From: a virus
Lineage: Duplodnaviria > Caudoviricetes
IMG/VR virus record: IMGVR_UViG_3300020044_007975
Coordinates: 1 to 37,091 of that record
Length of the DNA stretch: 37,091 nt
Direction: 5' to 3' (one strand)
Part shown: in pieces, positions 1-37,091 of the stretch
Layout of the letters: the number at the start of each line of letters is the position of its first letter
How positions within the stretch are numbered: the stretch's first letter is position 1
Notes under the pieces: generated by a model
What the model saw: the letters and a program-made list of their open reading frames with translations, nothing else
The model's database searches: none
Told to the model about the DNA's origin: nothing
Position numbers and translations under genes: made by a program

Positions 1-1
1 T

Positions 2-259
2 TGCATTGCTTGCCACCTGGATGGGATTAAAAATACGTACGTTTCAATACACCATTGTGATGGCAGGACAAAACCTGGGGCGCACATGAAAGTATTGGCG
101 TTATGCAACGGACACCACCAATCAGGCAACAAGTACCCAAATCGAGAAGGAGAACCGTACCCAAGCATACATCCATGGAAAAAACGATTTGAAACTAAGT
201 ACGGGACACAACAAGAGCTTATCGAACTCACAAATAGGCTGGTTTATGGAAAAATATAG
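2..259 (+). CDS. ref: Ref-family recombination-enhancement (RecA-dependent) HNH-like nuclease, 5'-truncated
   Basis: Manual translation CIACHLDG...IHHCDGRTKPGAHMKVLALCNGHHQ...IHPWKKRFETKYGTQQELI..*; CxxC/HH/CxxHH pattern of the Ref family. Confidence 0.8.
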   Translation, partial: CIACHLDGIKNTYVSIHHCDGRTKPGAHMKVLALCNGHHQSGNKYPNREGEPYPSIHPWKKRFETKYGTQQELIELTNRLVYGKI

Positions 260-454
260 CGTAAATTTGCCATGTTCAGAAAAAAACTTTTCAAGGCAAT
301 ACGGTTGGGTAGGTTAAATCAAAATATTGTTAAAGTGCCGTTTTTATGCACAGTTTTTGCGATTACATAATTGAATAGAAAATTTAATAAGAGCTTGACA
401 AATAATATTGCAAGTGGTCAAATTAACGTAATTTTTATGTAAAGAGATGGATTT

Positions 455-829
455 ATGAATTTAAAAGATATTTATGGAGATTCTTTAACAAAGTCGATGT
501 TTTTCAATTCAACTTTTGACGGCTGTCAAATCATAGGCAAATACGCGAGAATTTCTTTGGAATTTGATGGAAACATCCCGGTACTGGATATTTGGCTAAC
601 GCCTAAAGGGAAAATGCGCGAAGGGTTCACTTCGAGAAAATTAACTTTTTTGCTTAAAAAATGGGTAGGGGAAGAAAAGTGGGTCGTTCTGGATGGTGAA
701 GCATGGTGCAAGTCAAGGGAATTAAGCAGTGTAAACAATAACTTAAAAATTCTTGGACTTAAAAAGAAACCTGTTGTGACAGAAGAAACAAAGGCGATTA
801 GGCTAATGGCATTGAAACGAGCCAGATGA
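455..829 (+). CDS. Hypothetical protein with basic C-terminus
   Basis: 124-aa ORF, TTGACA upstream, ATGA overlap with next gene. Confidence 0.7.
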   Translation: MNLKDIYGDSLTKSMFFNSTFDGCQIIGKYARISLEFDGNIPVLDIWLTPKGKMREGFTSRKLTFLLKKWVGEEKWVVLDGEAWCKSRELSSVNNNLKILGLKKKPVVTEETKAIRLMALKRAR

Positions 830-1233
830 TTTGCCAAAAATGTAACGCAGAAATAAAAGTTAGCAGGTCTACCGCCCAGAACTCCCTTATGTGGGCTTGG
901 CTAAGCGACATGGAAAGTTCTATCGTCAATGAATATGCAGGAAATTCCGTTGAATGGTGGCACAGAGAAATGAAATACCGTTACCTTTGCCCGATATTCA
1001 TTCGTGATGATCCTGGATACTCAGAAATGGTTACGGTATTAAACGACATCAAGGACATAGACGGCTACGAGCAACTAAGAGACGGCATTATTAACCTGAC
1101 ATCAACGACTAAGTGCAGCGTTGAACAATTTAGTGAATACTTGGGCAAGATTGAGAAATACTGCCATGAGCGGGGTATTTCGCTAAGAACAGATAGTGGC
1201 AGTTTGTATCAATTAGCAATGGGTGAGAAATGA
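826..1233 (+). CDS. ninB: NinB/YbcN-family recombination protein
   Basis: RSTAQNSLMWAWL and STTKCSVEQFSEYLGKIE motifs; nin-region position. Confidence 0.75.
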   Translation: MICQKCNAEIKVSRSTAQNSLMWAWLSDMESSIVNEYAGNSVEWWHREMKYRYLCPIFIRDDPGYSEMVTVLNDIKDIDGYEQLRDGIINLTSTTKCSVEQFSEYLGKIEKYCHERGISLRTDSGSLYQLAMGEK

Positions 1234-1529
1234 AAACATTTGAAGAATATAATAATTCTATTGTTGCGCCAATCTTAGCTAGGCAGCAACATTTTGATAA
1301 AAGAACAATAAATTTTACCTATGACAGCATGAAAGATTGCTGGAATGCAGCCACCGAAGCCATGCAAGCTAAACTAGACGCTAAGGACAAAGAACTGGAA
1401 GTATTTAGAAATTTTGCCAATGAAGTTATTTCAGAATGCTACAAACACTCAAATATTTGGTTTTTGCCAAAAGTTTATAATCTTATCGACGAAAACGGAA
1501 ACCCAACAAAACTACTTACAGGTGAATAA
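1230..1529 (+). CDS. Hypothetical protein
   Basis: 99-aa ORF with ATGA overlap; shares KLDAKDKELE with next gene. Confidence 0.7.
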   Translation: MKTFEEYNNSIVAPILARQQHFDKRTINFTYDSMKDCWNAATEAMQAKLDAKDKELEVFRNFANEVISECYKHSNIWFLPKVYNLIDENGNPTKLLTGE

Positions 1530-1532
1530 AAT

Positions 1533-1793
1533 ATGGATAATCAAGATTACATTGTCTTAAGAAATACAAAAAAAGAAGACGAATATAGTGCTGCTCATGA
1601 TTTGGATAATAAGGTTGATGAGCTGCAAGAAAAGTTAGACGCTAAGGATAAAGAACTGGAAGCTTTACGTGGGTTTGCTCAAGATTACCTTGATGATTTG
1701 ATAAATGATTGCAGTTATCGGGATGCGGCTAAAGAAGCTGGTTTCCAGGCGTATATTGACCGCCTTAAGGCAATTCTTACGGCGGACAAATGA
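1533..1793 (+). CDS. Hypothetical protein
   Basis: 86-aa ORF 3 nt after previous stop. Confidence 0.7.
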   Translation: MDNQDYIVLRNTKKEDEYSAAHDLDNKVDELQEKLDAKDKELEALRGFAQDYLDDLINDCSYRDAAKEAGFQAYIDRLKAILTADK

Positions 1794-1872
1794 TAATTTG
1801 CTTTGAATTTGAAGAATATATGTATAAAGAAGAAGCGCGAAAACAGGTTATGGAGTTTTTGGTGGGTGGTTG

Positions 1873-2529
1873 ATGTTAGATAAATTACAAGCACTGTTTC
1901 CAAGGCATTACCGGAGCGGCGATATATTGCTAATTAATGCCGATTGCATGGATGTAATGTCGGCTATGGGGGATAAGTGCGTGGATTTGGCTTGCGTAGA
2001 CCCGCCTTATGGGATTGATATAAATTCAAGCGGTAGATTAGGATGGATAGGAGGTAATAAGTCATGGGATTTGGAAATACCAAACGATAAATATTTTAAA
2101 GAACTTGATAGATTGTCACATAATAAAATAATTTGGGGAGGTAATTATTTTAATTTACCGTCTACCAGATGTTTTTTAATATGGGATAAGCAGCAACCAG
2201 AAGATGTAAGCTTTGCAAGTTGCGAATATGCTTGGACTTCGTTTGATAAATCAGCAAAAACATATTATCAACGACCACAAAATTTAGATAAAGGGCGCAT
2301 ACACCCAACCCAAAAGCCCGTAAAGTTATACGAATGGATATTACTCAACTACGCAAAACCAGGACAAACAATCATGGACACGCATCTTGGTTCAGCATCA
2401 TCGGCAATAGCCGCGCATTACTTTGGCTGCACGTTTGTCGGCGTTGAACTGGACGAGGATTACTTTGCCGCAAGCGTTGAGCGTTTTAAGCTGGCAACGG
2501 CTCAGACTGATTTAATGGATTTTGCTTGA
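1873..2529 (+). CDS. Orphan N6-adenine/N4-cytosine DNA methyltransferase (beta class)
   Basis: DPPY motif, HPTQKP, then SAM-binding DTHLGSASS and GVELD. Confidence 0.92.
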   Translation: MLDKLQALFPRHYRSGDILLINADCMDVMSAMGDKCVDLACVDPPYGIDINSSGRLGWIGGNKSWDLEIPNDKYFKELDRLSHNKIIWGGNYFNLPSTRCFLIWDKQQPEDVSFASCEYAWTSFDKSAKTYYQRPQNLDKGRIHPTQKPVKLYEWILLNYAKPGQTIMDTHLGSASSAIAAHYFGCTFVGVELDEDYFAASVERFKLATAQTDLMDFA

Positions 2530-2553
2530 CTTAATCTGTGTATGTGCTAGTAT
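2526..2553 (+). promoter_or_regulatory. Sigma70-like promoter
   Basis: TTGACT-16 nt-TAGTAT with extended -10 TG. Confidence 0.55.
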
Positions 2554-2557
2554 TTAC

Positions 2558-3110
2558 CTATCGTACATCGTGGTGGTGTACGGCTTAACGGGCGGCAGTG
2601 TGTATAGTAAGCACACCATTATTTTGTATCCGGCCTGTTATGCAAATTAATGACTTACCAGGCCGCCTTTAAGTATATATACCTAAGAAAGCCCGATTCA
2701 TTAATTTGTTTTGGGCTTTTTTTATGCCCGAAGGTTTACCCCTAACTGACAGGTAGAAAAGGCAGCCCCGGCTTGGTTCAGCGAACAGGGGGGAATGCAG
2801 GACGGGTTTGAGCCGACCGCTCCCTTAAACAAGGAGGCAAATAGCACTCAAAACTGGTATGTCGTTCGGGTTTGTCACGATTCCCTAGGCATCAGACGGG
2901 AGATGGATTTCCCAGTGGTCTTGTCGTAACCATGCGTTTACAGATGGCGCGAATGCGATGTGCTAGGACAATGCTCTTTTTTCCCCCGCGAGATGCGGCT
3001 GACGTGATAAGTGTCCTTTATAATTTTCTGCATTCCGTGATTGGCAGGTAGGCACATTATGTCTATCCTGCCAGATGAGGTTCTAGTGATACCTATGCTC
3101 AAAATTTAGG
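2558..3110 (+). ncRNA. Candidate large structured non-coding RNA or origin region
   Basis: No ORF of 60 aa or more; many hairpins with G-U pairs on + strand; long-range stem 2792-2802/3026-3036. Confidence 0.45.
2685..2723 (+). terminator. Rho-independent terminator or attenuator
   Basis: AAAGCCCGA...TTGGGCTTTTTTT stem plus T7 run. Confidence 0.65.
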
Positions 3111-3123
3111 TAATTGGTGAAAA

Positions 3124-3345
3124 ATGGCAAAGACAGCTTATAGCAAATGCGTAAAGTGCGGGACTAAAGTTAAATGGCTTCAAGTTAACGGCAGATGGCA
3201 GCTTAAAAATAATGATGATGGGCAAGACCATTGGGATTTGTGCAGAGAGATAACCCGTAAAAATGAATCGCCTGAACCTGTATTTATTGGCAGGACTGGG
3301 CAGCATAATGTCATTAAGGCATTCGATGGGCTTCCCTGGGAATAA
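3124..3345 (+). CDS. Small Cys/His hypothetical protein
   Basis: CxxCG...HWDLC; GGTGA RBS. Confidence 0.7.
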   Translation: MAKTAYSKCVKCGTKVKWLQVNGRWQLKNNDDGQDHWDLCREITRKNESPEPVFIGRTGQHNVIKAFDGLPWE

Positions 3346-3352
3346 TAAATTA

Positions 3353-3724
3353 ATGACAGAAACCAAGCCAAAGTACAAAGCAAGCAAGTACCGTAACGTA
3401 AAGACAACGGTTGACGGCATAACTTACGACAGCGCAAAAGAAGCAAGGCGGCATCAAGAGCTATTGTTAATGGAAAGAGCAGGGTTAATACATGGATTGG
3501 AGCGTCAAAAACCTTTTGTTTTGGTAAAATCTGTTGTTCTCGATGGCCGAAAAAAACCAGCGATTAGGTATTTTGCAGACTTTTATTATCGGATATGCGT
3601 TAACGGGGAATATAGCCTTTTCGTCGAGGACACAAAAAGTCCAATAACTCGAAAAGACCCGCTTTATCGTGCTAAAAAGCACATGATGAAAGCCTTTCAT
3701 GATATTGAAATAACAGAGGTTTGA
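3353..3724 (+). CDS. DUF1064-family PD-(D/E)xK endonuclease
   Basis: SKYRNVKTTVDGITYDSAKEARR, Y.ADF.Y, VEDTK; start moved to ATG 3353. Confidence 0.88.
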   Translation: MTETKPKYKASKYRNVKTTVDGITYDSAKEARRHQELLLMERAGLIHGLERQKPFVLVKSVVLDGRKKPAIRYFADFYYRICVNGEYSLFVEDTKSPITRKDPLYRAKKHMMKAFHDIEITEV

Positions 3725-3770
3725 GAAAGGAAGTCAATTTGTGACTTATGTCACACTAAGTAATATTACC

Positions 3771-3788
3771 TATTGCAAGAATGCAATA
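3771..3788. promoter_or_regulatory. Palindromic operator overlapping a promoter
   Basis: TATTGC-AAGAAT-GCAATA; same half-sites at 34796-34813. Confidence 0.6.
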
Positions 3789-3806
3789 ATCTGTTATTCT
3801 TATACC

Positions 3807-3857
3807 GTGGCTTAGGCTTAGCGGCTGAACACCTGGATACACCTGCCAGGCCGCCAC
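3807..3857 (+). ncRNA. c4-antisense-like structured leader RNA
   Basis: GTGGC/GCCAC closing stem, two inner hairpins, loop CACCTG complementary to CAGGTG at 3866-3871. Confidence 0.5.
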
Positions 3858-3891
3858 ATTTTCTACAGGTGATATTTTTTGAGGTGAAAAA

Positions 3892-4257
3892 ATGATAAGT
3901 GAAAGATTAAAACAGCTAGTAGCAGAAGAAGCAAAGAGCTTAATGGAGTATGCAACAGTTGAAGAAAGAAATAAATTAAATTTTAAGGAATTAAAACCTA
4001 ACTATATTACATCATGTATTTATGGGCAGATGACGGGGGGCTGCAGGAATGTTAGGGCGGTTGAATTGCTTAACCAATGTGCAAAGCCTTATTCGAGGCA
4101 GCTTTTAAGGCATTCTAAGCCATTAAATAATAAAGAATTTGATGTGGACAGTTTTTATTTCTATTCACCGATAGAGTGTTATATAAACAAGAATGAAGCA
4201 AAAAATGAAAGCCTAATCTCTTACCTGCGTGGTGAGACTGATAATCTTAAGTTGTGA
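3892..4257 (+). CDS. Hypothetical protein
   Basis: 121-aa ORF, GAGGTG RBS; CIYGQMTG motif. Confidence 0.8.
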   Translation: MISERLKQLVAEEAKSLMEYATVEERNKLNFKELKPNYITSCIYGQMTGGCRNVRAVELLNQCAKPYSRQLLRHSKPLNNKEFDVDSFYFYSPIECYINKNEAKNESLISYLRGETDNLKL

Positions 4258-4274
4258 TTTTTTGAGGTGAAAAA

Positions 4275-4475
4275 ATGACAAATGATTTATCCACCGAAGC
4301 GACAACGATTGGGCGGATGACGCATTTCTATTGCTCGGTGTGTGATGCTATACGGCCTGTGTTATTTGAGGGAGCATGTCACGAAGATAAGTCGGGTCTT
4401 TTTGTCGGCGGTGATGTTATGTGTACCGTGTGTCCACACATTATTGCGACTGTGTACATTAGGAACAGTAATTAA
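4275..4475 (+). CDS. Small zinc-finger-like protein
   Basis: CSVC and CTVC pairs; GAGGTG RBS. Confidence 0.7.
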   Translation: MTNDLSTEATTIGRMTHFYCSVCDAIRPVLFEGACHEDKSGLFVGGDVMCTVCPHIIATVYIRNSN

Positions 4476-4504
4476 TTAAATTTAATATTTTTTGAGGTGA
4501 AAAA

Positions 4505-5116
4505 ATGAAAATATTTACAGCAATATTAATAACATGGGTTATGTGTCTTGTGGTTGGCGTGGCTAATGCCGATGTAATCATGCAAGACATGTCAGGCCAA
4601 CAATGGCGTAACAGCCAATACCAAGAACAAGAATACGAGCGCAGGCAGGCGCAGGCGTTGGAACGTATGGCGCAACAGCCGCAACCGGATCAGCTTAACC
4701 AGTCTACACCAATGTACCCTAATGGCAACATAAGCAGAATCCCGCCGGTTATCGAAAATAACGACGATGGGTATTATGCCGCTTATGTGGCGGCGGCTAT
4801 AGCCAAGAAAAATAAACCTAATATTGAATTGTTTAGCTATGTGCCAACACCAAAACCAGGTGATCTTGTGATGGACTATAGCAATGGCGTTAAATTAGTG
4901 GTTTGGTTAAGCGAAGGGTTTATAAAAGACGATATTGGAAAATCAATAGCGGTTACTTCTGGGGTAATCGGTGCTGACAATAAAGGTCACGCAGAACAAT
5001 ATGCTTATGGTTGTGACAATCATTTGATAGTGTACGGGCATAAGCAAAAGATTTTAGATGAAGGCAGTCCAACTCGCGTTATGTTTGATGAGGTTTGCCG
5101 GAAATACGGGCTTTAA
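4505..5116 (+). CDS. Exported hypothetical protein
   Basis: Signal peptide MKIFTAIL...ANA; GAGGTG RBS. Confidence 0.8.
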   Translation: MKIFTAILITWVMCLVVGVANADVIMQDMSGQQWRNSQYQEQEYERRQAQALERMAQQPQPDQLNQSTPMYPNGNISRIPPVIENNDDGYYAAYVAAAIAKKNKPNIELFSYVPTPKPGDLVMDYSNGVKLVVWLSEGFIKDDIGKSIAVTSGVIGADNKGHAEQYAYGCDNHLIVYGHKQKILDEGSPTRVMFDEVCRKYGL

Positions 5117-5123
5117 TTGTTGA

Positions 5124-5157
5124 TAATAAGTTGATTTTAGGTTATAAGTTATTGATA
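5124..5157 (-). promoter_or_regulatory. Two IHF-consensus sites upstream of terS
   Basis: AATCAACTTATTA (5124-5136) and TATCAATAACTTA (5145-5157) match WATCAANNNNTTR. Confidence 0.5.
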
Positions 5158-5190
5158 TTATAAGTAGACGGAAAAAATTAACGCTTATCA

Positions 5191-5499
5191 ATGGCTAATA
5201 ATCAAAAATACACGGAAGCAAAAAGCACAGTTGCCAAACATCAGGCTTGGCGCGATGCAATTGCTACAACTCAGATAATCAATAGGTTAAATGGTTTTGC
5301 GTTGGGTGCTGGACTTGAACCAAGAACCAAAAAGCCTATTGAGATGACTCCAGCGCAAATCAAGGCGGCGGAAATATTGTTGAAAAAAACATTGCCTGAC
5401 TTAAAGCAAATTGAGCATACCGGCGAAGGTGGCGGGCCGTTGATAGTTCAGATAGTCCAATATGGGACACTGGATGAAAATCAAAACGCTAATTTGTAA
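5191..5499 (+). CDS. terS: Terminase small subunit
   Basis: MTPAQIKAAEILLKKTLPDLKQIEHTGEGGGP; directly upstream of terL. Confidence 0.85.
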   Translation: MANNQKYTEAKSTVAKHQAWRDAIATTQIINRLNGFALGAGLEPRTKKPIEMTPAQIKAAEILLKKTLPDLKQIEHTGEGGGPLIVQIVQYGTLDENQNANL

Positions 5500-6908
5500 T
5501 GCCTGTTATCCAACTGCCCAACAAATGGAGACCACGTGCCTATCAGCTTCCGTTATGGGATTACCTTGAGAAAGGTGGTCGTCATGCAGAAGCTGTGTGG
5601 CACCGATGACGAAGGGCAGGGAAAGACGACGTTTGTTTGCATTGGGCGGCCATATCAGCTTTTAAGAGGAAAGCTAACTATTGGCATTGTCTGCCTGAAG
5701 CCGCCCAAGCTAGAAAGGCGATATGGAAAGCTATTAACCCACATACCGGCATATTACGCATAGATGAGGCATTTCCGCATGAGTTGAGAAAATCAACAAA
5801 TGATACGGAAATGTTAATAACGTTTAAAAATGGTTCATCGTGGCAAGTTGTTGGCTCAGACAATTTTAATTCTTTAGTCGGTTCTGCCCCTGCTGGAATA
5901 GTTTATTCAGAATGGGCGTTGGCCAATCCCAATGCCAGAGCGTATTTACGCCCGATTATCGCAGAGAATAATGGCTGGCAGTTGTTTATCACTACTCCAA
6001 GGGGCAGAAACCACGCCCATACAACCTATAAATCAGCAAAAAATGACCCGAAAGCTTTTGCACAGATATTAACGGCAAAAGATACCGGAGTTTTTAGCGA
6101 AGAGAGGTTACAGGAAGAGCTAGGGAACTATATTTCAGAATTTGGCGAAGAATACGGGACAGCAAAGTTTGAGCAGGAATACTTATGTTCATTCTCAGCC
6201 GCCAACATTGGAGCTATTCTTGCTAGGAACGTTGACAAGCTTGAACGCATGGGCAGGATAAATGACGATGTTGCTTACGATCCGATGGGCAGCGATATAT
6301 TCATCAGTGCTGATATTGGCAGACGTGACACGGCCACTTGGTATTTTTGGCAGCCTAAAATTGGCGGGTATTCCATCATAGACCATGATTCAGGGTTTGG
6401 CATTGATGCGGAGGATTGGTGCGAAAGAATAGCGGCCAGGCTTGCAAAATATGTAAAGGACAATGGCAAAAGTGCGCTTGGTGTAATTTATTTGCCACAT
6501 GACGCGAAGGCCAAGACATTTGCGGCGAAATATTCAGCGCAAGAAGTCTTTGCCCGGTTCTTTGGCTGGGATAAGATTAGGATAACGCCTAATAGCTCAA
6601 TATCTGACAGGATTAATGCGGCGCGTACTGTCATTATGAAATGCGAATTTCATGAAACCAATTGTCAAACCGGTCTCGATGGTTTGCGTGGGTGGTCTTA
6701 TGAATACGATGAAGAAAATAAAGTGCTGAGCACATTACCGAAGCACGATTTTTTTTCACACGAAGGCGATGGATTTTCTTACGGATGCGTTATTATCAAC
6801 ACATATAAACCAGAGCCAAAGAAATCAACAAAGGTTAAATATTGGGAAAATATGACCGTTGATGAGCTTTGGGCGGAAACTAATCGAGCAAAGGAAAGTA
6901 GAATTTGA
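5499..6908 (+). CDS. terL: Terminase large subunit, interrupted by in-frame TGA at 5607-5609
   Basis: MPVIQLPNKWRPRAYQ...VWHR*RRAGKDD, Walker B-like IVYSEW, TTPRG, nuclease DIG and LPHD; TAATG overlap with terS. Confidence 0.93.
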
Positions 6909-6962
6909 CATAATTCAACACTTTATGTTAAATAGTAGTCTATATGCCACTATAGGTTGTGT

Positions 6963-9233
6963 ATGGAATCTACTAGCACCACAATATCTGAAAGAACTCC
7001 CTCAAAACCGTGGCTTGATGAGCTTAAACGCTACGAGAAAAAATATGAGAAGTTTTCAACTAACGGCAAACACGTTATTGACCGTTTTAGGGGCGAAGCC
7101 CGCACCGAGCTAGGCTCACGCTTCAACATCCTCCGCGCTAATGTAGCGACATTAAAGCCCGCACTATACGCGCAACCGCCTAAGCCTGTTGTTTCCAGGC
7201 GTTTCAAAGACAAAACCCCTGCCGCACGGATGGCAAGCACTATTTTAGAGCGATGCCTTGATTATGAGATTACCAACTATTGCGATTATGACAGCGCGTT
7301 AAGCAATGCGGTTATTGATAGGTTGTTGCCTGGTCGTGGTGTGGCGTGGGTGCGTTACGAGCCAATCGCTCAAGACCAGGAAACTCAGATTACCGAGGAC
7401 GTTGAGGAAGGCTCAGGCTATGAAAATGAGGACTCTAACGCTATTGCAGGCCAAGAAGAGCCATTAATCGAGCTGGTATCTGAAACCACGCCATGTGATT
7501 ACGTGTACTGGAAAGATTTTGCCCACAATGCCAATGCGAGGACGTGGGAAGAAGTCGTATGGGTTGCAAGAAAGGTCTGTATTGAAAAAGGCGCGGGTGT
7601 TGAGCGGTTTGGCGATGTGTTCAAGCTGTTGCCGCCTGCAAAGCATGAAGATGATAAGCAAGATGAGAAAACCCAGTCAAATTATTCAAATATATGGGAA
7701 ATATGGCATAAACCAACAAAAAAGGTGCATTGGGTATGCGAGGGTTTTGACTACGAACTGGACAGCAAGGACGACCCATTAGGATTAAAAGAGTTTTTCC
7801 CATGCCCTAAACCGTTATATTCGGCATTGACCACAGATAGCCTTATTCCCCGTCCTGATTATTCGCTGTACCAAGACCAGGCCAACGAGCTAGATCGAGT
7901 GACGGCGAAAATTACCGATTTGGTGACTAGCCTGGAAATGAAGGGCTTTTATGCTAAGGAAGCAACTGGGCTAGCTAACCTGTTAAGCCCGGATAACAAT
8001 ACCAAAATGATTCCGCTTGATAATTGGGCGGCATTGGCTGAGAAGGGCGGCATTGGCGGCATGGTAGATTTTGTGCCATTAGACCCGCAAATTAAGGCAT
8101 TGGCGCAGTTATATCAGCAACGTGACTCATTAATTGAAGTCATTTACCAATTATCGGGCATATCTGACATTCAGCGCGGCTCAGGTGACCCGAATGAAAC
8201 CGCAACAGCGCAGCAGATAAAGGCGCAGTTTTCTAGCATCCGACTTGGCGAAATGAAACAGGACGTGGCGCGGTTTGCGCGTGATCTGCTTAGAATGAAG
8301 GCTGAAGTCATGGCCGAGAAGTACCAACCACAAACATTGGTTGAAATGTCTGGAGTTCAGGCATTGCCAGAAGTGCAGGAAAACCCGCAAATCTTGATGG
8401 AGGCTATTCAGTTATTGCAGAACGAACGGCTTAGGAATTTCAGCATTGACATTGAAAACGATACGTTGGTGGAAATGGATGAACGGGCAGAGCAGCAAGC
8501 AAGAACCGAGTTTTTAGGTGCATTAACGCCATTTATCGAAAAATCCATGATGATTGGTCAGCAATCCCCGCAAATGTTGCCGGTCATTAAAGAAATGATG
8601 CTTTTTGGTGTGCGCGGCTTTAAGGTTGGGCAATCAATGGAGTCAGTGTTAGAAAGCACGTTCGACCAGTTGGATGAAGAGCAAAAGCAAGCCGCTATGC
8701 AGCCGCCACAGCCTGACCCGGTGGAAATGCAAATACAGGCAGATCAGCAGGCAAAGCAGCTTGAGTTGCAAGCTAAGGCGCAAGAATCACAATTACGGAT
8801 GCAATCAGAACAACAGCGTTTCCAGTTGGACGAATCCAAGGCGATGAACGATGTACAAGTCAAACAAATGGACATACAGGCGCGTAATGAGCTTGAGATT
8901 CGCAAACTTGACCTTGAACGCTGGAAGGTTGAACGGCAAGAGCAGACTAAGCTATTAATTGCAAAAATGAACCATGAAAGCTCAGTACAGCTTGCCAACA
9001 TGAAGCCGGACGAGGTTACAGAGTACGACGACGAAGGCAACGAGAAGCCGAGACAAGTTGTCACCAGTATTGTTGAGCAAATCGCGGCAGCTAATGAAGG
9101 TCTAGTTAAACAGATTGCCGAAGTTAATCGGCAAATGCTGGAAACAGTAATTAAGAAAATGGATAGGCCTAAGGTGCTTGTTAAGGATGCCAACGGTAAT
9201 AAGATGGCGGTGCCAATAGATGAGGATGTGTAA
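6963..9233 (+). CDS. Portal protein (P22-like, long Gln-rich coiled-coil C-terminus)
   Basis: About 756 aa after terL; GRGVAWV, FFPCPKP, SGISDIQRG, ETATAQ motifs. Confidence 0.9.
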   Translation: MESTSTTISERTPSKPWLDELKRYEKKYEKFSTNGKHVIDRFRGEARTELGSRFNILRANVATLKPALYAQPPKPVVSRRFKDKTPAARMASTILERCLDYEITNYCDYDSALSNAVIDRLLPGRGVAWVRYEPIAQDQETQITEDVEEGSGYENEDSNAIAGQEEPLIELVSETTPCDYVYWKDFAHNANARTWEEVVWVARKVCIEKGAGVERFGDVFKLLPPAKHEDDKQDEKTQSNYSNIWEIWHKPTKKVHWVCEGFDYELDSKDDPLGLKEFFPCPKPLYSALTTDSLIPRPDYSLYQDQANELDRVTAKITDLVTSLEMKGFYAKEATGLANLLSPDNNTKMIPLDNWAALAEKGGIGGMVDFVPLDPQIKALAQLYQQRDSLIEVIYQLSGISDIQRGSGDPNETATAQQIKAQFSSIRLGEMKQDVARFARDLLRMKAEVMAEKYQPQTLVEMSGVQALPEVQENPQILMEAIQLLQNERLRNFSIDIENDTLVEMDERAEQQARTEFLGALTPFIEKSMMIGQQSPQMLPVIKEMMLFGVRGFKVGQSMESVLESTFDQLDEEQKQAAMQPPQPDPVEMQIQADQQAKQLELQAKAQESQLRMQSEQQRFQLDESKAMNDVQVKQMDIQARNELEIRKLDLERWKVERQEQTKLLIAKMNHESSVQLANMKPDEVTEYDDEGNEKPRQVVTSIVEQIAAANEGLVKQIAEVNRQMLETVIKKMDRPKVLVKDANGNKMAVPIDEDV

Positions 9234-9442
9234 TGATAAACTATAGACCTAGTGTTAAACCAGCATTAAATAGCTTATTAAATGAAGCTATTTTGGAAAA
9301 TCCAAACAAAAATATTCGCATTTTTGATAGCGACAATAATATTTTGATGGGCCATTGGGTTGGTAAAAACGTGGAAACAATATGTTTTAGAGCTATTGGC
9401 GATCTTTACGGTAAATATGGCAAATACTGTTCAGATAAATGA
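9233..9442 (+). CDS. Hypothetical AT-rich small protein
   Basis: TAATG overlap with portal stop. Confidence 0.55.
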   Translation: MINYRPSVKPALNSLLNEAILENPNKNIRIFDSDNNILMGHWVGKNVETICFRAIGDLYGKYGKYCSDK

Positions 9443-9468
9443 TGAATTAACAGAATAGGGGAAATAAC

Positions 9469-9900
9469 TTGGCTAGTACAGCATTCACCAATTTCACGCG
9501 TAATCTATGTCTTGCACGGCATAACTTTTCGAGTGACACCTTAAAAGTTTTGCTTGTGTCAAGCGTACCGTCCGAAGCGAATCTTGATTCATGGATAGCC
9601 CGAAGCGATGTGACCAACGAGATAACTGGCACAGGCTACACGGCAGGTGGCATAGCGCAGGCTTACACGTTTAATGCGATTGATACCGCAAATAACCGCA
9701 GTACGATTACATTAACCGATATTGTTAACGGCTGGACAGGTGCGACATTTAGCGCGGCAGGCGCAATCGTGTATAAGAATAGCGGTGTTGCGTCAACGGA
9801 TTATCTGATTGATTTTGTCGATTTTTTAGGCACAATTACCACAACGGCGGGTAATTTCAGCATTGATTATGTTTCAGATATCCTGATAACTAGAGTTTAA
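9469..9900 (+). CDS. Putative virion structural protein
   Basis: TTG start; DTLKVLL...NEITGTGYTAGG motif typical of phage virion proteins. Confidence 0.7.
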   Translation: MASTAFTNFTRNLCLARHNFSSDTLKVLLVSSVPSEANLDSWIARSDVTNEITGTGYTAGGIAQAYTFNAIDTANNRSTITLTDIVNGWTGATFSAAGAIVYKNSGVASTDYLIDFVDFLGTITTTAGNFSIDYVSDILITRV

Positions 9901-9903
9901 CTT

Positions 9904-10695
9904 ATGCCAATCGTTAGCTTAGATAACTGGTTTGCTAGTAATAAGCAGCAATTTACTATGTTCAGGTCGGCTTCGGCTACTACGGTTGCAGCCGTTCCGT
10001 TCACGGTGTTTGATTTAGCAGGGCAGCCAGGGGCGGGTACGTTAGCAGGTACTAGCGCGGCGGCAGGTGTTGTGCCTACAGACTTAGACAACGGTTTTCC
10101 AGCCATAACGCCATTTGTCGGGGCTAAGGGCTATCTTAACAATGTCGTCATGAGCAATACGGTTGCTTGCCGTATTTACCTGTTCGATATGCTGTTTAAG
10201 GCAGGCGCATACGCATTTAACGCTAACGTGACCTTAGCCGGACAGCCTAGCTATTCATCCAGAGTCCCAGGCGGCACGGATTACACCAGTACTGAGCTAT
10301 GGATTGAAGCGGTCACTGCATTTACTGGCAACCAGAGCATAGCGATAACTTACACCAATCAGGCAGGAGTAGCAGGACGGACAACTGGAACGATTGCAAC
10401 CGGCGTTGCACCAATTATCCGCCGTATGTTTAGACTGCCCTTGCAAGCGGGTGATACCGGCATACAACAGGTTAATAGCGTTGTATCAACCGTATCAACG
10501 GCGGGTACGTTTAATGTATTGGTGCTTAGGCGGTTAGGTACGGGTAGGGTCGGCACTAACGGCCTATTTAATCTGGATTTGGCGTTTAATGGTTCGCCAG
10601 AAATTTTCGCTACGAGTGCGTTATACCCAGTTATTGTGGCTGATTCAACTTCGAGCGGCATTCCTGAATTATTCGGCACAATTACGGATTTTTAA
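9904..10695 (+). CDS. Putative virion appendage protein, paralogue 1
   Basis: Ala/Gly/Thr-rich; YTNQAG and LPLQAGDTGI motifs. Confidence 0.7.
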   Translation: MPIVSLDNWFASNKQQFTMFRSASATTVAAVPFTVFDLAGQPGAGTLAGTSAAAGVVPTDLDNGFPAITPFVGAKGYLNNVVMSNTVACRIYLFDMLFKAGAYAFNANVTLAGQPSYSSRVPGGTDYTSTELWIEAVTAFTGNQSIAITYTNQAGVAGRTTGTIATGVAPIIRRMFRLPLQAGDTGIQQVNSVVSTVSTAGTFNVLVLRRLGTGRVGTNGLFNLDLAFNGSPEIFATSALYPVIVADSTSSGIPELFGTITDF

Positions 10696-11513
10696 TGGCT
10701 ATTGCAACCTACGCAGATTACAAGGCGGATAAGAATCAAACGGTAGAAGTGTTTAATGCAACTAGCGTTACCAGCATTGCTAGTGCTATGTTTAGTTGTT
10801 GGAATGGTACATTAGCCGGCGCTAATACCGCTAATGGCGTTGTGCCTACAGATTCCGATACAGGATTCCCCGATTACGGCCCAAGGCTTGATACGTTCGG
10901 TGCTGGTGCTAAGGGCTATTTAACTAGGGCAGTTTTTGTTAATCAGGGCGCGAATAGTTCTAATGGGTTGGGCATATTGTTCGATATGGTCTTTAAGGCG
11001 GGGGCGTATGCGTTCAATGCAAATACTACATTGGCATCACAGCCAAGCTATGCAGCGAGAATGCCGGGCGGTACGGATTACTCTGACACAGAGCTATGGT
11101 TCGAGTGCGTTACCGCGTTCACTGGCAACTTAACGCTAACTGTGACCTATACCAATCAGGCAGGAGTAGCAGGACGGACGACCGGCTCATTTGCGCCAGG
11201 TGTTGCGCCAACTGTAAGAAGGTGTTTTAGATTGCCGTTACAAGCAGGGGACACCGGTATACAGAGGGTTGATAGCGTAGTTTCGACGGTGGCAACCGTA
11301 GGCACGTTTAACATATTGGTATTGCGTAGGCTGGGCATGGGTCGAGTATTGTCAGTTACTCAAGACGTTAGGACACCAAATGTTAATGGTGCAGATGTGC
11401 TTATGACAGGGATGCAAGAAGTGTTTGATACGTCATGTTTTACAGTGATACAGCTATGTGACGGAACTACCACAGGGCAACCGTATTACTTGGCTGAGTT
11501 GACAAGTGGCTAA
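10695..11513 (+). CDS. Putative virion appendage protein, paralogue 2
   Basis: Colinear similarity to 9904-10695. Confidence 0.7.
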   Translation: MAIATYADYKADKNQTVEVFNATSVTSIASAMFSCWNGTLAGANTANGVVPTDSDTGFPDYGPRLDTFGAGAKGYLTRAVFVNQGANSSNGLGILFDMVFKAGAYAFNANTTLASQPSYAARMPGGTDYSDTELWFECVTAFTGNLTLTVTYTNQAGVAGRTTGSFAPGVAPTVRRCFRLPLQAGDTGIQRVDSVVSTVATVGTFNILVLRRLGMGRVLSVTQDVRTPNVNGADVLMTGMQEVFDTSCFTVIQLCDGTTTGQPYYLAELTSG

Positions 11514-12336
11514 TGGAATAATCCGCACCAATCCCATAGGGCGTTACACCTTATGGGATATGCGTACCGATGTAAATGAAGTTGATTCAGCATTAGGCGG
11601 AGAATTTTGGGACGAAGCGGCTGGCGTTAACGGCAATGCAACCGGCGCGGGGTTTAATGTCACAGTAACCGGGGCAACGGGTTCAGCAAACACAACAGCT
11701 AACGCCACAGGTGCGGGATTTTCCGTAACAATTACCGGCGCAACCGGCACGGCAAGCGCGGCGACCAATGGCAATGCTACAGGTGATGGGTTCAATGTAA
11801 CCATTACCGGCGCGACAGGCACGGCTAATACTACAGCCAATGCAACGGGCGCAGGGTTTAACGTCACTATCACCGGCGCGACAGGTAGCGCAAATACAAC
11901 AGCTAATGCGGCTGGTGCGGGGTTTAATGTCACCATAACGGGGGCAACTGGCACAGCTACAGGTACGTCCGGCGGGGTTGATGGCAATGCGACCGGCTCT
12001 GGATTTGAAATTACGGTTACGGGGGCTAATGGCACGGCGACCGGTTCAGGCGCGCAGGCAATTGGCATTAGCGGCGGATTTGCGCTTAAGAAACCGGCAA
12101 AACAGTATAAGAAAATCCGCGAATACGTTGAAACGGCGATAGAGGCCGTCGGCGTTGATGAATTGCCACAAAATGAAGTTGATTCGCTTGAATCTGAAAT
12201 AATTCGGGCGGTAGCAGAGCGTCAGTTCAAAGAAGAACTTTATATGGCGATTTATGCACGGGATTTGGTGCAAGTGCGGATTAATGACTTGCGGCAAGAG
12301 CTAGAGGATGAAGATGACTTATTGTTATTATCATAA
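11506..12336 (+). CDS. Repeat-containing fibre-like virion protein
   Basis: Six NATGAGFxVTITGATG-type repeats; acidic C-terminus EDEDDLLLLS. Confidence 0.7.
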   Translation: MANGIIRTNPIGRYTLWDMRTDVNEVDSALGGEFWDEAAGVNGNATGAGFNVTVTGATGSANTTANATGAGFSVTITGATGTASAATNGNATGDGFNVTITGATGTANTTANATGAGFNVTITGATGSANTTANAAGAGFNVTITGATGTATGTSGGVDGNATGSGFEITVTGANGTATGSGAQAIGISGGFALKKPAKQYKKIREYVETAIEAVGVDELPQNEVDSLESEIIRAVAERQFKEELYMAIYARDLVQVRINDLRQELEDEDDLLLLS

Positions 12337-12395
12337 GTTATTGCTTTATATATCGAATTATTGTATATAGTAAAAAAGCATATAGGAGCTATTCT

Positions 12396-12791
12396 TTGCC
12401 ACTTTATGATATAAAATGTTTAGATTGTGGGAATACCGATGAAATATTCCTCAAGTTGAGCGAGTTTGACAACTTGCCGATTTGTGAATGTGGGGCGATG
12501 TTTACGCGGGTGATTAGTCCGGTTAATGTCCAGGCTGACATACAGCCCTATAAAAGTATGGTGACGGGTGAAATGATAACCAGCCGAAGCCAACACAGGG
12601 CGCATTTAAAACAGCACAACTGTATTGAGATTGGTAACGAGATACCAAAGCCGCCACAGCCTAAAAAGCGCACGGCAAAGGAAAAAGAGGCGGATATGCG
12701 GCACTTGTATCAGGTTTATGATCATTTACAATCGGGTGGCCGGTATAAGGCTGACGAAAAACCATTACATTATGATTCGGTAACTATATGA
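12396..12791 (+). CDS. FmdB-like zinc-ribbon protein
   Basis: MPLYDIKCLDCG...CECG; AGGAG RBS with TTG start. Confidence 0.8.
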   Translation: MPLYDIKCLDCGNTDEIFLKLSEFDNLPICECGAMFTRVISPVNVQADIQPYKSMVTGEMITSRSQHRAHLKQHNCIEIGNEIPKPPQPKKRTAKEKEADMRHLYQVYDHLQSGGRYKADEKPLHYDSVTI

Positions 12792-13783
12792 CTGAAAACA
12801 CAGAAATTATTGAAGATAACATAATTGTTGATAATAACATAGAGGAAACCCCGCTTGACGAATTGAGCAGGGTTTATGACGAGCTGGAAGCTAAGGCTGA
12901 GCCGGAACAAGTTGAAGCCAAGGTGCAGGCAAGGGTACGTGACGATAGCGGCAGGTTTGCACCAAAAACAGCAGCAAGCGAACAAACCTCGGCAGCAAGT
13001 GAATTAGCGCAGCCTGTTGAGAAAACAAAAATTGATATTGATAAGCTTGGATTTTCTTTAGAGGAAAGAAAAGTTATAGCAACATTGCCGGATGACGCCC
13101 TTGAAATTATTTCAAACTATAATGAGCGTCGAAATAATGGTATTGATGCGTTAAAAAATAAAGCAGAAATAGCAGATTCATTTATCGGCGCAATAACACC
13201 ACATGCTGAATATCTGAAAGCCCTTGAAGTTGCACCGGAAGATTTCATATCTTCTATGCTTTCAGCCGAAAAAACGCTCAGGCTAGGCAACGAACAACAA
13301 AAAATAAACATGTTGCAGCGTTTGGCGCATGATTATCAAATACCGCTAGACAAGTTAACGGAAGTCCAATTTGATCCAAACCTCGCGCGATTACAGCAGG
13401 AATTGGAGTACCGCGACAGGTACATAAATAATTTAACGCGGGCGCAACAGGCCAACGAAACGACACGGGCAGAAAGTTATATTGTCGAGTGGGCGCAAGA
13501 CAAAGAATATTTCAATGAATTGCGTGAGCCTATGGCTAATTTGCTTAATGCGGGAATGGCAACCGGTTTAGATGATGCTTATAACAAGGCGATGCGGCTA
13601 AATGATGGGCTATACGAGCAGCAGCAAAAGAAGCAGCAGGCATTAATGGCAGACCAGAAAGCACGTAAGGCGTTAAGTTCGTCGGTGCAAGTAAGGAATA
13701 ATGCAACTACAGGACAAAATATTCCAGTATTTGAAAACCCATTAGACGAACTCAGATATAGAGCTGAGCAAATGGGTTATTAA
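12788..13783 (+). CDS. Capsid scaffolding protein
   Basis: Acidic N-terminus, RDDSGRFA motif, helical, directly before capsid gene. Confidence 0.75.
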   Translation: MTENTEIIEDNIIVDNNIEETPLDELSRVYDELEAKAEPEQVEAKVQARVRDDSGRFAPKTAASEQTSAASELAQPVEKTKIDIDKLGFSLEERKVIATLPDDALEIISNYNERRNNGIDALKNKAEIADSFIGAITPHAEYLKALEVAPEDFISSMLSAEKTLRLGNEQQKINMLQRLAHDYQIPLDKLTEVQFDPNLARLQQELEYRDRYINNLTRAQQANETTRAESYIVEWAQDKEYFNELREPMANLLNAGMATGLDDAYNKAMRLNDGLYEQQQKKQQALMADQKARKALSSSVQVRNNATTGQNIPVFENPLDELRYRAEQMGY

Positions 13784-13890
13784 ATCGTTAGTATTTCAAA
13801 AAACTAGCGATTTGTTTTAAAAAGGGCAGGCATTTCAAAAAGCTCCTTTTTTAAGACCGGCAAAAGGGTAGGCATTTCAAAAAGCTCCAA
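13782..13890 (+). repeat. Three tandem hairpins with identical ATTTCAAAAA loop
   Basis: Loops at 13793, 13832, 13874; 26/27-nt direct repeat between units 2 and 3. Confidence 0.85.
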
Positions 13891-13966
13891 TTGTGAGGTC
13901 TAGTCAACGCTTTAGGCGTTTTTTAGATTAATGTTTGGCACGGAAAATGTGCCAGGGAGCAGAGCT

Positions 13967-14968
13967 ATGGCATTTGCCAATACAGCATACAGCGACTTGA
14001 TAACGGCTAGTATAGAATCGAGGACGCGCAAAACTTCGGATAACTTATCCAACAATAACCCCCTTATCGGCAGGCTTAAAGATAGGGGTAATATCAAGAT
14101 GGTATCAGGCGGCACACGCGTATTGCACGAAACCCGCTATAACGATGCTACTACCAACAACGTGACCGCTTATGCAGGCTATGACGTGGTAAATACCACG
14201 CCAGACAGCCCTATTAGCGCGTTTCAGTTTGACATGAAGCATTATGTCGCAGCAGTGTCTATTTCAGACACTGAGCGGCTGACCAACACTGGCAAAGAAG
14301 CTATGTTGGAGCTAATCGATGAGCGTACGCAAATTTGTAAAGACCGCTTGGAAAACCGTTGCGATGCTGATTTGCACTTAGACGGCACGGCAGGCGGTGG
14401 TAAGACCTTGATTGGCTTACCGGCGATGATTTCAACGACCCCGACAACGGGTACTTACGCTGGCATTGACCGTGCGCTATGGCCTTTTGCCCGTAACCTA
14501 TCAACGACTTCAACCATCGTTAACGGTGCGGCGGCAACTGCGGCTAATATTCAAAACCTGATTAATGACGTTTCATTGAAACTGGTTAGGGGTAGTGACC
14601 GTGTGGATTTGATTTATGCCGGGTTGGATTTTTACAAATTGTATTTGTCCAGCTTGCAGTCAATTCAGCGCATTGCCGATGAATCAGGTTCAGCAGGGGC
14701 AGGGTTCACCAGCTTGAAATATTACGGTCATGGTGCGAGTGCGGATGTAGTATTAGGGGGCGGTATCGGCGGCAATTTGGCGGCTAATACGGCTTACTTC
14801 ATCAACACTAAGCACGTATTTTGGAGGCCGCACAAAGACCGTAATTTTGTGGCGATTGGTGGCGATCGTCAAAGCACGAACCAACTGGCGACAACTCGCT
14901 TGATGGGCTTTAGTGCCTGTTTTACCACAGATGGCCCGCAATTTTGCGGCATTGCAACCACAGCTTAA
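13967..14968 (+). CDS. Major capsid protein
   Basis: 333 aa from MAFAN; DNLSNNNPL, YAGID, GFTSLKY; GGGAG RBS; position. Confidence 0.88.
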   Translation: MAFANTAYSDLITASIESRTRKTSDNLSNNNPLIGRLKDRGNIKMVSGGTRVLHETRYNDATTNNVTAYAGYDVVNTTPDSPISAFQFDMKHYVAAVSISDTERLTNTGKEAMLELIDERTQICKDRLENRCDADLHLDGTAGGGKTLIGLPAMISTTPTTGTYAGIDRALWPFARNLSTTSTIVNGAAATAANIQNLINDVSLKLVRGSDRVDLIYAGLDFYKLYLSSLQSIQRIADESGSAGAGFTSLKYYGHGASADVVLGGGIGGNLAANTAYFINTKHVFWRPHKDRNFVAIGGDRQSTNQLATTRLMGFSACFTTDGPQFCGIATTA

Positions 14969-14977
14969 GGAGGATTT

Positions 14978-15271
14978 ATGCCATTTTCAGTAACCCCAAG
15001 CTTACAAGGCGTAGATTTGAATAATGTTGTCACGGCCGCAAGCAACCCAACTCCAAACGACATCAAACACCGTTTGGGGCAGACTTGCCAGGGCGATGAC
15101 GGTAAAACTTATGTATTTGCGCGCGCTAATGGCGCGATTCCGGCAAGTACGGCAGTTTGTACGGTCAATGCGACAACCTTTCTGGCCACATCAACAGGCG
15201 GTGCATATACCAGTCCGGCGACGGCGTTAGTATTGAATGATTATGCCTGGTTCTCGAAGGCAGGCGTTTAA
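14978..15271 (+). CDS. Capsid decoration/cement protein
   Basis: LGQ...G.DGKTYVF...YAWF pattern; AGGAGG RBS; follows capsid gene. Confidence 0.65.
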   Translation: MPFSVTPSLQGVDLNNVVTAASNPTPNDIKHRLGQTCQGDDGKTYVFARANGAIPASTAVCTVNATTFLATSTGGAYTSPATALVLNDYAWFSKAGV

Positions 15272-15297
15272 TATTGCGTAGGCTGCATTAAAAGCCA

Positions 15298-15316
15298 GGG
15301 GGCTGAATAAGCCCCC
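15298..15316 (+). terminator. GC hairpin, possible terminator or stabiliser
   Basis: GGGGGCT-GAATA-AGCCCCC; T-run is displaced downstream. Confidence 0.45.
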
Positions 15317-15344
15317 GAACTATGATTTTTATTAGGAGAATATC

Positions 15345-15857
15345 TTGGAAACACAAGAAATTAACATTGACGAAAAACAGGAAGAGAAGTGTACGGTACG
15401 ATTCCGCCGTGATATTAACGTAGTGACTGACCTTAACGGCGACATTGTTTCGAGCGAGGAAGCCGATTGGATCACAATATGGACTCCTGGCGACCCGTTA
15501 AACATCATTGACACAATTGCTAATGATTTGCACAAGGCGCGATTCCCGAAGGCTTGGGCTGAATATCAGGGTATGCAGGGCGTAGGCAAAAATGGCACTC
15601 CAATCGATGAATGGGATATACATAAGAACATGATTAAGGTGTTCAAGGATTTGGGCTACTCAACCATTGAGCAGGTAGCAGGCGCGAGCGAGCATAGCCT
15701 AAGCCGCATACAAGGCGGGTGGGGATGGAAAACCAAGGCTAAAAACTGGCTGGAAGCTAAAAAACCGAGGCTTGATGATGAGATTGCCGCCATGAAAGCA
15801 GAAAACGCGGAATTGCGGAAAATGGTTGAGCAACTCATACAGAAAAAGGCTAGCTAA
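15345..15857 (+). CDS. Head-region hypothetical protein
   Basis: HKARFPKAW, GTPIDEW, TIEQVA; AGGAG RBS with TTG start. Confidence 0.75.
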   Translation: METQEINIDEKQEEKCTVRFRRDINVVTDLNGDIVSSEEADWITIWTPGDPLNIIDTIANDLHKARFPKAWAEYQGMQGVGKNGTPIDEWDIHKNMIKVFKDLGYSTIEQVAGASEHSLSRIQGGWGWKTKAKNWLEAKKPRLDDEIAAMKAENAELRKMVEQLIQKKAS

Positions 15858-16747
15858 TGAGAACGTTACTGCAAAACATTCAGGATGTGTCAATTGAAAT
15901 AGGCTTGCCCAAGCCGTCCGGCGTAGTTACGTCCAGCGATCCGACAGTTTTGCAGTTATATGCGTTCATGAACCGCATTGGTGAGATGCTGGTTAGTGAG
16001 CATGATTGGCAGGTGTTAGCCAAGACACATTCATTTAATGCGGTTGCGTTGACGTTGCCGGTGACAATGGCAACAGGTAACAATATTCTTACGATGACAA
16101 GTACAAGCGGGTTATTTCATGGTTATCAGGTGAGCGTTGACGGTGTGCCTGCCAATACAACCATAACGGCGGTTAGCCCGAATGTGTCGGTTACGTTAAG
16201 CCATAACGCCACCAAGACCCAGGCGGTTGATGCCATGTTTTCAAAGATGGATTACCCATTGCCGACGGATTTTCATCATGTTGTGCCAGATACCGAATAT
16301 GATGTAAGTAATCGATGGGCGGCAAGGGCTGAGACCCCGCAAGGCTGGCATAACTTACGTACCGGATGGCTGGCTAATGCGAGTGTGGCGCATTTTAGGT
16401 TATTGGGCAATAAATTTGCCATTTACCCCGCGCAAGCCAATGGGCGCGAATTTACTTTTGAGTATCAATCAGACCGCTATGTTACTGATAATGCTGGTGT
16501 TTTGAAAAACCGTTTTGATGCTGATAGCGATACTTGCCTATTCCCGGATAGATTGATGGTTATGGGCTGCAAGCTTAAGTTTTGGCAGCAAAAGGGCTTT
16601 GATTCTACCCTGTTGGCTGATGATTTCAGTCGTGAGCTATCCAAGTACAAGGGGCAGCAATCTACACTGCAAAGCGTACGTATGGCAGGCTATTACGGCG
16701 ATGGTTTGCCGTCTATGAATGTGCCTGATGGGGCGATAGGGTTGTGA
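15857..16747 (+). CDS. Head-tail adaptor / tail tubular protein A-like
   Basis: HDWQVL, YPLPTDF motifs; position. Confidence 0.65.
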   Translation: MRTLLQNIQDVSIEIGLPKPSGVVTSSDPTVLQLYAFMNRIGEMLVSEHDWQVLAKTHSFNAVALTLPVTMATGNNILTMTSTSGLFHGYQVSVDGVPANTTITAVSPNVSVTLSHNATKTQAVDAMFSKMDYPLPTDFHHVVPDTEYDVSNRWAARAETPQGWHNLRTGWLANASVAHFRLLGNKFAIYPAQANGREFTFEYQSDRYVTDNAGVLKNRFDADSDTCLFPDRLMVMGCKLKFWQQKGFDSTLLADDFSRELSKYKGQQSTLQSVRMAGYYGDGLPSMNVPDGAIGL

Positions 16748-18324
16748 TACCTAACTACGCATTACGCAGCTATACCAAGTCAACGCCTGCCCCGGTGGGT
16801 GGGTTGAATGATCGTGACAGTATTGCGGCAATGCCTGAACAAGATGCGTTACAATTGGTTAATATGTTTCCTAACACTAACAGCGTGGACATTAGGGGCG
16901 GTTCAGTTGAGCATTTGACCGGGTTGCCGTTAGTTGGCGAAACGCTGATGTCCTATAATTCTCCTTCTGTTGATAAATTATTTGTGGCGGCTGGTACGTC
17001 AATCTATGATGCGACCACTCCGGGTGCTGTTGGTGCGGCAGTAGCGAGTGGTTTGGCTAATGCCAGGTGGGATTATGTTAACTTCGGCGGTGCGTCGGGT
17101 AATTTCCTATGCGCGGTCAATGGCGTTAATTTGCCGCAGTTCTATAACGGTACAACCTGGACAGCGTCCGGCACAGGCTTTGCGACAGCGATAACCGGCG
17201 TTACGGCAAGTAATTTCACTCAAGTTAATGTTTGGAAAAATAGGCTGTTCTTTGTTGAGAAGAATACGCTTAAGTGTTGGTATTTGGGTGTTCAGGCGAT
17301 TGGCGGTGCGGCAACTGCTTTAGATTTTAGCGGTGTTGCCAAGTTTGGCGGCAAGCTGATTGCAACGGCAACGGTATCAAGTTCTGCGGGAAACGCACTC
17401 GATGATTATTTTGTAGCGATAACGAGTCAAGGTGAATTATTAGTCTACCAGGGGACAGACCCTGCTAACGTAACGACATTCGGGCTGGTTGGTAATTACC
17501 GCATGGGTAGGCCGATAGCTAACGGTTTAGACAACCAAGGCGGGCGTTTCTTGTGTCGGCTATCCAGCCAATTGATTGCAATTACCGTTGATGGCTTTAT
17601 TAGCCTACAGGATGCTATTAATTCTGATGTACAGGCGCAACGGCTAACTATTAACGACAAGATTGTTAATACGGTAAGCCGTGCGATTGATAAGTATAAA
17701 AACAATTTTGGCTGGCAAGTAACCTTAATGCCGTCTCATAACAAATTGATAATGAATATCCCGACTATTCAGGGAACATCCAGCTACCAATATGTTATGA
17801 ACACGATTACCGGCGCATGGTGTGTGTTTGAAGGCTGGAATACAACATGCTATGCCTATTTTAATGATGAGCTTTACGGGTGCATTGGTACTAAGGTTTA
17901 TCGGCTGGACGTATCACAGTCTAATGATTTTGTGACAGGTTCGAGTAATGGCACTCCGATTGATGGTTTAGTCGAAACTGCTTACCAATATTTCGGGCAA
18001 CGAACTACATTGAAGTCTTACAAGATGCTAAGACCATTGTTTTTTAGTTCCTCACAAATTTACCCCGGCATAGCGGTTAATGTTGATTTCAGAAGAACTG
18101 CTATACAGGGGGTTGCAACTGTTCAGCCTAGCACTAATGCGAAATGGGATGTTGCGAAATGGGATGTTGACGTATGGGGTGGTGCTGAAACGTTTAGCCA
18201 GAATTGGGCTTCTGTTACAGGGCTTGGTTATTGTGCATCTTTGTTAATGTCAATCAAATGTGATACTCAGATATGTCAGTTTCAGGCGTGGGACATTATT
18301 TATGAGCGGGGAGGCCTGTTGTGA
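16744..18324 (+). CDS. Tail nozzle / packaged-DNA stabilisation protein (P22 gp10-like)
   Basis: 526 aa, beta-rich, PAPVGGLN start, KNRLFF; position. Confidence 0.7.
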   Translation: MIPNYALRSYTKSTPAPVGGLNDRDSIAAMPEQDALQLVNMFPNTNSVDIRGGSVEHLTGLPLVGETLMSYNSPSVDKLFVAAGTSIYDATTPGAVGAAVASGLANARWDYVNFGGASGNFLCAVNGVNLPQFYNGTTWTASGTGFATAITGVTASNFTQVNVWKNRLFFVEKNTLKCWYLGVQAIGGAATALDFSGVAKFGGKLIATATVSSSAGNALDDYFVAITSQGELLVYQGTDPANVTTFGLVGNYRMGRPIANGLDNQGGRFLCRLSSQLIAITVDGFISLQDAINSDVQAQRLTINDKIVNTVSRAIDKYKNNFGWQVTLMPSHNKLIMNIPTIQGTSSYQYVMNTITGAWCVFEGWNTTCYAYFNDELYGCIGTKVYRLDVSQSNDFVTGSSNGTPIDGLVETAYQYFGQRTTLKSYKMLRPLFFSSSQIYPGIAVNVDFRRTAIQGVATVQPSTNAKWDVAKWDVDVWGGAETFSQNWASVTGLGYCASLLMSIKCDTQICQFQAWDIIYERGGLL

Positions 18325-18767
18325 GTGATTTTTTTGGCGGCAACAAAGATGCAGAAGCGGTCTATGAGCTTATCAAGGAATTAACGCATACTTGGGATGA
18401 TTTAGTCGACAAAGACAAGCCAGTTAATGAGTATGAAATTAACCGAGCATTTGCTATACCGTTATTGTATTTGCCGTTAAATCCGTTTTATCGCAGCATT
18501 CAGGATGCGATATTACCAATGTGGGAAATGGTTATTACAGCGTATGAAACAGCAAACCATTTTGAGCGGATAAAAGACCCGCACGGCGTTGAAATAGGCC
18601 ATAACCTACGCTATGCGGCGGGGCATATTGTCACATTTATGTGTGTTCGATGTGTGGGGTATGAAAAAGCCAGAGAGATATTACCTGATTTGTGGAAAGA
18701 TATTGTATTTGAGCGTTACGATGAATATTTAGAGGGCTTGGAAAGTGATAATAAAATATTGGTATAA
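18321..18767 (+). CDS. Helical protein with DDxxD motif (isoprenoid-synthase-like)
   Basis: HTWDDLVDKD, LPLNPFY. Confidence 0.6.
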   Translation: MSDFFGGNKDAEAVYELIKELTHTWDDLVDKDKPVNEYEINRAFAIPLLYLPLNPFYRSIQDAILPMWEMVITAYETANHFERIKDPHGVEIGHNLRYAAGHIVTFMCVRCVGYEKAREILPDLWKDIVFERYDEYLEGLESDNKILV

Positions 18768-19707
18768 ATGGCTTATAAGCCTGTTTGGGTTCAGGTTTTA
18801 TGTTAGTTTTGGGGGCGGGTCAAAGGCTCCGCCACCGCCTGACCCTACTAAGGTGGCTAATGCTCAATTCGCACTGAATCGTAATACATCCGCATTTGAA
18901 GCGCGGCAAAATCGTTATGCTCAAAATAACCCTTTTGGCAGTATTAGTTGGCAAAATAAAGGAACAGCAAAAAACCCTAGATGGATACAAACAACTAGGC
19001 TAAGCCCGTCACAGCAAGCCATCTATGGCAATCAGCAAGCCTTACAACGTGGAGCAAGCGGAGCAGCCTTACGAATGTTGCCAGGCGTTACTAATAGCCT
19101 TATGACTAAAGGTTATGATGCCCAAGGAGATTTATCAGGCATACAAAATAAGATGCGTGCGCTTAACCCGGACAGTGCTATGCGTGGGCGTGTTGAGAGT
19201 GCTTTGTTTCAGCGTCTTAATCCAAGCCTCCGACAAGATGAAGAAGCTTTACGCACTCGCTTGGCTAACCAAGGCTTACAATACGGAACAGAGGCTTATA
19301 ATAATGCTATGAGGGATAATTCGCAGCGTATTAATGATGCGCGATTAGCGGTCATTGGGCAGGGCGGGCAGGAAATGGAGCGGCAATTTAATATGGGATT
19401 GCAAGGATTACAATCTCAAGCTGGCCTTGCAAGTGACAGACAAGGATTATCGGCTCAAGCGCGTAATCAAAAACTTGCAGAGCTTAGCGCAATGATACAG
19501 TCAGGGGGTAGCGTTAATCTTCCGACTTATGGCGGGGCTACTAATGTTGGCGGCGTTGGCGCGCCTGATTTAACCGCATTGACCGGACAGAAATATCAAG
19601 GGCAGGTGGCTAATGCTAATGCGCAAACAGCAAGTAATAACGCGGCAATGCAGTCGGCGGCTACACTAGCAGCATCTCTACTTGGCAGTAAATTAGGGGG
19701 TAAATAA
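18745..19707 (+). CDS. Internal virion / DNA ejection protein
   Basis: GGGSKAPPPPDP, Gln/Asn/Ala-rich; position. Confidence 0.7.
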   Translation: MIIKYWYKWLISLFGFRFYVSFGGGSKAPPPPDPTKVANAQFALNRNTSAFEARQNRYAQNNPFGSISWQNKGTAKNPRWIQTTRLSPSQQAIYGNQQALQRGASGAALRMLPGVTNSLMTKGYDAQGDLSGIQNKMRALNPDSAMRGRVESALFQRLNPSLRQDEEALRTRLANQGLQYGTEAYNNAMRDNSQRINDARLAVIGQGGQEMERQFNMGLQGLQSQAGLASDRQGLSAQARNQKLAELSAMIQSGGSVNLPTYGGATNVGGVGAPDLTALTGQKYQGQVANANAQTASNNAAMQSAATLAASLLGSKLGGK

Positions 19708-19708
19708 T

Positions 19709-20503
19709 ATGGGTGGCGGCATACTAGAAGGCAATCCAGATAATCCACATGAAAGCCAAGTAACCGGCATAGCTAAGGCGTTCGACCCGACAAGTTACAT
19801 ACTACCGGATGAGATGACCGGTCATGCTTATGCGCCACAGATTATGGAGGGCATTAACACCACATTTAGTCCGATTACTGGGTTTGTGGAAGATACGCTT
19901 AATTTCACTACGCCGGGCAAACAATGGCTTGAGGGACAAGTGCCTATTTTGGGGCAATGGTCTGATACGATGCGTAATCGTCCGGGTGATGCGGCGGCGA
20001 TAGCGGCTAGCATGTATGGCGCAGGTGCGGCGGCTGGCGCTATGGGCGGAGCAGGGGCAACCGGCGCAGGTACAGGCGGAACATTAGGTTCAGCCGGTTC
20101 AACGGCGGCAACCAGCGCGATTACTCCGACATTCTCAAGCGGTGCGGGTATGGCGGCAAGTGCCGCTCCATCAGCGTTGCAATTATCGGCAGGTGCAGGC
20201 GGCACAGGTATCGGCACATTAGGCAGCGCAGGGACAACGGCGGCGTTAAATGGGTTAACCCCGGCATTTGCAAGTCAAGGCGCGGCTAGTGGTACAGGTT
20301 CTTATCTTGGGCAGCTTTACGATAGGGCAAAAGACTTATATGGGCAAGGCAAGGAAATTAAGGGGTATTACGACCGGACAAAACAAGTTTATGATCTTTT
20401 AAATCCAGACCAACAACCGCAACAGGATTTAAGCGAGCCGATGCAGATAACAAACCCATATCGGCAAATCTACGACCCTAACAGGCTTTATCGCGGCGTA
20501 TAA
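19709..20503 (+). CDS. Gly/Ala-rich ejection protein
   Basis: Long Gly-Ala-Thr tract; in ejection cluster. Confidence 0.6.
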   Translation: MGGGILEGNPDNPHESQVTGIAKAFDPTSYILPDEMTGHAYAPQIMEGINTTFSPITGFVEDTLNFTTPGKQWLEGQVPILGQWSDTMRNRPGDAAAIAASMYGAGAAAGAMGGAGATGAGTGGTLGSAGSTAATSAITPTFSSGAGMAASAAPSALQLSAGAGGTGIGTLGSAGTTAALNGLTPAFASQGAASGTGSYLGQLYDRAKDLYGQGKEIKGYYDRTKQVYDLLNPDQQPQQDLSEPMQITNPYRQIYDPNRLYRGV

Positions 20504-20982
20504 AAATCATGGTCATAATGTTTTTTAACAAATTCATCTCTAGCTTTTATAGCATCTTCGATATTTTTAGAAGCTTTTATTTGCTTTTGTTTACCGTTTA
20601 TAAAAATTTGGGCTATCCATCTTTTTTTATATCCGTTCCAGCTTACGCCTTTATATCCAGATTTGTTGTCTTTTCTGATAGGTACATTTTGAGTGTTGTT
20701 AGATCTTGTGGCTTTCCTAAGATTGACAATTCTATTGTCGTCTTTGATGCGGTTAATATGGTCAAATTCTCCGTTATGCAATTCCCCATAAAAATAAAAC
20801 CATGCAAGCTTGTGAGCGCAATAATTTATTGTATTAAGTTTTATTTGGCGATACCCAAATGTTTGTATGCTACCGGCTACGTTACCTATTTTGCATCTTG
20901 GGCCGGTTGCTTTTATCCACGTAAAAATCCCGGTATCAGGATCGTAATGGAGCAGTTCTTTCAGTCTTTCTTGAGTAAGCAT
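20488..20982 (-). CDS. HNH homing endonuclease with AP2 domain
   Basis: MLTQERLKELLHYDPDTG, DHINRIKDDNRIVNLR, NKSGYKGV..W.AQI. Confidence 0.92.
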   Translation of the reverse strand: MLTQERLKELLHYDPDTGIFTWIKATGPRCKIGNVAGSIQTFGYRQIKLNTINYCAHKLAWFYFYGELHNGEFDHINRIKDDNRIVNLRKATRSNNTQNVPIRKDNKSGYKGVSWNGYKKRWIAQIFINGKQKQIKASKNIEDAIKARDEFVKKHYDHDFYTPR

Positions 20983-21015
20983 TTTGATTCCTTTTGTCAT
21001 AGGTTAGTCGGTTGT

Positions 21016-21065
21016 GTCACGGCAGCACTGACAAGGTGTTTTCGGGTGCGCACCCTAGCCGTAAC
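21016..21065 (-). ncRNA. c4-antisense-like structured leader RNA
   Basis: GTTACGGC/GCCGTGAC stem, GGGT-GCGC-ACCC-GAAAA, loop TTGTCA complementary to downstream TGACAA; TGnTAAAAT upstream. Confidence 0.55.
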
Positions 21066-21079
21066 AGGGGTATTTTAAC

Positions 21080-22879
21080 ATGAATTACGACATGGAAAAA
21101 CTGCTTGATGCTTTACGGCACGTTGAAAGCCGGGGCAATCGTTTTGCTGTGTCACCTAAAGGGGCAAAAGGCGCGTATCAATTTATGCCTGAAACAGCTA
21201 AAGAATATGGGTTGTTCGGAAATGATGTATTTGACGAACAAAAATCCAGGGCGGCGGCACGTAAGAAACTTAGCGGATTGATAAGCCGGTATGGGTTGCA
21301 AGGTGGTATCGGTGCTTACAATATGGGCGAAGGGAACCTCGAAAAGCATAAGGGCAATTGGGCGGCATTGCCAGAAACCGCAAAATATGTCCCGGCTGTA
21401 TTAGCGGCCTATGGCGGCAACCAAGGCGACTTAGCCAGCGCCGGATTCAAATCCATGCAACAACGACCACAGCCGACAGACCCAGGGCAATTCCCTATCC
21501 AGATGATTCCCGGCGTTGAGCCGCAATCGCCGGTTGTTGAGCACAAACCAAACATGAAGGATGAAGTGATGCCAGTACAAGAGCAGCCCGTTAGTGGGCA
21601 TTTGGTGGATTTCAAAAAAGCCCAAAAAGACATAAACCGCAGCAAGTTATTGGCGCAGACGTTGGCCAATGTCGATTGGGGAGACCCTAACGCGATGGTA
21701 TCAGGCAGGGCAGTGGCAATGTCCCCCATTACGGCTATTGCTAAGGCATTACAGCAAGGTATCGGCACGTATGAGGGTGCTAAGGCACAGGGAGCGCAAG
21801 ATGACCTTGAAACCCAAAAGGCACAGGCTTTGAAAGGTATGATGGCTGGCGGCAAGGTTGACATTAACAAGCTTGTGGAGAGTGGTTTGCTTTCGGTGGA
21901 AGATTGGGCTAAGGCATCGGCTACCAAAGAGCAACAAGCTGACCATATCCTATTTTATGATAAAGATGGTCAAGCTGTGGCTTTCAATAAGTCAACCAGA
22001 GAAGTAACACCTACTGGCATTAAATCAGCCCTTTACGCACCAGATAGCGTATATAACCGCAGTCTAGCCAGTTCAGCCGGTAAGGGCGTAGAAATGACCG
22101 ACGACCAGGGCAGACCGTATTATGTCCCGCAAGGGCAGACCAATCCGGCGTTTGGCAGCTACGGGCAAACACCAAGGCTAGATTATCCCACTAGCATGAT
22201 GCCAGTACCTAACAGTGCGCCGATGCAAACACCACAGTTATCTAACAGCGCACCGATACCACAGCAGCCAGTAAGCGGTGTCGTCAAAGGTGCATCACCT
22301 GTTGAACTGAAACGGCAGGAAGCCGAAGCTATGATTGCCCCAAAAGTCCAGGAAGCGCAGGCGGTGGGCGCAGTCAAGGCGCAGCAAGACGTAGCACTGG
22401 CGCAAGAAAAAGCGGCAATAGAAAACCAGCAAAAGATTGAGCAAGCAAGCCAAAAGAAAGAGACGGCAGGTAAAAATATAATTGATGTATTAAATACCAA
22501 GATTAACGGAAAAACAGTAGACGAGCTTATAGATGAATCCACAGGAAGCGGAATAGGCGCGGCGACTGATGCAGGTGCGGCATTTTTTGGGCAGTCAACA
22601 GAAGGCTCAGTGGCGGCAGATAGCCTAAAAACACTGCAAGGTTGGTTGGTGTCAAACATTCCCAGGATGGAAGGCCCACAAAGCGATTTTGACGTGCAAA
22701 ACTATCAGCAAATGGCTGGCAAGATTGCCGACCCAAATACGCCGCCTGACCGCAAAAAAGCTGCGCTTGCTAGTCTTAAGGCATTAGTTAAAAAGTACGA
22801 AACAAATCCGGCTAAGCAGACAGAGATTGACCCAAAAAAAGCGGAACTTGAACAGCTTAGAAAAGAGTTAATGCAATGA
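21080..22879 (+). CDS. Ejection protein with N-terminal lytic transglycosylase (SLT)
   Basis: VESRGN, SPKGAKGAYQFMP, AYNMG, ETAKYV. Confidence 0.88.
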   Translation: MNYDMEKLLDALRHVESRGNRFAVSPKGAKGAYQFMPETAKEYGLFGNDVFDEQKSRAAARKKLSGLISRYGLQGGIGAYNMGEGNLEKHKGNWAALPETAKYVPAVLAAYGGNQGDLASAGFKSMQQRPQPTDPGQFPIQMIPGVEPQSPVVEHKPNMKDEVMPVQEQPVSGHLVDFKKAQKDINRSKLLAQTLANVDWGDPNAMVSGRAVAMSPITAIAKALQQGIGTYEGAKAQGAQDDLETQKAQALKGMMAGGKVDINKLVESGLLSVEDWAKASATKEQQADHILFYDKDGQAVAFNKSTREVTPTGIKSALYAPDSVYNRSLASSAGKGVEMTDDQGRPYYVPQGQTNPAFGSYGQTPRLDYPTSMMPVPNSAPMQTPQLSNSAPIPQQPVSGVVKGASPVELKRQEAEAMIAPKVQEAQAVGAVKAQQDVALAQEKAAIENQQKIEQASQKKETAGKNIIDVLNTKINGKTVDELIDESTGSGIGAATDAGAAFFGQSTEGSVAADSLKTLQGWLVSNIPRMEGPQSDFDVQNYQQMAGKIADPNTPPDRKKAALASLKALVKKYETNPAKQTEIDPKKAELEQLRKELMQ

Positions 22880-24369
22880 CCAGAGAAGAAGCTTTAGCAA
22901 AAGCGGCAAGGGCAAGAGAATTAGGCGATGAAGACCTAGAATTAGGGTTCTTGCGTAAAGCTAAAGAGTTAACAACCCCTGAAAAACACCCTGTAAGCCG
23001 TTTTATAAGCGGCGTAGGCGGCGAAGTGCTTAAGGCTGGTGGTGCGGCGGCTGATGCTTATAACGCGGTCACAGGGCAAAAGCACGACATGATTGGAGAC
23101 TATGTAAGGCAAAGTGCGGAGCAAGGCATAAAAGATGCAACCACGGTAAACGATGCCAATGAATTTACGGCTGGTGATGTAGGGAAATTTATTGGCGCAG
23201 CTGCGCCTTATGTGGCGATGCCTGCATCAAGTGTGCCAAAGATGATGGCGCAATCCGCATTGTTTACACCAGGGGGCGCAGAAGAGCGGGCAAAATCGGC
23301 GGCCATTACTGGAGCGGCAGGCTATGGTGCGCCATTGGCTGGCAAGGCATTGGCGGGGGCATTAAAATCTATTGGCGGCGGTCTTGCTAACGTAGTCGGA
23401 GGGATAGGCACACACACTGGCGGCGAAAGTCTTAAGCAAGCGGCAAAATCAGGCTATGAGGGCGGGAAGTCATTGGAAGCTTTCCGTGGCAATATGCGCG
23501 GTGATGTTGGCATGGATGATGTGCTACAAATGGCAAGAGATGATATTAAAGCATTGGGAGCTGAAAAAACGGCACATTATCGTTCTGGCATGGTTGACAT
23601 AAAAAATGATAAGTCCGTATTAGGATTTGGAAAAATTGATAATGCATTAAAAGAAGCAAACGACATTATCAGTTATAAGGGGAAAGTGGTAAATGATTCT
23701 GCTGCTAAATACCTTGGCGAAATACAAGGAAAAATAGACGACTGGAAAAGCTTGCCAGCTAATGAGTATCACACGCCAGAGGGGTTGGATAAGTTAAAAC
23801 AATCAATCGGTGCGATACAGGAAAAAATACCTTTCGAAGATAAGACTTCTCGAAAAGTGGCAGGGAATATTTATAACGCCATAAAAGATAACATATCGGA
23901 GCAAGCCCCAACTTATTCTAAAGTGATGGGCGATTACTCAAAGGCAAGTAAATCACTGAATGAAATAGAAAAAAGCCTGTCATTAGGCGGAAAAGCGTCA
24001 GATGATACTGCGCTTAGAAAATTGCAAAGCGTAATGCGTAACAATGCCAATACAAACTATGGTAACAGGGTGGAATCTGCACTTAAGTTAAGCGAAGGAG
24101 GTGGCGACCTTATGCCTTCATTGGCTGGGCAGGCATTGAACGCTTGGACTCCAAGGGGAATAGGCGGCTTAATAGGTGCTGGTAATGTAGGTTACGCACT
24201 TAGTAATCCATTGGCAGCAGCATTATTGCCTTTACAATCACCTCGACTTATGGGGGAAGCGTTGTCATTGGGCGGCGCATCAGCTAGAGGTTTGGGTAAT
24301 TTGTCCGAAAAAATACCAAGCAAGGCCGCATTAGCCAACGTACTATATCAAATGAATCAAGGTGAATAA
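22876..24369 (+). CDS. DNA ejection/transfer protein
   Basis: 497 aa Ala/Gly-rich helical, QSPRLMGE; position. Confidence 0.65.
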   Translation: MTREEALAKAARARELGDEDLELGFLRKAKELTTPEKHPVSRFISGVGGEVLKAGGAAADAYNAVTGQKHDMIGDYVRQSAEQGIKDATTVNDANEFTAGDVGKFIGAAAPYVAMPASSVPKMMAQSALFTPGGAEERAKSAAITGAAGYGAPLAGKALAGALKSIGGGLANVVGGIGTHTGGESLKQAAKSGYEGGKSLEAFRGNMRGDVGMDDVLQMARDDIKALGAEKTAHYRSGMVDIKNDKSVLGFGKIDNALKEANDIISYKGKVVNDSAAKYLGEIQGKIDDWKSLPANEYHTPEGLDKLKQSIGAIQEKIPFEDKTSRKVAGNIYNAIKDNISEQAPTYSKVMGDYSKASKSLNEIEKSLSLGGKASDDTALRKLQSVMRNNANTNYGNRVESALKLSEGGGDLMPSLAGQALNAWTPRGIGGLIGAGNVGYALSNPLAAALLPLQSPRLMGEALSLGGASARGLGNLSEKIPSKAALANVLYQMNQGE

Positions 24370-24375
24370 AATGAG

Positions 24376-25005
24376 TTATGGTGCTAAAAAACATTTTAGC
24401 TTAATTCGTCTTTTTTGTTCTTTTATGCAAGCGCATTTTCTACAGTTGCGCCAGCCTTCTTTTGTTATGCGTGTATTTTCTGGTGTAAATTCATGTCCAT
24501 TTTTACAGTGGGTTTTTGCTAGGCTTGCAGCTTTTGATGCTTTAGCAAGATATGATATGTCTCGAGTATTTTTAAGCCTTCCAGGGTATAGAATTTCGTT
24601 CAAAGGTAAACCCCTTTTTATTCTATTGACGATAGTTTCAGATTTTATTCCTAGTCTTTTAGCTTCTATACATGGGGTTATAAATATTCCGTCTATGGTG
24701 AATTTATGGGTTTTCTCCATGTTCAGTTGCTGCTCTTGGCGAGTAGACCATTTGCAGTTTTCTGGAAAATATCCTTTGTCATTGTCGATTCTGTCAAGTG
24801 AGTGCAAAGGGCTAGGAATATCGCCCATATCATCAAGGAAGTTTTTAAAACTTGATTGCCATCGTTCACAGACTTTAATTCCGCGCCCGCCATATCTATG
24901 GTATGAAGGATTACTTGGACAATTACAGCGGTTTTTCATGCTGCGCCAAGTTGTATATAAAGGGTGATTATGCAATCCGTGCATTTCGTGAGTGTTATTT
25001 TTCAT
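24376..25005 (-). CDS. HNH-type endonuclease with C-terminal Zn-finger
   Basis: W.SMKNRC, YGGRGIKVCERW, SLDRIDNDKGY.PENC, THCKNGH...CRKC. Confidence 0.88.
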   Translation of the reverse strand: MKNNTHEMHGLHNHPLYTTWRSMKNRCNCPSNPSYHRYGGRGIKVCERWQSSFKNFLDDMGDIPSPLHSLDRIDNDKGYFPENCKWSTRQEQQLNMEKTHKFTIDGIFITPCIEAKRLGIKSETIVNRIKRGLPLNEILYPGRLKNTRDISYLAKASKAASLAKTHCKNGHEFTPENTRITKEGWRNCRKCACIKEQKRRIKLKCFLAP

Positions 25006-25078
25006 AATATTGCCTATAAAATTAATAGGCTTAATTTTAATATAAAATGTCTTGCTATGCAAGCAGGAGGATAATGCC

Positions 25079-26134
25079 TTGCCACGTGACTCAGGCGGTA
25101 CATATAGCCGCATAATTCCACCCGGCGCGCCCGGTTATCAAGCCAATACTGACATATTATCGGCGCAAGTCAATAGTGAAATTAACGACATTGGCAATGA
25201 ACTGACTAAATCCATTGCTAAAGATGGGACAACTACGCCAACGGCTAACTTGCCGATGGCTAACTTTGTTCATTCCGGGATGGGGCAAGCTGACGCGGCC
25301 GGTGAATCATTACGCTATGAAGCATTAGGTAAAGGATCAGATATTGCAGTTACGGCCAATGGTACGGTCACATTGCCGCTTGAGGGCAGTCTATTCAACC
25401 TGACGGCGGCAAGCTCGTTTAATGTCACAGGCTTTACCGGAAGGCACGATGGCAGGCCTTTCTGTGTGCGGTTCAATCCTGACAAGCTGTTAACGCTGGT
25501 TAATTCTGCTACATTCAAGCTGTTAGGCGGTGTTGATAGAATAACTAGGGCAGGTGAAATAATACATTTTACGCAAGAATCAGCCGGGACGATTGCCGAG
25601 GTTGGGCAACAGCCTATCATTGATATGACAGGCTATAGCGGGGCTGATATAAAATTAGGTATTGGTCAATCAGCAATATATGATATTGCCGCCGTGACCA
25701 CGTTATTACTGAGGATTGCAGTAGCTACTAACCAGTTTTACAACCTTGTTATATTGCCCAATTTCCCGGCTGGCGCGGCTGGCGGCGCTGGTGTTCAGTT
25801 GTTACCTAACAATTCTGTGGGGGTACCAAATAATATTATTTATATGCCAAATTATAACAACAATGGTACATGGTTTTCCCCGGCTGGTGTTGGTCAAAAT
25901 TTATTTACCTTGCACACAGATTTCACATTTACCCGGATTGATGCTGACATATCAACCAGGACAGAAAATAAATCGGTGTTTACCAGATTTACGGCTTTTA
26001 ATGGCACTCAGTACAGGGCTGGGTTTGTCCATAACATATCCAATGATATAGCGACCGCATGGGGAATCTCATTGGGGACGTTGACCTTCCCGACAGCGAC
26101 AACAGGACGAGTAATGTTAAGACGGGTAATGTAA
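25079..26134 (+). CDS. Tail fibre / receptor-binding protein
   Basis: AGGAGG then TTG start MPRDSGGTYS; SIAKDG.TTPTANLPM anchor. Confidence 0.75.
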   Translation: MPRDSGGTYSRIIPPGAPGYQANTDILSAQVNSEINDIGNELTKSIAKDGTTTPTANLPMANFVHSGMGQADAAGESLRYEALGKGSDIAVTANGTVTLPLEGSLFNLTAASSFNVTGFTGRHDGRPFCVRFNPDKLLTLVNSATFKLLGGVDRITRAGEIIHFTQESAGTIAEVGQQPIIDMTGYSGADIKLGIGQSAIYDIAAVTTLLLRIAVATNQFYNLVILPNFPAGAAGGAGVQLLPNNSVGVPNNIIYMPNYNNNGTWFSPAGVGQNLFTLHTDFTFTRIDADISTRTENKSVFTRFTAFNGTQYRAGFVHNISNDIATAWGISLGTLTFPTATTGRVMLRRVM

Positions 26135-26262
26135 TGAAGCCTAAGCTTAAACTTCATAAGGGCGTTTGGTATTGCTTGCATACGGTAGGCGATGCGGTTT
26201 TATTTTTCAGTGGCAAAACGCCCAAGGCGGCGTATAACAATTGGCGGGGGGTGTTTGGGTGA
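26134..26262 (+). CDS. Small hypothetical protein (42 aa)
   Basis: TAATG and GTGA overlaps on both sides. Confidence 0.6.
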   Translation: MKPKLKLHKGVWYCLHTVGDAVLFFSGKTPKAAYNNWRGVFG

Positions 26263-26879
26263 ACTATTTGCAGAAATATCAGCAAGTGCTAGGGCTTAAG
26301 CCAGATGGCGTTATAGGCAAGATGACAGCAACCGCTGTGATGAAGGATTTAAACGTAACGGATAAGCTATTCTTTGCTCACATGATGGGGCAAGAGGCGC
26401 ATGAATCGGGTAATTTTACCCATGCGAGAGAAAATCTTAACTATAGTGCAGATGGACTCATCAAAACATGGCCTAATCGGTTTAATAAGTCTAATGCGTG
26501 GCAATACCACAGGCAACCGGAAAAGATAGCGAATAAGGTTTATGCTAATCGCATGGGCAACGGTGACGAGGCAAGCGGCGATGGTTGGAAATATCGCGGC
26601 ATATTTGGGCTGCAATTAACAGGTAAGGACAACATTACCCGCTTTATGAAGTCGATAGGTGTTTCACCTGATACCGACCCTGAAACCTTACTCAAAGACC
26701 CGCGTAATTACTTTTTATCGGGTGTGTTTTGGTTTAAAGATAACGGTGTAGATAAGCTTTGTACATCTATTACGGACGATTGCATAAAGAAAGTAAGCAA
26801 GCGGGTAAACGGCGGTTATATCGGGCTAGACGACCGTATAGCCAAAACCAAAGCAATTTATAAAGCACTTAGCCTATGA
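26259..26879 (+). CDS. Endolysin, glycoside hydrolase family 19
   Basis: HESGNF, ENLNYS, GDGWKYRG..LQLTG..N, VNGG.IGLDDR; N-terminal LKPDGVIG. Confidence 0.93.
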   Translation: MNYLQKYQQVLGLKPDGVIGKMTATAVMKDLNVTDKLFFAHMMGQEAHESGNFTHARENLNYSADGLIKTWPNRFNKSNAWQYHRQPEKIANKVYANRMGNGDEASGDGWKYRGIFGLQLTGKDNITRFMKSIGVSPDTDPETLLKDPRNYFLSGVFWFKDNGVDKLCTSITDDCIKKVSKRVNGGYIGLDDRIAKTKAIYKALSL

Positions 26880-27130
26880 CTACTGCAATCATTGTTGTTC
26901 AATTTGTCGTCATTATCCTGCTTAGCGTGGGTTGGTGGCGTAACAACGAAGAATTACAAGCCTTGCTTAGCCAATTGCGCCATTATAAGAAAATTTGTGC
27001 CCGAAAAGACATGGAAATTCGTGAATTAAAAGAAGATAATCGTATTATAATTAACGAATTGCAAGGCATACGCGAAACTAAAAGCAGAATTAACATTGAA
27101 CCTGAAGACATGGCGGCAAGAGCGGAATGA
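26876..27130 (+). CDS. Membrane-anchored coiled-coil protein
   Basis: N-terminal hydrophobic helix; ATGA overlap. Confidence 0.65.
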   Translation: MTTAIIVVQFVVIILLSVGWWRNNEELQALLSQLRHYKKICARKDMEIRELKEDNRIIINELQGIRETKSRINIEPEDMAARAE

Positions 27131-27246
27131 GCAAAGAACTACTGGAAGGAATTTGGCTTAAGGCGTTCTTTATTGTCGGCATGGGGATATTCTGGATAGG
27201 TTTAGGTATTACACTAATTTGTAAGTATTTTTGGAGGCTTTTATGA
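27127..27246 (+). CDS. Small membrane protein (39 aa)
   Basis: MSKELLEGIWLKAFFIVGMGIFWIGLG...; ATGA overlaps both ends. Confidence 0.55.
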   Translation: MSKELLEGIWLKAFFIVGMGIFWIGLGITLICKYFWRLL

Positions 27247-27284
27247 AGAAAAAAGGTGGTAAAGGCGGCGGTAAGCGCTGTTAA
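27243..27284 (+). CDS. 13-aa basic peptide MKKKGGKGGGKRC
   Basis: GGAGG RBS and ATGA overlap. Confidence 0.5.
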   Translation: MKKKGGKGGGKRC

Positions 27285-27300
27285 TGTTTCACGTGAAACT
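27285..27300. promoter_or_regulatory. parS: parS site (chromosomal ParB/Spo0J type)
   Basis: TGTTTCACGTGAAACT, 15/16 to consensus TGTTTCACGTGAAACA; intergenic. Confidence 0.8.
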
Positions 27301-27327
27301 AATTTTTAACTTAATGAGGGTAATAAA

Positions 27328-27633
27328 ATGGCAACAGTAGGACAAGCAGCACCAGTAACAGTAACCTGGACATTAGCAGGTAATCCAGGCAGTGTTGAAA
27401 GTATCGTATCTATGGCGGTTGAGCCTGATACAGCGGGGACATTGGCAGTTGATGATACCGGGGCGATTAACTATACCGCATTGGTAGAAGCAACTGGCGT
27501 TATTGTCAAGATTGTAGGGGATAATGTTGTTGGCGAGACAGTCGGGGCGTTAACAATCCAGTCAGACCCTTTTGATAATGTAGCATCTCCGCCAGTATTG
27601 ACCGCTGATGGCGGAACGGTAGTAATTGGCTAA
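27328..27633 (+). CDS. Ig-like beta-rich hypothetical protein
   Basis: Val/Thr/Gly-rich; GAGGG RBS. Confidence 0.7.
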   Translation: MATVGQAAPVTVTWTLAGNPGSVESIVSMAVEPDTAGTLAVDDTGAINYTALVEATGVIVKIVGDNVVGETVGALTIQSDPFDNVASPPVLTADGGTVVIG

Positions 27634-27998
27634 TGGCTATGGTTATTGATACTAATGATTTAGAATCGGACAAAGCCGGTTTTGAGCGCATGATTGCCGC
27701 TTATAATTTCTTTATAGGCGGTATTAGTGCGGTTGAATATCCTGAAAAAGCAGAGGACTTAGCAGAGCTTAATGAAGGGCTTTCTAACACTATCAATGAT
27801 TTAGCTGATACAAATGCGTTATTGCTTGTTGCTGATAGATATGAAGCTAATGGCATATCCTTACATAAAAAAGAGATTGCCCCAAAAGCCACGATTGACC
27901 GGCTTAAGTTCTATCTTGCCGAAGCTGGGCTGGTGCCGGGTGATTTTGAGCCTGAATCTGAGATTACAGCAGATGGCGGGGTTGTGCAGGTCGGTTAA
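27633..27998 (+). CDS. Acidic hypothetical protein
   Basis: TAATG overlaps; C-terminal TADGG motif shared with previous gene. Confidence 0.7.
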   Translation: MAMVIDTNDLESDKAGFERMIAAYNFFIGGISAVEYPEKAEDLAELNEGLSNTINDLADTNALLLVADRYEANGISLHKKEIAPKATIDRLKFYLAEAGLVPGDFEPESEITADGGVVQVG

Positions 27999-28090
27999 TG
28001 TCTGATTATTTACTAGGCGCGCTCATAGGCTTTTTTCTAGGCCTTATATTGTTCTTCGGGTTATTGTTTATTTTTTTGGAGTCGATATGA
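27998..28090 (+). CDS. Small membrane peptide (30 aa)
   Basis: MSDYLLGALIGFFLGLILFFGLLFIFLESI; overlapping start and stop. Confidence 0.5.
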   Translation: MSDYLLGALIGFFLGLILFFGLLFIFLESI

Positions 28091-28257
28091 CTTGTCAAGA
28101 ATCAGTGGAGTGCGTCAAGCAAATTTTACCAACGCTATTAGCAATACTAGCGTTGGTGGCTGTAATAATAATTTCAATGGGCATGTTGCCACAATACGAG
28201 CAATATATAAATGAATTGTTGGGATTCGCTTTTATAAATTTGGGGATTAGCCGATGA
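28087..28257 (+). CDS. Small membrane protein, holin candidate (56 aa)
   Basis: Hydrophobic LPTLLAILALVAVIIISMGML; ATGA overlaps. Confidence 0.45.
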   Translation: MTCQESVECVKQILPTLLAILALVAVIIISMGMLPQYEQYINELLGFAFINLGISR

Positions 28258-28487
28258 ATTACATGAATATTGCTCTAGTGGTACTGGGTGCTGCTTTAAT
28301 GACTGGTGTTGTTAAGTCTGACACTACGCAGCCTTGTACTGTTAATGATAAGCTTATGTCGATTGTGGCAGACCAGGACAAGAAAATAACTGATATGATG
28401 GTTGAAGCTAAAAAAGAAGCTGACGCTGTTAAAAAAAAGTACACCGAGTTGCTAGAACAACTCGAAAAAACCGGGTGCAAAAAATAA
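28254..28487 (+). CDS. Signal/anchor plus coiled-coil protein (spanin-like?)
   Basis: Hydrophobic N-terminus, charged helix, two Cys. Confidence 0.55.
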   Translation: MNYMNIALVVLGAALMTGVVKSDTTQPCTVNDKLMSIVADQDKKITDMMVEAKKEADAVKKKYTELLEQLEKTGCKK

Positions 28488-28747
28488 ATGCCGTGCGACT
28501 ACCCATTGTCATATATGGCAGAAATAAACCTTTACGCGCTAAACAGGGCGCAACACATAGATATACTGATTTGGATGTTATGTGGGAGGTAGTGGCGGCT
28601 AATGTTGCTCCGAAACCTAGGCCGCCTTTTTTAAAACATATCCCGGAATTTAGGCGAATGGCTATACCTATCAAACAGGATGCGGCTAAAAAGTTTTCGT
28701 TTGAGGTACAAGATGATGTTTTGTGTAAAGGGTGTGTAGAGCCATGA
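28475..28747 (+). CDS. Hypothetical protein (start uncertain)
   Basis: Ends GCVEP* at junction repeat. Confidence 0.5.
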   Translation: MQKINAVRLPIVIYGRNKPLRAKQGATHRYTDLDVMWEVVAANVAPKPRPPFLKHIPEFRRMAIPIKQDAAKKFSFEVQDDVLCKGCVEP

Positions 28748-28917
28748 AATTTATATTGATATTGACAATTTTAAAGGGCAGTTATGATGGTGGTTCGGCA
28801 ATAGACCATATCGATAATTTTAATAGCTTAGAATCATGCCAGAAAGCAGGTGAGAAATGGAAAAGTCATTTTGATAACTTTTATCAATATGCGTTTTTTG
28901 AGTGTATAGAACCATGA
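28744..28917 (+). CDS. Small hypothetical protein
   Basis: MKFILILTIL...FNSLESCQKAG...CIEP. Confidence 0.65.
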   Translation: MKFILILTILKGSYDGGSAIDHIDNFNSLESCQKAGEKWKSHFDNFYQYAFFECIEP

Positions 28918-29114
28918 GATTTCAATTTGGAAATGTAGTCGTCGTTGATGGTGGCATGATAGGCGTAATATGCAAGTCATGGGCAAATGGAACACATGAC
29001 GTTTATGTTCGCAGCTATAACGGCATAAGAGAGTTTCATGAAAAAAACATAGCTCATTTCATTTATTCAAAAGAATTGAGTGATGAAGAAATGGAGTTTT
29101 ATAATGAAATATAA
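28914..29114 (+). CDS. Small SH3/KOW-like hypothetical protein
   Basis: MRFQFGNVVVVDGGMIGVI. Confidence 0.65.
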   Translation: MRFQFGNVVVVDGGMIGVICKSWANGTHDVYVRSYNGIREFHEKNIAHFIYSKELSDEEMEFYNEI

Positions 29115-29150
29115 ATTCCGTTATTTCACTTTTCAAGGATGTATAGAGCC

Positions 29151-29966
29151 ATGACTAATATTATTGTTATCTACCATAAGAATTGTTTGGATGGCTTCGG
29201 TGCAGCTTATGCTGCATGGGTTAAATTTGGTGATAGTGCAGAATATATTGCTGCTTCGTATGGTGATGAGCCACCCGACGTAACTGATAAAAATGTGTTT
29301 ATTGTGGATTTTAGCTATCCACGTGAGACACTTATAAAAATGCGTGAAGCTGCGGCAGGTTTAGTTGTTTTAGACCATCATAAGACAGCAAAGGAAGCCC
29401 TTGAAGGGTTGCCATTTGCTATATTCGATATGGATAAGTCAGGGTGTGTGCTTACATGGGAGTATCTACATGACGAACCAATACCAGAATTATTGCAAGT
29501 TATCCAAGACCGCGACTTGTGGCAGTTTAAATTCCAAATGACTAAATCAATTAATGCAATGATGTTCCTTGAACCGTTTGATTTTAACAGATGGCATGAA
29601 ATTGTAAGTGCAGGTATTCATGGGCTAGATGAATTGGCTGCATTTGGCAATGTAGTGTTAAAAGCACATACACAGCAAGTTGATATAGCTTGTAAGTGCG
29701 CACATTCTGTTACTTTGAACGAGATATTAGGTTTAGCGGCTAACGCTCCGCCTAATTTAGCAAGCGATTTAGGGCATAAACTGGCTTTAGAGTCTGGTAC
29801 GTTTGGTCTTGTGTACAGTTATAACGGGGCTAAAGATGAATGGTTATGCAACTTACGCTCAAACGGTGATTTTGATGTGTCTGCTATTGCTAAGAGCTAT
29901 GGCGGCGGCGGGCATAAGAACGCGGCAGGGTTTATCGTTAAAGGCGTTCCAGGGTGGTTAAGATGA
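29151..29966 (+). CDS. DHH/DHHA1-family phosphoesterase (NrnB-like)
   Basis: YHKNCLDG, VDFS, LDHHKT, DRDLW, GGGGHKNAAGF. Confidence 0.92.
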   Translation: MTNIIVIYHKNCLDGFGAAYAAWVKFGDSAEYIAASYGDEPPDVTDKNVFIVDFSYPRETLIKMREAAAGLVVLDHHKTAKEALEGLPFAIFDMDKSGCVLTWEYLHDEPIPELLQVIQDRDLWQFKFQMTKSINAMMFLEPFDFNRWHEIVSAGIHGLDELAAFGNVVLKAHTQQVDIACKCAHSVTLNEILGLAANAPPNLASDLGHKLALESGTFGLVYSYNGAKDEWLCNLRSNGDFDVSAIAKSYGGGGHKNAAGFIVKGVPGWLR

Positions 29967-30466
29967 AATATAAATCCTGTTATTTCACTTTAGCGGCTGT
30001 TTTGTGCATTAGCGGCTGTACCGAAAGCCTAAGTCTAAAACACATGGAAATAGAAACAAGGACGGAATTTCTCAACAAATATGTTTGGATAGCATCTAAA
30101 GACAGCAAGGGCAATATCATACCAGGTACGGAAAAGATTATTATTTGCGAGGGATATTTCAAGCCATTCAGCAAGGCAATGGAAGGTGCGGTATTTATTG
30201 GCAGTGCCGCTTTAATTGGTGCCGGGTTAAGTGGCTCTGGTGACAGCACTAATATTAGCAATCGGTCAACTGGTGGCAATTCAACAGGCGGTAATGCTAC
30301 TAGCCTAAGCAATGCAACTGGCGGTAATGCTGTTTCTAATAGCTTAAGTAATGCTAACAGCCTAAGTAATGCCAATGCACATAGCAGAAGCTCTATTATG
30401 CAACCTAAGCCACATTATTACCGCGAATTAAAACCACATGAGGTTAACGGTTATAAGCTAGATTAA
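29963..30466 (+). CDS. Putative lipoprotein with Ser/Asn/Gly repeats
   Basis: Lipobox-like ISGC; TGGN and SLSNA repeats. Confidence 0.65.
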   Translation: MKYKSCYFTLAAVLCISGCTESLSLKHMEIETRTEFLNKYVWIASKDSKGNIIPGTEKIIICEGYFKPFSKAMEGAVFIGSAALIGAGLSGSGDSTNISNRSTGGNSTGGNATSLSNATGGNAVSNSLSNANSLSNANAHSRSSIMQPKPHYYRELKPHEVNGYKLD

Positions 30467-30484
30467 GCTGATTATACGTCATTT

Positions 30485-30506
30485 TGTCGTATATCTTGCG
30501 TTATAC
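30485..30506 (+). mobile_element. Truncated attC-like half site at end of left array
   Basis: TTGC-GTTATAC at 30496-30506; partner arm missing. Confidence 0.45.
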
Positions 30507-30507
30507 G

Positions 30508-30696
30508 TCATGTTTTGCTGTTCACACAAAAAACAGAAACGGTGCTTTCGGCATCGCCGCTGGATGGCACTTTTATTTGTGCGCTAGAAACTGCGGCAAC
30601 ACACGTTTCCATATCTTTCATCCTAAATTCCCTTTCTATTTGTCCGCCACCAGTTGAAAGTGTGGCTATATAAATTAATAGCACTGATGTTTCCAT
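30508..30696 (-). CDS. Cassette-borne small hypothetical protein
   Basis: RBS GAGGGG supplied by attC-like site 30699-30781. Confidence 0.7.
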   Translation of the reverse strand: METSVLLIYIATLSTGGGQIEREFRMKDMETCVAAVSSAQIKVPSSGDAESTVSVFCVNSKT

Positions 30697-30698
30697 TG

Positions 30699-30781
30699 GT
30701 ATAACCCCTCATTCAACGCGACCGTTGGCCGCCAGTTCATTGTTTTGCGCCGTGCCGCGGCGCGTTAATTCTGCGTTATAC
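30699..30781 (+). mobile_element. attC: attC-like site (canonical top strand on +)
   Basis: GTATAAC-CCCTC-ATTCAACGCGA...CGCGTTAAT-TCTGC-GTTATAC with two unpaired bases. Confidence 0.85.
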
Positions 30782-30970
30782 GTCGCGTTGTTTTTGTAAA
30801 ATTTTTGAGCATTTGTCATGCTTATATTGTCGCCTGTTCTTATTGCAAACAGGGCAAATAAACGGGGTAAACACCCCTTGCCTTGTTGCAAGTTGCCGCG
30901 CTCTTTCTTCTAAAGCATCTATTTGGTCATATCTGACACTGCTGCCTGGGCTTGCGTTTCTTTTTGCCAT
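30776..30970 (-). CDS. Cassette-borne small Cys/His protein
   Basis: CPVC...HDKC; TAA stop inside core site. Confidence 0.7.
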   Translation of the reverse strand: MAKRNASPGSSVRYDQIDALEERARQLATRQGVFTPFICPVCNKNRRQYKHDKCSKILQKQRDV

Positions 30971-30983
30971 TGTTTACCCCTCT

Positions 30984-31067
30984 GTATAACCCCTCATACA
31001 AGCCGACGTATTAACGCCAGCGGTTTCGTTTGGCGCACCAAAGGCGCGGCTTAATTTTGCATTAGGA
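30984..31067 (+). mobile_element. attC: attC-like site with degenerate core (ATT for GTT)
   Basis: GTATAAC-CCCTC-ATACAAGCCGACG...CGCGGCTTAAT-TTTGC-ATTAGGA. Confidence 0.8.
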
Positions 31068-31276
31068 GTGAGTTCGTGGTGTGCTGTTACGCCAAAGAGG
31101 GATTCAGCCTTACCGTCTCCGGGGTGCCCCCTCACTTCCGCCAAGCATCCCCGCTCCCTCGGTTTCAGCACCATGCCTTTGGTGTCGCTGAGCCGCTCTG
31201 TAGCACTTGGGTACTTCGCCTCACTCTTTAAAAGGTGGCTGCTTCTAAGCCAACTTCCCACAAACTCACTCCTAAT
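31061..31276 (-). ncRNA. Structured RNA mimicking the 23S rRNA L11-binding (H43/H44) domain, with 130-nt insertion
   Basis: 19-bp closing stem enclosing GGAAGTTGGCTTAGAAGCAGCCACCTTTTAAAGAGT and GCGTAACAGCACAC. Confidence 0.85.
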
Positions 31277-31409
31277 TTTTTACTTTCTTTGCTTTTTAGT
31301 TATAAGTGCGTTACAAGATAGGCGAATTCCCAAGCTACACCAATTATCGCAAATGCTGTAGGCCAATTCATATTATCTCCTTTTGCTGTTGTGTTGCATA
31401 AACCATCAT

Positions 31410-31682
31410 TTAGAACGGCGGTTCATAAAAATTATCCGCATTATTATTTACGGGATTATTAGATTGTGCCTTATTATCCGGCGCATACATTGATACCAGT
31501 ATTTCGCTATTCCCCCTGCCAAGTTCAAGCGCACAAATTCCGGCAAGCGTAACCAAGTCAAACCGCGCATATTCGCCCTTTTGGTTTTCCTCAATCGTGC
31601 CAACTTGCTTATAACGGCCTTTTTCCTGCCCGTTACGGTCGGTGTATGTTCCTGTTTTAATGCTTAGTAGATATTTGCTCAT
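31410..31682 (-). CDS. SSB-like protein
   Basis: GTYTDRNGQEK.RY..VG, flexible tail ending EPPF; near ERF. Confidence 0.65.
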   Translation of the reverse strand: MSKYLLSIKTGTYTDRNGQEKGRYKQVGTIEENQKGEYARFDLVTLAGICALELGRGNSEILVSMYAPDNKAQSNNPVNNNADNFYEPPF

Positions 31683-31918
31683 TATTTATCCTTGTTAAGT
31701 TCAGTTAATAGAGAATCTGCCCATTTAACGGCATACACGGACATATTATCTATAGTCCCATTATCTGGGTGTGCTGTATTAGGATCTGCCGCAAATCCAG
31801 CCATTATCTGAATTGCGGCATATTCGCGCTTAGACATGCCGCGCATAGGTATTATGCCGTGGGCGGATTCTGGGGAAAACGGGAATGCTGGTTCATTTGC
31901 TTGTTTTTCTGTACTCAT
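31682..31918 (-). CDS. Conserved small phage protein
   Basis: PAFP...GMSKREYAA...ADSLL.EL pattern. Confidence 0.8.
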   Translation of the reverse strand: MSTEKQANEPAFPFSPESAHGIIPMRGMSKREYAAIQIMAGFAADPNTAHPDNGTIDNMSVYAVKWADSLLTELNKDK

Positions 31919-32658
31919 TGTTGCCCCTGTAATTCATTAAGTCTGAATGAATCTAATTTATCCGAGATTATCTGCTCAAAATCAGACTGCTGTTCAGGCG
32001 TTAGCCTTTCACAAATAGCCGTAACCTGCTCCATTGTTTCGGCTGCGTCTATTTGCTGGTCGATAGGTGTTAGTTCCAGTTTCTTTTTATCTTTCTTGAC
32101 GATTATATCCTGTGTTCTGTTTTTGGATGGTATAGACGACCAAACCGCGCTTAATTGTGCTAATGTCTGGCATCCGTAGATTGCATCAGTCCAATTAGTT
32201 TCTGATTTAGGTGTAGCTGGCGCGGGCTTTTGCAATTGCTTGTTATGGTCTAGGATAGACACCTTTTTATCATCCGCAAGCGCATCCACTTGGTCGTCTT
32301 CAGTAATTTCCATTGCCTGAACCCACAAGTAGCGTCTGACATAGGTTTGTTGCGCTCCTATGTTTTGTATTGGCGTGCCTTGTCGTAACCCTGCTTCCGC
32401 CTTAAGGCATGAAAACTCAATAGGTGCACATTCTTGTTGGGTGTCGTGAATACGCAAGTAAGCATACGATTCTCCACTAAAATCAGTAATACCAACAAGC
32501 CCTATCTCATGGAAGATATCATTTATTGCTGGCATGAAGTCTTTAAGTTCAAAATATTTAAATCCAGCCCCAAACGCATTTTTCCCTGTTTTTTGCAAGT
32601 TAGCATCATTGAGCCGCTTTCTTGCTTCTTGTAACTTTGCATAAATACTTTTATTCAT
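31915..32658 (-). CDS. erf: ERF-family ssDNA annealing protein
   Basis: KTGKN..FKYFEL.D, QNIGAQQTYVRRY. Confidence 0.85.
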   Translation of the reverse strand: MNKSIYAKLQEARKRLNDANLQKTGKNAFGAGFKYFELKDFMPAINDIFHEIGLVGITDFSGESYAYLRIHDTQQECAPIEFSCLKAEAGLRQGTPIQNIGAQQTYVRRYLWVQAMEITEDDQVDALADDKKVSILDHNKQLQKPAPATPKSETNWTDAIYGCQTLAQLSAVWSSIPSKNRTQDIIVKKDKKKLELTPIDQQIDAAETMEQVTAICERLTPEQQSDFEQIISDKLDSFRLNELQGQQ

Positions 32659-32827
32659 CGTCCGTCCTTGCGTCTGCCTTTGCGTTAATTTCATAATCCA
32701 ATGCAGCCATTTTTTCAATCCATTTTATAGCTTCATGGATAGGATTGCGTGTTTTGTGGTCAATAAGCCCAATCCTTGATAATTCACTGCGACAGCATTT
32801 GATTGCTGTTATGGCTTCTTCATTCAT
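32651..32827 (-). CDS. Hypothetical protein (58 aa)
   Basis: Manual translation MNEEAITAIK...; fills operon gap. Confidence 0.5.
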   Translation of the reverse strand: MNEEAITAIKCCRSELSRIGLIDHKTRNPIHEAIKWIEKMAALDYEINAKADARTDDE

Positions 32828-32830
32828 TGC

Positions 32831-33001
32831 TCAACTCCTGCTCACTTTTTCAGCCAATTCCAACACAAAGTTATTAACAACCAAGCTATCCATTTCTAAG
32901 GCCAATTCATGCGCCATAATCATTATCTTGGCGCGTTCTTTTGCTCGTTCTGTTTCGGCAAATTCCAGCATTTCTGCCGCATCAAATACGTTAGTTTTCA
33001 T
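32831..33001 (-). CDS. Hypothetical protein
   Basis: ATGA overlap with upstream gene. Confidence 0.6.
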   Translation of the reverse strand: MKTNVFDAAEMLEFAETERAKERAKIMIMAHELALEMDSLVVNNFVLELAEKVSRS

Positions 33002-33510
33002 AGCTCGATTTCGCCACTGTTCAATCTGGTGCAAACGTCATTGATAACTTTATCAATATGGTATGTATACAATGGGGATGGGTTTACATCGCTAATAACA
33101 ATCCATTTCCCAGAGTGGTCAAAGCATGGTCTACAATTATGCTGTCCAACTATAGGCACATATTCACCATATTCCCTAATGACCGAATTAAGCCTTGAGA
33201 CAGCACGTAAAAGCTTATGCTTTTCGATTGCGTCTTCTTCTGTCTTGCAGATCATTGAGGAATCTACAAATCCATCGAGCCACATTGTAGAATAATATGG
33301 CGCAGAGTTATCGGTAGGATAGCCCCAGCCCTTCTTTAATGGCTTCCACTTATCTTTTTGTGGCTCTTGTTTTGGCTGCTCGCGTTCCAATAGCTCTATT
33401 GTTGCATCAATGACTTCATTCAATACAGCATATATGTGACCAGTGCCAATAGCACCAGCCTGGTTTTCACTGGTTTTTAAGTTTCGTAATTTTTCGATTT
33501 TGTCTTTCAT
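32998..33510 (-). CDS. Hypothetical protein
   Basis: 170-aa ORF, ATGA overlaps. Confidence 0.75.
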   Translation of the reverse strand: MKDKIEKLRNLKTSENQAGAIGTGHIYAVLNEVIDATIELLEREQPKQEPQKDKWKPLKKGWGYPTDNSAPYYSTMWLDGFVDSSMICKTEEDAIEKHKLLRAVSRLNSVIREYGEYVPIVGQHNCRPCFDHSGKWIVISDVNPSPLYTYHIDKVINDVCTRLNSGEIEL

Positions 33511-33740
33511 CGGAATAGCCCCTTTTCAAAGGGAAATAAGCATTCGTTTAGCTTCTCATAATCGTCGTCATAATCGCCCGTAATGTCGGTACTGGCGGTT
33601 ATGATGTCGTCACCGCGCTCATCCATTAATCGCTGTTTTATGCGTGTAGAATAATTTACTGTCTTGATAGCTACTTCCTCACTATTAGCTTCAATTAAGC
33701 CGGTTGCTTGCGTGGTTAATGTGACTTCATAAATAGGCAT
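33507..33740 (-). CDS. Hypothetical protein
   Basis: MPIYEVTL...IEANSEE.A; AGGTGG RBS. Confidence 0.7.
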   Translation of the reverse strand: MPIYEVTLTTQATGLIEANSEEVAIKTVNYSTRIKQRLMDERGDDIITASTDITGDYDDDYEKLNECLFPFEKGLFR

Positions 33741-33869
33741 ATATCCACCTAACAACAGTCCAAAGACCGATAAAGCATAATCCTGAGAATATCCCGCATA
33801 GCAAAAATGCGGCAAATATATTGGCTTTTTTAGGCTTATTAATTTCTAGAAAAAATTCTTCGTCTAGCA

Positions 33870-34079
33870 TCAGTGCATCACCTTTACTTTTATGTTGCCT
33901 CTTGTTTCAGCGAATTCCAGCATCTGATATCCTATATAAAAAAGCTCCGATATTTTTTCAAAATCTTTAACAATATTGTTTGGTATCGCTTCACTAAACA
34001 ATAACACGCGCTTACCGTTAAGATAGCCATGCACCATGTGCAGATAAGTTCCGGCACTGATTTTTAAATGGTTTTCCAT
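33870..34079 (-). CDS. Hypothetical protein
   Basis: 69-aa ORF in early-left operon. Confidence 0.6.
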   Translation of the reverse strand: MENHLKISAGTYLHMVHGYLNGKRVLLFSEAIPNNIVKDFEKISELFYIGYQMLEFAETRGNIKVKVMH

Positions 34080-34200
34080 ATTTAACTATCCCATGAATCG
34101 GTTAATTGCTTAACAAGCAACAGAAAAATTCCGCAGAATGCAGACAACATGCCAAACACGCATAAGACCGGGGTTATAAATTCAAATAAGTTCATTGTCT

Positions 34201-34410
34201 TTAATAATCAAATACTGGAATTATCAACGGCAGGTGCATGTAATTTCGGAAACTACCATCAATAATTTCACAGCCATGATCGTTAAACATGTCTTCTGTC
34301 ATTAGCTCGCTGTCTTCGGCCAATTCTTGAATAGCGATCATTGCCATATTATCAGCCTCACTTCCATCGCTTGTTAGTTTAATTACGCCTTCTATAATTT
34401 CTACTTTCAT
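34201..34410 (-). CDS. Acidic hypothetical protein
   Basis: Start MKVEII after repeated leader with AGGTGAGGG. Confidence 0.65.
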   Translation of the reverse strand: MKVEIIEGVIKLTSDGSEADNMAMIAIQELAEDSELMTEDMFNDHGCEIIDGSFRNYMHLPLIIPVFDY

Positions 34411-34411
34411 G

Positions 34412-34788
34412 CCCTCACCTTTGGGTAAAATTAAATGTTCCTGAAAATATCTTTGCTTCCACTCCGTCAATACCGATGAGTCGAAACCGAAATAGTGCTA
34501 TCAGTCACGCTTTCAACGTGCTGCAAATGCTCCTCTGCCGATTTCATTTCTTTGCGCGCCTGCTCTGCCTTCAGGCGTAGGCACGTTATTGCGTACTCTT
34601 TCGCAGAATCGAAATCCTCAAAATACCTAACGCCATCGGACCCTTTCGAAACCCGCTAACCTCCAATAAAAACCGATGCGTCAGTAACCTTTTCCGCTAC
34701 GACTTTGACAAACTCGAAAGTCCATCGAGACTTAACGCGCCACACGTCAACCATACTGCTCCCTCACTTTTGGGTAAAATTAAATGTT
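34412..34788 (-). repeat. 28-bp leader direct repeat
   Basis: AACATTTAATTTTACCCAAARGTGAGGG at 34412-34439 and 34761-34788 (27/28). Confidence 0.92.
34467..34754 (-). pseudogene. 95-codon gene with in-frame TAG at codon 33
   Basis: MVDVWRVK...FIGG*RVSKGSDGVRYFEDFDSAKEY...; GAGGGAG RBS; TAG at 34656-34658. Confidence 0.7.
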
Positions 34789-34793
34789 GTGTA

Positions 34794-34876
34794 AGTATTG
34801 CACGTAAGCAATATCATGTCAAGCTATATCGTGAAATATTATTGACTTGACAAATTCCAACAATTGCATATATGCT
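34794..34876. promoter_or_regulatory. Divergent early promoters with operator
   Basis: Leftward TTGACA (34817-34822)-17-AATACT over TATTGC-N6-GCAATA; rightward TTGACA (34847)-18-TATGCT. Confidence 0.7.
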
Positions 34877-34883
34877 ATATGTT

Positions 34884-35069
34884 ATGAATATACAAACACT
34901 GCTAGAGAACCTATCTCAACACCTGTCTAATCGCAAAATTGCCTCTTTAGTTGGGGTTCATCCTACAACTATAGGCAGGTTACGCACCGGTAAAGTTAAC
35001 AGTGACAGAGCATCGTCTAAAACTATACGAGCTTTAGAACTACTGGCAATAAATCTAGGGGTGAAGTGA
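34884..35069 (+). CDS. Cro/CI-like HTH regulator, probably leaderless
   Basis: LSNRKIASLVGVHPTTIGRLRTG; ATG 7 nt after -10 box. Confidence 0.85.
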   Translation: MNIQTLLENLSQHLSNRKIASLVGVHPTTIGRLRTGKVNSDRASSKTIRALELLAINLGVK

Positions 35070-35112
35070 TGAAGATTGCAGGACAAGACCATGCCACGCT
35101 TGGGAAGCTGCA

Positions 35113-35271
35113 ATGAACTTACATAAATACACGGATAAGCCGATGTCTGTTACCGATTTGTTCAAAGAAACTATCTTCTTTTGTGACAATAAGAAATCTG
35201 CCTGGAAATGCGCGAAATCAACTTTTAAAGACATAACCAAGTTGAGCAAAGCACTAAAGCATAGGTTATGA
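35113..35271 (+). CDS. Hypothetical protein (52 aa)
   Basis: Manual translation MNLHKYTDKP... Confidence 0.4.
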   Translation: MNLHKYTDKPMSVTDLFKETIFFCDNKKSAWKCAKSTFKDITKLSKALKHRL

Positions 35272-35287
35272 CGAACAGTTACTTACC

Positions 35288-35410
35288 GTATAACGCAAAA
35301 GTAAGATGACCGCCTGGAGACGAGGATAAATATCACTATGACGGCAAACCAAGACACCAGTGAGCAAATCTGTGTTACGGAGGCGGGTCAGCTTGACTGC
35401 CGGGTTAGGC
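35288..35410 (-). mobile_element. attC: attC-like site
   Basis: + strand GTATAAC-GCAAA-AGTAAGATGACCGCC...GGCGGGTCAGCTTGACT-GCCGG-GTTAGGC. Confidence 0.8.
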
Positions 35411-35652
35411 CGATTGCAACTGGCTATGTTAATTACGATGTTAGGGTTAATTGCCCTAATTGCAAAAAAGACATTTATTTAAACCAATACCCGTACAACG
35501 ATGAAGAAACCGATTTTTCATTGACGGATGACGAACTTGGCTTGGCGCTTTTTGGAACAAAAACGAAGCCTGCGACTTGGGATAATTTTGAAATTGAATA
35601 CCAGTGTTGCAAATGCAGAAAACCGTTTGTATTAACTGGTATCGAAATATGA
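35338..35652 (+). CDS. Cassette-borne zinc-ribbon protein
   Basis: CPNC and CCKC; ATG inside attC loop. Confidence 0.75.
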   Translation: MTANQDTSEQICVTEAGQLDCRVRPIATGYVNYDVRVNCPNCKKDIYLNQYPYNDEETDFSLTDDELGLALFGTKTKPATWDNFEIEYQCCKCRKPFVLTGIEI

Positions 35653-35654
35653 CT

Positions 35655-35685
35655 AGCGGCCGTCCGCTGCAAAACAAGGTTAGGC
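35655..35685 (-). mobile_element. attC-like half site
   Basis: GTCCGCTGCA-AAACAAG-GTTAGGC; other arm not found. Confidence 0.5.
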
Positions 35686-35707
35686 CTGCGGGCCGGAGAG
35701 AAAGACG

Positions 35708-35902
35708 ATGCACCTCAAGATTTCTGGCGTTCGCGTCATGTTCCAAGCCGTCGAATCGTTCGCCTTTGACGAGGCCGCTTGCGAACTGGTGGTGAGAACA
35801 GTCAGCGGCGCAGAACATCGGCACTCGGTGCTGGACAAGGCAGAGGCCGACAAGATCGCAGACGCGCTTATTGAGCGTATGTCGCTGTGTGATTCGTTGT
35901 GA
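35708..35902 (+). CDS. Cassette-borne GC-rich hypothetical protein
   Basis: GGAG RBS; bounded by GTTAGGC and GCCTAAC. Confidence 0.7.
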   Translation: MHLKISGVRVMFQAVESFAFDEAACELVVRTVSGAEHRHSVLDKAEADKIADALIERMSLCDSL

Positions 35903-35903
35903 T

Positions 35904-35987
35904 GCCTAACGCAGAATTAAGCCGCGCTGCACCGGCGCGAAACGAAGCCGCCGACGGCAAAGCGTCGGCTTGAATGAGGGGTTATAC
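35904..35987 (-). mobile_element. attC: attC-like site
   Basis: Minus strand GTATAAC-CCCTC-ATTCAAGCCGACGC...GCGCGGCTTAATTC-TGC-GTTAGGC, close to aadA-type attC as recalled. Confidence 0.9.
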
Positions 35988-36182
35988 GTGAATGATAATT
36001 GGATACTTGGTTACGTTATTGAGTTTTCTGACGGCGGTGAGCCTGAAATTCAAATTTTACACAAGGGGTCAGAAGAAAGTTGCGAAAAAATGGCTAATTT
36101 ACTGCCAGCCGTGTCATATAGCGGCGACAGGCCAAACCCAAGTGCTTCGCTTAGATGGATGCCTGTTGGAAGTGACGGATAA
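35988..36182 (+). CDS. Cassette-borne hypothetical protein
   Basis: GTG start after attC-supplied GAGGGG; TAA in next core site. Confidence 0.7.
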   Translation: MNDNWILGYVIEFSDGGEPEIQILHKGSEESCEKMANLLPAVSYSGDRPNPSASLRWMPVGSDG

Positions 36183-36262
36183 CGCAAAGCTAAGGGGCGC
36201 GATTGATGAGTGAAGAAACACCACAAACGGTGGGCGCGTCCCACTTGAGCGACGGGTTAGGC
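36177..36262 (-). mobile_element. attC: attC-like site
   Basis: + strand GGATAAC-GCAAA-GCTAAGGGGCGCG...CGCGTCCCACTTGAGC-GACGG-GTTAGGC. Confidence 0.85.
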
Positions 36263-36266
36263 TGAA

Positions 36267-36443
36267 ATGATAAGATTTTGTGACGAATGTGGTTTGCCTT
36301 TGAATAATGAAGAAATTGAATATTACGAGACACGGTGCGAACAGTGCGAGCGGGAATGGCTTGAGGACATTACAGCTTGGCGCAAAGGAGCTAAAAATGA
36401 CAAATTTGACAAGCTTTATTCGATTGCCCGGATTTTAAACTGA
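36267..36443 (+). CDS. Cassette-borne small Zn-finger protein (58 aa)
   Basis: MIRFCDECG...RCEQCE. Confidence 0.65.
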   Translation: MIRFCDECGLPLNNEEIEYYETRCEQCEREWLEDITAWRKGAKNDKFDKLYSIARILN

Positions 36444-36550
36444 TGAACGAATTACAAAAAGAGCTGTGCATAGGTTTTACTTTTGGGTTTATAGCCGCTT
36501 CTGGGCTATTTTTGATTGCCTTGGTATTTTTTACCGATTGTGCCGCCTAA
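36443..36550 (+). CDS. Small membrane peptide (35 aa)
   Basis: TGATG overlap; TAA in GCCTAAC. Confidence 0.5.
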   Translation: MNELQKELCIGFTFGFIAASGLFLIALVFFTDCAA

Positions 36551-36631
36551 CGCAAAGCTAACCGGGCGCGACAATGACGACAATTAAACAAGACAATGCT
36601 TCAAGCGCTCCGGTTGAGCGACGGGTTAGGC
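36545..36631 (-). mobile_element. attC: attC-like site
   Basis: + strand GCCTAAC-GCAAA-GCTAACCGGGCGC...GCGCTCCGGTTGAGC-GACGG-GTTAGGC. Confidence 0.9.
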
Positions 36632-36876
36632 TGGGAATGATTAATAAAAGAATTAAAATTATTGCAGCGATAATTTATGTTGTTGTTGCAATTGTAACAT
36701 TCGGCGATTCTGCCGTATTTTTTGAGAAACGAGGCATTGCGGAAGTTGAATATTGTCGCGCTAACGCCGTTAATCCGATGTGGTGTGATTTAAAAAAGTC
36801 GATGGGTTTTGCCGCATTAGCATCAACTGTTGCTTGGCCTTTTTACTGGTCATACAGGTTTGCATACGACGGATAA
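36574..36876 (+). CDS. Cassette-borne two-TM membrane protein
   Basis: Two hydrophobic helices, WPFYWSY; start in attC loop or at internal MINK. Confidence 0.7.
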   Translation: MTTIKQDNASSAPVERRVRLGMINKRIKIIAAIIYVVVAIVTFGDSAVFFEKRGIAEVEYCRANAVNPMWCDLKKSMGFAALASTVAWPFYWSYRFAYDG

Positions 36877-36959
36877 CGCAGAGCTAACCGGGCGCGGCCA
36901 GGAAAGCTAAACAATGAAACCGTACTATAACCGCGCTCCGGTTGAGCGCACTGTTAGGC
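36871..36959 (-). mobile_element. attC: attC-like site
   Basis: + strand GGATAAC-GCAGA-GCTAACCGGGCGCGG...CCGCGCTCCGGTTGAGC-GCACT-GTTAGGC. Confidence 0.9.
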
Positions 36960-36973
36960 ATAGTTTTAAAAAG

Positions 36974-37091
36974 CAACATATCATCTAGCGGCCTAGGAAT
37001 ACTGTTTACTGGGAAATGCGGATTAAGCAACCGCCGTAGTCGTCTAAAGCCTAGGGCACCCGACCACAGAAACGCAGGTTCGAATCCTGCT
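36974..37091 (+). ncRNA. tRNA-like RNA with about 60-nt insert replacing the anticodon loop (3'-truncated)
   Basis: D-arm-like ATCTAGCGGCCTAGGA, CTGT/ACAG stem, perfect T-arm GCAGG-TTCGAAT-CCTGC. Confidence 0.7.

Follow-up and report, generated by a model that had tools for sequence, protein, structure and literature searches.

The window analysed here, meaning the whole stretch of 37,091 nt, is an entire linear virus contig (IMGVR_UViG_3300020044_007975) without a terminal repeat, the completeness of which is estimated by CheckV at 100%. PHROG matches among the 62 ORFs scanned comprise a terminase, portal, capsid and tail proteins, an endolysin, NinB, a methylase, a RecA-dependent nuclease and an Erf-like protein. 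Because no integrase gene was found, the phage may be lytic. Rfam gave no match at gathering score in the window and nothing meaningful at E up to 5 within 30400-37091, ARAGORN reported 0 genes in the window, and a BLAST search of the array against GenBank phages yielded no match.

Two predicted promoters are arranged divergently at 34794-34876 (Table 1), and both early arms contain attC sites, namely seven full sites and two half sites in total. The initial annotation of this DNA had described five full attC-like sites of 84-123 nt and one half site in the right arm, and all of these are indeed present; what it had overlooked are the two full sites of the left arm, SL1 and SL2, and the terminal half site at 30488-30506. 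The latter resembles an attC remnant.

Table 1 Features of the two early arms (positions refer to the window)
Feature	Position	Strand	Remarks
Terminal half site	30488..30506	-	R' box, spacer, degenerate L' (sequence)
l2, left-arm cassette gene	30508..30696	-	62 aa; one X1 contig has other sequence here (30506 to 30699)
attC site SL2, left arm	30699..30781	-	51 bits
l1, left-arm cassette gene	30776..30970	-	64 aa; phrog_6887, E 2.6e-9; flanking boxes 7/7 complementary
attC site SL1, left arm	30984..31067	-	31 bits; first box TAAT
Erf-like single-strand annealing protein	31915..32718	-	Pfam ERF 37.7 bits, above cut-off
Predicted leftward early promoter	34794..34822	-	TTGACA-17-AATACT, consensus scan; putative function
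Predicted rightward early promoter	34847..34876	+	TTGACA-18-TATGCT, consensus scan; putative function
Small helix-turn-helix gene	34872..35069	+	Cro-like position; Pfam HTH_38 E 7e-5, below curated cut-off
c0, fixed ORF before the array	35113..35271	+	52 aa; identical in relatives until 35299, then another attC body
attC site S1	35288..35410	+	123 nt; 38 bits; predicted crossover 35293|35294
c1, cassette gene	35338..35652	+	104 aa, four-cysteine protein; first 24 codons within S1
Half site	~35653..35685	+	only L'' arm, spacer, R'' box; recombining R' half absent (sequence)
c2, cassette gene	35708..35902	+	64 aa; GC 0.56; relatives share the sequence up to 35913, with a different attC body from there on
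attC site S2	35904..35987	+	84 nt; 58 bits; predicted crossover 35909|35910
c3, cassette gene	35988..36182	+	~64 aa from GTG; stop TAA in S3 first box; unit 35910-36182; no family match
attC site S3	36177..36262	+	86 nt; 59 bits; predicted crossover 36182|36183
c4, two-gene cassette	36267..36550	+	58-aa zinc-ribbon-like ORF and 35-aa hydrophobic ORF; unit 36183-36550
attC site S4	36545..36631	+	87 nt; 68 bits; predicted crossover 36550|36551
c5, cassette gene	36574..36876	+	100 aa; leader from S4; unit 36551-36876; no family match
attC site S5	36871..36959	+	89 nt; 65 bits; predicted crossover 36876|36877

The units between the sites differ in composition, as had been noted before (unit GC 0.37-0.56). 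For c1, neither the PHROG and Pfam scans nor the ESM Atlas gave a family above cut-off, and c4 matches Pfam DZR below the cut-off (E 3e-4). Used as queries in viral contigs, Erf, c2 and c1 retrieved 1, 1 and 4 weak loci, respectively, which were left out of the comparisons. Genes for a DHH phosphoesterase and a methylase lie free in the window, but are boxed by sites in the loci L061, L073 and L015.

Anatomy and scoring of the attC sites

The AAC/GTT cores, 5-nt spacers and extra unpaired bases reported in the initial annotation were found in each of S1 to S5, which have YAAC/GTT cores, two 5-nt spacers and L boxes that pair at 6-7 of 7 positions. Six of the seven full sites in the window possess RYYYAAC / GTTRRRY cores with AAC/GTT triplets. 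The exception is SL1, which has likely lost cleavage at its first box, because this box reads TAAT. In six of the seven sites the 8-nt L box also has its extra base at position 4. A pattern survey located at least 125 loci with such sites in viral contigs (an estimated ~140 stretches), 51 in cellular genomes and 122 in metagenomes; the viral sites counted below (189 or 191) are those among the matches listed. The YAAC core is present in 189 of 189 viral sites, which had been chosen by a pattern and were hence selected for it, and their stems show compensatory changes with swaps between G-C, A-T, C-G and T-A at stem positions 1, 2 and 6-8.

A two-arm pattern written from the window sites had five matches in the window and none in any of 100 shuffles, and a profile HMM detected seven sites in the window and none in ten reversed genomes. 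Scoring with an attC model had been proposed as a check of the array: our own covariance model, built from 47 sites of bacterial arrays, assigns 31-68 bits to all seven window sites on the coding strand, and it is partly circular rather than independent, since its training sites were found with the pattern and with an HMM seeded from the window. The same model gave nine matches in the window, only two of them on the opposite strand and both weak, and it scores the published attC2 of TJE1 at 19.6 bits. Folding energy is modestly above chance, with z-values from -0.62 (S1) to -2.69 (S4); two of the seven sites fall below -2, and the values are weak for S1, SL1, S3, S2 and S5. The coding strand folds lower than its complement in all seven sites.

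Judged by their anatomy, with an unpaired central spacer and a variable terminal stem-loop, and by the model built from bacterial arrays, the window sites are attC sites. With at least two of them within a few kb and no intI nearby, the phage array satisfies the definition of a CALIN (a cluster of attC sites without integron integrase) and would operate in the manner of integron cassette arrays. The phage does not have a complete integron, as its genome has no match to PF00589. Inspection by eye of the region after S5 revealed nothing that resembles the attI region of the locus L141.

Orientation of the genes relative to the sites

For 184 of the 189 viral sites, a G serves as the extra base, located in the arm opposite the AAC on the strand where NNNTAAC comes first. 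Pairing over ten stem positions amounts to 0.84 in this register; if the extra base is assigned to the opposite arm it drops to 0.50, and in 1000 shuffles of the partners it does not exceed 0.70. An extrahelical G opposite the AAC marks the bottom strand of attC (PMC5027507). By this mark, the coding strand of the phage is the bottom, recombining strand of attC, and the phage genes are inverted relative to those of host integrons. By eye, the coding-type strand of the phage also reads like the bottom strand of aadA7 given in Table S3 of PMC9892861. A BLAST search of S2 against plasmids, aimed at an annotated aadA site, gave chance matches only. All eight intI loci with sites (12 loci were examined) have the coding-type strand of the sites on the same strand as intI, upstream of this gene.

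By a crude measure, 78 of 92 viral units have their longest ORF on the coding-type strand (in the other 14, the longer ORF is on the other strand) vs 22 of 74 cellular units. The longest flanking ORF, which called 23 viral sites 'anti' and left 67 ambiguous, turned out to be an unreliable measure of orientation in GC-rich loci, and PHROG matches were used instead. In viral units such matches were obtained for 20 of 70 ORFs on the coding-type strand vs 0 of 67 ORFs on the opposite strand, and in cellular arrays they numbered 9 of 45 for the opposite strand vs 5 of 45 for the coding-type strand. Four of these last five sit in the loci L128 and L144, which we infer to be phage DNA.

A canonical cassette consists of a top-strand gene followed by its own attC. 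The phage cassettes have a bottom-strand gene with its own attC body in front and, since the genes are inverted with respect to attC, the unit comprises a site body and the gene downstream of it. The initial reading of the locus as an array of attC-bounded units holds in this amended form; it had missed the inversion and, with it, the correct composition of the unit.

Translation signals within the sites

A Shine-Dalgarno motif together with an ATG was found in the loop of 69 of 191 viral sites on the coding-type strand and of 3 of 191 on the other strand; in the 114 cellular sites there were six on either strand. An in-frame leader extending 30 codons or more beyond the site was detected in 56 of the 191 viral sites vs 0, and in 37 of these 56 leaders the GTT is read as valine. 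In 6 of the 191 viral sites, including S2 and SL2, the last spacer constitutes the Shine-Dalgarno motif for a start just past the site, which was seen in 0 of the 114 cellular sites.

Within the window, the loop of S1 provides GAGG and the ATG of c1 at 35338, and there is no in-frame ATG of c1 beyond S1. The spacer of S2 reads GAGGGG and is followed by the GTG of c3 at 35988, the loop of S4 contains the in-frame ATG of c5 at 36574 (a second one is at 36637), and in S5 an AGGA and the ATG at 36914 open an ORF of 24 codons. Homologs of c1 in L078 and in P0001-P0005 keep the core of the protein and differ in their attC-derived leaders. Many viral attC sites carry start signals for the downstream gene, as predicted from these motifs. 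This is also of practical interest, as gene callers assign attC-derived N- and C-terminal peptides to such proteins.

Exchange of units among relatives

The cellular loci that possess such sites include many from Methylococcales and Betaproteobacteria. Two complete relatives, G011 and G020, have eight and nine attC sites, and those of G020 are distributed over two divergent arms as in the window. Individual sites recur in other loci: the body of S3 is 90% identical to a site in L073 and that of S5 99% identical to a site in L015. A narrow pattern for S4 and S5 matched 0 viral contigs.

Complementary cores at the two ends of a unit had been taken as a sign of cassettes that can be excised as circles. 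The cores 35679/35904 and 36256/36545 are complementary at 7/7 positions and 35981/36177 at 6/7, in agreement with the initial description, and those of the last unit (36625/36871), described as mismatching, are complementary at 5/7. Perfect complementarity of the four outer bases between the boxes on either side of a gene was found in 43/64 short and 20/33 long viral units, compared to means of 13.0 and 4.1 and maxima of 27 and 12 in 5000 shuffles. Complementarity within one site is lower (14/51 short and 4/28 long viral cases), and across the gene in cellular arrays it was found in 53 of 74 cases.

Among 446 sites we found 46 pairs that share one flank only; flanks below 70 nt were dropped, and some pairs derive from one cassette. 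The downstream gene is common together with the site body in 32 of them, the upstream gene is common and the body differs in seven, the downstream gene is common and the body differs in another seven, and none shares the upstream gene plus body. For pairs of two viral sites the same four classes contain 9, 6, 3 and 0. Exchange at the first box fits 39 of the 46 pairs and 15 of the 18 viral ones. A model in which the site belongs to the preceding gene was rejected, as it fits 0 of 46 pairs, and the candidate L070/L108 for a shared upstream gene plus body proved to be an artefact of a short flank. Identity stops 3 to 6 bases ahead of the C of AAC in 13 pairs with a common downstream part and 2 to 6 bases past it in five pairs with a common upstream part; the tightest pairs limit the breakpoint to -3..+1 around the C. 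Since TAAC is conserved in every site, the downstream-shared pairs cannot fix the crossover to the base.

Relatives of the array itself were compared as contigs (not reads) from three aquatic metagenome runs of one study. At S1, contigs are identical over 35203-35299 and then continue with a different attC body, and in others the identity covers 35290-35578 or 35290-35380 and different sequence precedes it, which places the break at 35289|35290. At S2, identity extends up to 35913 and is followed by a different attC body. One relative (X3 record 18) joins other sequence at 35656, in the half site, and in the left arm one contig diverges past 30778 in SL2 and has 30507-30698 replaced. The gain and loss of units at the AAC box, which had been suggested as a check in related phages, is thus observed at the first boxes of S1 and S2 and in the 39 pairs. 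For c3, c4 and c5 there was no cover in the contigs of the three runs, which is no proof of absence. An excision circle was not seen among these contigs; a joint of 36261 to 35900 (X1, X3) was rejected as such, because 223 other letters intervene.

Such one-sided identity largely refutes, as far as contig sequences can tell, the notion of a static relic, in which the array would be part of a host integron that was acquired in a single event and has ceased to rearrange. Relatives that are identical over 97-289 nt on one side and different on the other are difficult to reconcile with it, and it leaves unexplained why the genes are inverted compared to host arrays, why the cargo of relatives is of phage type (methylases, HNH, RNA ligase, Lar-like) and why arrays are present in both arms. 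The signs of decay, i.e. the two half sites, the TAAT core of SL1 and the weak folding of S1, would suit a relic, as would the 87% similarity of S5 to host sites, and we nevertheless consider this explanation to be very improbable.

By the sequence comparisons, relatives exchange units at the first box (NNNTAAC), and the site body usually moves with the downstream gene. This is not the only route, as the c1 homologs P0002-P0005 represent one gene with different attC bodies. A gene can, by the same kind of evidence, change its body, be it via second-box exchange, through homologous recombination or because it was made into a cassette more than once, and the second-box swaps, which are a minority, may be explained by top-strand cutting at R''.

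It is also conceivable that integron-derived sites are nowadays shuffled without any IntI, by homologous or micro-homologous recombination between similar repeats that is driven by the Erf-like protein of the phage. First-box exchange alone is insufficient for the c1 homologs and for 7 of the 46 pairs (3 of the 18 viral ones), the gene for the Erf-like protein is present in the phage genome, site families are 80-99% alike between phages, and off-target homologous recombination has been raised for phage arrays by Qi et al. (PMC9892861). Annealing between repeats would, however, not explain the skew of exchange towards the first box (39 vs 7 pairs) despite the conservation of both ends of the site, nor the retention of the extrahelical G in 184 of 189 sites. 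Likewise, it would not maintain a complementarity that is higher across the gene (43/64) than within the site (14/51). Overall, we regard this explanation as unlikely.

Source of the recombinase

In agreement with the initial annotation, the six-frame translation of the phage genome contains no tyrosine recombinase (PF00589), and no resolvase (PF00239) either. PF00589 matched 10 of the 50 attC-bearing viral records searched (there are ~116 such records in all), among them three of 14 with a completeness of at least 90% and 1 of 6 with direct terminal repeats, and it was not found in G011 and G020. None of the ten viral PF00589 proteins passes the integron-integrase model TIGR02249 (best 52 bits, cut-off 265). 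Among cellular genomes with sites of the same family, 22 of 28 encode an IntI above the cut-off.

The sites also point to the host. S5 is 87-88% similar to sites in Methylobacter / Methylococcaceae loci (87% for L141 and L171), and S2, SL1 and SL2 are 83-86% similar to sites in a contig of a Methylococcales bin. In Methylobacter, the array L171/L331 extends to 460 nt from intI; it contains two inverted cassettes with ATGs in the loops of their sites, and one of these cassettes matches phrog_1578; a third candidate for an inverted cassette, without family match, adjoins intI in L141. Of 301 Methylococcales genomes, only two have a match to the capsid protein (42% at best). From the similarity of the sites, the host of the phage is probably an integron-bearing member of the Methylococcales.

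An IntI-like enzyme could alternatively be contributed by a helper such as a satellite, a co-infecting phage or a plasmid, or by a phage protein that escaped recognition, instead of by the chromosomal IntI. With a completeness of 100%, no PF00589 or PF00239, complete relatives that have eight and nine sites and no PF00589 either, and none of the ten viral tyrosine recombinases passing TIGR02249, there is little room for such an enzyme, and the inverted cassettes that adjoin chromosomal intI genes argue against it as well. A piece may be missing from the linear contig without terminal repeat and many phage ORFs belong to no family, yet a helper of this kind appears quite improbable to us. The use of a host integron integrase in trans, as inferred in the initial annotation, is supported by the exchange at the AAC box in relatives, the attC anatomy and the missing recombinase. 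It is the most probable reading, because no recombinase was found here and no tyrosine recombinase in five of six relatives with direct terminal repeats.

Proposed mechanism

We propose, with a probability of roughly 0.75, that the host IntI shuffles a mirror-image pool of phage cassettes during infection, acting on folded bottom strands in attC x attC reactions at AA|C. Two attC-bounded arrays are located in two divergent predicted early operons with all genes on the attC bottom strand, and upon infection of an integron-bearing host IntI would recombine these strands. Reactions between two attC sites are proposed, because no attI was recognised in the phage. The expression of intI is induced by the SOS response. 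Recombining strand and cut site would be those described for attC in PMC5027507. The mobile cassette would have the structure [C-spacer-L'-loop-L''-spacer-R'']-gene-[NNNTAA], and a swap of the body at the second box would be a minority route. As such a cassette carries a start in front and a stop in the core, transcription from the early promoter of the phage could cover it wherever it stands in the array.

The inversion implies that a phage cassette, once in a host integron, would point away from the cassette promoter of the host and that a host cassette in a phage array would be antisense to phage transcription. One enzyme would serve two pools that are expected to be mostly silent in each other's array. 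Integron cassettes include anti-phage defences (10.1101/2024.07.02.601686, 10.1101/2024.07.02.601719). In its widest form the idea is tentative, and we give it slightly less than even odds: phages of integron-bearing hosts would run their own mirror-image cassette pool on the host IntI, with attC hairpins rebuilt as gene starts (ribosome site, ATG and leader peptide), phage genes packaged as cassettes and two-way traffic with the host, the inversion keeping the cargo of each side, including anti-phage cassettes of the host, silent in the array of the other. If this is true, a bacterial adaptation machine that carries anti-phage cassettes also serves phages in shuffling their own accessory genes. 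How integron cassettes arise is an open question; it becomes testable with phage genes that occur both free and boxed and with one gene that has several attC leaders. The same gene with different leaders would, if the proposal is true, represent cassette creation caught in progress.

Comparison with known systems

Clusters of attC sites without IntI are already known from phages, with 17 CALINs in 10,705 phage genomes and five of six tested phage attC sites recombined by IntI1 (Qi et al. 2023, PMC9892861). Several attC sites between small ORFs, no intI and methylase cargo are features shared with these. In contrast, the genes of the TJE1 phage array are on the top strand in the ordinary way, whereas they are on the bottom strand here, and the available part of PMC9892861 describes no cassette polymorphism, inversion or translation signals within sites. 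We found no report of inverted phage cassettes in a literature search whose coverage excluded subscription journals and bioRxiv supplements, and the accessible portions of PMC13323075, PMC5737381, PMC5371416, PMC4889954, PMC5027507 and 10.1101/2022.02.06.479319 do not describe them. A whole class of cassettes built in reverse orientation is unexpected, since the ordinary orientation is thought to be necessary for the expression of integron cassettes (PMC5027507).

With the sedentary chromosomal integrons of Methylococcales and Betaproteobacteria (Cury et al. 2016, PMC4889954), the phage array has in common the attC anatomy, the sequence family of the sites, the exchange at the first box and the complementarity of cores. 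Unlike these integrons, it has no intI and no recognised attI, its genes are inverted and its cassettes shorter, start signals lie inside the site, and expression would come from predicted phage promoters. A reversed orientation is also a feature of top-strand attC recombination (Nivina et al. 2016, PMC5027507) and of integrons with an inverted integrase (PMC4889954). However, in those systems, as far as the accessible text describes them, the reversal affects either the intI gene or an entire cassette including its attC, whereas in the phage array the sites are co-oriented and the gene alone is reversed inside its cassette.

Comparison with Methylobacter integrons

Two Methylobacter integron loci with intI, the integron integrase gene, contain inverted cassettes of the phage type, in which the gene lies on the attC bottom strand, opposite to ordinary host cassettes. 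In the same loci, the attC sites of certain ordinary cassettes resemble S5, the last attC site of the right arm of the phage.

Phage-type cassettes and S5-like attC sites in Methylobacter integron loci
Feature	Locus	Positions	Setting
Inverted phage-type cassette	L171 (G073:C46)	5488-5730	Methylobacter integron, adjoining intI
Inverted phage-type cassette	L171 (G073:C46)	15377-15604	Methylobacter integron, adjoining intI
Inverted phage-type cassette (candidate)	L141	5409-5636	Methylobacter integron, adjoining intI
Host attC of ordinary cassette, S5-like	L141	6139-6227	
Host attC of ordinary cassette, S5-like	L171	4192-4280	
Host attC of ordinary cassette, S5-like	L171	9576-9664	

Arrays in other phages

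Identical cassette ends occur twice within single phage contigs (L119 and L120, which share a contig; also L071, at 573 and 3471), which suggests that cassettes are duplicated during shuffling. In L078 (G043), L077/L169 (G042) and L007 (G003), the array end adjoins a gene for an ordinary phage integrase of 373-382 aa, distinct from IntI.

Sequence features of the phage contig

The left arm varies also without attC sites, because segments 34199-34762 and 33002-33530 are missing from relatives. It also carries a 28-nt direct repeat (34412-34439 and 34761-34788, copies 96% alike) that includes a ribosome-site-like motif. Immediately upstream of the left-arm attC site SL1 lies a 37-nt stretch (31222-31260, minus strand) matching E. 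coli 23S rRNA at 92%, in what we take to be the L11-binding region. It is shared by 42 GenBank phage records, mostly unannotated, and is possibly a phage RNA mimic of rRNA.

In the right arm, the half site opens with the 9-mer CTAGCGGCC (35653-35661), and a second copy of this 9-mer lies past S5 (36983-36991). The contig end truncates a tRNA-like sequence with a T-arm (37030-37091), for which ARAGORN gave no match. CheckV rates the contig as complete, although no helicase, primase, polymerase or CI-like repressor was found among the 62 ORFs scanned.

Phage and host attC sites

S5 is 85-87% identical to the tabulated host sites. However, these read AATAAA where S5 has AATGAA, as if a single template stood behind the cassette pools of phage and host.

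Follow-up and report, generated by a model that had tools for sequence, protein, structure and literature searches.

The window, the whole stretch of DNA analysed here, is a virus record of 37,091 bases, linear, without terminal repeat and with a completeness estimate of 100. Its genes include those for a terminase, a portal, a major head protein, an endolysin, a DNA methyltransferase, NinB, a Holliday junction resolvase and an Erf-like protein. A PF00589 search of the 37,091 bases for a tyrosine recombinase gave no match, and the intI gene of a complete integron was thus not found in this phage. Two early arms diverge at about 34,830, and each is closed by an array of hairpins and small genes. 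At the divergence, a pair of divergent sigma-70-like promoter matches (34794..34876), each with 10 of the 12 consensus letters, is likely to drive both arrays from a distance; taken alone these matches are weak, the scan of 34400-37091 having given 6 matches where 4.3 were expected. No match was obtained in the window with Rfam at the gathering score or with ARAGORN, nor with blastn of 35200-37091 against annotated phages, and a search for related loci with two cassette proteins returned just 4 and 1 weak matches.

A structural scan identified seven attC sites in the two divergent arrays, five on the + strand and two on the - strand. On the left (- strand), the first site (30984..31067) is slightly degenerate, with a core TAAT, and scores 28.8 bits on the + strand with the attC covariance model described below. 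It is followed by a cassette gene of 64 aa belonging to a phage family (30776..30970; phrog_6887, E 2.6e-9), whose stop codon is provided by the TAA in the core of the second site. The second site (30699..30781) carries an extrahelical T and an extrahelical G on the coding (-) strand and scores 47.5 bits on the + strand. A 62-aa cassette gene (30508..30696), without PHROG or Pfam match, begins at an ATG 8 nt past the GAGGGG of the site arm, and the array ends at an attI-like half-site (30472..30506) made of the core GTATAAC and then ACGACA-N3-TGACG-TATAA, with no integrase gene after it.

The right array (+ strand), which the sequence-only reading had begun at 35904, actually starts at 35288 with a long site (35288..35410) whose loop holds the Shine-Dalgarno (SD) motif and the ATG (35338) of the next gene, and in which relatives break at 35290 and 35299. 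This gene (MTANQ, 35338..35652) encodes 104 aa with two CxxC motifs, and its first ~24 codons lie inside the site. A probable 3' remnant of an eighth site (35656..35685) ends with GTTAGGC, complementary to the core at 35904; loose ends of relatives fall at 35658-35699 and the remnant has no covariance-model score. A 64-aa cassette gene (35708..35902) precedes the aadA7-like site at 35904..35987, which scores 57.3 bits on the - strand and whose 3' spacer GAGGG is a likely SD for the next cassette gene (35988..36182, 64 aa from GTG), which again terminates at the TAA of the core that follows. The site at 36177..36262 has an ATG in its loop from which a mini-ORF of 19 codons (36206-36265) runs; 1 nt separates its end from the ATG of a two-gene cassette (36267..36550) encoding 58 aa with Cys pairs (36267-36443) and a hydrophobic 35 aa (36443-36550), with a weak zinc-ribbon Pfam match under the cut-off. 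The site at 36545..36631 has a loop ATG (36574) in frame with the following gene (36574..36876), whose product has hydrophobic segments and is 100 aa long if translation starts at the in-site ATG, or 79 aa if it starts at ATG 36637. The last site (36871..36959) is ~85% identical to attC of Methylococcaceae chromosomal integrons and holds a 24-codon mini-ORF (36914-36988); its cargo, and with it the right end of the array, is cut by the contig end. The two mini-ORFs bear out the earlier proposal that sites can supply such frames.

All seven sites have RYYYAAC ... GTTRRRY cores (one of them being the TAAT mentioned above), spacers of 5-6 nt and paired L boxes, and in all seven the extrahelical G lies on the coding strand. 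A stricter structural scan recovered five of the seven and none in 30 shuffled windows, the second extrahelical base of these five being T in four and G in one; the relaxed scan that had identified the seven also gave three weak one-mismatch candidates within structural genes. Unconstrained folding is weak by itself (coding-strand z from -0.3 to -2.6). The coding strand of 35904-35987 reads GCCTAAC GCAGA ATTAAGC CGCG...CG-T-CG GCTT-G-AAT GAGGG GTTATAC; every box of it, CG-T-CG and GCTT-G-AAT included, agrees with the attC-aadA7 bottom strand given in Table S3 of Qi et al. 2023 (PMC9892861). Comparison of one site with plasmids by blastn yielded short matches only and no usable reference attC.

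To orient the sites, a covariance model was built from 49 bacterial attC, each oriented by a long ORF ending at the site. Every window site scored on the antisense strand, with 29-57 bits, and the coding strand reached at most 15 bits. Because the pattern used to find the training sites came from the window, the match to the model is partly circular; the strand result is not. The unpaired T and G thus lie on the coding strand in both arrays and the antisense strand reads as a canonical top strand, as had been read from the letters, and the polarity came through the covariance model with the sites oriented against the ORFs. The top-strand gene with attC at its 3' end that defines a classical cassette was not found in the two arrays of this phage. 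They are same-strand attC clusters within 4 kb with no integrase nearby, hence CALINs by definition rather than classical cassette arrays, and the comparison supports well the idea that they would work like an integron with its genes reversed.

To locate the crossover, viral, genome and metagenome loci contributed 511 site contexts, which were screened for pairs with one common flank only. Among the viral pairs with common downstream DNA, the hairpin was common too in 7 of 8, three of these seven pairs representing one cassette in three contigs; among those with common upstream DNA it was common in 0 of 3. At the base level, identity in viral pairs begins or ends within a few bases of TAAC. 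Relatives of the phage's own cassettes were found in contigs from 3 runs of one study. Two contigs show no difference from 35290 on (to 35380 in one, to 35578, through the gene, in the other) and are foreign upstream, one contig has upstream DNA identical up to 35299, and two are identical through the 35708 gene up to 35913 and then continue with a different hairpin. The order is changed in another contig type, in which a 36177-like site is linked to a 35904-like one through 223 other letters. The joints 30506-30699 and 35988-36172 carry unknown letters between them and were not counted as excisions.

Between identical relatives, the breaks thus fall at the 5' AAC and not at the 3' GTT, and these comparative breakpoints place the crossover, in all likelihood, at AA|C of the strand with the extrahelical bases. 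The AAC of the bottom strand is the cleavage position in attC (Nivina et al. 2016, PMC5027507); as exchanges occur at this classical cleavage position of IntI, the chemistry appears classical and the gene flipped. The crossover had been placed at the upstream gene's stop. Its position at the 5' AAC holds, but the core TAA is that stop at only four of the seven sites (36177, 36545, 36871 and 30781): at 35904 the stop is a TGA immediately before the core, at 35288 it lies ~17 nt before the core, and site 31067 is preceded by a non-coding RNA. Of 84 viral cassettes, 61 have a head GTTRRRY exactly complementary to the RYYYAAC at their own tail, and complementarity inside one site is found in 24 of the 84 (shuffled mean 14.9, maximum 30). 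This head-tail complementarity is a mark of circular intermediates, and by itself it is silent on which end is cut.

The proposal that the hairpin travels with the downstream gene is borne out by the recent exchanges, but not over longer times, when gene bodies swap hairpins. In the 35338 gene family, no fewer than six different leaders occur, and they differ as far as the codon at the 3' GTT; site 36871 is 98.9% identical to a site in L058 with both flanks different; and in one of the eight viral pairs the downstream DNA is common and the hairpin is not. From the leaders and the L058 site it follows that hairpin and gene are not permanently linked. Some slower process, which may be top-strand recombination, homologous recombination or cassette genesis, would join hairpins to new genes.

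Start and SD signals lie in or directly after the sites. As had been noticed, the sites carry a likely SD before GTG 35988 and ATG 30696. The frame of the GTG gene is confirmed by six homologues, one of which starts inside a site in another frame. An in-frame start inside the site had also been claimed for MTANQ, and agrees with the six homologues of this protein (five from databases and one from L365), which have 51-84% overall identity and the body in common. All six leaders are variable and end in arm-like peptides such as GQLDCRV, APVENRV, GQVERLV and GPVERRV. The stretch from the arm-like motif to the conserved body has no Met in the window protein and in five of the six homologues; in P0003 and P0004 one Met falls within the last codons of the motif, and in the L365 homologue an ATG in the loop is preceded by GGAG. 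A start codon inside the hairpin is thus supported by the homologues of the 35338 gene. For the MTTIK gene (36574), the homologue search matched only the gene itself and the in-frame ATG 36637 follows the site; the evidence for its leader is the open frame. A loop ATG on the coding-type strand is present in 88 of 124 viral sites versus 27 of 93 bacterial sites, and a loop ATG with an SD on the same strand in 36 of 124 versus 2 of 93.

The strand of attC was then tabulated against that of the ORFs by scanning the same motif in viral contigs (65 + 30 loci), genomes (at least 123 loci) and metagenomes (at least 123 loci). According to stop position, 78 of 159 viral sites are reversed, 26 classical and 55 uncalled; among the matches listed, the 171 genome sites comprise 18 reversed, 106 classical and 47 uncalled, and the metagenome sites 27 reversed, 57 classical and 34 uncalled. 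Calls based on the longest ORF or on stop position are noisy at high G+C: a check by PHROG homology indicated that 7 of 15 viral loci called classical are actually reversed, and of the 10 genome loci called reversed, among the matches listed, four are prophage regions, two have phage-family matches and four are unsupported. Classical exceptions among phages are TJE1 and L010. The site at 36871 is identical at 76/90 and 78/90 positions to attC of a classical Methylococcaceae genome integron, which leads us to infer a methanotroph-like host, and site families are common to different cassettes. The idea of a phage-specific class therefore stands in part: reversal dominates in viral contigs, but the hairpins are of host type, TJE1 is classical and hairpins are swapped. 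Possible reversed phage-type cassettes, without family matches, were also observed in Methylococcaceae chromosomal regions (L151 4081-4506 and L131 after 4083).

Phage attC sites are already published. Qi et al. 2023 (PMC9892861) reported integrase-less attC clusters (CALINs) in phages TJE1, PH101 and P12002L, in which IntI1 recombined five of six tested sites. The arrays of TJE1 and PH101 are termed typical there and reversed polarity is not described in the text consulted, whereas here TJE1 is classical and PH101 reversed. In PH101, a cultured phage, four reversed attC sites were found (KR534323 75921-77984, L103); the structural detector missed them, and they were detected with the pattern and the covariance model. 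The strands recombined by IntI1 in that study are minus strands, that is, the strand of the annotated flanking genes, and PH101 is a ready test system because two of its sites have already been recombined with IntI1.

Among 49 viral records with such sites, one (G031) encodes an IntI over the family cut-off (472 bits for a cut-off of 265). This record has, at L362 8905-13475, an attI-like half-site and at least seven reversed attC, its intI lies 78 nt beyond the half-site on the same strand, and its cargo includes a methyltransferase-like ORF; from its translations, G031 also appears to encode a repressor-like gene product and a large serine recombinase. The G031 IntI used as query revealed 72 viral loci, and a conserved AAC-TTRAA-TTCRACGACA-like motif was present ~50-120 nt before the intI match in 49 of the 65 loci examined (52 regular-expression matches, 3 of them misplaced). 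In L377/L378, L379/L380 and L421/L424, the DNA upstream of this AAC differs though the downstream DNA is the same or nearly so.

The orientation of cargo was assessed in 36 viral IntI loci by taking, from each strand, the two best ORFs that lie upstream of the attI-like motif. PHROG matches were obtained for 28 of 72 ORFs on the intI strand (in 23 loci) versus 0 of 72 on the other strand, and correspond to DNA methyltransferases and to PAPS-reductase-like, Mom-like and Gam-like proteins. The stop-position test was uninformative beside phage intI (18 vs 20) and homology was used in its place. Across 35 phage IntI loci, the intI strand carries all 35 attC that were detected, shuffles giving none, and the nearest cassette head exactly complements the attI core in 10 of 19 loci. 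A tree of 63 IntI rows groups 43 viral sequences in a single branch (support 99/95) and leaves 11 bacterial and 9 further viral sequences outside it. The sampling is thin, with only these 11 bacterial IntI and a viral set seeded from a branch member. L372-L443 and G031 look like complete phage integrons with an IntI, a conserved attI-like site and reversed cassettes.

The half-site at 30472-30506 in the window is similar to this phage attI-like motif, and was called with a motif written after the half-site had been seen. The half-site motif was absent from 300 shuffled windows and its exact form occurred in only one contig of the viral scan. A half-site of the same type, likewise with no intI behind it, stands at the end of a reversed array in L096/L444, and another ends a bacterial array in L274. 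A Pc at the half-site could not transcribe the array genes, since these point toward it.

These arrays resemble classical integrons in their R and L boxes, extrahelical G and T and unpaired spacer (Nivina et al. 2016, PMC5027507), in the AAC crossover on the extrahelical-base strand with complementary cassette ends and, in the phage IntI loci, in an intI carried by that same strand. They differ in that the phage genes lie on the extrahelical-base strand with attC 5' of the gene, where it may hold the SD or start, and in that cassette genes point toward attI/intI, with no apparent role for a Pc. In the inverted-integrase integrons of Treponema and others (Cury et al. 2016, PMC4889954), intI is co-directional with the cassette genes, as here. 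In those integrons, however, intI is flipped relative to attC, whereas in the phage loci, with 35 sites to 0 on the intI strand, the intI-attC relation is usual and the genes are flipped. Recombination sites that give translation signals or coupling mini-ORFs are known from ORF-11 in attI1 and from short ORFs in attC (PMC8876359); compared with those aids as described there, the phage signals are found on the opposite strand and are part of the cassette that holds the gene, whose N-terminus they may encode. The complete phage integrons of Qi et al. are bacterial integron fragments or, for one cryptic prophage, close to a Shewanella integron, and none of those given in the text consulted belongs to the phage IntI branch. 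Neither the reversal nor this branch is found in any paper within our search, which most subscription journals lay outside and which covered some sources in part.

The reading that we hold to be very probable is that these are integron-type cassettes with genes on the opposite strand, in which the hairpin heads the gene, supplies its RBS or start and is moved by IntI. The integrase is predicted to act in trans because the phage encodes none. The strand carrying the extrahelical G and T doubles as the coding strand in the seven sites, and comparison of relatives places the exchange on it at the 5'-core AAC, the position at which IntI cleaves classical attC. True IntI genes occur in other phages together with attI-like sites and reversed arrays, the cassette genes pointing toward attI/intI at the far end of an early arm. 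Phage early promoters would replace Pc, new cassettes may enter promoter-distally (at the half-site at 30506) or at any attC, and the enzyme acting here could come from the host, whose integron attC is near-identical, or from a co-resident phage. Opposite polarity might then silence host cassettes, many of them anti-phage, in a phage array, and phage cassettes in a host array. We lean slightly toward the broader view that phages run a mirror-image integron, with their own IntI branch, attI at the end of an early operon, attC as translation start and a cassette pool of DNA methyltransferases, Mom-like and PAPS-reductase-like modifiers and small uncharacterised proteins, where integrase-less phages are supplied in trans and phage and host cassettes are mutually silent.

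Other explanations were weighed against the IntI-moved cassettes. The hairpins could be common linkers at which the phage annealing proteins swap genes homologously, without integrase: the record does encode an Erf-like protein, NinB and a resolvase, and no integrase, site families are shared by different cassettes, and the head changes near GTT could arise in this way. We think this quite unlikely, as the breaks fall within a few bases of AAC with just 4-10 common bases, core complementarity tracks the cassette ends, the extrahelical bases have been retained, and elsewhere IntI and attI-like sites are found beside such arrays. That phage-encoded IntI above the cut-off adjoin arrays of the same type, and that the sites are ~85% identical to attC beside full IntI genes in Methylococcaceae genomes, also makes it very unlikely that a non-IntI recombinase, for instance a Xer-like enzyme without the IntI insertion, acts on the sites in this phage's host, a view that the lack of IntI in the record would favour.

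The enrichment of loop ATG with SD on the coding strand, the degenerate site and the remnant, together with the known translation-aiding short ORFs in attC (PMC8876359), would suit inactive relics kept for RNA roles such as translation coupling, processing or termination. In our view relics are highly improbable, since recent exchange is evident from contigs in which one side of a core matches without a single difference and the other side is foreign. Finally, ordinary host cassettes might have been captured whole and their ORFs read on the wrong strand, in keeping with the host-type attC sequence and the classical arrays of TJE1 and L010. Homologues and PHROG matches place the genes on the extrahelical-base strand, and inversion of a whole cassette leaves the gene-to-attC order unchanged, so that we regard this capture as barely conceivable.

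Integrons are regarded as having a fixed cassette orientation, gene first and attC second, read from Pc. If true, a widespread reversed design with its own integrase branch would give phages a site-specific route to mosaic accessory regions, and would be a phage counterpart to the host integrons reported as stores of anti-phage genes (10.1101/2024.07.02.601686,.601719). One hairpin family joined to genes either way, and one gene body with several hairpins, offer a handle on cassette genesis, and for annotation, xVERRV-like N-termini may flag attC-encoded leaders.

Other structured elements were observed in the window. A structured RNA of 214 nt (31062-31275, - strand; MFE -87 kcal/mol, z -3.9), closed by a long stem, includes a segment of 23S rRNA copied almost exactly (Rfam RF02541 positions 1096-1145, E 1.4e-4) with an interruption of ~130 nt. 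These positions correspond to the L11-binding GTPase centre. The 3' stem of the RNA overlaps the first left-array site, and in five other viral contigs the opening motif recurs, along with a similar closing motif, around longer inserts. The RNA could be a phage mimic of rRNA, for which we found no relevant paper. At the other end, the contig stops inside a tRNA-like sequence with a clear T arm (37033-37091, +; Rfam E = 1, none with ARAGORN); a 42-nt match to it lies upstream of a reversed array in L177.

Modules of the left arm vary in relatives, 33002-33530 being lacking or replaced and 34199-34762 lacking, with joints in two runs; these variable modules (within 32998-34763) carry no attC. 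A second kind of repeated gene head is seen in 3862-4515, where TTTTTTGAGGTGAAAAAATGA occurs three times, each copy heading a successive small gene (repeat families D3 and D8). A DHH phosphoesterase gene (29139-29966) is bracketed by the two copies (29099-29132 and 29958-29991; 88%) of a 34-nt direct repeat, which suggests an inserted module, and in locus L079 a DHH gene is an attC cassette.
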